A DNA stretch of 64,000 nucleotides, taken from contig NW_027362772.1 of NCBI RefSeq assembly GCF_046119375.1, positions 229,648,001 to 229,712,000 of the forward strand. The letters run 5' to 3'. The translations under genes were made by a program, and so were the position numbers. Shown here piece by piece: positions 1 to 64,000 of this stretch. Origin of the DNA: Phyllobates terribilis. Lineage: Eukaryota. How positions within the stretch are numbered: position 1 is the first letter of the stretch; each line of letters starts with the position of its first letter. A model generated the notes under the pieces. That model was not told the origin of the DNA. It did not search any database and was given only the letters and a program-made list of their open reading frames with translations.

Positions 1-1254
1 GTCTGTTCAAAAACTGCTGAAACTCGGAACTTTTTTTGCATGCAAGAAAAATCACTGAGACTCAAGGGTGAAACCTATGACAGAGGGAGAAATATGTGGC
101 ATGATCACATAACACATGGGGATTTACCGCCATATCCCGAATATAAACTTTCATATATAAAGTTACCCATCTCAACGTCTATATCCAGTCTTAGTAAATA
201 GTTCCATCTGTTGTGTTATTCTCTATGGTAAAACCTATTTTGCACAACATATAGAACGACGTGAACAAAGACTTCCACTTTGTAAAATTACAAGTGGCTT
301 TTCATTTACCGGGAGAACATCAGCTGCACATGGGCCGTAATAACTAGTTTTGTATTTAGAGCAGCAATGGCTCCTCACCGCAGCTTGTGCTCTTTATAAT
401 TTACAAGAAGTTAGAGAAGTGGTTTCGTGACTGTCATTTTCTGCCTGGCTCAGCAACATGTATTTTAGGAACCTTGCAGAGAATATTCCTTTTATTGCAA
501 AAGACCAGCGTGTCCTCAAAAACCTCCCTCCGGAAAGAGCTCGAAAAGGATATATATATAAGATGTATGCAATGTATATATCGCATAATTAAATTATGTG
601 CAGCCATCCTGTTTTGCATCTGTGTTGAAAATTCTCTTAAAGTGGACTCTCCGCTCTCTTGTCTTATTTAGTGAATACCTGTGTTCCCATGAAATGGTTG
701 TGCTCAGGGCTGAGGAGTCAGAGCCGGACTGCTGTGTGTCGCTGATGATAAGAGATGAAAAATGTGCATGTACCGTATATTTTATTCTATTGTATTATCG
801 ATGCAAACAAAGACCCGAGTGATGTAGAAATGTCCTCCATCGAGCATCCAGTATCTCACATGCCAATATTGATCTCCTCTACTTTGTGACCTTTGAGAAC
901 ATAAAAAGGTTTTACTGTGAGACTCATCAGGTGTCACTTCTGACCTTTTACCAATCTGCAGCAAGAAGATAATTCCCATCGTAATAGAGTAACAACGAGG
1001 ACTTTTTCTGTCATGATTTAGTGTCAAATATGGGACACATGTCTACAATTAATTACATGGGACTGCCAACTGCCATTTGTGGTCATCTTCTAACCTGCAT
1101 GATATAAAGAAGTAGCTATGAATTCATCTATGGTGATCAGCCTTAGCAGTAGGGGGACCTCTGGCTCTAATGCCTGGGTGCAAGGAGCTTAAACCTCTAA
1201 TGCCTGGGTGCAAGGAGCTTAAACCTCTAATATCAAGCTTCTCAGCAGAGGAAA

Positions 1255-1461
1255 NNNNNNNNNNNNNNNNNNNNNNNNNNNNNNNNNNNNNNNNNNNNNN
1301 NNNNNNNNNNNNNNNNNNNNNNNNNNNNNNNNNNNNNNNNNNNNNNNNNNNNNNNNNNNNNNNNNNNNNNNNNNNNNNNNNNNNNNNNNNNNNNNNNNNN
1401 NNNNNNNNNNNNNNNNNNNNNNNNNNNNNNNNNNNNNNNNNNNNNNNNNNNNNNNNNNNNN
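1255..1461. other. Assembly gap (207 N)
   Basis: Run of N, followed directly by a TATC microsatellite. Confidence 1.
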
Positions 1462-1503
1462 TATTTATTATCTATCTATCATCTATCTATTCATCTATCT
1501 ATT

Positions 1504-1536
<33 letters not shown>

Positions 1537-1576
1537 GTCATATCTAACTATCTATCTATGATCTCCTATCTATCTA
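1462..1576. repeat. (TATC)n microsatellite, left part (right part at 3214-3250)
   Basis: Imperfect TATC tetramer array on both sides of the Tc1 insertion. Confidence 0.9.
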
Positions 1577-3213
<1,637 letters not shown>

Positions 3214-3325
3214 TATCTATCTGTCTATCTATCTATCTATCTATCTATCTCATATGGCTCCTTGTCCCTTATGACTGTATTCTGCATAGTCATCTCTGAT
3301 GGTCTCCTCCTTGCTTTTCCCTCAG

Positions 3326-3455
3326 GTATGTCACCACGCGGACTGCCAGCAGATGAATCAGAAAAATCCTTTAAATTTGTGTGAATCTTGTGACATCAAG
3401 TTCCACAGCACCATGCACTTTGATAGACATATACGCTTTGACCTCCCCCCTCAAG
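3326..3455 (+). CDS. plekhg5: PLEKHG5 coding exon A (VCHHADCQQMNQKNPLNLCESCDIKFHSTMHFDRHIRFDLPPQ-G)
   Basis: Peptide closely matches my recollection of the mammalian PLEKHG5 N-terminus (VCHHADCQQ...LNLCEACDSKFHSTMHYDGHVRFDLPPQG). Acceptor ttttccctcAG at 3324-3325, donor GTAAG at 3456. 130 nt, ends in phase 1. The Met at 3413 corresponds to the start of the shorter mammalian isoform. Confidence 0.93.
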
Positions 3456-3548
3456 GTAAGCTCCTCATTGTAATTGATATACTTCCTTGCAGGCCATTTG
3501 ACAGCTCTGATATGGGGTCTTCTTGTGCTCTAGGACATTATATCATCA

Positions 3549-6040
3549 CTACACTGTGTTCCAAATTATTATGCAAATAATATTTTCTCAGATTTTCCCA
3601 AATTACCTATATGAATTGCAGTCATTGTAATTTTCCAGACAAATAACTATTAGAGTACAATTGAAAGGTTTTTGTACAAACTGCCTATGATAACAGTATA
3701 TTTTTAAAAAAATAAAAAACTCAAACTGCACTCAAAATGCATGTTCCAAATTATTATGCACAGCAGAGTTTTCAACCTTTTCATTTTCATAAAGAACAAA
3801 AAATGGTCATTTTTGAAATTATAAGCATTAGCAGGTTATTACAAACTGAAATCAAACAGTTTTCAACTCCAAACTTTATTCTAGGTGATGTTACATTTGC
3901 ACATAGGACCGCTTGTTCGAAAGGAGCTTCTGAACTCTCTCGTCCATTGAATTTGTCAGGTTTTGGATGGTTTCTGCTTCAATTGTTTTGCATGAGGACA
4001 GAATACCCTCCCAGAGCTGTTGCTTAGATGTGAACTGCCTCCCGCCATCATAGACACTCCTTTTGATGATGCTCCAGAGGTTCTCAATGGGGTTGAGGTC
4101 AGGGGAGCATGGGTGCCACACCATAAGTTTGTCCCCTTTTATGCCCACAGCAGCCAGAGATGCAGATGTGTTATGTGCAGCATGAGACGGGGCATTATCA
4201 TGCATGAAATGATCTTGCTGCGGAATGCACGGTTCTTCTTCTTGAACCATGGAAGGAAGTGCTGTTTGAGAAACTCAACATACATTATGGAGGTCATCTT
4301 TACCCCTTCAGGGATCCTAAAGGGGCCGACAATCTCTCTCCCCATGATTCCAGCCCAAAACATTACTCCACCTCCTCCTTGTTAGCGCCGTAGCCGTGTT
4401 TGCATGGGGTGTCCATCAACCAGCCATCCTCCACTCCATCCATCTGGACCATCGAGATCATTTCATGCATGATAATACCCCGTCTCATGCTGCACATAAC
4501 ACATCTGCATCTGTTTGCTATGGGCATAAAAGGGGACAAACTTATGGTGTGGCACCCATGCTCCCCTGACCTCAACCCCATTGAGAACCTCTGGAGCATC
4601 ATCAAAAGGAGTGTCTATGATGGCGGGAGGCAGTTCACATCTAAGCAACAGCTCTGGGAGGGTATTCTGTCCTCATGCAAAATAATTAAAGCAGAAACCA
4701 TCCAAAACCTGACAAATTTAATGGACAAGAGAGTTCAGAAGCTCCTTTCGAACAAGGGGTCCTATGTGCAAATGTAACATCACCTAGAATAAAGTTTTGA
4801 GTTGAAAACTGTTTGATTTCAGTTTGTAATAACCTGCTAATGCTTATAATTTCAAAAATGACCATTTTTTTGTTCTTTATTAAAATGAAAAGGTTGAAAA
4901 CTCTGCTGTGCATAATAATTTGGAACATGCATTTTGAGTGCAGTTTGAGTTTTTTATTTTTTTTAAAATATACTGTTATCATAGGCAGTTTGTACAAAAA
5001 CCTTTCAATTGTACTCTAATAGTTATTTGACTGGAAAATTACAATGACTGCAATTCATATAGGTAATTTGGGAAAATCTGAGAAAATATTATTTGCATAA
5101 TAATTTGGAACACAGTGTAGCTGGTGGCCCGATTCTAACGCATCGGGTATTCTAGAATATGTATGTGGCCGACCGGGCGCGACTAATCAGCGAAGCAGTG
5201 TTTAAATGGGTTGTGCACTACTTTAAATTAACCCCCCAATGTATCCCCCCGGGGCCCCTAATGAATTTTGTAATTACGTCATGTTGTCAATACTGCTTGT
5301 GACAACATCGCTGACCACGCACAGCTAGAAAGTAATTCCCCCGGCTGCAGCCGGCTCTTGCTTTCGCTTACATCACGACTATTTGCAGCTGCAGCCAGGG
5401 GTCTCCTGTTCCGTGTACCACGGTGAATGACGGGCTGTGGGCGGGGTTATCCCCCATCGTGTCACACCCAGCATCCACCGCGCGCTCTGTCAATGAATGC
5501 ACATGTGGTGGATGCCGGGTGTGACGGGATGGGGGATAACCCCGCCCACAGCCCATCACTCACCGTGGAACGCGAAACAGGAGACCCCTTGGCTGCAGCC
5601 GCAAATAGCGAACCGTGTTAGTGAGGACCGGGGAGCGGCGCTGCCTGTGCGGGTACTTCCGCTGCGAGCAGCCGGGAGATGACCGGCTAGCGCCGGTCAT
5701 CTCCCGGCTGCATCGCCGCTGACCTCCATGCGGCTACTGTCGGGAGATCAGCGGCTAGGGCCGCTGATCTCCTGACGGCAAGAGTGAAGGGAGGACCGGG
5801 GAGTGGCGCCGCCTAGGCTGCCGGTTGGGGTACTTCTGCTGCGAGCAGCCGGGAGATGACCGGCTAGTGCTGGTCATCTCCCGGCTGCATCGCCGCTGAC
5901 CTCTGTGCGGCAGATGAGCCGCTAACGGCCGCCATCTTGTTCTGAAATCCCGCGTCGCTGATTGGCCGTGGCCTGACCAATCAGCGACGCGGGATTTCCT
6001 GGACAGACAGACAGACGGGATAAGCCGATTATATAGTAGA
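3549..6040 (-). mobile_element. Non-autonomous Helitron-like element, interrupted in its terminal CTAG by the DD37E element
   Basis: On the minus strand it starts A|TC at 6040 and ends CTAG|T once the nested element is removed (c3549-ta...ta-g5120). Subterminal hairpin cccgat/atcggg at 5128-5147. (GACA)n tract near the 5' end at 6002-6017. No TSD. Confidence 0.7.
3552..5117. mobile_element. Palindromic (two right ends) derivative of a DD37E Tc1-like (TRT-type) transposon
   Basis: Termini cactgtgttccaaattattatgca and reverse complement with TA TSD. About 660-bp inverted arms (3552-4215 and 4452-5117), each carrying the transposase 3' end. HDN...IENLW spacing is 37 aa, and a GPDGW motif is present on the minus strand near 4400-4450. 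Confidence 0.9.
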
Positions 6041-6301
6041 TATAGAAACACCAGTGACTGGATGTCATGACTATATTATGTGATCTCACTACGCTGAGCA
6101 TTGTGGCGTGGTGATGCACTTCCAGCTCTTCAGCCTCTCACTGTATTCCCTGCCTAGCACCACCCTCCTCTGGTTGATTGACAGGTCGTTGGCTGTGATG
6201 TCCAGCAGGGAATACAGTGTGAGGCTGAGGAGCTGTAAGAGCCTCGTCACACCCCAATGCACAGCCAGACACATACTGTATATACAGAACTTCAAAACAT
6301 G

Positions 6302-7573
6302 TGACGCGCCCCCTGGGCGTGGGGTACTCGGTAGCCGGGCCGGTGGATGCTGGGAGATGTCACAGTGGCAGTGACCCGCTCCGTGACCCAGGGCGGTCAA
6401 TAAAAGGGGATAAGTGAAAAGGGGAATAAAGTTTTTATAGAGATAATGTTCATGACGCCACCTGTGGTATGCGGCTATATGGAGCCGCCTCTGCGGTACA
6501 GATCCTCTGGAGCTGATGGTGACGCAGCAGAGTTGGTTCAGCTCTCCACAGGTAGAGCTAAGCTCCAGGGCGGTGCAGTGATGGTTAATCAGGTAGATGA
6601 TGCTGTGCAGTGTAGTGCAGGTGATGGCGCAGATAATAATTCTAGGACACAGTGGGGTGCAGTCTTCAGGTTTACTCACAGTTGTCAGACTCCAGGTTCC
6701 CAGTACCAGGGTAACCTCCCACGCCGCCCGGTGTTTATCAAGGCAGGGGTTCAGCAATCTCCCAGGTGTTTCAGGAGTACATAACGGGACCCCAGTCTGT
6801 GTGCCTTCCTTGGTCGTTTTCCTGCGCTGGCTCTCACCCTCCTGCCCTGCGCCTCGCAACCAGTGTCCCAAGTCGGTAACCTCAGATTTTGGCGGCCAAC
6901 CTGCAGTCCCCTGAATCCTATGTCACTTCCTTTTTAGTGATGTAGTTGCGGTTGTGAGCAGCTGCACCCTGAAAGTACAGAAGCCTCCGGTTTCTAGCTG
7001 AGCTTTGTAATTCTCCACTAGTTTAGTGGCTGGTCCCCTTCTGCGGCCTGATCCCTCCATCTCCTGTAGATTCGGGCGCACGGGTGGCTTCCGCACTCGC
7101 CGTGTCCCTGGGATCCCCTCACTTCTGGAGCCTTCCTCTGCTCCTGTCCTCTTCCAGCCTGACCTCCTGGGCCTCTCAATCTAGGCCCGCTCCTCTCTCC
7201 TCTCCTCTGAGCAGAGCTCCTTCTGAGCTCCTGCTCCCACTCCTTCTCCCCTCAGACTGATCTCCTGTGACTGGACTCCCTCTCTCAAGATGGCTCCCCT
7301 TTTTATACTCCTACTGAAGTGCTCCCCTGTCTGCTTCCTCCGCCCACACCCACTACTTGGTTCCCCCTCACTCGGTTCCCCCCACTTCCAACCAGGGACA
7401 GGGCTCAGCATAAGTCAGTGCATCTTGTCCCACCTGCTGGTCTGGAATGGTGTAGTGTTGGATGCAGGTGTTTGGGTCCCGGGCAGTACTCCATCCTTAC
7501 CTGACAGTGAGATACAACACCTCTGGGTGAGATGCAGTATCTCTGTGGTGACTGAACCCGCAGGGGCGCCACA
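6302..7573 (-). mobile_element. Solo LTR, family X copy 1
   Basis: TG(ACG)...(CCA)CA termini, 4-bp TSD CATG (6298-6301 and 7574-7577), similar to the copies at 29422, 33131 and 55164. TATAAAA followed by GCCATCTT on the minus strand near 7290-7310 suggests minus orientation. Confidence 0.8.
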
Positions 7574-7819
7574 CATGATTTCTCACCGCTGAAGAATCGC
7601 TTTGGGTCATAAAGGGATGAACTTGCTTATCTTTGAAGGGACTATACAGTTATATAAATGGCTTAGGGACATAGACGTTTCTGTCAGGTTCCCCTTAATT
7701 GAAGCCAATGCTCTGTAGCATACTTCCCCATTCAGATTAAAGCCTAATTTCTGGCTTCTAATTTTTTAGAAGACATACCCATTATAGTCTATGGGGCTGT
7801 TCATGTGTCCATTTTTTTC

Positions 7820-8206
7820 ATAAAGAGATTGTGCATTACTTTTTCAAGGATAGGTCATCAATGTCTGATCAGCCAGGGGCCGAACACCCAGCAACCCCGC
7901 AGATCAACTGTTATCAGTGACGGCCGCTGGCCGGAAGTACTCACTTGCGCAGTTGGCCATCTTCTGGTAGTGGCCGCCGCAGGGTACTGCACATCCACCT
8001 CCTATTGATTTGAATAGGAGTAGATGTGTAGTTCCAAACCTCAGCCACTACAAGTAGACGGAGCAGCTCCGCAAGTGAGTACTTCCGGCCGCCGACATCG
8101 ATAACAGTTGATTAGAGGGGGTGCTAGGGTGTCGGCCTCTGACTGATCAGATATTGATGGCCTATCCTGAGGATAGGTCATCAACGAAAAAGTAGTGGAA
8201 ACCTCT
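7820..8206. mobile_element. Palindromic TTAA-type (T2/Kolobok-like) MITE
   Basis: Internal inverted symmetry around tattgatttgaata, right end gtggaaacctct|ttaa. Same family as 63016-63344. Confidence 0.6.
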
Positions 8207-8823
8207 TTAACCAAGTATCCGCAAGAAAGGCGACAAAGTGAAAAATTAAGCATCATTGCTGGTAGCATTTTTAGGGCAGCATTAGTTACTCACTAAGCTA
8301 TGTTACTTGTGTAATCACAGCTCATTTGCATCCATCATTATGGGCAGCTGTGTCATGTCATCCACACTGACCACCAGTCTAGGAAATACTCACTTGTGTA
8401 CATGTGTCAGTCTCTGACTACAGGATGTCATCATCATCTATCAGATCACTCCTTGCAGTTCTCACACCCTCCAATTCCCTGCAATCTCAGCATTCCCTGT
8501 TCCTCTATATGCCTTCTGTGCAGCTAAAGACACAATGTCTTTTTAATATAAGAGAGCAGTAATATAGTAGGTGCTTTCATACAGGGATTACCCAAAGAAT
8601 TATAAAACTTTCCTGACTTACACTGCACACTATCTTTGAGGGCTATGTGCAGAGTATCCAGTGTATCCGATGAGGTTTCAGTATCTTCTCTGCCTCCTGC
8701 TTGATTAAGCTGACTGAGAGTACCCTATTTCAAGCAGGAGTCTAATCAACTAATTGAAGAAGTCAGTAATCAAAAAACAGCCGGTCCTATAGTATCCGCA
8801 CTCCCGATAATAGAGAAAATCCA

Positions 8824-9385
8824 AAAAGAATAGAAGCAAATGCGGCCATATTATCATGTATAAAAATTCAATTTTATTAGGAAATAGTTAACACCGTAAA
8901 AGCATAAAGAAAATAAGAAAGTGACAATGAGTAACACATCACTCACGGAGTATAAAGTAACATAGAGAAAATAAATACACATAACTAAACTGTGAGAATA
9001 AATAGCATAAAAACTGCATGTAACCACCATAGGACAAATCATCACTGCATATAAGCTGCTGATAACATGATACTGTATGGGGAAATTTGTACTCTGCCTG
9101 TACCACCTAATACACAATTAAGGGCTGGTATATCCCTTTATGCCCCATATGCTACTGTGATGATTTGTCCTATGGTGGTTACATGCAGTTTTTTATGCTA
9201 TTTATTCTCATAGGTTAGTTATGCATATTTATTTTCCCTATGCTACTTTATTCTCTGTGAGTGATGTGTTACTCATTGTCACTTTCTCCTTTTTTGTTTC
9301 TTTATGCTTTTATGATGTTAACTATTTCCTAATAAAATTGAATTTTTACATATAATGATATGGCCGCATTTGCTTCCATTCTTTT
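8824..9385. repeat. Long imperfect inverted repeat (arms 8824-9052 and 9147-9385)
   Basis: About 230-bp AT-rich arms that are reverse complements of each other, with a 94-bp spacer. Confidence 0.85.
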
Positions 9386-9904
9386 AACATTTTCTAATTG
9401 AGGAAGTCATACGCAAATGGTAGACAGTGTAACTGCAGGATTTGGTTATTTAGAGTTACCATATAGACACGTCTATTTGAGCCTATGGGCTCTGTGAATG
9501 TACAATCGAGGCAAAACTGATACTCTGTTTATACCTGGTACAGGAGCAAAGGGATTGGATGCAGGGATTCACGGAAAATGAAAGGGAGAATCCATTTAAT
9601 GTTGAGTGACGTGTTCACACTTAGTGCAAAATGAAAAGTACAATAACCTGAGGAGGTACTGGGCACTAGGGCCAGTGTTGAAGGGGGGATGCCGATCCAG
9701 TTTAAAGCAATGATGGAGGAGGAAGTCGTCCTCTCCTATCCCATCATTCTGTCTCAGCCAAGGGGCACGATGATGTCACTTCATCACGCCACGCTGTGCC
9801 GGGTAGTGGAGCTGCAGCAGAGACACAAGATGGGCAGGAGATCAGAGCAGAGGAAACAGGGAGAGGTATTCATTTATTTATTTAAATCAGTGAGTACATT
9901 GTGG

Positions 9905-12500
9905 TGGCCATAATACTGTATGGAGGACTATGGCGTGTACAATATACTATATGTACTATATGGAGGACTATGGGGGGTGCATTATACCGTATGGAGGATT
10001 ATGGGGGGCCCATTATACTGTATGGAGGATTATGGGGTGTGCATTATACTTTATGGAGGACTGTGGGGGTGTATTATACTATATGGAGGACTATGGGGTG
10101 TGCATTATACTGTATGGAGGACTATGGAGTGCATTATACTGTATGGAGGACTATGGGGGTATATTATACTGTATGAAGGACTAAGGGGTATGCATTATAC
10201 TGTATGGAGGACAATGGGGGTATATTATACTATATGGAGGACTTTCAGGTGCATTATATTATATGGAGGACTTTGGGGTACATTATATTATATGGAGGAC
10301 TATGGAGTGCATTATACTATATGGATGACTATGGGGGAGCATTATACTGTATGGAGTACTATGGGATGCGTTATATTACAGTGGGGGAAATAAGTATTTG
10401 ATCCCTTGCTGTTTTTGTAAGTTTGTCCACTGACAAAGACATGAACAGTCTATAATTTTAAGGGTAGGTTAATTTTAACATTGAGAGATAGAATATCTCC
10501 CCAAAAAATCAAGAAAATCACATTGTATAAATTAGATAAATTGTTTTGCATTTTGCAGTGAGAAATAAGTATTTGATCCCCTACAAACCATTATGAGTTC
10601 TGGTTCCTACAGACCAGTTAGACGCTCCTAATCAACTTGTTACCTGCATTAAAGACAGCTGTCTTACATAGTTACCTGTATAAAAGACTCCTGTCCACAG
10701 ACTCAATGAATCAGTCAGACTCCAACCTCTACAACATGGGCAAGACCAAAGAGCTTTCTAAGGATGTTAGGGACAAGATCATAGAACTGCATAAAGCTGG
10801 AATGGGCTACAAAACCATAAGTAAGATGCTGGGTGAGAACGAGACAACTGTTGGTGCAATAGTAAGAAAATGGAAGAAATACAAAATGACTGTCAATCGA
10901 CATCGATCTGGGGCACCATGCAAAATCTCACATCGTGGGGTATCCTTGATCATGAGGAAGGTGAGAGATCAGCCTAAAACTACACGGGGGAACTTGTTAA
11001 TGATCTCAAGGCAGCTGGGACCACAGTCACCAAGAAAACCATTGGTAACACATTACGCCTTAAAGGTTTAAAATCCTGCAGTGCCCGCAAGGTCCCCCTG
11101 CTCAGGAAGGCACATGTGCAGGCCCGTCTGAAGCTTGCCAATGAACACCTGGATAATTCTGTGAGTTATTGGGAGAAGGTGCTGTGGTCAGATAAGACAA
11201 AAATCGAGCTCTTTGGCATTAACTCAACTCGCTGTGTTTGGAGGAAGAAGAAGGATGAGTACAACTCTAAGAACATCGTCCCAACCGTGATGCATGGTGG
11301 GGGAAACATTTTACTTTGGAGATGCTTTTCTGCAAAGGGGACATGACGACTGCACCGTACTGAAGGGAAGTTGGATGGGGTCATGAATCGCGAGATTTTG
11401 GTCAACAACCTCCTTCCCTCAGTAAGAGCATTGAAGATGGGTCGTGGCTTGGTCTTCCAGTAAGACAAGGACCCAAAATATACATCCAAGGCATCAAAGG
11501 AGTGGCTCAAAAAGAAGCACAGTAAAGTCATGGAGTGGCCTAGCCAGTCTCAAGACCTTAATCCCAAAGAAAACTTATGGAGGGAGTTGAAGCTCCGAGT
11601 TGCCAAGCGACAGCCTCAAAATCTTAATAATTTAGAGATGATCTGCAAAGAGGAGTGGACCAAAATTCCTCCTGACATGTGCGCAACCCTCATCATCAAC
11701 TACAAAAAACGTCTGACTGCTGTGCTTGCCAACAAGGGTTTTGCCACCAAGTATTAAGTGTTGTTTGCCAGAGGGATCAAATACTTATTTCTCACTGCAA
11801 AATGCAAAACAAATTATCTAATTTATACAATGTGATTTTCTTGAATTTTTTTTGGATATTCTATATCTCTCAATGTTAAAATTAACCTACCCTTAAAATT
11901 ATAGACTGTTCATGTCTTTGTCAGTGGGCAAATTTACAAAAACAGGAAGGGATCAAATACTTATTTCCCTCACTGTATATGGAGGACTATGGAGAGTGCT
12001 TTATACTATAAGGAGGACTATGGTGTGTGCATTATTCTATATGGAGGACTATGGCATGCATTATTCTATATGGAGGACTATGGGCGCATTATACTATATG
12101 GAGGACTATGGGGGGTGCATCATACTATTTGGAGGACTATGGGATGTTCATTATACTTTACTGAGGACTATGGTGGGGTGCATAATACTATATGGAAGAC
12201 TATGGGGATGGATTATACTATGTGGAAGACAATGAGGGGGCCATTATAATATTTGGAGGGCTATGTGTTGCTCATTATACTATATGGAAGGCTATGTGGG
12301 GGCCATTATACTATCTGGAGGGCTATGTGGGAGCCTTTATACTTTGGAGGGCTATGTGGGGGCCATTTATACTGTATGCAAGCAATTATACAGTGTAAAG
12401 GTTTGTGTGGGGTCCATCATACCGTGTGGGGGCCATTATACTGTTTGTAGGCTGTGTGGAGATCAATTATAATATTTGAAGGGCTGTGTGGAGTCCATTA
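9905..12500. repeat. About 29-30-bp minisatellite (tatggaggactatgg...cattatactg), split by a Tc1 at 10379-11975
   Basis: Degenerate tandem units at 9905-10378 and 11976-12500. Confidence 0.9.
10379..11975 (+). mobile_element. Tc1-family transposon, full length, defective transposase (ATG 10736, [15 protein letters not shown])
   Basis: TIR cagtgggggaaataagtatttgatccc and reverse complement, TA TSD. Transposase fragments extend to the stop at 11757, with several frameshifts and stops. Confidence 0.95.
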
Positions 12501-14213
12501 TAATATGTCTCTGTATGTATGTGCTCCGTCCATGCATCTGTCGGTATATTTGTGCTCCGTGGATGCATGCATCTGTATGTAGGTGCTCTGTATACATGTA
12601 TCTGTATGTATGTACGTGCCTGTATGTATGTGCTCTGTGTATACGTGTATCTTATGTAAGTGCTCTATGTATATGTGTGCTTTGTGTATATACATGTGTG
12701 TTTAACATGCAGATTGTATATATGTGTGAGTCCATAGGAGTAAACATCAGCAATCGCCCAACGAACGAGCAGAATACTGCCTATTCATCGGGTGTTTGGA
12801 TTGTTTATGCCAGAACAAAAATTATTGTTCTCAGCAGCACATCGCCCGGTGTAAACTGCAGATCTGCTGCTGATAACATGATACTGTATGGGGAAAGATT
12901 GATCTGTTAATGATCTCTCTGTCCCCATCATTCTTCCACAGCCGGTGTAAAGAGGCCGGGAAACAAGCGCCGAAGGACTTCAATATTGTCGATCGCGCTC
13001 ATTTAATGGCCTGAACTCAGCCCATGTAACTGCAATATAAATGTTTCTGTGTGTGGTACAATATGTTAGCATTTGGGGCCCCACTTTAAACTTTTGCACA
13101 GGGCCCCACTTTGTCTAAAACCGGCCCTGCTGGGCACTAATGTGAGGTGTGGTCAGGAGATAAACCTGCTTCCATTAAAGCACTTTGCTTCCAATACGTT
13201 CTTTGTTTAAAAGTAAAAAGATCGCCCAGCAGACTATTAGATTCAATATCAGACTAATCTAATCCACTGAGATTATAGCATAGCTGGGAATAGAAATCTG
13301 CTTGAATTTCCTGGAGTGAGGAAAACTGTAACAGGCTAAAGGGGATGTGTCATATGTGCAATTTTAGTCTTATTAAAACCTTCCCGTCAGAATCCATTTT
13401 TCATTTTTGTGCTTTCACATTTTCTTCTCCATCATCCTAGAGCCATAACTTTTTTATCTTTACGTTGACATAGCCACGAGTTGGACGAGATGTAGGTTTA
13501 AATGACGCTATTCACTTTAGCCTATAATTTCCTGAAAAGAATTCTACGTGGGGTGAAATGGCGAAAAAAAAAATCAGCTATTTTTTTTTGAAGGGGTCAA
13601 TTTTGAGCCATTTAATATCTTACAAATTGTAAAAAAATTCTGAACTATTTGGTTTGCGTCTCTTTATTATATATTATTTATACAGATGCAATCAACCTTC
13701 CGTTCTCAAAAATTCAGATACTGTGTTGATTTATTCATAAAAATGAAAGTATTTTTGCAATACACCATGAACTCACTGTCTGATTCTTATATATTTCTTC
13801 TGTGGCTACGTTTTTTCTTAAATCGGGGAAGCCGCGGTGTGTGGCACGCAGCCAAGTTTCAGGGGTCACGGTTAAATAATTACAAGGCTACAGATTTTAC
13901 AATTAAAGAGAGACATACTTTGTCCCATAAACATTGCCAGGGTACAGTTGTGCGGCAAAGGACTCGGTTATTTTTATAGTACGGACTGGATTTGTGGGGT
14001 TGTCACTAAAGAATGCCACGTAAAGGTTTTTTTTAATGGCATCTCATGGGGGTTGGGTATGACCTGAGACTTTTTTGGATCTCAAATATTGCAAATCTAA
14101 TGTTGCAACAGTTGTATAAATTCTGTATGTTCTTTTAAGTTTCACAATTGGAGACAAAGAAATTACTAACCATCAGTGACCACTTATGGACTCCTCAAGA
14201 TAGATCACTATAA

Positions 14214-14577
14214 GGCTAGGGTCACACAACCGTATTTTCTCTCATCTGAGAAAATCGGTCTGATTATGCTTATCACACACTGATCTATTCGCTGTTTGAT
14301 CAGAGTGTGATCCGATGAGGAGAAGATGGAAAAAAAAGTGTCTCCATCTTCTCAATTCTGTCAGTCCGTAAAAATCGGACACTACTCGGATGTCATCCAA
14401 GTGCAGTCTAATGTTTTCCACGGACTAATTGACTTGCACAGTCGAGTATGATCCGAATATCGGATACAAATCATGCAGAAAAACAATCGGACATGTGCAA
14501 TTCCCCATAGAATAGCATTGGTCCAGGTGAGATCTGATGTTTAGTTTGACTGAAAATACGGTCATCTGCATGAGCCC
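14214..14577. mobile_element. PIF/Harbinger-like MITE (approximate ends)
   Basis: taa|ggctagggtcacac...catgagccc|tta termini and internal inverted symmetry. Confidence 0.45.
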
Positions 14578-15145
14578 TTAAACAGTGCATCCATGAGGCG
14601 CTCTTTAAAAAGAAGAATACTACACCCACTCAGATCCCCACTTATACTGCAGGGAGGGGTGCTGACGGATTTTAGTCCAAGCAGACTTGGACTCTCCACT
14701 CCACCTATAGAAGTAGTTGGCACAATAGATTTGTAGATTTGTTTCACTATGTACAGAAAAGGGCATCATCTCAACCTTCATTTAACAAACTACCCTTTTT
14801 ACTATTATATAGAAAAGTAGGCAAATATGTGAATGAGGGTAATGTGATATTTGCATGTAGCTGAACAGTAGGCCACCAGAGTCAGTGTTACTGATGGGCT
14901 CTTGGCACCCCAGTCCGGCACTGGAAGGGGCTATTGTGCTTTGGTGACTGCCACATCCCCTTTACTTTTGGCATACCGTGCCTACATTGGAATCGGTCAG
15001 ATGGGAATATATAGGTATATGGGTATATGAATATACCTCTTATGAATATAGTACAATACAGTAGAAAAAAGTTTGAGAAAAGTTTGAAAAGTTTTATATT
15101 ATTTCTTGCTAAATGGACAATGTGAATCACTAAAATGCATACTTA

Positions 15146-16782
15146 CAGTGGGTACGGAAAGTATTCAGACCCCTTTAAATTTTTCACTCTTTGTTTCATT
15201 GCCGCCATTTGGTAAATTCTAAAAAGTTCATTTTTTTTCTTATTAAAGTACGCTCTGCACCCCATCTTAGCTGAAGAAAAACAGAAATGCTGAAATTTTT
15301 GCAAATTTATTAAAAAAGAAAAACTGAAATATCACATGGTCATAAATATTCAGACTCTTTGCTCATTATTGAGTAGAAGCCCCCTTTTGAGCTAGTACAG
15401 CCATGAGTCTTCTTGGGAATGATGCAACAAGTTTTTCACACCTGGATTTGGGGATCCTCTGCCATTCTTCCTTGCAGATCCTCTCCAGTTCCGTCAGGTT
15501 GGATGGTGAACGTTGGTGGACAGCCATTTTCAGGTCTCTCCAGAGATGCTCAATTGGGTTTAGGTCAGGGCTCTGGCTGGGCCAGTCAAGAATGGTCACA
15601 GAGTTGTTCTGAAGCCACTCCTTTGTTATTTTAGCTGTGTGCTTAGGATCATTGTCTTGTTGGAAGGTGAACCTTTGGCCAAGTCTAAGGTCCAGAGCAC
15701 TCTGGAAGAGGTTTTCATCCAGGATATCTCTGTACTTGGCCGCATTCATGTTTCCTTCAAATGCAGCCAGTCGTCCTGTCCCTGCATCTGAAAAACACCC
15801 CCATAGCATGATACACCACCACCATGTTTCACTGTTGGGATTGTATTGGGCAGGTGATGAGCAGTGCCTGGTTTTCTCCACACATACCGCTTAGAATTAT
15901 CACAAAAAAGTTCTATTATTGTCTTATCAGACCAGAGAATCTTATTTCTCATAGTGTGGGAGTCCTTCATGTGTTTTTGAGCAAACTATATGCGGGCTTT
16001 CATATGTCTTGCACTGAGTAGAGGCTTCTGTCTGGCCACTCTGCCATAAAGGCCCGACTGGTGGAGGGCTGCAGTGATAGTTGACTTTGTGGAACTTTCT
16101 CCCATCTCCCTACTGCATCTCTGGAGCTCAGCCACAGTGATCTTGGGGTTCTTCTTTACCTCTCTCACCAAGGCTCTTCTCCCACGATTGCTCAGTTTTG
16201 CTGGACGGCCAGGTCTAGGAAGACTTCTGGTGGTCCCAGAATTCTTCTATTTAAGGATTATGGAGGCCACTGTGCTCTTAGGAACCTTGAGTAATGCAGA
16301 AATTCTTTTGTAACCTTGGCCAGATCTGTGCCTTGTCACAATTCTGTCTCTGAGCTCCTTGGGCAGTTCCTTTGAGCTCATGATTCTCATTTGGTCTGAC
16401 ATGCACTGTGAGCTGTGAGGTCTTATATAGACAGGTGTGTGCCTTTCCAAATCAAGTCCTATCAGTTTAATTACACACAGCTGGACTCCAATGAAGTAGT
16501 AGAACCATCTCAAGGAGGATCACAAGGAAATGGACAGCATTCGCCTTAAATATGAGTGTCTGAGCTAAGGGTCTGAATACTTATGACCATGTGATATTTC
16601 AGTTTTTCTTTTTTAATAAATTTGCAAAAATTTCTACATTTCTGTTTTTTTTTCATTCAAGATGGGGTGCAGAGTGTACTATAATGAGAAAAAAAAATGA
16701 ACTTTTTAGAATTTACCAAATGGCTGCAATGAAACAAAGAATGAAAAATTTAAAGGGGTCTGAATACTTTCCGTACCCACTG
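15146..16782 (-). mobile_element. Tc1-family transposon (DD34E), full length, defective transposase (ATG 16381, MSSKELPKELRDRI)
   Basis: TIR cagtgggtacggaaagtattcagacccc and reverse complement, TA TSD. QDND...IEHLW spacing is 34. ORF is split by frameshifts. Confidence 0.95.
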
Positions 16783-18505
16783 TATCTCCAACCCATAGCT
16801 CCCACACTGTTGAATAACTGCAACTCTCAGCATGCCCTGATAGCGGCTGGGAATCACTGGCTGTTATCTTATTCCACCCTACTACGTCACACTATTTCAT
16901 GCTCATAGGCTTAGTTGCAGTAACAGGTATAAAAAGGATTATTACATTTTTCTTCTATTTTTAGGGGATTAATTCCACTTTAAGACTTGTGTGGAGTAAA
17001 TTGTCCATTGTAATCGCTGCATGTTCACAATTTGCCACTCATTGTAAAAATATTAGAAGTGTGGATCTGTGTGTCCCTGCTTGTTTCTGGGTGTGCTTTG
17101 TTTGCCTGCAGGGTTTAGGAGGGACTCAGGGCTTGAAGCAGAAGTATCCAGTAATTAGTCGTTAGCAGACAGCTGTTTGTACAGCACCGAGCTGTGCCAG
17201 GTGTGAAGGTGGTAAGGAACGAGGGGAGCGGGCAGAACAGAAGGAATCTAGCTGCACTTTTGTGCCACGTACATACTCCACGTTGCTGTACAGCAGCCTA
17301 ATATGTGTTTTAGCATGCAGACCCCAAAAGAAAATCGAGAATAATGCTGCCATATTACCCATATAATATTGATATACAGTACCTAAACAATACCACCATA
17401 CAGTGCACATGTAGTACTGCCATGCAGTGCAAGAATAATTTAGTGCCCAAATAATGCCATAACTTCACTGTGAGCAAAATAAAAGTTAGAGCAACTCTTC
17501 TATAAATATGGCCACAGTTTCTCTAATCCTTGACAATCAGCAGATGTGGCGGAGAAGCTCTGCACAGTCCCTGCAGGGCAACTGTAGTATTACATGGTGC
17601 CTGTTAACACGAGTCCGCCAAAACGGGAGCCTTTTCTTGCAGTGCTCTGTTTTGGTCCATAGAGAGGAGGTCCCGTTCAAGAGACCCTTTTCTTTTATAA
17701 TGTTTTGATTTCCTAATATACCCATTTAAAGGGCCAACTTGCAGCTTGTAACCAACAAGCTGCTCATCACCTTCATTCATGTAAATGTGTCCGAGGGTTC
17801 TCAGCTTTGGAGGGTTGTGAGATACAGTAGTGATCATGGGGGATGGAATATTTTTATGGCCGTCCTAAAAAATACCATCTCCCCAATCTGATACCAGGAG
17901 GCAGTAAATTGCATTTTTAAACTGCACAGCAAATAGAGACAAGATAGAGTATAACCTAAATCCCCATATTTTGGAGCCGGGTCACGTAATCGGGATATTT
18001 TGTGATAATAATCTCACCAGTTCTAAACTTCTTCTAAGTACCGTATGACTTTCCTGCCAAAGTATTGGAGCTTACATTCATGGAAACATTAGCTGGCAAC
18101 TTGACAAGCAAAATCCTTTACACTTTGCGGGCAAAGTCGTGAGATTTCCTTGGACAATATTCAAGGGTATTTCAAAATCCAAGCCTGCGCTGGAAATTAA
18201 AGTCAAGATTTAATATGTTTATTGTCCTTTCCCGTCCAGACGTTCTCTGAGCCCGGTATAGCTCTAATTTTAGAGTCATCTGGGGAGTCGACTTTTGTAT
18301 GGTTTGAATAATAATTGCACTCTTGACCTTTTTATGCCGAATCGCATTTTCCTGCTGCTGCAGAGTCTGAAAAAACGTAGGTATCCAATCTTGATATTTT
18401 ATGATTGAATTGCTTGTGCTTGATTGGTATTATGCTTCATCGTGTTTAACCATGTGGAGGTTGTAAAGAAAAATATATCAAAATACTAACTCTATGTATG
18501 TGTGT

Positions 18506-18986
18506 TGTGACAAAGTCACTGGCAAAGTACTGGAGGGGAGATATGTATCACTGAGGTTATAAACTTCAGTGATATAAACCTAGGAAAAACGTTCCAGCAC
18601 ACTAAGTGCTGAGAGGGGTTATTCGGTCATGTTTAGGGCTAAGTTGAGTGAACAGCTTAAGAATGGGTGGGAGATGTTCACCATATCTCCACCCCAGGGT
18701 GGAGTCCAGAGGATAAATACACAGCTTTCTGGCTCATTCAGTGTTGGGTAGCTCCAGAGCTTTGTTCTTAATATAAGGAAAGCTGAGCCTTTTGTTGTTT
18801 GTTCCTGAGCAACACGGACTGTGCCATACGTTATGTTTTTGTTTTCCTGTTAGGCCAGAAAGGCCATGTTTGTTTTGCTAATTCTGCACTGGTTTATGCA
18901 GTACCTCAATAAACCAGTGGAAGATTTAAAGAGACAGTGTTCCAGTGTCTACCTCTATGTGCAGCTGAGTGAGCCGATCTACCACA
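18506..18986 (+). mobile_element. Probable solo LTR (Gypsy-like, 481 bp)
   Basis: TGTGACA...ACCACA termini, TATA-like gataaata near 18712, AATAAA at 18908. TSD not matching (gtgt/atat). Confidence 0.5.
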
Positions 18987-19071
18987 ATATATAAACTTAT
19001 ATAGATTTTTAAGTGTCATTATCGGGGGTGTATAAATTAGATTTTGCAGTGGGAATAGATAAATACTATTA

Positions 19072-19412
19072 AGGTATGTGCACAAGCAATTTTTTAGAGG
19101 TGATAAAAAAACGACGAGTTTTCTAGTGGAAATTACTTGAGAAAATGCTCCTTCTTGGGGAGGATTTCTTCATTACTTGAAGCATTTTCTGAAGCTTTTT
19201 CCATTAGAAAACTCAACATTTTTGACAACCTCAAAAGACCTGTGTTTATATACCCTTAGGCTATGTGCACACTGAGTTTTTCAAGGGCATTTTGGAGCAG
19301 AAACTGCACTGAAACTCTCCAAATCCTCAATCAAAACTCAAAAACACCTTGAGGTTCTGCTATATTTCTTTTCCAAAAACTCTGCAAAAAAACTCTGTGG
19401 GTACATAGCCTT
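19072..19412. mobile_element. Nested or adjacent Harbinger-like MITEs
   Basis: ggtatgtgcac and ggctatgtgcacac starts and a tacatagcc|tta end. Confidence 0.4.
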
Positions 19413-19854
19413 AGATAGATAGATTCAGAATCTCTGAAAAAAGGGAAATCCCCCCAAACTCTGAGGAATTGGTAAATATTCTGGGTGCCGCAGAAGCCTC
19501 CTGAAAATCAGTGCGCACTGCTTGTTTTTTGTGCGTGGCGCTGACTTGCTGAGACATCAAACTCAAGCTTGGTTGCTCATTCATTAAAAGAGGGGTGAGG
19601 GCTTATCAAAACCATGGATGTAAGTGGTCGTTTTGATGGGACAGATTCCTACGTGTTTTGGAGGCATTCCCAGAGGTGGAGCTAAAATATCCCAAATTTT
19701 TCATTCTAAATGTTGGCAAATCTGCAGTTTCCCTGGATGAGTATAAATAAAGGTAACATTCACCTTCCACTTGATCGATGCGGTGTATAGCGCTGTTCTG
19801 TTTTGTATAGTGTTGCTTTGTGTATTTACTTTGCCTTTTAATTAAATCTCTCAG

Positions 19855-19957
19855 GATCCATCTTGGCCCGTAATGTCTCCACTCGATCATGTCCTCCCCG
19901 TACCAGCCCTGCGTCAGATGTCGAGGAAGATGAAGAAGAGTTAATGGATGGCAAAGG
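19855..19957 (+). CDS. plekhg5: PLEKHG5 coding exon B ([35 protein letters not shown])
   Basis: Matches [36 protein letters not shown]. Acceptor tctctcAG at 19853-19854, donor GTAGGT at 19958. 103 nt, phase 1 in and phase 2 out, in frame with exon A. Confidence 0.93.
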
Positions 19958-20896
19958 GTAGGTCCTAAATAAATAGTTGTTCTGCTTTATATGTAGGTTT
20001 CTCCATTCCCAGGAATAGTTTCTGTCAAAATCCTACTGGTTGCCCCTGGTAACAGACAGCGGTTGAGTTTCACCCTGTTGTCAGACATGTGACCTAATAG
20101 CTGAGTGTATATTTGTTACCTGTGCTCCCACAATGCACTGCTCTCTGGTAAAAAAAAAAATTCAGCAGAATTCCAAATTAGAATTGAATGAAATAAAAAA
20201 CATTTAATTCATAGTCAGAACAAGATCAGAAAAGTGAAGGATTTATCCACATTTTATATAGATGTTATACTATTGTAAACTATTGTGGAGCTTTCTGGTA
20301 ATAATGGAAGCAGGGGAGCAGCGCTCGGCCATTGTGTGAGGAGTTTGTCCGTGGTCTACACTATATACCACAGATCAGTCGTGTCTGGAGCTGTAATTAC
20401 TCTGTCTACCCGTTTAATTACCCCTGCGGCTCCCACCAATTCCTTTCTTCAGATTGAGAAATTAAACCACAATAATTCCTTGCCAAGGTTTAAGCTTTCA
20501 TTCATCACTTTAATCTAGCTGTATTATACAGTATGAGGGTCATGGTGCTCTGCAATAAGTTAAGACACCCCCCCTACAAAGTAATAAAAGAACTTCAATA
20601 GAAACTAAATAAAAAAAAATAGAAAAGCTTGAAGGTTCCACTGAAAATAATTTCACACTGCCGCAGTGCCTCCACAGGAGAAATGAAGCATTACATATGT
20701 AATGCAGGTGACTGGATGCAACGCACAGAGGACACGAGGCAGGAAGAGTCAGGGAACGGTGTAATTCTGCTCAAATGCAGCAATAATTTCCAGTAGTTAT
20801 AAGACAATTGCTGTTATTAAACAATGCAAATCAACAATGAATCATATAACAATACAATTGTAATAACAATGAAAGCTCTTCACTATATTATGCTAA

Positions 20897-21761
20897 TGTT
20901 TCTTTACAAGGAGGGTACGCCCGTTCACGGGAGTTACCACGTAAGTTCTTCCTGCAATTCTGGCCGTAGCGGGGGTCACCAAGTTTTCCCGCTGAGCCGC
21001 GAGTCTTTCTCACAAAGTCTATTAAAGCGCATTGAGCCTCCCATACACCAACCGGCCCCCTCACCACCTGTTGACCTAGCCAAGGTCTGCCCCTGTACTG
21101 TATGTTATAGGTGGAAGTGACAGCCTTCTCATTCACGCGGTCTCTCTGTAACTGAAGGCATGCTCCTTTCCTTGCGGGTCTTCAGTGCTTGACCATCAGC
21201 GGCTGTTTCCTGGACCTGGGGCGGGAAGGACTGGGTCTTGACTCTTGACGAGTGTCATCTGGTCTCTGGGACTTGACCAGCATAGAGTGCGGGTCCTGGT
21301 CTTGACTGGCGCTATCGGAACTCTGGGTCTTGACCGGTGCAGTCTGTACTGTAGGTCTCACCGGGCGTCATCTGGACCTAGTCAGGCAATGACCGGCACC
21401 TTGGTGTTGTAGGTTTTCCGCTAAGGCCTGTCATTCTGGCCTATTTGCCGTCCCTCTTTTGCTCCACTCTCCTTCTTGGCGCCCAATAACACAGGAGTTT
21501 GGCGCACAGGGCTTTTATATCCAGGAACTCTGTCATACAAGTCACTTGACCAGGTCCAGCACACAAACTTGCTCCCCCTACTATTTTCCTGGTACCAATT
21601 GGTTCCACTTGGTTTCGCTCGGCCAGCAGATGGCAGTCTTTCCTCACTAATGTCACATCATGCAAGGGCTTTTCAGGAGTATCACTGCTTTCTCTTACAC
21701 ATACAGCCTTGAAATAAATTGGGGCAAGGTCCTCCAAGGATGGAGATGTTCTTTCTAACCA
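20897..21761 (-). mobile_element. Possible solo LTR (865 bp)
   Basis: TG...CA ends with imperfect 4-bp TSD ctaa/ctag, and a GC-richer interior with TATAAAA on the minus strand near 21510-21520. Confidence 0.35.
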
Positions 21762-22623
21762 CTAGGGATGCAACTATATATGTATCCAACTGTACTTAAC
21801 AGCTGATCACAGCTGTCCCCCTAATCTCCAACGACCAGCTGTTATTTCTAGGGAAAAACTACTCATTTTTTCTGCAGTGGCCTTTACTGGTGAAGTGCAG
21901 TATTACATGGCACACATTCAAATAAATGGGCCATCATGGAATACATAGAGGAGCTGCTCTATTTATTCATAGAGAGGGTCCCGAGCCCATATGATGTCCA
22001 TATACTATAATAGGGCTTATGTACAGTATAGGGGCTGTGCACTGTTTATACGGTCCATTATACTCCTCTATAAACCATTGCCGCCATTATTTTGAAATTT
22101 CACTGTCTTTTGTCTCCTTCTCCATAATGAATGACTTTTTACAAGTCAGAATTCTTCATGAAAAAAAATCACCAAGTGAGACTGTGGCGACCTTATCCAG
22201 CTAACACTTGTAATGTTTCTCCGGAGACCGATGCAGACAGTCTGCTGATCTACTGTGTTTTCCCTGATATTTAAACCGCCTGCCGCCTAATCTGCAGATA
22301 TTGTGCTGCAATTCACTGCATTCAAAGCTGTGGTTTCACTTCCTGGACAGTGTTCCCTTCCACATTTAATGGCGACCCTATAAAACACAAATCTTGGCAC
22401 TTCTGAATAGAAAGCTTTCAATATTGGGAAGCATCTCCCTTACACTGGCTTCACTTTACAAGAATTGCTCATGATAGCGGGCAAAGACAATAGGGGAGAT
22501 AGCATTCAGCATCAGTCACTTACACCCTGCGTCAGAGATGCCGCTCTGTCGGGTCTTTAGTCTTTCTTCTCTTTGACAGAATCCTACTATAATAGTATTG
22601 AGTACCCGACCCTACTTTGTTTG

Positions 22624-24642
22624 TGTAACATACCTGGCGGCGTCCTTGCATAGTGGTCCATCTCCCACTGTGCAAGAGCGCGCACTTGATCTCCTGTCCA
22701 GGGTGTCTCTCTGGCTTCCCTCCTTGCTGTCTGTTTGTCTGTTTTGGCTGCATAGGGCGACGCCCGCTGAACTTCCTGTTTCTTGTACCTGCTGCGGACA
22801 CGCCCCTGTTGCACCTTCAGCCTATTGCTGTCCATCTTTGGGTATTTATACCACCTTCTTCCTCAAGATGGCGCCTGAGCATAGTGTTGCATTCAGTGTG
22901 TGCTTGCACTCTGAAGGTGCCAGGTCCCGTTCTGTGTTCTCTTGTCTGCCTATCCTGGAGGCTGTATTTCCAGGCCTGTCTGAACACGCTCCTAGCCTGT
23001 TCCTCCCGCCTTCTAGGGGCCGATTACCTAGACCCGCTCCTGTATGTTGTCTGTCCTGTCTGAACACGCTCCTAGCCTGTTCCTCCCGCCTTCTAGGGGC
23101 CGATTACCTAGACCCGCTCCTGTATCTTGTCTGTCCTGTCTGAACACGCTCCTTGCCTGTTCGTCCCGCCTCTCTGGGGGCAGTATTCCCAGACCCGCTC
23201 CTGTATCCCGCTGCAGTGTCGGTCTCCTCCGTACACTCAGTTCCAGTCTGAACTCTCTCCTATCCTTTACCTGTTTTGCCTCTATGTCCATTCCCTTCCT
23301 TTTTCTGCAGAGTCTGAACTCGTACCTAACTCCTGCTTGTTGTCTCTGTACTCCCGTTTGTGAGTTTGTGGTCCACTCGCTACTTCACTGCAAGTACCCT
23401 GTGGGTATCTGGCTCTGCCTTTCTCTTCCTGTCTGTTCCGTGTGAACAGAGCCCTGTCCCCCCTGCTCCGACTCCTTTGCTCACCGCTCCGGCGGTTCTA
23501 GCCTGCTCTGGCTCCTTTGCTCACCGCTCCGGCGGTTCTAGCCTGCTCTGACTCCTTTGCTCACCGCTCCGGCGGTTCTAGCCTGCTCTGACTCCTTTGC
23601 TCACCGCTCCGGCGGTTCTAGCCTGCTCTGACTCCTTTGCTCACCGCTCCGGCGGTTCTAGCCTGCTCTGACTCCTTTGCTCACCGCTCCGGCGGTTCTA
23701 GCCTGCTCTGACTCCTTTGCTCACCGCTCCGGCGGTTCTAGCCTGCTCTGGCTCCTTTTGCTCGCTGCTCCGGCAGCCTTGCTCCGCTCTGACCCTTTTG
23801 CTCACTGCTCCGGCAGCCTTGCTCCGCTCTGACCCTTTTGCTCACTGCTCCGGCAGCCTCGCTCCGCTCTTATCCTTTTTGCTCACTGCTCCGGCAGTCT
23901 TGCTCCACTCTTGCTCATCGCTCCAGGCGGCCTCGTCCTGCTTTACTCTTGCTCACTGCTCCGGCAGTCTCGCTCAGCTCTGACCCTTTGCTCACCGCTC
24001 CTGGCGGCCTTGTCCTGCTCTACTCTTGCTCACCGCTCCAGGCGGCCTCGTCCTGCTCTGCTCTCACTCACCTCTCTGGGCGGCCTCACTCTGCTGTGTT
24101 TGTCCGCCACATCTGTGGTTCTGTTCCTGAGTTGCAATGTGTACTGGGTCCTATCCCGCCAGTGTCCCTACCTGCTAGTGCCTCCCTGTCTGCACTCTAG
24201 CTGTGCTTGCCTGTACCCCTCTGTCTGTATTGTTCCTGAGTCCCAGTGTGTACTGGGTCCTATCCCGCCTGTGTTCCTACCTGCTAGTGCCTCCCTGTCT
24301 GCACTCTAGCTGTGCTTGCCTGTACCCCCCTGCCTGCATACCCGCCTGCCTGCATCCCAGTCGAGCCAGCCTATACCCACCAGTCTGTATGCCAGCCTAC
24401 CAGTCTGTTCCTGTATTCCCCTGTGTGGGTCAACAGCCGTGTCCGGGGTCTGTCCTGGAGTAGCACCTGGTCCCTCTGCTCGGTTCCTCCTTGGTGCACT
24501 GGCGTCGTATGCCGTCGTGCGACCCTGGTCGGATCGGGTGAATACCTAGTTACGCCCCTCCAGGCATTCACTCTCCGGCACGGTCCAGTGGAATCACTAC
24601 AATCACACGCACACGCCGCTCAGCCCGGGCGTGTGCATTACA
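22624..24642 (+). repeat. 5' LTR (2019 bp) with nested 80-bp x3, 40-bp x7 and other tandem repeats
   Basis: Direct repeat of 26825-28803. 80-bp units recur at 22981, 23061 and 23141. 40-bp units span 23471-23750. Confidence 0.95.
22843..22882 (+). promoter_or_regulatory. LTR promoter: TATA box (TATTTATA), YY1-like AAGATGGCG and predicted TSS near 22873
   Basis: Motifs seen directly. The TSS is inferred from TATA+30 and from complementarity to the PBS. Confidence 0.6.
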
Positions 24643-24644
24643 GC

Positions 24645-24654
24645 ATGCTCAGGC
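24645..24654 (+). promoter_or_regulatory. Self-priming-type primer binding site (atgctcaggc)
   Basis: Located 2 nt after the 5' LTR and exactly complementary to gcctgagcat at 22873-22882. There is no TGG (tRNA CCA-complement) start. Confidence 0.65.
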
Positions 24655-24782
24655 CATGGTTCCCGTTGAGCCCCACGGCCTTCGCTCTCTGAGAAGTTTC
24701 CAGCGAATACATGCATTAAAATAAATAAATAATTTTTTTTTTTTTCTCAGCTGAGTTCCAGGCTAATTACGCACCCGTCCAG

Positions 24783-27344
24783 ATGGATCTATCCGCTCTC
24801 GTTCCTGCGGATCCGCCACGTTACTATGGGGATCCAAGACAAAGTCGTGCATTTGTGGAGCAATGCATGCTACACTTCAAGTTCTACCCTCTATGTTTTC
24901 CCACCGATCGGGTTAAGGTGGCATTCATTATGTCTTACCTGGCGGGTGATGCCTTGGAATGGATCAACCCCCTATATGAAACACAGGATCCGATCCTCCT
25001 GGACCTAATGGCCTTCCTGGTGGCCTTTCTAATGGTCTTCGATGATCCTAACCCGGAGGCTCCTGCTGAAGCTTCACCTCCCAATATCCCGGAGCAGCCC
25101 CGATGGGTAATGTGTGTGGGTAGCGCAATAGTCCTCCAGCCCAATGAGACTACTGCCCACCCAGAATCCTCACAGGGTGACTACGCTTTCCGGAATACTT
25201 CTCCCAACCTCAAGAGGCAGTCCAGACGTGCTAGACGTAGAGGCAAGCCGTCACGCCAGGGTCTGTCCTCCCTGAGACCTCCTGACCCCAACCTTGAAGT
25301 CCCTACTGAAGCTTCATCTCCCTGTATCCCGGAGAAGCCCCAACGGGTAATGTGCGTGGGTAGTGCTCCGGTTCTCCTGCCCGAAGAGACTTCTGCCCAT
25401 CCAGACTCCACACAGGAGAACTTCCTGCACCCGGCATCAGATGCTTCACCCACTTTAACCGGTGTGCATGTCCAAGGATGCTCCAAAGCTGTGGTTACCT
25501 CTGAGTCTGTGCACCTCTACTACCTGGCGGAGGACCCCCTGTTGCCTCCTGAATCCTCCGGGATACCACTCGATGACAAATGGAGAGAGACTTCTCTACA
25601 CTCGGTACTCGATACTTTGTCCGCTTCGTCCTGTGAGCCTGACAATGGGTACCCCAAAGTGGTAGTTACCCCCGAGTCTCTACACCCCTCCGACCAGGCG
25701 GAGGACCTCCAGTTGTCTCCAGAACCCTTCGGGGTGCTACCTGGTAGCGAAAGGACAGAGACTCTCCTATGCTCTGTACCTGATACCTCGCTCGCTTCGT
25801 CCAGTGAGTCCAACCTAGTGTACTCCGAAGCAGAGGTTACTCCCGAGTCTCTACACCCCTCCGACCAGGCGGAGGACCTCCAGTTGTCTCCAGAACCCTT
25901 CAGGGTGCTACCTGGTAGCGAAAGGACAGAGACTCTCCTATACTCTGTACCTGATACCTCGCTCGCTTCGTCCAGTGAGTCCAACCTAGTGTACTCCGAA
26001 GCAGAGGTTACTCCCGAGTCTCTACACCCCTCCGACCAGGCGGAGGACCTCCAGTTGTCTCCAGAACCCTTCGGGGTGCCACCTGGTGGTGAATGGACAG
26101 AGACTTTCCTATATCCTGGATCTGATACCTCGCTTGCTTCGTCCAGTGAGTCCGACCTTGTGTACTCTGAAGCAGAGGTTACCCTTGAGTCTCTACACCC
26201 CTCTGACCAGGCGGAGGACCTCCAGTTGTCTCCAGAACCCTTCGGGGTGCCACCTGGTGGTGAATGGACAGAGACTTTCCTATACTCGGTACCCGATACC
26301 TCGCCTGCTTCCTCCAGTGAGTCCGACCTAGTGTACTCTGAAGCAGATGTTTTCTCTGAGCCTCTGCACTCTTCTGACCCGGCGGAGGACCTCCAGTTGT
26401 TTCCTGAATTCTCCGGGGTACCACCAGATAACAAAGAGACAGTGACTTTTCCTCATTATGTACCTGATAACCCGTCTATTTCTTCCTGTGAGCTTGACAA
26501 GATGTACCTCGAAGCAGAGATTACCCCCAAGTCTCTGTCCCCCTCCAACCCGGTGAAGGACTTCCAGTTGTCTCCTGTACCCTCTGGGGTGCCACCTGAA
26601 AATATGTGGAGAAAGACTAACTTGTGTGCTGTTCCTGGTACTCCACCCGTTTCATCTGTTGCTAAGGATGGCTGGATAGGAGGTAGCATCCTAGCTAACC
26701 AGATGAGATCAATTTTTCCTGTGGACAGTGGAAGTGATCTCCTTGAAGTGAACGACTGGTCCTCGAATTCCCTGCGGAAGATTCTGGCAGGCCTGAAGAA
26801 GAGGGGGCGTAAGGGGGGGGGTACTGTAACATACCTGGCGGCGTCCTTGCATAGTGGTCCATCTCCCACTGTGCAAGAGCGCGCACTTGATCTCCTGTCC
26901 AGGGTGTCTCTCTGGCTTCCCTCCTTGCTGTCTGTTTGTCTGTTTTGGCTGCATAGGGCGATGCCCGCTGAACTTCCTGTTTCTTGTACCTGCTGCGGAC
27001 ACGCCCCTGTTGCACCTTCAGCCTATTGCTGTCCATCTTTGGGTATTTATACCACCTTCTTCCTCAAGATGGCGCCTGAGCATAGTGTTGCATTCAGTGT
27101 GTGCTTGCACTCTGAAGGTGCCAGGTCCCGTTCTGTGTTCTCTTGTCTGCCTATCCTGGAGGCTGTATTTCCAGGCCTGTCTGAACACGCTCCTAGCCTG
27201 TTCCTCCCGCCTTCTAGGGGCCGATTACCTAGACCCGCTCCTGTATCTTGTCTGTCCTGTCTGAACACGCTCCTAGCCTGTTCCTCCCGCCTTCTAGGGG
27301 CCGATTACCTAGACCCGCTCCTGTATCTTGTCTGTCCTGTCTGA
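24783..27344 (+). CDS. 853-aa ORF: Gag capsid N-terminal domain (DUF4939/LDOC1/RTL8-like) plus Ser/Pro/Glu-rich 57-aa repeats, reading into the 3' LTR
   Basis: PPRYYGDPRQSRAFVEQCMLHF...FPTDRVKVAFIMSYLAGDALEWINPLYE...FLMVFDDP matches the sushi-type Gag pattern. Uninterrupted frame. Translation is unproven. Confidence 0.7.
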   Translation: MDLSALVPADPPRYYGDPRQSRAFVEQCMLHFKFYPLCFPTDRVKVAFIMSYLAGDALEWINPLYETQDPILLDLMAFLVAFLMVFDDPNPEAPAEASPPNIPEQPRWVMCVGSAIVLQPNETTAHPESSQGDYAFRNTSPNLKRQSRRARRRGKPSRQGLSSLRPPDPNLEVPTEASSPCIPEKPQRVMCVGSAPVLLPEETSAHPDSTQENFLHPASDASPTLTGVHVQGCSKAVVTSESVHLYYLAEDPLLPPESSGIPLDDKWRETSLHSVLDTLSASSCEPDNGYPKVVVTPESLHPSDQAEDLQLSPEPFGVLPGSERTETLLCSVPDTSLASSSESNLVYSEAEVTPESLHPSDQAEDLQLSPEPFRVLPGSERTETLLYSVPDTSLASSSESNLVYSEAEVTPESLHPSDQAEDLQLSPEPFGVPPGGEWTETFLYPGSDTSLASSSESDLVYSEAEVTLESLHPSDQAEDLQLSPEPFGVPPGGEWTETFLYSVPDTSPASSSESDLVYSEADVFSEPLHSSDPAEDLQLFPEFSGVPPDNKETVTFPHYVPDNPSISSCELDKMYLEAEITPKSLSPSNPVKDFQLSPVPSGVPPENMWRKTNLCAVPGTPPVSSVAKDGWIGGSILANQMRSIFPVDSGSDLLEVNDWSSNSLRKILAGLKKRGRKGGGTVTYLAASLHSGPSPTVQERALDLLSRVSLWLPSLLSVCLFWLHRAMPAELPVSCTCCGHAPVAPSAYCCPSLGIYTTFFLKMAPEHSVAFSVCLHSEGARSRSVFSCLPILEAVFPGLSEHAPSLFLPPSRGRLPRPAPVSCLSCLNTLLACSSRLLGADYLDPLLYLVCPV
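25494..26660 (+). repeat. 171-bp (57-codon) in-frame tandem repeat, about 7 units
   Basis: Unit starts at 25494, 25665, 25836, 26007, 26178, 26349 and 26520. The central four are near identical and the outer three are diverged. Confidence 0.9.
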
Positions 27345-28803
27345 ACACGCTCCTTGCCTGTTCGTCCCGCCTCTCTGGGGGCAGTATTCCCAGACCCGCT
27401 CCTGTATCCCGCTGCAGTGTCGGTCTCCTCCGTACACTCAGTTCCAGTCTGAACTCTCTCCTATCCTTTACCTGTTTTGCCTCTATGTCCATTCCCTTCC
27501 TTTTTCTGCAGAGTCTGAACTCGTACCTAACTCCTGCTTGTTGTCTCTGTACTCCCGTTTGTGAGTTTGTGGTCCACTCGCTACTTCACTGCAAGTACCC
27601 TGTGGGTATCTGGCTCTGCCTTTCTCTTCCTGTCTGTTCCGTGTGAACAGAGCCCTGTCCCCCCTGCTCCGACTCCTTTGCTCACCGCTCCGGCGGTTCT
27701 AGCCTGCTCTGGCTCCTTTGCTCACCGCTCCGGCGGTTCTAGCCTGCTCTGACTCCTTTGCTCACCGCTCCGGCGGTTCTAGCCTGCTCTGACTCCTTTG
27801 CTCACCGCTCCGGCGGTTCTAGCCTGCTCTGACTCCTTTGCTCACCGCTCCGGCGGTTCTAGCCTGCTCTGACTCCTTTGCTCACCGCTCCGGCGGTTCT
27901 AGCCTGCTCTGGCTCCTTTTGCTCGCTGCTCCGGCAGCCTTGCTCCGCTCTGACCCTTTTGCTCACTGCTCCGGCAGCCTTGCTCCGCTCTGACCCTTTT
28001 GCTCACTGCTCCGGCAGCCTCGCTCCGCTCTTATCCTTTTTGCTCACTGCTCCGGCAGTCTTGCTCCACTCTTGCTCATCGCTCCAGGCGGCCTCGTCCT
28101 GCTTTACTCTTGCTCACTGCTCCGGCAGTCTCGCTCAGCTCTGACCCTTTGCTCACCGCTCCTGGCGGCCTTGTCCTGCTCTACTCTTGCTCACCGCTCC
28201 AGGCGGCCTCGTCCTGCTCTGCTCTCACTCACCTCTCTGGGCGGCCTCACTCTGCTGTGTTTGTCCGCCACATCTGTGGTTCTGTTCCTGAGTCGCAATG
28301 TGTACTGGGTCCTATCCCGCCAGTGTCCCTACCTGCTAGTGCCTCCCTGTCTGCACTCTAGCTGTGCTTGCCTGTACCCCTCTGTCTGTATTGTTCCTGA
28401 GTCCCAGTGTGTACTGGGTCCTATCCCGCCTGTGTTCCTACCTGCTAGTGCCTCCCTGTCTGCACTCTAGCTGTGCTTGCCTGTACCCCCCTGCCTGCAT
28501 ACCCGCCTGCCTGCATCCCAGTCGAGCCAGCCTATACCCACCAGTCTGTATGCCAGCCTACCAGTCTGTTCCTGTATTCCCCTGTGTGGGTCAACAGCCG
28601 TGTCCGGGGTCTGTCCTGGAGTAGCACCTGGTCCCTCTGCTCGGTTCCTCCTTGGTGCACTGGCGTCGTATGCCGTCGTGCGACCCTGGTCGGATCGGGT
28701 GAATACCTAGTTACGCCCCTCCAGGCATTCACTCTCCGGCACGGTCCAGTGGAATCACTACAATCACACGCACACGCCGCTCAGCCCGGGCGTGTGCATT
28801 ACA
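26825..28803 (+). repeat. 3' LTR (1979 bp), with six 40-bp units
   Basis: Identical to the 5' LTR except for one fewer 40-bp unit and three substitutions seen by eye. Confidence 0.95.
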
Positions 28804-28836
28804 GTTTGTATATAAACTTGTATATATATATATACA

Positions 28837-31724
28837 CAGTGCCTTGTGAAAGTATTTGGCCTCCTTGAACTTTTCTACCTTTTGCCACATTTCTGGCTTC
28901 AAACAGAAAGATATAAAATTCTAATTTTTGGGGGAAGAATCAACAACAAGTGAGACACAATCCTGAAGTGGAACGAAATTTATTGGATATTTTAAACTTT
29001 TTTAAAAAATTAAAAACTGAAAAGTGGGGCGTGCAATATTATTCGGCCCCTTTACTTTCAGTGAGGATCTCTGAATGACCCAATGTTGTCCTAAATGACT
29101 GGTAATAAGTAGAATCCACCTGTGTGTAATCAAGTCTCCGTATAAATGCATCTGCTCTGTGATAGTCTTAGGGTTCCGTTTCAAGTGCAGAGAGCATCAT
29201 GAAGACCAAGGAACACACCAGGCAGGTCCGAGATACTGTTGTGGCGAAGTTTAAAGCTGGATTTGGATACAAAAAGATTTCCCAAGTTTTAAACATCTCA
29301 AGGAGCACTGTGCAAGCGATTATATTGAGATGGAAGGAGTAGCAGACCACTGCAAATCTACCAAGACCCGGCCGTCCCTCTAAACTTTCATCTCGAACAA
29401 GGAGAAGACTGATCAGAGATGTGACGTGCCCCCAGGGCCGGGGGGGGGGGTTACTCGGCAGCTGGGCCTCTGGTTTCTTGGGGGATATCACGGTAGCTGG
29501 CCCGGTCCGTGACCCAGGGCGGTCAGTGCAAAAGGGGATATTTTTATATGGGGTTTTTGGAATTGTTCGTGACGCCACCTGTGGATTGCGGCTAAAGGGA
29601 GCCGCCGCTGCGGAGCAGTCCTCTGGAGCTGGTGTTACGGCAGCAGGGATGGTGTGGCTCTCCACAGGTAGAGCTTGCTCCAGGGCAGTGTAGGTAGTGT
29701 TAGTTGCGCTGGGCGTTGTAGTGCAAGTGCAGGGGGAAAGATGGCGCAGACGAAATAATGGACAGAGGCGGTGCGGTGCAGTCATCCGAGTCTTTACTCC
29801 CAGTTCTTTAGTTCCTCAGGGTGCACTGTCAGCTTACAGCCTCCCGCGTCACGCTGCGTTCACCAGGCAGGGGTTCAGCTCTTCCTCAGGCAGATTAGGA
29901 GTACCTGGCAGAACCCCACTTTCTCGTGTTCCTAGCTAGACCGACTTCACGCTGGGTCTTTCTCCTTCCTGCCCTGTGCTGCCCACTCTCAATCCTGCTC
30001 AGGTGCTCTGAAGTCCCTCCTGTACGTCTGAGTTCACAGACCTGCTTGACCCTCACGGGGATTAGAATGCGGCTTACGATCCCTCTGTCTTCTGACAGAT
30101 TCGGGGCATACGGGTGCCGTCCTGCACTCGCCGTACCCCCTAGGATCACTTCCACAGAACGGAGCCTACTCCCTGCTCCCCTCCTGGGCCTCTAACACTA
30201 GGCCCTAGTTGTGGAGCAGAGCTCCTACTGAGACTCTGCTCCCGGACTGTTCTTCTGAACTGTCCTGAGCTGTTCTTCTGAACTGCTCTCCTACTGATCT
30301 AATCTGTTCCCTTCCGACTTGGGCCTCACTGGCTAGGCCCGCCTCTGGAGCAGAGCTCCTGTTGAGCCTCTGCTTCTCTCACTTTCCTCCTCTGACTGAA
30401 CGCACTCTCTAAGATGGCTTCCCTATATATACTCCTACCAAAGTGCTCCCCCTAACTACTTCCTCCACCCACACCCACTACTGGTTCCCCCTACCTCTGG
30501 GTTCCCCCCACTCCAGCCAGTGTCAGGGCTCAGCAGAAACATACATTGCGTCTTGCCCTTCCAGCCGGCCTGGAGCAGTGTAGTGTTGGATGCAGGTGTT
30601 GGAGTTCCGCGCAGCACTCCCTCCTTACCTGAGAGAAGGATACACCACACCTCCGGGTGAGGTTCAGTACCTCTGTGGCGACTAAACCATCAGGGGCGCC
30701 ACACTTGCAGCCAAAAGGCCCATGATCACTCTGGATGAACTGCAGAGATCTACAGCTGAGGCGGGAGAGTCTGTCCATAGGACAACAATCAGTCGTACAC
30801 TGCACAAATCTGGCCTTTATGGAAGAGTGGCAAGAAGAAAGTCATTTCTCAAAGATATCCATAAAAAGTCTCGTTTGAAGTTTGCCACAAGCCACCTGGG
30901 AGACACACCAAACATGTGGAATAAGGTGCTCTGGTCAGATGAAACCAAAATCGAACTTTTTAGCCACAATGCAAAACGATATGTTTGGCTTAAAAGCAAC
31001 ACAGCTCATCACCCTCAAAACACCATCCCCACTGTCAAATATGGTGGTGGCAGCATCATGGTTTGAGCCTGCTTTTCTTCAGCAGGGACAGGGAAGATGG
31101 TTAAAATTGATGGGATGATGGACGGAGCCAAATACAGGACCATTCTGGAAGAAAACCTGTTGGAGTCTGCAAAAGACCTGAGACTGGGTCGGAGATTTAT
31201 CTTCCAACAAGACAATGATCCCAAACATAAAGCAAAATCTACAATGTAATGGTTCAAAAATAAACGTATCCAGGTGTTAGAATGGCCAAGTCAAAGTTCA
31301 GACCTGAATCCAATCGAGAATCTGTGGAAAGAGCTGAAAACTGCTGATCACAAACACCCTTCATCCTACCTCACTGAGCTCGAGCTGTTTTGCAAGGAAG
31401 AATGGGCAAGAATTTCAGCCTCTCGATGTGCAAAACTGATAGAGACATACGCCAAGCGACTTGCAGCTGTAATCGCAGCAAAAGGTGGCTCTACAAAGTA
31501 TTAACTCAAGGGGGCCGAATAATATTGCACGCCCCACTTTCCAGTTTTTAATTTTTTTAAAAAGTTTAAAATATCCAATAAATTTCGTTCCACTTCACGA
31601 TTGTGTCCCACTTGTTGTTGATTCTTCCCCAAAAAATTAGAATTTTATATCTTTATGTTTGAAGCCAGAAATGTGGCAAAAGGTAGAAAAGTTCAAGGGG
31701 GCCAAATACTTTAACAAGGCACTG
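28837..31724 (+). mobile_element. Tc1-family transposon, defective (ATG 29199, MKTKEHTRQVRDTV), interrupted by a solo LTR
   Basis: TIR cagtgccttgtgaaagtatttggc and reverse complement. Right TA TSD intact, left reads CA. Transposase resumes at 30708 and ends at 31504. Confidence 0.93.
29422..30703 (-). mobile_element. Solo LTR, family X copy 2, inside the Tc1 transposase gene
   Basis: Same termini as copy 1. The Tc1 sequence agagatg|cagcc is rejoined after removing the LTR plus 4 bp (TSD gatg/cttg, degenerate). Confidence 0.8.
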
Positions 31725-33130
31725 TATATACAGTATATATGCACCGGAGCTTGCTTACTCACATATTATGTCATACAGAAACACATTACATCACACAGAT
31801 AGGCTTTCCTTTGAACAATACTGGGGCGTACATATTTGTCATCTTGTGCAAGGTATTGCAATATTCTTTTCAGTCGCTTATCCTTATCTAAGGGGTTCAT
31901 TATTTCATAGTGTGTGCCTGATCCCTGTACAGCGCCACACAGAGTCCCTATTATCGACCTACAGGCACTCCTTGTGTCACCACATGCTGCCTCTGTGAGG
32001 TGCCATATGTTCTCCTAGAAGTGACGATCCTAAGGAAGAAATACACAGAGACTTAAAGGGAATCTGTCAACACGACCTTTACTCCCCCAAACTGTTTATA
32101 TGGTCATGATGCTCTGTGAAAGACAATGTCATCCATACCTTTATTTATACAATGTGTTGCTGCCTGACTGAAAAAATAGCAGTTTTAATTCATATGCAAA
32201 TTAGGTTTAAGTGCTTTGGGTGTAATCAGAGCACTTCCCAAGCATCTGCCTTCTTGAATCTACGTATTCTCTGCCTACATCTTCTTCTGCTTGACTGACA
32301 TCTCACTTGCTTGACTACCTAGTCAATGAGCTGTGAGTTATGCAGAAGAAAAAAGAGCTAGGGAGACAAAATCTGTAAGAGGGGCCACCACCTACTATGT
32401 GACATTTAAAATGCTGCTGTTTTCTTATGAGGCATAGGGGACCTCAAACACCAGGGCCTAGATACACCTGCTTCTTCTGCACCTTCTATAGCTTCTCGTC
32501 CTTGGTAATATAGCATGCAACATATAATATCAGAGGAATGCATTGGTACATCATGGAAACATGATCCCAAATAGAGTACCAAAAGTGACGAGCATTAATA
32601 GGAGCTATTACCGTGCCCATGGCTGTACCTATCCAACATTGTACAGTGGACTGTATAGGACATCTTTTCCTCAGCCCACACTTCCTTCCCATCCCTCCAA
32701 ATTCTATATTCTCCCCAAATGAACTTTTGGCTTTTGTACCGACAAGAAAAAACAGATATCATCCCATCCTCATAAAATGTGCCATTAATGCATGTGTTCT
32801 CTATAAAGCCTTCTTTAAAGGAGGTGATGACCCGGCTCTACTTGGCAACAAGTGGACTTTAGCTTATAAACCTGATCAGGCATGTAGGACGCTGCGGATA
32901 TTTTCACATCATTTACTTCATTATCATAAATCATGTTTATATACAGTATATTGTAATTTAAGGGAAAGATTATTAAAAATGATTGATGTGCCCCATTTAT
33001 GACCCTTTCTGCATGGAAACGGTTCCTTGCTGCAGATCTCTCAATTTATCCTTTTAGTTTGGAAGTGATTATCTTCAGTTATACCTTCTTAGTGGGAACG
33101 GGTGACACTTTATCACAATGAGGATGGTAC

Positions 33131-34192
33131 TGACGCGCCTAGGGGATGGGGACGACTCGGTACCCGGGCCTTTGCCTGGTTTGGGGATGTCGCGGTGGTC
33201 GGCTCCCGGGCCCGTACCCTGGGGTCACTCTTGAAAAAGGGGATTGTAACTTGGGTAGAGATAAAAATAAAATAAATAGTTTGTGGCGCCACCTGTGGTA
33301 CCTGGTAATGATTACCAGCGCTGCTTCAGACCTCCGGGGGTGTTGGGATGGCAGCTGAGGTGTTTCTGCTCCCCACAGGTGGAGTGGGCCCCCGGGGCAG
33401 TGTGGAGTTTGGTGGGTGGTGATGCTGGGACTTGTAGTGAAGGCGGAATGGCGCAGCAGGAGTAACTGACAGAGACAGGGGATTCGCTTCAATACCTTTA
33501 CTGGTGCTGATGTCAGGTACGGTCCAGGGTACTCAGTAGGATGGGTGCACTTCAGGACTTCTCCCCAGTGAGCGGGTATAAGGCCTCCTGGTCCGTGTCT
33601 GCCTCTCTGTATGCTCCTGGCCAGCCTGCAACTGGGCCTAGCTTATGTGTCGTGCTGTTCCTTCACCTGTCGCTTGGTAGTAGGACCTTCTGCTGGAAAC
33701 CACTATCCCTGGTAATGCTGGGGCCTTCGTGGTTCCTGATCCTGTTAAGGGTTTAGCTTCAGGTCAGCCAGGGACTTGTAGTCCTCCTGGTATGCCGGTG
33801 ATCCCTACTGGGTATAAAGGACCCTGTAGGCGCGGACCCGGTGTCCGGTTTGTATATTCGGGGTGAGCCTATGATGCTCCTCTGCCCCCTCAACTCCTCT
33901 CTCCTCTCCTCCTCGCCGTCGGCCACATTCGGGGCCCTCACTACAGCAGCAGACGTTCTGCGTCTTCGCTGCTCTCAGCGTCAGCACGCTCTCAGACTCT
34001 CTGACTCTGACTGACTCTTTCTTCTGACTGAACTGCCTGGCTCCACCCTCCATATATATCCCTAACGGGCTCCCTCTAGTGGTGTGAGGTGGAAGAGTGG
34101 AGGTGTTTGTATCTAATGAGGGCCTCTTGTGGAGAAGTCCATCCATGCACCCTTTTGGGTCCTGTGGTACCTGTGAACAGCAGGGTGCCACA
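33131..34192 (-). mobile_element. Solo LTR, divergent relative of family X
   Basis: TGACGCGCC...GTGCCACA termini, perfect 4-bp TSD GTAC, shared cgccacctgtgg motif. Confidence 0.75.
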
Positions 34193-34879
34193 GTACTATG
34201 AAAACATTATTTTTGCACATGATTAGCATCAGTTTCCTACCTTTGTCTGGATTAACAATATTTCTATTTCTCCAAAATCAAGCTATACCTGATGTGGGAA
34301 AAAGGCTGTCATTCAGCTCACTTACAGAAAAAAATGTCAGGCCCTGGCGGGTTAAAAAGGGCTCAGCAGATATTGCTGGACCCTACAGCTTGTCAGTATT
34401 TTAGTTTAAGAGCAGTATGCGGTCTGACAACTTTGTTCCCACGCTCTTGTCACAGTCAAAGCTCGAACATTCAAAGACTACAAGCAATTAATGTTACAAA
34501 GGGCACAGCTAAAGCATAAGAGATGGATGCTAATTCAGTGATTCATTACCAGAAATAAACCTATAGACCTGACTTACATTACAGACAATCATTCGTTACA
34601 TTCCTATATTTCCAGGTCTCCTTTTATAAAATGATAAAACTACCAACAGGAGATATCCAAGCTCTAGTAGATACAGTATATTGTCTGGTTTAGAAAACTC
34701 ATATCTCTTATTAGGGATTTTTGAGTTAATCAGGACCCTCATCTGTCTGTTAAAGTGGTAATTTCAAGGACCCTGTTAATTAATGTTAGGCTCATCTGGT
34801 GAGGTGGATCCTCAAAGCCCAAGGTCCAGGTGGACACATGAGCCACGGGCGTTGGTGCAGCAGGCCGGTGATGCACTCT

Positions 34880-35240
34880 GAAAATAGGTTGCAGAGGTAC
34901 CAGAGACCGTAGGCAGATAAGAGACCGGGAAACAGGTAGCAGAGGTCCTCGAGACCACAGGTGGACAGGAGACCAGGAGCAGGTAGCAGAGTTCCTGGAG
35001 ACCACAGACAGGTAGCAGAGGTCTTGGAAACCACAGGTGAACAAGAAACCGGGAACAGGTAGCAGAGGTCCAGGAGACTGAAGACAGGTGGAAGAGGTCC
35101 TGGAGACCACAGGTGGGCAGGAGATCTGGAATAATTAGCAGAGGTCCTGGAAACCGAAGACAAGTAACAGAGGTCCTGGAGACCACATGCTGATAGGAGA
35201 CCAGGAAAAGGTAGCAGTGGTCCAGGAGGCTGCAGGCACA
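34880..35240. repeat. Degenerate about 45-bp minisatellite (gagaccacagg...gtagcagaggtcct)
   Basis: Repeated motif seen about 8 times. Confidence 0.7.
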
Positions 35241-35460
35241 CAGGACTCCGGAGCATCTAGAATTCTGAATACCAAGACACAGATGTGTGTCTTGGTAGTC
35301 CTTATATAGGTCCAGGTGGATGTTCACATGGGATCACACTGGGTCATCTACAAAGCACGACGTGGAGCATAACAGAGTTCAGCGGACTGGGGAGAGGGAA
35401 GCAAAGCCTGGATCTGGGACAGGTATGTAACAGTTTCAACAGACATGATGCAATTCTTAA

Positions 35461-35842
35461 AGGGGTTGTCCATGACTTATATACTGAAGACCTATTCTTA
35501 AGATATGTCATCCATATCATATTGGTCGAGATCTGATACCTGGCACCCCAACCAATCAACTGATTGCAGTTCACCTGGCTGACAGATATACACAGTGTAC
35601 AAAGCTGGAACAGCACAGCTCCATATATTGTGTAGTGGCTGTTCCTGAGTCCAGCAGCCAAGCTCCAATTCCCTTTAATAGGAGTTAAGCCGCAGTACCC
35701 AAGAACAGCCACTACATAGCTTAGTACACTGTGCACACCTGCAGAACTGCAAACAGCTGATCGTTAGGGGTGCTGGGTGTCAATCCTCTACCAATCTGAT
35801 AATTTATCCTAAGGGTATATACGAGAGTCCTAGACAACCCCT
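35461..35842. mobile_element. TTAA MITE (T2/Kolobok-like)
   Basis: ttaa|aggggttgtc...gacaacccct|ttaa termini with internal inverted symmetry. Confidence 0.75.
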
Positions 35843-36421
35843 TTAAACTCCCCATTTTCCTCTAGGGGTTGCTGTTCGGTTCCCCAATTGTTTTCTAGGG
35901 GCTACAGCAGAAAGACACTCACTCTCCGGTCAGTTTATCTTTAGAGAATCTGACAAAAAGGGATTGTCCAAAGTAGACAATGGACCGGTGCTGGGCTCAC
36001 CAGGAGATAAGACTGATGGGTGATCTGCACACAGCTCAGGGTCAATGCTGTGTTTTCCCTGGGGGGCTCTTTCCCTAGTGAAATGACTCTTATACGGGTG
36101 TGTTGTCTGTAATGTATTGTTTTTGGAAGCCTGGAATTATTTTGATTTCCTTGCCCAGTTCAGCATCATTAGATTGTGTTCTGACACATCCATTCTCTCC
36201 CACTTCCTGCTCATACTGATGCTCAGGGTGTGTATAGATCCCGACCACAAGCAAATTCCCTGGTACGCCCGGCTGCTGAAGAAAACACATCGGCAGAGCA
36301 AATCACCCTGACAGCCTGCAAGTGATACCGGCACCTAAGAAGTGGTGCTCACAGGCAGACAACCCCCCATGGTCACCATACCTGTGAATAAATGATAATA
36401 ACTATAAAGCATACTGCTCCA

Positions 36422-36440
36422 TAGCGCTCCCTGGTGGCCA
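36422..36440 (-). promoter_or_regulatory. Putative CTCF site
   Basis: Reverse complement TGGCCACCAGGGAGCGCTA differs at one base from the consensus TGGCCACCAGGGGGCGCTA. Confidence 0.45.
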
Positions 36441-37482
36441 AATTATCATGGAAACAAATATGAGTTTTTCAGGCTACAAAACAGGACAAGGGGTGGAAGG
36501 ACTGAATCATGTTCTGAATCGGGAGCGCACTGCTCCCCTGTCTCCTGGCCTCCTGCTTTCCGGGGGCGGTAAGCTCCTGAAGATTGACAGTGCGGACCAG
36601 CGGCATCGTTGCACTTCTGTCCTGAACTGTGTGCTCTCTGATGCGATGATATCAGACAATATTGCCTTTGCACCATCAGAGGAGTGCAGTGGCACAGAAG
36701 CGATCCAACCAGCTTCAGAGCAGGGCTTACAAGGTCTATAGCACAGAGCTTACAAGCGCTGCGCTTATTGATTAGGAAGCAATGGTCAGTAACCAAGGCA
36801 ACGAGCAGTAAACAATACAATTAAATACCCCTCCATTTTTGAGAGCGGAGAGGATAGGTAAATTGCAAAATTGCTTGCTTTTAGAACCACTTTCCAATTG
36901 TAACCATTTATAATGAGATTAACCCTTTGAATCAGTCACAAAAGATCACATTTAATAAATATTTTATTAAATATTTAATAAATATTTGTAATAAATATTT
37001 TGTTAGAATTAGTTCTCTAAAGGATTTGCATATAAAGAAAGGATACTTTCTTTATATGCAAATCCTTTATAATGTGATCTTTTGTAAGTTAGTTAGGATT
37101 TTTGCTCTGAAGGACCCTGATGCTTCTCCTGCAGTGAAGAATATTTTAGGAGAATAAAACTGCTATATAGTAGGTCCACTGTCTGCTGGAGACATGGGAA
37201 TTACGCTACTTGTAGTTCTAAAACTGTCCTCTAGGGGGCCTCATAAGCCTTTCTTAGAAAATACATAAGGTCATAAGGAAGTCACATGGATTTTCAAATA
37301 TACACAATCCATAGCAGCAAATGTACGAGCAGAAACCCAAAAAAATCCCAAGTGCTGCACAGACTGCGGATTTCATACATTTTCATCTTTTCTCTACATC
37401 CAAACATTTAGAAACAAATTAGCATTTGTCATAATTGTCCTTCTCCAAATGGCATAAAGGGATGGATGAGGAGTCATAGGTT

Positions 37483-37858
37483 TAAAAGGGTTTTTTTTTT
37501 GTTTCAGAAAACCCCTGTCCTCGGCTGTAGTTTGTTTAAAAACAAAACCAAAGTGTGCTCGTCTCACCCTCCCTGGGCCCAGCACTGAGTTTCCACCACT
37601 GCTCTAGGTGTCTAATATTGCCTGCAGCGCTGATAGCACGTCGCCAGCGCTGCAGCCAATAAGTGAGCTCAGCGGCTCATGCCGTCAACATGCCATCAGT
37701 GCTGCAGACAATAACAGACACAGAGCAGTGATAGAGACTCAGCGCTGGACCTGGGGAGGTTGAGAAAAGCACTGTTTGTGTTTTTTTTTTTGTTTTTTTT
37801 TTAATAAAACAAACTGCATCCAAAGGACATGTTTTTTTTTATACTGGAAACACCTTTA
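37483..37858. mobile_element. TTAA MITE, degenerate
   Basis: ttaa-bounded and palindromic around gcagcgctg...cagcgctgc. Confidence 0.45.
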
Positions 37859-38272
37859 AGTCTATATGTTCCCCATTTATGAGGTTGCAAAAGGTGAAAT
37901 TGTCACTAGGGCTCTATACAAAGGAGCCATTATTTGTGTGGCAGGAAGTTTTGGATACAGACATATGGTACTGATGCCTAGACGTATCTGCCATTCAGGA
38001 ACCTGGGAAAGCTGGATGACAACTCATTAGGAGATGCAGTGGTTGGTTGTAACCTTGCTTTCCCGGTAAGCATTATTTGCTGTCAGTATCCTGTGGAAAA
38101 TAGGGAAATTACTGTCTATAACTCGGAGGGTATATTGTGTAATATTCTGCTGTCAAAGCTCCCTGGTGGGCTGCAGCCTGATACAAGGATAATCATCTGC
38201 ACCTTATCTGATAGCAATCTATGTTCTCCAGAAATGACTCATTCGTCTTATTATTTAATTTACTTCCTGCAG

Positions 38273-38333
38273 AGAGAAGAAAGCGGCAGGGCTGAAGATA
38301 ACGAAGAAGAAGACCCGGAGACGGCACACCGAT
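38273..38333 (+). CDS. plekhg5: PLEKHG5 coding exon C (G-EKKAAGLKITKKKTRRRHTD)
   Basis: Matches [21 protein letters not shown]. Acceptor ttcctgcAG at 38271-38272, donor GTAAG at 38334. 61 nt, phase 2 in and phase 0 out. Confidence 0.9.
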
Positions 38334-41284
38334 GTAAGGATATACACTATATATATATGTGTGTGTGTGCTTAAAGGGGTCTGACCATTACTTTAAATCT
38401 AGGATATTTATGATCCATGTGGATCCTTCTGCCAGGATTCACTCAGATCACTGGATTAAAGAAGCAGTGTTGCTAGGTAAAGCACAGTGGCCATTTCCAT
38501 TTTTTTTTTAATATGGCACCAGTTCCATCTCTTCAGAAACAATCATAGATGGGGCTGTGTTTCGAAGTCCTGCACATTACCTCAAGGGAGAATTCAGTGA
38601 ATCCTTTAATGATCTATGGGGTCCCAGCAATCGGACTCCCACCAAACAATAAGCTATGGCATATCCTGGGACTTTCCCCTGATTAATCTTTTCTGCGAGC
38701 AGCATCAGATAAAGAATAGTTCACAAAAGTATTTTCCTGAGCATACCTGCACCTACAGGTAACCCTGAGCCTCCGTACACCTGCCGGTCACGGGTTATTA
38801 GACAAATGACACAAACCATGAGCAGGTTTCCACTAAGCTGCATACTAATATCACGCTGGCAATACGTTATTGCATTTTGTAGAATTTGAGGTCTCCTTAT
38901 CATTCGTGGTATTTTTGCCTGGTCTAGTGTCTAATGATCATCCTGGACTCTATGAGAATACATATTACCTAAACTGATACATTGTAGCAAATATCGCTCA
39001 CAGAGGATTGCCTACACTCAGTCTCAGAATGGCAAAGATCCACCAGTAACATTGATTCTTGGTGTCCACTGTTCAACTACATGTAAAAAAGACCTGACCC
39101 TAGTATACAAATGTATTTTTGCTTCTATGTAATATTAATTTGGCAAGCTTGTTTAATGAAGAATTAGGTGATACCTTTTTCTGGAAATTAAGAATCAAGT
39201 GTAATAGCACTGCTGTTCAGCACTCCTTCACAGGGGCGGCCTACCGGAGGATTCTCCTGTTCACCAGACGGCCAGTCCGAGCCTGCCTACACTAGTATAT
39301 CTTTAGCAAGCCCTCAACCATGAAAGTGTTGGGTCTATAGATTTTAGCTTCCATTCACTAATGGCAAGTAAAGATTCTGAAATGGCAAAGAATTGACACA
39401 ATACAATTGTGATAGACTTTTGTGATGTAGATTTCAGGGGCTCACAGTAACATTTCGTGCCATGTACAGTAATATTGTTGTCTATAAGAGCACAAAACCA
39501 TGCACAAATATTATTATATGGTGTCAATATTGCAGCCATTCTCCATGAATTTGGTAAAGTGCAAATTTTTACAACCCCAGACTCACGAGGAGTCATCCAC
39601 CATGGCTGAATGGACTGTCCTTCCCTCCGGTCATTGGAGCTGGCCATACACATTGGATAGCTGTCGGATGATTGATCATACAGCCACAGCTATCTTCCCC
39701 GATTCCTCCCATACAAGAACGCATGGCTTGGCCGAGTATTTCCATGTTCTCTACGATACAGTTGCTGCCTGAATCATTTGGTAGCGGTGTAGCTCTGCAC
39801 CGAACAATAGGATCGCTTGCTGAAATGAAACAAGCTGGATATTTTAACCCCCAATATCATTATTGGGGGCGAGTCAGGAGGCCCCCATACACAATAGATG
39901 GTCTTCCGATACCTCTGAAAACGACAGGTTTGGTTGACTTATCTAAGATATATGGGGACCTTTAGATGTTGTGGCCGTAAATACTTAAGGTGCATTTACA
40001 CTGCACGATCATTGGGAGAGTCACAGGCCTCTCATACAGCCAAATCAGATCTCATGCTTTGCACTGAGGAAGAGCAACACCCCGAAACATGGTTTGGCTT
40101 TTCTCCTAAATCATATGACAAGGCTCATTAAAGGGTCGATATTGACATTTAAAATTGCTACTTCCAATAGGTGGCGCTACAGTTCAAGTCCTCTTCCTCT
40201 CTTAGGAGACAATTTGCATATCTTATTTATAAGATTCACTTACCTCTGTGATATTTTCCGCTATATACAGTAAAAGAAAAATTATTGATTATATTGTTAC
40301 AAAAAGTAGAAGTGTTGTCCCTAGCTGTCAATCAGATCAATTATTCAATTTCTAGCACAGGCAATTTTTAACATTTTTTTTTTATATATAGAAAAAGTCA
40401 ATTGAGGGTCAAATTGATTTCTTTATTCATGAAAACTGTCATCGATACTAATTGAAAAAAATACTTGGGTACCAGTAGGAAAAGTACAGGTATCTTATTT
40501 ATTTGGACTAGGAGTCACAGTATACTAAGCTTCATTTTCTTAGTACAGTTGAAGGGTGGCCAGACCAGACTGAAGAAGAGTTGATCCGTCCCTGCCCTAT
40601 GGGTGTGGTAGTAAAATGTGGCATCATGACATCACTCCATGAGTTCATAGTTGCTCACCTTTTATCTCAAGGTGTGATTTCCTCTACGCACCTACAGTAG
40701 TCGGCCACCTACTAGTTTACAAACACCTGGCTCATCTATAAAGTTCTATGTATTAAGGTCATTGCTAGGGTCTTAATAGCCCGAAACGATGAGTAATATA
40801 TGTATATAATAGTAGTTATTATCTAAAAAATGGTGCTATACCAGGACTAAATATTACCTACAAAAAGGGAAAGTCAGCTCACCCACTGAAACATTCGGAG
40901 GCACGGAAACTCATGGTGCAAGGAGGAGCAGTTAGGAAGGGTCTTCCGATAAAATCAAAATGTATTTATTGTAGAAAAACATTTGCAGTTATACAACACC
41001 ACAGTGAACACGTTTCAGACAGGGTCTTTAATCAATCATTAACTCGTTTCAGACAGGGTCTTTAATCAAATATTAAAGACCCTGTCTGAGACGCGTTTGC
41101 CCCCTTCACTGCAGTGTTGTATAACTGCAACTGTTTTAATGTTTTTCTGCAATAAATATATTGTGATTTTATTGGAAGACCCTGGGAGCTGGATTCTTTT
41201 TCTTCCCTAAATATTATCTATATTCTGTTTTTAACACAGCATATCATACAAAGACAATTGTTTCCAATAATGCCGCTATGTACC

Positions 41285-41861
41285 TGTCACGGGTGTGTCA
41301 GATGTAACAGACAGTCTCTCTGCATCTGGCTGCAGAAGGTCACTGCGTTTGGCAATGCAGACTCCTTCTTAATCCTTCTCACTTTTGGACCCAGCAGCTA
41401 CCTCCCTCCTGCTCTGATTGACACACCCTGGTCTGGGTGTTTGTAAACTCTCAGATCTGCAGGGAGTCGCCGGTGATATTCACATTTTCCCTTGTGAAGG
41501 CTTGGAGCTATAGCAGTTGACTAGCTTCCTCTCTGGTGCCCTTGGAGGACATTTGGTGTTATCTCTCTCGTGTCTGCTCAAGCTAAGTTTTCCCCCCTTT
41601 GTTTCTCTCCCTTGTTTTTAGTTTATAGTGGGGACTGACCAGTGCTTATCCCCCCTCCCTATCTAGGGCCTAGCTCTAGAGATATACAAGGCTTAGGTAT
41701 CATGTTCAGCAATTGGTGTGGAACCAATATAGGGACGATAGGGGAGACAGGGTGTTATTAGATCTGTCTAGGGGTCTCCACTCCCCCTTTCCCTAGTGTC
41801 TGGGCTTTCTTCCCGTCATCCCTTCGTGTTGCACTTAGTCTTTCCCACACTGTGCATGACA
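41285..41861 (+). mobile_element. Probable solo LTR (Gypsy-like, 577 bp)
   Basis: TGTCAC...ATGACA termini with near-perfect 5-bp TSD gtacc/atacc. Confidence 0.6.
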
Positions 41862-42893
41862 ATACCTATATATACTACATATCACTATAAATTGAGTTAT
41901 TATACCACCAAACTGTTACTAAATGAAATAAACACTATTAAAAAAATATTACAGCCACACAGTGACCATATAGTGGTAGATAGTATTTCTGGAGTATTTC
42001 TGATTGGAGTCATTCACTTTTTCTGTCTTTCCCATCTGGCCCAGACGGCCTTGACGACCTCTTGATAATGTTTGTCTGCAAAGTTTAGCAATATGCATAC
42101 TTGGGATGCATAAGGAGCTTTCCCCATCTATACTGTAATGTCGCCATAGGCCCCAATCACCAGACGGAGGCTGAATATATGTTCTTTCCGCCTCTGTTTG
42201 GCAGGTATGCTTTTCATTGTATAGGAAAGTGCCACAGACCCCAACCACCTGCACCAGAACCTGCTGCCTATGCAGCTTACAAGACAGAGAGTAGTGGGGC
42301 AAGGAGCCTGTTGCTCTCTGCTCTACCTCAGGATCAAGCTGTATTTGCATCATGTTGATGATGATACAATTCAAAGTGGCGCTCACCAGAGATCTGGGAC
42401 ACTGGGAGAGAAGTCCTAGGGTCTTTACCGGTTCTTTGGCGCTGGTGATGCCACTACTGTGTACTCAATGACAATTTACCATAATTCATCCCCTAAAACG
42501 CCCATCCATATTATAGTTTTACATGCTTTGTTCTAAAAGGCCTGCATTGTAACATGGTGATTGACAGCTAACTGTACATGAGCTAAAGATAACATTCCCT
42601 GATGGATACAGACGTAGGTCTGAATCGCTGCCAGTTCATACAATGGAGGAGCTGAATTTTCCAGCACATGAACATCTGTGTGTCAGGATGAGCGGAGTGA
42701 TAGCTGTGACTTACCCTGAGAACCCTGCCTGCACGGCCAGAAACTCTACCTCTCGGTATTACTTCCTTATGTAGACGGTGATTGATTTGTGATTATTTGC
42801 ATATCCAGGATACAATGTAACACTATAAAAATATCCTCTATCCACTCTGCATAACACCAACCCTCTCTGTGTGTCCATCCAGACATAACTTAA

Positions 42894-43365
42894 AGGGAAC
42901 CTGTCAGAAATTTCTACGCCCCCAAAACCATTTATATGACCATGTAGCCCTTTAAAAGTTAAGCACGTCAATCTGTTTATGACCCCAAAATGATGCTCTC
43001 GCAGCGAAGAATCACATTTTGTAGTTCAGTATTTATGTGTCTGTAAGCGCATTGGGGTGTGAGGATGCACTTACAGCTCCTCAGCCTCATGCTGTATTCC
43101 CTGCCTAGCGTCACCCTTTTCTGGATGATTGACGGGTCATTGGCTCTGATACACTGCAGGGAATACAGCTTGAGGCTGAGGAGCTGTAAGTGCATCCTCA
43201 TACCCCAATGCACTTCCTGACACATATATACAGAAAATTAAAATGTAATTTCTCGCCGCTGGAGCATCTCTTTGGGGGCATAACGGGATCGACTTGCTTA
43301 TCCTTTAAAGGGCAACACAGATGTATAAATTGTTTGGGGGTGTAGAAGTTTCTAACAGGTTCTCT
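42894..43365. mobile_element. TTAA MITE
   Basis: ttaa|agggaacctgtcag...aacaggttctct|ttaa termini with a palindromic interior. Confidence 0.7.
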
Positions 43366-43369
43366 TTAA

Positions 43370-43810
43370 AGAGAATCTCTCACCAAGTTTTTGCTACCGC
43401 ATCTGAGAGCAGCCTGGTATAGGGGCGTAGACCCTGATTCCAGCGATGTGTCAATTACTGGGCTGCTTTCTGCAGTTTTTATAAAACCACTGTTTTATCT
43501 GCTGCAGATTTACCAATTCTCTATATAACCTCGCCCACACCACTGATTGTCAGCTTTCTGTGTACACTGTGCATAGGCAGAAAGCTGCCAATCAGTGGTG
43601 GGGACGGGTTATACAGAGCTCATGAATATAGAGGACTACCTGGCAGCAGGTTTACTAGTCCTATAGTGATAATCTCCTGCTGATTAAAACAGGGATTTTA
43701 TCAAAACTATAGCAAGCAGCCCAGTAAGTGAGATCACTGGAATCAGGGTCTCTGCCTCTACATTTTGCTGCTCTCAGATTAGTTGGCAAAATTCTGCAGA
43801 CAGATTCCCT
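43370..43810. mobile_element. TTAA MITE (different family), sharing a TTAA with the previous element
   Basis: ttaa|agagaatct...agattccct|ttaa termini with a palindromic interior. Confidence 0.7.
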
Positions 43811-43838
43811 TTAAGGTTCAATGCTTTAGTGTAAGATA

Positions 43839-45459
43839 CAGTTATATGAAAAAGTTTGGGCACCCCTATTAATCTTAAGCTTAATGTTTTATAAAAATTG
43901 GTGTTTTTGCAACAGCTATTTCAGTTTGATATATGTAATAACTGTTTCTGCCTTGAAATGAGGTTTATTGTACTAACAGAAAATGTGTAATCTGCATTCA
44001 AACAAAATTTGACAGGTGCATAAGTATGGGCACCCTTATCATTTTCTTGTTTTAAATACTCCTACCTACTTTTTACTGACTTACTAAAGCACTTTTTTTG
44101 GTTTTGTAACCTCATTGAGCTTTGAACTTCATAGCCAGGTGTATGCAATCATGAGAAAAGCTACTTAAAGTTGTTCTCCTGTTTGAATCTCCTCTGAAGA
44201 GTGGCATCATGGGCTCCTCAAAACAACTATCAAATGATCTGAAAACAAAGATTATTCAACATAGTTGTTCAGGGGAAGGATACAAAAAGCTGTCGCAGAG
44301 ATTTAACCCGTCAGTTTCCACTGTGAGGAACCTAGTAAGTAAATGGAAGAACACAGGGACAGTTCTTGTTAAGACCAGAAGTGGCAGGCCAAGAAAAACA
44401 TCAGAAAGGCAGAGAAGAAGAATGGTGAGATCAGTCAAGGACAATCCTCAGACCACCTCCAGAGAGCTGCAGCATCAACTTGCTGCAGGTGGTGTCACTG
44501 TGCATCGGTCAACTATACAACGCACTTTGCACAAGGAGAAGCTGTATGGGAGAGTGATGTGAAAGAAGCCGTTTCTGCAAGCACGCCACAAACAGAGTCG
44601 GCTGAGGTATGCAAAAGCATATTTGGAGAAGTCAATTTCTTTTTGGAAGAAGGTCCTGTGGACTGATGAAACCAAGATTGAGTTGTTTGGTCATACAAAA
44701 AGGCGTTATGCATGGCGGCAAAAAAACACAGCATTCCAAGAAAAACACTTGCTACCCACAGTAAAATTTGGTGGAGGTTCCATCATGCTTTGGGGCTGTG
44801 TGGCCAATGCCGGCACTGGGAATCTTGTTAAAGTTGAGGGACGCATGGATTCCACTCAGTATCAGCAGATTCTTGACAATAATGTTCAAGAATCAGTGAT
44901 AAAGTTGAAGTTACGCAGGGGATGGATCTTTCAGCAAGACAATGATCCAAAACACCGCTCCAAATCTACTCAGGCATTCATGCAGAGGAACAATTACAAT
45001 GTTCTGGAATGGCCATCCCAGTCCCCAGACCTGAATATTATTGAACATCTGTGGGATCATTTGAAGAGGGCTGTCCATGCTCGGTGACCATCAAACTTAA
45101 CTGAACTGGAATTGTTTTGTAAAGAGGAATGGTCAAAAATACCTTCATCCAGGATCCAGGAAATCATTAAAAGCTCCAGGAAGCGACTAGAGGCTGTTAT
45201 TTTTGCAAAAGGAGGATCTACTAAATATTAATGTCACTTTTCTGGTGAGGTGCCCATACTTATGCACCTGTCAAATTTTGTTTGAATGCAGATAGCACAT
45301 TTTCTGTTAGTACAATAAACCTCATTTCAAGGCAGAAACATTACTGTGTCCAACAGTTATTACATATATTAAACTGAAATAGCTGTTGCAAAAACAACAA
45401 TTTTTATAAAACATTAAGCTTAAGATTAATAGGGGTGCCCAAACTTTTTCATATAACTG
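43839..45459 (+). mobile_element. Tc1-family transposon (DD34E), full length; transposase 44209-45230 broken only by two TGA codons
   Basis: TIR cagttatatgaaaaagtttgggcacccc and reverse complement, TA TSD. GRPRK, WTDE, QDND and IEHLW motifs all in one frame, with stops at 44560 and 45085. Confidence 0.96.
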
Positions 45460-46394
45460 TATGTATTCACATACTAATGTATTTATGTGGCGAAGGGGTC
45501 TTTGGGCCCCCTCACAACCTAGGACCTGGGTGTCACTGACAACTGCACCTCATATAGCTACACTCTTGTCTGTATTTAGCTTATTGGAATAGTCTTGCAA
45601 ATCAATAAAGCCCAGGCAAGTCATGGAGTACTGCGGGCAATACATAGATGATGTCCTGTGGCACATGTGGGTACAGCATGCCAGTAAGGCCTGTTACATG
45701 CCACGTTTTTGTTGTGCACTTGACAAAACCGTTTGTACTGTAAAACAACTGATTTGTATGCACTTAGAATATAATGGGAAAAACTTATGTGAAATGGGTA
45801 TCTGTTTGACACGTTTGTGAACCTATCCACTTTGTTCCAGTTTTTACTGGATGCAAAAATCACAGCCCACTTTAAAAACAAAAACAAATGAAAAACACAT
45901 TTCTTTTTTATAACATTACACTTTAAGGAAGACGAATGCAAACATATTATACATTTGCATTCTTTTTTTCATTTTTATTTATTTTTTTATTATTTGATCT
46001 CCTGACACTCCTCCCAGATCATTATAAAAAATAAACGGATCCATTTTTTTTTTTTTAAGAAAAACGGATGCAGCTTATATAAAAGGATGTACTTGCTTTA
46101 AAATGCATCTGTTTGCATCAGTTTTACAACAGATCAGGGTTTTTTTGCGAAATAAAAAATATTGAAGATTAGAAAACCTAGGTGTGAAACAGACCTGTGG
46201 AGCTGTCTATAATACCGCTTGTAGCTATTAACCAATATGCATTTGGTCCTGACATTGTTCATCTGGTGCTCTGTTAGATCAGTCACACTGCAAGAGGATC
46301 AGGCAACAGTTAATCATGGGAGGCTGTGCTGTATTAAGCTATATCTGCTCAAGCACAGCAGATAGGGCAGCCGAGAAGACATGACTGCCACTAT

Positions 46395-46637
46395 GTGACC
46401 TTATATCGCTCCATTCACTCCTTATATCCCTCCTTTCACTCCTCATATCCCTCCATTCACTCCTTATATCGCTCCATTCACTCCTTATATCCCTCCGTTC
46501 ACTCCTTATATCCCTCCTTTCACTCCTCATATCCCTCCATTCACTCCTTATATTGCTCCTTTCACTCCTTATATCCCTCCGTTCACTCCTTATATCCCTC
46601 CTTTCACTCCTCATATCCCTCCATTCACTCCTTATAT
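46395..46637. repeat. 21-bp minisatellite (cactccttatatccctccgtt), left block
   Basis: About 11 units, same unit and orientation as 50901-51415. Confidence 0.95.
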
Positions 46638-46712
46638 CATAGAATAGAATGGTAGAGTTGGAAGGGACCTCCTGGTTCATCTGGTCCAACCCCCTGCTCA
46701 AAGCAGGATTCA

Positions 46713-49499
46713 CTAAATCATCTCAGACAGATGTCTGTCCAGCCTCTGTTTGAAGACGTCCATTGAAGGGGAACTCACCACCTCTCGTGGCAGCCTGTTC
46801 CACTCATTAATCACCCTAACTGTCAAAAAGTTTTTTCTAATATCTAATCTGTGTCTCCTCCCATTTAGTTTCATCCCATTGCTTCTAGTCTTTCCTTGTG
46901 CAAATGAGAATAAAGATGATCCTTCTACAATGTGACAGCCCTTGACATATTTGTAGACAGCTATTAAGTCTCCTCTCAGTCTTCTTTTTTGCAAGCTAAA
47001 CATTCCCAAATCCTGCAACCGTTCCTCATAGGACATGGTTTGCAGACCAGTCACCATTCTGGTCGCTCTTCTCTGAACTTGCTCCAGTTTGTCGATGTCT
47101 TTTTTAAAATGTGGTGCCCAAAACTGTACACAGTATTCCAGATGAGGTCTGACCAAAGAGGAGTAAAGACCGATAATGACTTCACGTGATCTAGACTGTA
47201 TGCTTCTGTTAATACATCCCAGAATTGTATTTGCCTTTTTTGCTGCTGCATCACACTGTTGACTCATGTTCAGTCTATGATCTATTAGTATACCTAAGTC
47301 TTTTTCACATGTACTGTTGCTTAGCTCTATTCCTCCCATTCTGAATATGCTTTTTTCATTTTTATTGCCCAGATGTAGTACTTTGCATTTTTCCCTGTTA
47401 AAAACCATTCTGTTGGTTGCTGCCCACTGCTCCAGTTTATTTAGGTCTTTTTGAATCCCCTCTCTCTCTTCTCTAGTATTAGCTATCCCTCCTAGCATTG
47501 TGTCATCAGCAAATTTAATCAGTTTACCCTCAATTCCTTCATCTAAATCATTGATAAAGATGTTGAACAATACAGGTCCCAGGACAGAGCCCTGTGGTAC
47601 CCCACTTGAGACATTCATCCAGCTGGATGTGAAGCCATTTACAACCACCCTTTGAGTCCGATCACTAAGCCAGTTATGAATCCACCTAACAGTTGCCTGG
47701 TCCATTGCATACTTGGTCATTTTTTCAATAAGGATGGTGTGAGATACTTTGTCAAATGCTTTGCTGAAGTCAAGATATACTATATCTACAGCATTTCCCT
47801 GATCCACCCAGTCAGTGATTCTGTCATAGAAGGAAATTAAGTTAGTCTGACATGACTTGTTAGTTACAAACCCATGCTGACTCTGGTTAATCACTTCATT
47901 CTTATCCATGTACTTACATACATGTTGTTTAATAATTTGTTCAAAGATCTTTCCTGGTATAGAAGTCAGACTCACCGGCCTATAGTTCCCTGGGTCCACC
48001 TTCTTCCCCTTTTTGAAGATAGGAACATTTGCTCTTCTCCAGTCTTCTGGGACTTCTCCTGTTCTCCAAGAATTTTCAAAGATTATGGAGAGTGGTTCTA
48101 AAATTTCTTCTACGATCTCCTTCAGTACTCTGGGGTGTAATTCATCTGGACCTGGAGACTTGAACTCATTTATGTTAGCTAAATATTCCCTCACAATCTT
48201 TCTGTTTACAGATAACTTGGATTCCTCTATTCCTTTAAAAGGACAGTGAAGATCAGTTGATCTTACATTTTCTTTCTGAGAGAAAACAGATGCAAAATAG
48301 GAGTTAAAAAGTTCGGCCTTCTCAACATCCTCTCTTACCATTTCTCCATTTTCATCCTGTAAAAATCCTATAGCATCTTTGACTTTACTTTTACTTTTGA
48401 CATACCCCCAAAATCCTTTTTTATTGCTTTTGACATCTCTTGCAAGCCTTAATTCATTGTCAGCTTTAGCTAACCTGATACGTGCCCTGCAGGATCTGCA
48501 GACTGCATTATAATCTTCTTTAGATATGCCTCCCTCTTTCCATTTAATAAACATTTCTTTCTTTCTTTTTAGCATGTGTTTAAGTTCTGTGTTCATCCAT
48601 CCTGGTTTCCTTAAATGCTTCCCATTCTTCCTACTTTTCGGGATTGTTAACGATTGTGCTTTGAGAATCTAATTTTTAAAAATTTCCCATCCTTCCTGGA
48701 CATTTTTGTCCTTAAGGACATCCAGCCATTGGATCCCTCCTATTCTCTTTCTGAGTCTCTTAAAATCTGCCTTTCTAAAATCTAACCTTGAAGTTTGAGT
48801 CTTCACATGTCTTCCTCCTCTAGTTATCCAAAATTCTATAATAGCATGATCGCTGCCTCCTAGGGTCCCAGCCACCTTTACCTCCTCAACCATTTCCTCC
48901 CTGTTTATAAGGATTAGATCCAAAGTAGCAGATCCCCTTGTTTTCTCCCCTACCTTTTGGAAGATAAAGTTGTCAGCAAGAGAGGATAAGAATTTGCTTG
49001 ACCTGTTAGTTTTACTTGAGAGAGATTCCCAACAAATGTCTGGATAGTTGAAATCTCCCATGACCACTACGTCATATTTTTTGGAGAACTTGGTCATTTG
49101 ATACATAAAGAGTTCATCCATATCTTCAGCTTGCCCAGGTGGCCTGTAGTAAATGCCTACAATGGTGTCCTTTCCGTTGTTCTCTCCTTGTATTCTTACC
49201 CAAACAGTTTCCACAGAACTCCCAGTCTCTGAAGCTTCAATCTCTGTGCAGATATACGCTTTTCTAACATACAATGCGACACCTCCTCCTCGTTTATCAA
49301 GTCTGTTTCTTGCAAATAAGTTGTATCCTTTTAGCCTTTTATTCCAATCATGTGTATCGTCCCACCAAGTTTCAGTGATTCCAATGACATCATATTTCTT
49401 TTCCTGCATTAGTAGTTCCAATTCTCCTTGTTTGTTGCCCATGCTTTGTGCATTTGTATAAAAACATTTTAGTTTGTGATTGGTTTCTCTTCCTCCCAT
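46713..49499 (-). pseudogene. CR1 ORF2 (APE endonuclease plus reverse transcriptase), one in-frame TAG at 48671-48669
   Basis: NAQS, ITETW, YRPP, GDFN and SDH endonuclease motifs. GVPQGSVLGP and FADD RT motifs. The two ORF-track pieces are in the same frame. Confidence 0.93.
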
Positions 49500-49621
49500 A
49501 TTTTTATTATTTAAATTGTTTTGTCTTTGTTCTTCCCTTCCACTTCCAGTAGCAGAGATCTCAATAGTATTTGTCAGCTGTATGGCTTTTTCTGGCCTTT
49601 TGCTTCCCTTCCCACATTGTT

Positions 49622-50584
49622 CTAGTTTAAAGCTCTCCTGATGAGTGTAGCAAGGCGACTTCCAAATACATGTTTTCCAGTCTTCGTAAGGTGCACCCCA
49701 TCTCTAGCAAGTAGTCCATCGTATAGGTAATTCATTCCGTGATCCAGAAATCCAAATCCTTGTTGACGGCACCATCGACGTAGCCAGTTGTTCACCTGTA
49801 GAATCTTATTCCACCTCATTGTTCCATGGCCATCCACTGGGAGGATGGATGAGAAGACCACCTGCGCTCCCAATTCTTTCACTTTCTTGCCTAAGTCTTC
49901 AAAGTCACTGCTGATGGTTTCCAGGTCCTTTCTTGCGGTGTCATTTGTCCCCACATGTATTAGCAGGAATGGGTAGTGATCTGTAGGTCTGAAGAGTCTT
50001 GATATCCTGTCAGACACATCTTTAATTTTTGCTCCTGGAAGACAGCACATTTCTCTTGAGGTTATGTCTGGTCTGCAGATAGTGGCCTCTGTTCCTCTTA
50101 GCAGGGAATCCCCCATGACCACCACTCTCCGTTTTTTCTTCACAACATTCTTCTTTTTCCATCCAGGAGGATTCTGAGGGCTTACAAGGTTATTCATTGC
50201 TGGCAAAGTCTTATTTTGCTGTATTTCTTCATGGTTCTCCTGCGTGAGAGCCTGGTACTGGTTCCTGAGCAGTATGGGTGCTGACTGCCTCTCGATCCTC
50301 CTGCTTCTGTGGGTCACATGCTTCCATTCCTCTGTTTCATCAGGTGCAGTTCGAATTTCTTCTCTTTCTGAATCATGAAGAGATAATTCTGCTCTGTCTA
50401 AGAACTCTTCACCTTCCTTAATGATTTTCAAGGTAGTTAACCTCTCTTCTAGATTTCGCAACTTTTCCTCCAACAGGGACACAAGCTTGCATTTCTGGCA
50501 TGTGAAGTTTGGCTTTTCCACTGGCAAGTCTGTGAACATGTAGCAGGATATGCAGCTCACCAAATGGCTCCTGGACTCTTCCAT
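49622..50584 (-). CDS. CR1 ORF1p: zinc-finger-like CxxC...CxxC, coiled coil and SGNH esterase domain, intact 320 aa
   Basis: SCISC...CQKC, heptad leucines, and GDS, GTND and DGVH SGNH blocks, the established CR1 ORF1p architecture. Confidence 0.92.
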   Translation of the reverse strand: MEESRSHLVSCISCYMFTDLPVEKPNFTCQKCKLVSLLEEKLRNLEERLTTLKIIKEGEEFLDRAELSLHDSEREEIRTAPDETEEWKHVTHRSRRIERQSAPILLRNQYQALTQENHEEIQQNKTLPAMNNLVSPQNPPGWKKKNVVKKKRRVVVMGDSLLRGTEATICRPDITSREMCCLPGAKIKDVSDRISRLFRPTDHYPFLLIHVGTNDTARKDLETISSDFEDLGKKVKELGAQVVFSSILPVDGHGTMRWNKILQVNNWLRRWCRQQGFGFLDHGMNYLYDGLLARDGVHLTKTGKHVFGSRLATLIRRALN

Positions 50585-50650
50585 GTTCTTACTGTTAATG
50601 TTCTGAAAACAGTGAAAAAAGCTTTAAAATGCGCACGCCGGTAGGCGCGG

Positions 50651-50900
50651 GGTTTACCGATGTCCTCTTTTCAGCTCCAACAGCCAAAATTCAGTGTTCT
50701 TTGAGCTCGCGGAGACTCTTCACTTACCCCAAAATGCAGTGGGAATATGCAAATTATCTCCTCAGGACTCCTCCCCTGGTTTACCGATGTCCTCTTTTCA
50801 GCTCCAACAGCCAAAATCCAGTGTTCTTTGAGCTCGCGGAGACTCTTCACTTACCCCAAAATGCAGTGGGAATATGCAAATTATCTCCTCAGGACTCCTC
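50651..50900 (-). repeat. Tandem 123-bp monomers in the CR1 5' UTR (50651-50773 and 50778-50900)
   Basis: One mismatch seen between the copies. Each has an octamer ATGCAAAT and a GTAAGT donor on the minus strand. Confidence 0.95.
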
Positions 50901-51415
50901 ACTCCATTCACTCCTTATATCCCTCCGTTCACTCCTTATATCGCTCCGTTCACTCCTTATATCCCTCCGTTCACTCCTTATATCCCTCCGTTCACTCCTT
51001 ATATCGCTCCGTTCACTCCTTATATTGCCCCTTTTACTCCTTATATCCCTCCGTTCACTCCTTATATCGCTCCGTTCACTCCTTATATCCCTCCGTTCAT
51101 TCCTTATATCGCTCCGTTCACTCCTTATATCACTCCGTTCACTCCTTATATCGCTCCGTTCACTCCTTATATCCCTCCGTTCACTCCTTATATCGCTCCG
51201 TTCACTCCTTATATCGCCCCGTTCACTCCTTACATCCCTCCGATCACTCCTTATATCGCTCCGTTCACTCCTTATATCGCTCCATTCACTCCTCATATCG
51301 CTCAGTTCCCTCCTTATATCCCTCCGTTCACTCCTTATATCCCTCCGTTCACTCCCTATATCCCTCCGTTCACTCCTTACATTGCTCCTTTCCCTCCTTA
51401 TATCGCTCCGTTTCG
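50901..51415. repeat. 21-bp minisatellite, right block
   Basis: About 24 units. Confidence 0.95.
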
Positions 51416-52364
51416 TTCTATAGGACTAACAGAGATAGTCATTTATTTAGCGCAGAAGCGAAAAGATCAGTGATCACGTACATGCATCCAGAAGATTAGA
51501 GCCCATAGGTCTCAGTGGTTGGACCCATACCTATCACACATTTATCACCTGTTCTGTGCATTCCCTTTAAGCAGCAAGAGAACAGTAAGTTTTTAAAATT
51601 AAGGTGTTAGAAGCAAGAAAAATTGGAAAACATAATGCTACCCACTTTCTGGAGTAAGTTTATGTCTTTTTTTTTCGCAACTTTTTTAAAAAGTGGCAAT
51701 TCATAAATCTGGTTAAGGCCTCATTTACCTATCTACCCATTCCCAATTTTGAGAAGTTGCAAAAGCATCTTAAAATTGCAAGAAATTACACATTTTTGCA
51801 AAATAACTGTTGTGTGGGAAAATTTGTGACTTTTTGATGCAAAAGCCTTGATACTTGCCCCTATTTTCTGTCGATGGTGTAACTTACCTAGAGGAAAGAT
51901 GGCACTGGGATGATCTATGGAAAGAACATAAACTGTCAGGAGCAGTGTAATGTGCTAGGCCAGCGGTTTCCATTATGCAGCCCCTGAGGCTGCCATCTAT
52001 GGCCCTCGGGGCACAAGACCTCCCGAGATATCCCTGGGACAGCATAGAGCAGGCCTAAGGAGGACCATGCTGGCACACGCTGGGGAACAGCCTGTCACAG
52101 CGCAGTGTGTCTGAGCGGAGGCTTTGATTGCTGGTGGTAAGTGAATATGGAGAGAAGCATTTTTTTTATCCCCTTCCTGCACATATAGGGTGCAGCGGGA
52201 GGTGACCTCCCACCAGGAGCTGGCTGTCCAATTTTAGCCTAGGGGGCAATTAGAAAGCACTGGCCTGCAACTTGAGGCGACCTATCTTTAGCCTGCTTAT
52301 CTTTCGTTGCTGCAATAAAGCAGTAGAGATAGCAGGTTTTAAAAATAATGTTGACTGGTACAGA

Positions 52365-52625
52365 ACAGAGCTTACTACATAGATATGGAAACAAAACAAA
52401 GCTTCCTTCAAAGATACGGGAACAGAACCGAGCTTACTACATAGATACGGGAACAGAACCAAACTTCCATCAAAGATACGGGAACAGAACCGAGCTTACT
52501 ATATAGATATGGGAACAGAACCAAGCTTACTACATAGATATGGGAACAAAACCAGGCTTGCTACATACATACGGGAACAGAACAAAGCTTACTACATAGA
52601 TATGGGAATAGAACAAAGCTTACTC
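52365..52625. repeat. About 29-31-bp minisatellite (catagatacgggaacagaaccgagcttacta)
   Basis: About 8-9 degenerate units. Confidence 0.8.
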
Positions 52626-52976
52626 CTAGAAGCACCAACCTCAGATTGGGATGCATGGTATGACAAACATGGAAGTAATGAGGGCCTGACATTGCAACCA
52701 ATCAGCAAGCCAGGAGCCTGTCATGGTGGGGGGGGGGGGGCTGATGCTGGTTGGTGAGCTCACGCACTGGCCATTGTGCTATTTCAATACCACTGTGAGT
52801 GATTGACAGTGGCATTTAAATAGTTAAACAGCCGAGATTGAGGCAAGTTCTGATTGCTGTTGTTACAGTTGCACCATTGTGCACTAATGGTTCATTTCAC
52901 TTGTCAGCTCCCAAAACTGGAATGACAAATGGAATTCCCTAACAGAGATGTGAAAGACCCGTTACAGATTTATTAA

Positions 52977-54000
52977 CCCTTAAGAACCGGGCAATTTTAT
53001 GTTTTTGCGCTTTTGTTTTTTCCGCCCCTTACTTCAAAAGCCATAACTTTTTTTATTTTTCCATCGACATAGCTGTGTGAGGGTTTGTTTGTTGCGGAAC
53101 GAGTTGTACTTTTGAATAGCACCATACATTTTATCATGTGATATAGTGGTAAAAAAATTCCAAGTGTGGCAAAATATCAAAAAAAAGCTCAACTGTTTTT
53201 TTTTTTAATTTACAGTGTTCATTTTACGTTAAAAAATGACCTGGCAATATGATTCTCCAGGTCAGTACGAGCACACAGATACCAAACATGTATAGTTTTC
53301 TTTTACTTAAGTGGTGAAAAAAATTCAGAAATCTGTAAAAATAAATAAATAAAAAATTTGCTTCTGTCGCCATTTTCCAAGACCCATAACATTTTCATGT
53401 TTTTAGTTTTTGTACCCAGAGCCGATGTTTTTATTGCTATCATTTTGGAGCAGATATGATGTTTTGATCGCCTCTTATTACTTTTTTGATGTTTTTGCAG
53501 TGGCCGAAAAGCTGCAATTCTGGCGTACTGATTTTTTTTCTAGTTACACCATTTACCAATCGAATTAATTGATTTTATATTTTGTTGGAACGGACTTTTA
53601 CAAACGCAGCGATATCAAATGCATATTTCCGTTTTTATTATTTTTTATTTTTTCAAGGTGATTTGAACTTGTATTTATTTTTTATTTTTTTATATTTTTA
53701 AAAATATTTTTTTTATTTATTAGTCCCCTTAGGGGACTTGAACCTGCGATTGTTTGATCGCTTGTGCTATATACAGCAATACCACAGTTTTGCTGTATAT
53801 AGCAAAAATCACGATCTCCTATGAACGCCAGCTACAGGCTGATTTTCACAGGAGTACCGTCATGACAGGCACAGGGGTCTTCAACAGACCGCAGCTGTCA
53901 TGGAACTCATTGGCGCCCCGTGATCACCTCATGGGCACACAATGGGCGCATAGAACTGTGCGACTCCCTGTCGGCGTGCTGTTAATGCCGCCGTCACAGA
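52977..54000. mobile_element. Fragment of a non-autonomous piggyBac-like element (related fragment at about 13385-13620)
   Basis: ttaa|cccttaa start, T-rich subterminal sequence homologous to 13385-13620. Other end not found. Confidence 0.4.
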
Positions 54001-55163
54001 TCAGACTACTTTGCGCCTTACTCTACTGCTTCTGTCTTGGTGTTTGGTATTCTAGGACACTTGCAGATGTCTTGTAAAACTCATATGTAGTATTAGATAA
54101 GGTGGTTTAACGTTAGGCTACATATGGCACTAATATACTTGTGTATTGTATATGTGATCGGCTCCATTCGGATTGTTGCAGGCGGGGGGGTGGAGAGGTG
54201 AGTTGGGTAGGTGAGGTAGTGTGGGCAAGGTGGTGGCAAAATTGCAAGCTAGACGAATGTATTTTGCCGGATTTCCATACCGCTACACATGAGCAGTCTT
54301 ATGAAAGGAATGAGCACAAAGGAAACCTCTGGGAGAACGCGGCCATAATGATGGGCCGGGTGCCAAGTTCAAATTGTATGAGCCAGGACTAAAGAAGAGA
54401 AGGAAGGGAAGCTGGACCGGAAATACTGATCCTAGGTTGCCATGGCTTACAAGTCACTAAATATCAACAAGTAAAGGGCACAAAACCTGGCAACTGATTT
54501 TTAGACCTTTTTGTGTCTAGTGGCATTTTCCACTTTACCCCATCCATTTTTTAAACGTCCAGCCGGTTTTATAAAAATGCAGCATGATAAATTAGAGTGG
54601 TAATATTATTCACACCAATTAAGTGAATAGGCTCGGACTGCAGTACCAGACACAGCGGCACAGATGTGAGACTTGCTATATCAGTGCCAAGCACATTGAT
54701 AGGCTAGCCTGAGGCCATCAGTGCAAAATCTTAGAAAACCTCTTTGGTTTTAAGCTTCCAAATGCAAAATGTTATAGGGTTCCCCAGCTATTACTTACCA
54801 TTAATAATATGGGAGCCAAGTGGGCGCAGGTGCAACTTCAAGCTCTGCGACCTTTATAATTATACCCCTGGAAATTAGATATTTGGATTTACTTGACTTC
54901 TTATTTTTGATTGAAGCAGCATCCAAGGCACTGAAAAATGTGACCGGAGTCACACCAAAACAGCGCATGAGGCGAGGATTCATGCAGACCCTTTCCGGAG
55001 GAGAGGCTCCCCAATAAACCATCCCTCCAAGCCAGAAGACCACAGCGAGGGTCAGGGATCTTCAGTGCTCTCACTAGCCGAAGCCGGTGGGGAGTCATTT
55101 TCGTGCTCCAAGCGTCCAACAAGGCTATCAACCTGGTGGAGCAGGGCCCCTGTGTAGTGTTGG

Positions 55164-56383
55164 TGACGCGCCCCCTGGGCCGTTGGGTACTCGGTGCCGG
55201 GCCGGTCATTGCTAGGGGAGAGGTCACAGTGGCGGTGACCCGGTTCGTGACCCAGGGCGGTCAATCAAAAGGAGAATATTTTTACAGGGGATTTATAGTT
55301 TTTATATACAGTTTGTGACACCACCTGTGGTATGCGGCTAAAGGGAGCCGCCGCTGCGGAGCAGGTCCTCTGGAGCTGATGTTACTGCAGCAGGGATGGT
55401 GTGGCTCTCCACAGGTAGAGCTTAGCTCCAGGGCAGTGTAGATGTTAAAGATGTTGCGGTGTAGTGCAGGGGTGATGGCGCAGCAATAATTTCACAGAGA
55501 CCGTGGGGTGCAGTCTTCAGAGTTTACTCACAGTTGTTAAGTTCCTCAGGTTGCACTTTCCGCATTACAGCCTCCCACGTTGCGCTGCGTTCCCCAGGCA
55601 GGGGTTCAGCAAACTACCAGTTGTTTCAAGAGTGCCTGACAGGACCCCGTTCTATATGCCCTTCTCAGCCGTCTTCCTGCGCTGGCCCTCACCCTTCTTG
55701 CCCTGCGCCTCGCCAAACAATGTCCCAAGCCGGTATCCTCGGATCTTTCTGGGCAACCTGGACCTTTTCGGCGACTTGAGTGCGGATGTGGCAACTTCTC
55801 CCTGAAAGTACAGAAGCCTCCGGTTTCCAGTTGAACTTTGTAATTCTCACTGATTAGGGGCCGGTCCCCTCTGCGGCTCGATCCCTCCACCGCCTGGCAG
55901 ATTAGGGTGTACGGGTGGCCTCCAGCACTGCCCGTACCCCTGGGATCCCTTCTTCACTCCTGGAACCTTTCTCCTGCTCCTCTCCTCCTCAATCTGTCCT
56001 GGGCCTCTCTGGCTAGGCCCTCCTCCTCCTGAGCAGAGCTCATACAGAGCTCCTTCTCCCCTCAGACTCCACTGACTGACTGGCTACACACCCAAGATGG
56101 CTTCCCTCTATATACTATCCCTAACAAATGCTCCCCTGATTTACTTCCTCCACCCACACCCACTACATGGTTCCCCCTCTCTTGGTTCCCCCCACTCCAG
56201 CCAGGGACAGGGCTCAGCAAGGAAGCGACGCATCTTGCCCCTCCTGCTGGTCTGGAGTAGTGTAGTGTTGGATGCAGGTGTTAGGGTCCCGGGCAGCACT
56301 CTATCCTTACCTGAGAGTGAGATACCACACCTCTGGGTGAGATGCAGTACCTCTGTGGCGACTGAACCCTCTGGGGCGCCACA
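55164..56383 (-). mobile_element. Solo LTR, family X copy 3
   Basis: TGACGCGCCCC...GGGGCGCCACA termini, perfect 4-bp TSD TTGG. Confidence 0.82.
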
Positions 56384-57796
56384 TTGGTTTCTCAGAACAC
56401 AGCTGACCGGACCTCCGACCAGGGTTACAAAAGTTCCCCTTCCTAGACCAAAGGCTGGGAATAGGGGGGGTGTGCTCAAAAAGTATGAAAGGCTAGGTGC
56501 AGTGTTCTATGGAGCTGACCTCATATACTGTAGCTGATCTCAGTTTCCCATCATGTTTTATAGTTGGAGTGTACAGATTTCGCCTGATGGAGGCAAAAAG
56601 AACACACTTTTGCTTACGGCAATGTTAAAGTATCCGTCTGGAAAAAGCTCCTGACACATACTTTCAGCTAAGTGCACAAACACGCTATGCAGATGGCCTT
56701 AGATAGTTTTTTAACTTTTCCTCAACAGTACAATTCACATTATGTCTGACGACTGTCCGGTCTTCCCCTCCCCTCCATGTGTCCATTCATCAGCCACCAT
56801 TGGGAGGTGGTGCTGAAGCCAGTCCAGATATGGAAATACGCAGCGGAAAAAGAGAACTGAATGGTCACTATGTAACCCGTATCTGATGTCCTGAGCAGAC
56901 CCCGCAGCCTACTAATAAGATAGATCTGATATGATACATACACATGGGGCTGAATTCTCTGGATTCTACATAAACTGGCCACTTATGAGCCCAGACGACA
57001 ACGCAAAAAAAGATTTGCATGCATTTCTTAGGAAAGCCACATACATTGTACTTTTGGAGCTGTGATTAGATATGAGCAAATAAAACTTTGCCATGTTTGG
57101 ACTTGCTGCGTGTTCTTCATTTGTCCTATGTCACGCTCCTCTCCGTTAGTAGGAATAACACCATGTAATGCACGTATTTCCAACTGCTCACAATGCCAAT
57201 GAATGAAGGGTCCTATATCCCCTTCTATTAAGTGGTGTAACTTGGAATTCTTGGACCCGTCCCTAATAAATTCTGTACCAGAGCCCTCCACATTCCATGT
57301 GTCTTCTTATTTGGGAGAGGGACATTCTCTGCACCCTCTCTGCCCCTTCCTCCTCCGGCAATTCATTGTCCAGACACAAGACACGTTCTCTTTTTTTTTA
57401 GGTTGGGTATTTTAAAGTTTTCACTGCAAAGTCACCAGAATAGCTGCAATTCTTAAAAGGGTGCGGGGAACACAATGGGATCCGCTGACTTGTGACATCA
57501 TCTCTCGTTTCTAAAGTTAGTTTACTGTTTGCCTCTTCTTCCTTGCCTGTCCCCATTTATAGATCGTCCTCATTGCCAAGGGGAAGAGACTTGACATGGC
57601 AGTCCATTGTTTAGTCTTTGGTTGCTCTTTTATAAGAGAATGTCACATTCAGCTAAAACATCACTGACAAAATCTGTCCCAGAGACACTCATACCCCACC
57701 TATCATGTACCACTGATTGCAATGACTTCACACATATTTTTATATTATAATGACCAGATACTTGGGGTCCTCTTTGAGGAGCAACCGTCTATTTAA

Positions 57797-60700
57797 TTAT
57801 TATTTCATAAATCAATAATACACATGAAAATAAAAAAAACTTTGTAATATATCTTATTAGAGAAAACTGCTTCTTTCTCCTCCTGGACCAATCATTCATT
57901 GTCAATTCATGGGTAAAATATGTATTCAGTGATGACAGATTTTCTCTTTACTGAGATAGGAGATGGCAGTGATTTTAAAATACTATAGAGGAGGGGCTAG
58001 AGGCAGACACAGACATTCAAGGGACGAGCTAGAGGCAGACACAGACATTCTAGGGAGGAGCTAGAGGCAGACACAGACATTCAAGGGACGAGCTAGAGGC
58101 AGACACAGACATTCAAGGGACGAGCTAGAGGCAGACACAGACATTCTAGGGAGAAGCTAGAGGCATACACAGACATTCTAGGGAGAAGCTAGAGACAGAT
58201 ACAGACATTATAGGGAAGACCTAAAGGCAGACACAGACATTCTAGGGAGGAGCTAGAGGCAGACACAGACATTCTAGGGAGGAGCTAGAGGCAGACACAG
58301 ACATTCTAGGGAGGAGCTAGAGACAGACACAGACATTCTAGGGAGGAGCTAGAGGCAGACACAGACATTCTAGGGAGGAGCTAGAGGCATACACAGACAT
58401 TCTAGGGAGGAGCTAGAGGCAGATACAGACATTATAGGGAAGACCTAAAGGCAGACACAGACATTCTAGGGAGGAGCTAGAGGCAGATACAGACATTATA
58501 GGGAAGACCTAAAGGCAGACACAGACATTCTAGGGAGGAGCTAGAGGCAGATACAGACATTCAAGGGAGGAGCTAGAGGCAGATACAGACATTCTAGGGA
58601 GGAGCTAGAGGCCGACACAGACATTGTAGGGAGGAGCTAGAGGCAGACACAGACATTGTAGGGAGGAGCTAGAGGCAGACACAGACATTCTAGGGAGGAG
58701 CTAGAGGCAGACACAGACAATAGGGAGGATCTAGAGCCAGACACTGACATTGTAGGGAGGATCTAGAGACAGACACAGACATTCTAGGGAGGAGCTAGAG
58801 GCAGACGCAGACATTCTAGGGAGGAGTTAGAGACAGACACAGACATTCTAGGGAGGAGCTAGAGACAGACACATACATTCTAGGGAGGAGTTAGAGACAG
58901 ACACAGACATTCTAGGGAGGAGCTAGAGGCAGACACAGACATTCTAGGGAGGAGCTAGAGGCAGACACAGACATTCTAGGGAGGAGCTAGAGACAGACAC
59001 AGACATTCTAGGGAGGAGCTAGAGGCAGACACAGACATTCTAGGGAGGAGCTAGAGGCATACACAGACATTCTAGGGAGGAGCTAGAGGCAGATACAGAC
59101 ATTATAGGAAGACCTAAAGGCAGACACAGACATTCTAGGAAGGAGCTAGAGGCAGATACAGACATTATAGGGAAGACCTAAAGGCAGACACAGACATTCT
59201 AGGGAGGAGCTAGAGGCAGATACAGACATTCAAGGGAGGAGCTAGAGGCAGATACAGACATTCTAGGGAGGAGCTAGAGGCCGACACAGACATTGTAGGG
59301 AGGAGCTAGAGGCAGACACAGACATTGTAGGGAGGAGCTAGAGGCAGACACAGACATTCTAGGGAGGAGCTAGAGGCAGACACAGACAATAGGGAGGATC
59401 TAGAGCCAGACACTGACATTGTAGGGAGGATCTAGAGACAGACACAGACATTCTAGGGAGGAGCTAGAGGCAGACGCAGACATTCTAGGGAGGAGTTAGA
59501 GACAGACACAGACATTCTAGGGAGGAGCTAGAGACAGACACATACATTCTAGGGAGGAGCTAGAGGCAGACACAGACATTCTAGGGAGGAGCTAGAGGTA
59601 GACACAGACATTCTAGGGAGGAGCTAGAGGCAGACACAGACATTCTAGGGAGGAGCTAGAGGTAGACACAGACATTCTAGGGAGGAGCTAGAGGCAGACA
59701 CAGATTCTAGGGAGGAGCTAGAGGCAGACATAGACATTCTAGGGAGGAGCTAGAGACAGAAACTGACATTCTAGGGAGGATCTAGAGGCAGACACTGACA
59801 TTGTAGGGAGGATCTAGAGACAGACACAGACATTCTAGGGAGGAGCTAGAGGCTGATAGAGACATTCTAGGGGGGAGCTAGAGGCAGACACAGACATTCT
59901 AGGGAGGAGCTAGAGACAGACACAGACATTCTAGGGAGGAGCTAGAGACAGACACATACATTCTAGGGAGGAGCTAGAGGCAGACACAGACATTCTAGGG
60001 AGGAGCTAGAGGTAGACACAGACATTCTAGGGAGGAGCTAGAGGCAGACACAGACATTCTAGGGAGGAGCTAGAGGTAGACACAGACATTCTAGGGAGGA
60101 GCTAGAGGCAGACACAGAGATTCTAGGGAGGAGCTAGAGACAGAAACTGACATTCTAGGGAGGAGCTAGAGACAGACACAGACATTCTAGGGAGGAGCTA
60201 GAGGCAGAGACAGACATTGTAGGGAGGATCTAGAGACAGACACAGACATTCTAGGGAGGAGCTAGAGGCTGATAGAGACATTCTAGGGGGGAGCTGGAGG
60301 CAGACACTGACATTCTAGGGAGGAGCTAGAGACAGACACAGACATTCTAGGGAGGAGCTAGAGGCAGACACTGACATTCTAGGGAGGAGCTAAAGGCAGA
60401 CACAGACATTCTAGGGAGGAGCTAGAGGCAGACACAGACAATAGGGAGGATCTATAGGCAGACACTGACATTGTAGGGAGGATCTAGAGGCAGACACAGA
60501 CATTCTAGGGAGGAGCTACAGGCAGACACAGACATTGTAGGGAGGAGCTAGAGGCAGACACAGACATTCTAGGGAGGAGCTAGAGGCAGACACAGACATT
60601 CTAGGGAGGAGCTAGAGGCAGACACTGGCATTCTAGGGAGGAGCTAGAGACAGACATTCTAGGGAGGAGCTAGAGGCACACACTGACATTCTAGGGAGGA

Positions 60701-62615
60701 GCTAAAGGTAGACACAGACATTCTAGGGAGGAGCTAGAGACAGACACAGACTTTCTAGGGAGGAGCTGGGGCAGACACAGACAATAGGGAGGAGCTAGAG
60801 ACGGACACAGACATTCTAGGGAGGAGCTAGGGGCAGACACAGACATTCTAGGGAGGAGCTAGAGGCAGACACAGACATTCTAGGGAGGAGCTAGAGGCAG
60901 ACAGACATTCTAGGGAGGAGCTAGAGGCAGTCACAGACATTCAAGGGAGGAGCTAGAGGCAGACACAGACATTCTAGGGAGGAGCTAGAGTCAGATACAG
61001 ACATTGTAGAGAGGAGCTAGAGGCAGACACAGACATTCTATGGAGGAGCTAGAGGCAGACACAAACAATAGGGAGGATCTTGAGCCAGACACTGACATTG
61101 TAGGGAGGATCTAGAGACAGACACAGACCTTCTAGGGAGAAGCTATAGGCAGACACAGACATTCTAGGGAGGATCTAGAGACAGACACAGACATTCTAGG
61201 GAGGAGCTAGAGACAGACACAGACATTCTAGGGAGGATCTAGAGACAGACACAGACATTCTAGGGAGGAGCTAGAGGCAGCCACAGACATTGTAGGGAGG
61301 AGCTAAAGGCAGACACAGACATTGTAGGGAGGAGCTAGAGGCAGACACAGACAATAGGGAGGATCTAGAGGCAGACACTGACATTGTAGGGAGGATCTAG
61401 AGATAGACACAGACATTCTAGGGAGGAGCTAGAGGCAGACATAGACTTTCTAGGGGGGATCTAGAGGCAGACACAGACATTCTAGGGAGGAGCTAGAGGC
61501 AGACGCAGACATTCTAGGGAGGAGCTAGAGGCAGACGCAGACATTCTAGGGAGGAGCTAGAGGCAGACGCAGACATTCTAGCGAGGAGCTAGATGCAGAC
61601 ACAGACATTCTAGGGAGGAGCTAGAGACAGACACTGACATTCTAGTGAGGAGCTAGAGATAGACACAGACATTCTAGGGAGGAGCTAGAGGCAGACACTG
61701 ACATTGTAGGGAGGATCTAGAGACAGACACAGACATTGTAGGGAGGAGCTACAGGCAGACACTGACATTCTAGGGAGGAGATAAAGGCAGACACAGACAT
61801 TCTAGGGAGGAGCTAGAGGCAGACACAGACAATAGGGAGGATCTATAGGCAGACACTGACATTGTAGGGAGGATCTAGAGACATGCACAGACTTTCTAGG
61901 GAGGAGCTAGAGGCTGACACAGACATTCTAGGGAGGAGCTATAGGCAGACACAGACATTCTAGGGAGGAGCTAGAGGCAGATACAGACATTCTAGGGAGG
62001 AGCTAGAGGCAGGCACAGACATTCTAGGGAGGAGTTAGAGACAGACACTGACATTCTAGGGAGGAGCTAGAGACAGACACAGACATTGTAGGGAGGAGCT
62101 AGAGGCAGATACTGACATTGTAGGGAGGAGCTATAGACAGACACAGACATTCTAGGGAGGAGCTAGAGGCAGACACTGACATTCTAGGGAGGAGCTGGGG
62201 CAGACACAGACATTCTAGGGAGGAGCTAGAGGCATACACAGACAATAGGGAGGAGCTAGAGATGGACACAGTCATTCTAGGGAGGAGCTAGGGGCAGACA
62301 CAGACATTCTAGGGAGGAGCTAGAGGCAGACACAAACATTCTATAGAGAAGCTAGAGACAGACACAGACATTCAGCTGCAAGGTCTCCTGAAAGGACACT
62401 TACAGTTCTCCGTAGAACTTTATGAGCACCAACTGTCATTCCCTATCTCAGTAATGGGAAAGTCTGTATTCACTGAAGACAGATTTTACCTGTGATTTGA
62501 GAATTTTGAGAAGAAAAGATTAGTCCAGGAGGAGAGACAAGTGTATTTCTCAAATAAGATATATTACAAAGTTTCTTATTTTCAAGTGTAATATCGATTT
62601 ATGAAAAAAAATGGA
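57797..62615. mobile_element. TIR element (probably a TTAA MITE) containing the 32-bp satellite
   Basis: About 170-bp inverted arms at 57800-57970 and 62430-62610. TTAA on both sides (57793 and 62616). Confidence 0.65.
57988..62373. repeat. 32-bp satellite (gcagacacagacattctagggaggagctagag), about 137 units
   Basis: Continuous 4.4-kb tandem array. Confidence 0.98.
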
Positions 62616-62712
62616 TTAAAACAAAATTTACTGAATACAAACAAAATAATACTTAGTCACTATATAATAAAAATAGGTAATTTATTAATATACTTTGTGT
62701 TCAGATATATAA

Positions 62713-62877
<165 letters not shown>

Positions 62878-63015
62878 TAAATAATTAATTTCTCTAAGAA
62901 CAGTTGTATAAATCCAGTACTGAGTATTTTAATAACATATCTTTTTAGGGGTCACCATTCCTTGCTGTAGCGCAGAGCTCCAATCTTCTGCTTCTCTTTA
63001 TAGAGTGACAATCAT

Positions 63016-63344
63016 AAAGAGGCTGTCCCCTACTTTTTCATTGATGACCTATCCATAGGATTAATGGCTGATCGGCCGGGGTTCGACACCCGGCAGCTGC
63101 TATCGGTGTTGGCGGAGGCAGCCGCCAGCCGGAAGTACTTACACATCCGCTTCCTATTGATTTGAATAGGAGGCGGATGTGCAGTACTAAGCCTTGGCCA
63201 CTACAAGTAGATGGAGCAGCTCCACAAATATGTGCTTCCAGCCAGCAGCCGTCTCTGCCTACACCGATAACAGCTGATTGGCGGGGGTGCAAGGTGTTGG
63301 ACATTGGATAAGCCATCAATGTAAAAGTAGTGGACAACCTCTTT
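63016..63344. mobile_element. TTAA MITE, same family as 7820-8206
   Basis: Shared interior and termini (gtggacaacctct|ttaa). Confidence 0.6.
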
Positions 63345-63480
63345 AAAGAGGTTTATTGTGTATATGGGCTCAATAGCGGGAACGCGGTGGCCTCATGATT
63401 CTGCAGATCGGTTGAAGTCCTCCACCAACCAGACATTGTGACTTATCCCAAGGATACAGTCAAGTAAATTCCCTGTGCAT

Positions 63481-64000
63481 CAGTGGTGGGCAATTAATTT
63501 TCCCAAGGTGCCACGTCAAAACACTATAACTATTGTGGAGGACCAAACCAAACAACCAAACTTAATTCTTCTCAATATTAATATATAATATATTATATAT
63601 TCATTTTTATCACTTAATATTGAGCAAAATTAAGTTTGTTGATGAGCTTCTACTGCTAATACAATAGTGCTTATTATAACCTGTATTCTTACCTGCATCA
63701 AATAATCACAACCATATAATTTACTGCTTTTTATAAAGTTTATAAATCATACTGTTCGTGTTATTTAGCCCTGATAACTTGGTCAGTGGCCCCCCACAGA
63801 CAGCATGCTGTCCCCAGTCACACCCCCACAGAATGATACCTCCACAGCTCCCCCACACACAGTATGATGGACCCCAGGGCCCCTTATACACAGTATGATG
63901 CCTCCAGTCGCACCCCCGCATAATGATGCCTCCACAGCCCCCCACACACATTATGATGGACCCCAGGGCCCCTTATACACAGTACGATGCCCCCAGTCAC
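63481..64000. mobile_element. Start of a probable hAT-like element with a minisatellite (from about 63790), cut by the window edge
   Basis: cagtggtgggcaa terminus followed by cacagtatgatg-type repeats. Confidence 0.4.

Follow-up and report, generated by a model that had tools for sequence, protein, structure and literature searches.

A high-copy, pol-less Gypsy satellite of Phyllobates terribilis keeps open a reading frame that encodes half a capsid

Our preferred reading, which falls just short of an even call, is that the Gypsy-type element at positions 22624-28803 (forward strand) of the window, i.e. the whole stretch of 64,000 nt of P. terribilis DNA analysed here, belongs to a high-copy satellite family that lacks pol, keeps its ORF open and is likely copied by a helper, and in which a predicted docking of the encoded capsid N-lobe on helper capsids favours packaging of its own RNA. 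The initial annotation of this DNA had pictured a satellite element that is still mobile, maintains its N-lobe ORF and has an autonomous partner, and copy number, complete copies, selection and the helper family all bear this picture out. The element shows the structure of a non-autonomous LTR retrotransposon, with LTRs, a 5-bp TSD, a priming site and a PPT; its features, in window coordinates, are:

22619..22623, + strand: 5' TSD, GTTTG; the 3' copy is at 28804-28808
22624..24642, + strand: 5' LTR, 2,019 nt, TGTAAC...TTACA, with 80-, 40/38- and 109-nt tandem arrays inside
22843..22850, + strand: TATA-like box, 29-30 nt upstream of the self-priming site
22873..22882, + strand: predicted RNA 5' end and self-priming site, complementary to 24645-24654
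24458..24560, + strand: U5 segment of the LTR, about 100 nt, predicted hairpin, common to some helper subfamilies
24645..24654, + strand: putative self-priming PBS, with no tRNA primer inferred
24656..24724, + strand: upstream ORF of 22 codons, a remnant of the gag start, from its identity to the helper
24715..24750, + strand: AT-rich tract with stops in three frames, a polypyrimidine run and AG; predicted splice acceptor or reinitiation spacer
24783..27344, + strand: main ORF, 853 codons, no internal stop
24783..25049, + strand: capsid N-lobe (DUF4939), aa 1-89, from Pfam, Gag alignment, structure model and purifying selection
25050..25480, + strand: Pro/Ser linker with an Arg-rich patch (aa 144-158, 25212-25256)
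25481..26598, + strand: acidic Ser/Pro/Glu repeat of 171 nt (57 aa), 6.5 copies
26782..26824, + strand: what is left of the pol chromodomain end; the PPT (purine run 26811-26821) overlaps it
26825..28803, + strand: 3' LTR, 1,979 nt, into which the ORF of this copy reads as far as 27344

The TSD, near-identical 2-kb LTRs, PPT and single uninterrupted 853-codon ORF of the initial annotation were all recovered: GTTTG lies on both sides, the LTRs are set apart by 3 mismatches and by a single 40-nt repeat unit, and the purine tract and the stop-free frame stand where listed above. Two of its details needed correction, since the ORF was said to end at KKRGRKGGGTV, a motif that occupies aa 672-682 and is followed by some 170 further codons within the 3' LTR, and the repeats were given as about 550 aa, when the 171-nt units cover about 370 aa. 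Its guess that KKRGRKGGGTV is a C-terminal remnant of pol stood, because the helper pol ends alike and satellite and helper are 83–85% identical over the 47 nt that precede the 3' LTR; judged from this likeness, the ORF ends in a chromodomain remnant of an ancestral pol. The last ca. 170 codons are unconserved LTR read-through. A functional LTR-encoded C-terminus was considered and is ruled out by the variation of this end, which lies from −6 to +153 codons relative to the start of the LTR in the 59 open sampled copies. Features that had gone unnoticed in the initial annotation are the putative self-priming instead of a tRNA PBS and the upstream ORF with its acceptor-like tract, as well as how many copies there are and that a helper family exists.

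The first ca. 90 aa had been interpreted as a sushi-type capsid NTD, with the CTD, zinc knuckle, PR, RT, RH and IN absent, and both halves of this interpretation were confirmed. In Pfam, aa 11-85 match DUF4939 (E 2.6e-7; 31 bits, the cut-off being 29) and no other gag or pol domain is detected in the ORF, Retrotrans_gag matching the helper Gag and not the ORF, and in alignments the homology to full Gags stops at the NTD-CTD linker. The predicted structure of the N-lobe is a confident helical bundle (pLDDT 88.6), with best matches to the dArc1 capsid (Z 8.9, rmsd 3.3, 79 aligned) and a similar match to the Ty3 capsid NTD (Z 8.1, rmsd 3.3, 73 aligned), VIA Z-scores that are middling for a helical bundle and that do not separate an N-lobe from a C-lobe. 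Foldseek with this model gave no match at E 0.001 or better, the PDB sequence search retrieved only Ty3 Gag (E 0.76), and searches for protein homologs of the whole ORF and for longer N-lobe relatives yielded no matches. A representative protein search retrieved 1,129 matches, the 150 listed aligning via the N-lobe; among these 150, 14 have no C-lobe match and a tail of at least 60 aa, and the acidic repeat tail occurs in none of them. The Arg-rich patch likely derives from the gag spacer, as its sequence suggests, and is matched in 92 of 99 loci, a count of matches that does not measure selection.

The element does not stand alone; a single-copy structure would have spoken against the initial annotation. 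Exact genome matches numbered 8,783 for a 20-mer across the LTR end and PBS and 8,983 for a 19-mer across the PPT and LTR (controls, 0 in both cases), counts that redundant contigs of the 10.57-Gb assembly may inflate; by simple arithmetic (8,783 copies of ca. 5.8 kb), the family totals about 50 Mb of the 10.6-Gb assembly. We sampled the first 80 of 100 PBS matches listed, all from one contig, and 77 of them were complete, pol-less copies with an internal part of 1.09–2.87 kb; in the other three, the 3' LTR was not mapped and unrelated frames lie downstream. Thirteen additional PPT loci, most of them with no listed PBS match nearby, were all satellites. No RT, RH or IN was found in the family, as judged from Pfam on this copy and from the short internal part in 77/80. 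The median LTR divergence is 0.26% and the LTRs are identical in 8 of 72 copies, so that the family consists of many dispersed young insertions, as is characteristic of a non-autonomous LTR retrotransposon. The ORF is not a fixed, low-copy host locus, and nothing indicates a domesticated copy or a benefit for the host.

Satellite LTRs (loci L067-L146) vary considerably: two promoter types precede the same self-priming site, length ranges from about 1.2 to 3.0 kb through swapped repeat arrays, and the two halves of the N-lobe appear to be mosaic between subfamilies. Together, these patterns suggest template switching. We also found one tandem LTR-internal-LTR-internal-LTR array among the 80 sampled copies (L108/L109, G000:C1, about 29.11–29.12 Mb) and, among 150 matches listed, eight clusters resembling tandem arrays, at about 4–5 kb spacing. 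Another copy, L110, is broken by a reverse-oriented, pol-bearing Gypsy of a different family. The ORF is also identical over 201 nt to contigs of run X8 (organism C), which are labelled as a different organism, so related species may have the family in common.

Selection on the ORF is evident from its state across copies. It is open from the ATG to the PPT in 59 of the 77 complete copies, and the open fraction falls with increasing LTR age (25/28, 21/26 and 8/18 copies), which indicates that copies are born intact and decay afterwards. All of the first premature stops (17/17) are private to a single copy, one more copy having lost the ATG, and in non-repeat regions stops account for 10 of 292 single-copy variants vs. 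0 of 425 shared variants (p 1.1e-4). The length of the ORF is a multiple of three in 70/77 copies, a retention that is partly automatic because the repeat unit is of 171 nt, and LTR and leader lengths are spread evenly across frames. Other copies are not riddled with stops and frameshifts, which was one of the outcomes foreseen as adverse in the initial annotation. Coupled to it there was a dN/dS near 1, and here the answer is divided. For the N-lobe, omega is 0.55 in shared and 1.44 in private variants (p 0.010; p 0.045 excluding CpG), and pairwise dN/dS is 0.37–0.50 among 89 stop-free copies, compared to ca. 0.11 for the helper N-lobe (19 copies; dN 0.045, dS 0.426); for the linker and the tail, shared-variant omega is indeed close to 1 (1.12 and 1.03, respectively). 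Amino-acid constraint is confined to the N-lobe: the open frame and the N-lobe matter, and the sequence of the tail does not. The same test in the older satellite lineage described below, on 26 of 30 loci kept after duplicate removal and picked by protein likeness, had few shared variants and was uninformative.

The near-neutral linker and tail, from which stops are nevertheless purged, would also fit an explanation in which the act of translation counts and not the protein: a frame open as far as the 3' LTR would spare the RNA from nonsense-mediated decay or route it to assembly, and the N-lobe would be a slowly decaying relic. Such indifference to the encoded sequence would agree with a repeat number that varies from 1 to 12 among sampled copies, with the variable C-terminus, with an in-frame deletion of the tail in several sampled copies and with repeat-unit variants that have no codon-position bias (102/88/100). 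We nevertheless consider it unlikely, if worth keeping in view, because the synonymous excess is seen in the N-lobe alone, because N-lobe core residues are kept despite synonymous saturation with respect to the helper, and because younger lineages lack a decayed knuckle/protease stretch and still keep the N-lobe.

A complete chromodomain Gypsy family of the same genome, with 19,429 PBS matches, is the likely helper of the satellite, as deduced from shared sequence, and supplies a candidate for the autonomous partner, sharing LTR ends and PBS region, that the initial annotation had anticipated. It was exposed by 2 of the 7 matches of one genome search, and genome searches with a changed PBS or pol end retrieved satellite variants only and no helper. 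Its pol domain set is complete (PR, RT, RH, IN and chromodomain). Among 20 copies taken by position, 17 have a gag of 309–316 aa and 13 a frame of more than 1,000 aa, and the ten LTR pairs mapped are 3–22 substitutions apart, none being identical. Satellite and helper have in common the PPT, the LTR ends, the gag start, a Tf1-type self-priming layout and the age range, and the first ca. 50 nt after the 5' LTR are 73–75% identical. Their N-lobes show 53–55% amino acid identity and 57% DNA identity, with saturated synonymous sites, which rules out an origin of the satellite as a recent and simple deletion of the helper. A tree of 79 columns unites the 12 satellite rows in a single clade (100/100) with a long branch, placed beside the helper family at 80/75, a position that is unsettled.

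An older satellite lineage, with at least 150 copies and an LTR divergence of 2–5% in the three measured, has a PBS that is intermediate between those of the satellite and helper families. One pattern search for this lineage gave no matches. Its ORF includes, in frame, a decayed zinc-knuckle/protease stretch with no catalytic motif, ca. 30% matching to the helper protease and RT start (E 1e-14), which is gone from the younger lineages. It follows that the satellite ORF is an old gag-pol stripped stepwise, and in frame, of its C-lobe and enzymes. The U5 segment is found in 80/80 satellites and 23/30 older-lineage loci; in helpers, it is in 56 of 80 loci selected by protein (L212 and L220 among the carriers) vs. 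1 of 20 sampled by position. Its hairpin is predicted, with some one- and two-sided changes among copies; the U5 region alone folds no better than shuffled sequences (z −0.71). Rfam gave no match. This segment may be a packaging or end signal.

Priming of the satellite looks Tf1-like, judging from sequence and from a predicted RNA start site. In Tf1, the 5' end of the RNA is complementary to the PBS over 10–11 nt (available text of PMC7175516), and here a 10-nt match lies about 30 nt past a TATA-like box. The TATA-like hexamer is found 29–30 nt before the self-priming site in 78/78 copies with a mapped site, and, of the 79 copies whose 5' LTR was mapped, 71 have the exact 10-nt site; besides, site and PBS covary across satellite and helper variants. 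The ORF of 27 of the 59 open copies terminates at the TATA-like box, no more than 40 nt upstream of the self-priming site. The LTRs contain no canonical poly(A) signal, the only ones being in the AT-rich leader tract.

The leader contains in 80/80 copies an upstream ORF of 19–34 codons, which begins at the old gag ATG and stops before the main ATG, and a tract with stops in all three frames. This layout would fit either reinitiation on genomic RNA or splicing. If spliced, the ORF could encode an accessory factor made from a sub-genomic mRNA and acting in trans, e.g. on capsid trafficking, silencing or, via its acidic tail and basic patch, transcription, with selection working since few copies would be active per cell. 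A pyrimidine run with an AG in context is matched in 77/80 copies and also, with different flanks, in the older lineage; the upstream ATG that precedes the main ORF is in a strong context; a second acceptor-like site occurs in the LTR of 62/78; and expression of a single copy has been proposed as a route to apparent cis-preference (PMC13558583, in its accessible part). We regard this explanation as rather improbable, because only 45/78 copies have the best-scoring LTR donor, there are contigs that bridge the acceptor unspliced, and some 9,000 copies sharing one product should tolerate broken lineages, of which none was seen. No GT-AG joint was detected in contigs from four runs guessed to be RNA and two of unknown kind, the AT-rich tract being skipped in one of the comparisons, and one raw RNA run gave 0 matching reads.

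A benefit in cis would agree with the purging of stops. Stronger purifying selection is expected on cis-acting genes of transposable elements (PMC13558583, as far as its available sections go), and the absence of stops from shared lineages implies that the ORF benefits its own carrier copy or, again following that source, that few copies are expressed per cell. With no C-lobe, the ORF product is unable to close a capsid lattice, following the discussion of RTL8 in PMC11684626, and docking is the simplest account. In this reading, which we prefer, satellite RNA would be transcribed from the LTR and self-primed, and the RT and integrase of the helper would copy and insert it, as the shared sequence suggests. 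The main ORF would be translated after the short upstream ORF; the N-lobe, the first part of the nascent chain to fold, would then bind helper N-lobes, as RTL8 does with PEG10, and the 500–700 codons of sequence-free tail would tether it to its own mRNA as a co-translational cis link, with the Arg-rich patch possibly contributing RNA binding. The ORF product may thus be a boarding pass, an N-lobe on a long tether that joins the helper capsid while still attached to its mRNA; this would make the satellite an LTR counterpart of the satellite viruses that hijack capsids, and a mobile, selfish origin for half-capsids of the RTL8/LDOC1 type, an idea that we put forward tentatively.

Co-assembly with helper Gag, already proposed in the initial annotation, is plausible, with weak support. 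A complex prediction of the N-lobe with four helper capsid domains scored 0.40 against 0.00 for the best of three controls, with at least 66% of contacts shared between runs and a partner pLDDT of at least 73; in the calibration, 5 of 78 solved complexes and each of the four passing mismatches attained the mark at a score of 0.60 or less, the job is unlike the calibration set, and the pass may stem from a resemblance to solved capsids. RTL8 binds the N-lobe of PEG10 and enters particles (PMC11684626, available text). Several points argue against docking: the constraint on the N-lobe is modest beside that of the helper N-lobe, and marginal when CpG is excluded; the N-lobe sits on a long branch, with its 53–55% identity to helper Gag; a mammalian N-lobe-only protein lowers particle yield, according to the accessible part of the same source; and the helper is linked by shared sequence, with the U5 segment absent from 19/20 position-sampled helpers and 0/10 LTR pairs identical. 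Furthermore, if the translated RNA were spliced from an LTR donor, it would lose the PBS and would not be the packaged genome, breaking the cis link.

The effect on particle yield raises the opposite role, also contemplated in the initial annotation, of a dominant-negative restriction factor similar to RTL8 or Ty1 p22 that would poison helper capsids and limit transposition. The half-capsid architecture is that of RTL8, described as an antagonist of PEG10 particles in the available portion of PMC11684626; lattice closure could be prevented by the bulky acidic tail that replaces the C-lobe, and the weak complex score applies equally here. The option fits poorly and we hold it to be very improbable, since the element needs helper particles for its own movement, the helper is abundant and has young LTRs, and selection acts on mobile lineages instead of on a fixed host locus.

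Compared with known systems, the satellite is a new form of coding non-autonomous LTR element, pol-less elements with gag being already known from plants and half-capsid proteins from fixed mammalian genes. Available text on the TR-GAG or semi-autonomous Gypsy elements of wheat (RLG_Sabrina_SA and RLG_WHAM, with helper RLG_Wilma; PMC9744471, PMC13570524) describes them as likewise high-copy, with a gag-derived ORF, no RT or integrase, and short motifs in common with a long-diverged partner. However, their Gag or Gag-protease would be able to build particles, whereas the satellite has no complete Gag but an N-lobe with an acidic repeat tail, no C-lobe or knuckle, and putative self-priming. The mammalian RTL8/LDOC1 (PMC11684626, PMC10516033, both in part) are also sushi-type capsids reduced to an N-lobe, RTL8 binding the N-lobe of a full capsid, but they are fixed host genes; the satellite is a mobile family of ca. 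9,000 copies with LTRs, a long tail and selection at the level of the element. The parallel with RTL8/LDOC1 drawn in the initial annotation therefore stands for the N-lobe-only architecture and fails for host benefit or a fixed, low-copy, immobile locus, neither of which is indicated. Tf1/sushi chromodomain Gypsy elements, to judge from the accessible part of PMC7175516, resemble the helper in its full domain set with a chromodomain and share an RNA 5' end complementary to the PBS, but the satellite has no pol and its self-priming is deduced from sequence. The p22/p18 of Ty1 (PMC4599808, PMC8458377, available text) is, too, a retrotransposon-encoded partial capsid that interacts with full Gag; in contrast to an N-lobe encoded by a separate element, however, p22 is a C-terminal half whose source is the autonomous element, and its effect is to lower copy number. 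A working analogy is offered by Alu, whose RNA reaches the L1 machinery at the ribosome (PMC13558583, partial text), although Alu is non-coding and uses host SRP9/14, and the adaptor of the satellite would be parasite-encoded. The literature searched, with Repbase, Dfam, most subscription journals and supplements outside its scope, holds no description of a mobile N-lobe-only family.

Gag-coding non-autonomous elements are assumed to supply capsid, and this family cannot build one; since the N-lobe and an open frame are nevertheless maintained by selection across thousands of copies, half a capsid evidently serves a selfish element in some way. Half-capsid genes may, as these data suggest, arise prior to domestication. 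Stages of the decay from gag-pol to half-capsid survive together in one genome. As particle RNA of the animal would allow a comparison of intact with broken copies, the family is a natural system for studying cis-preference in LTR elements.

Elsewhere in the window, the satellite adjoins a Tc1-like DNA transposon with 223-nt inverted ends (28831-31730), into which another insertion breaks from about 29420. What is presumably a CR1-type LINE is represented on the minus strand at 46716-50623 by long frames of 651, 344 and 333 codons, and a 32-nt tandem array of ca. 138 copies spans 57990-62373.
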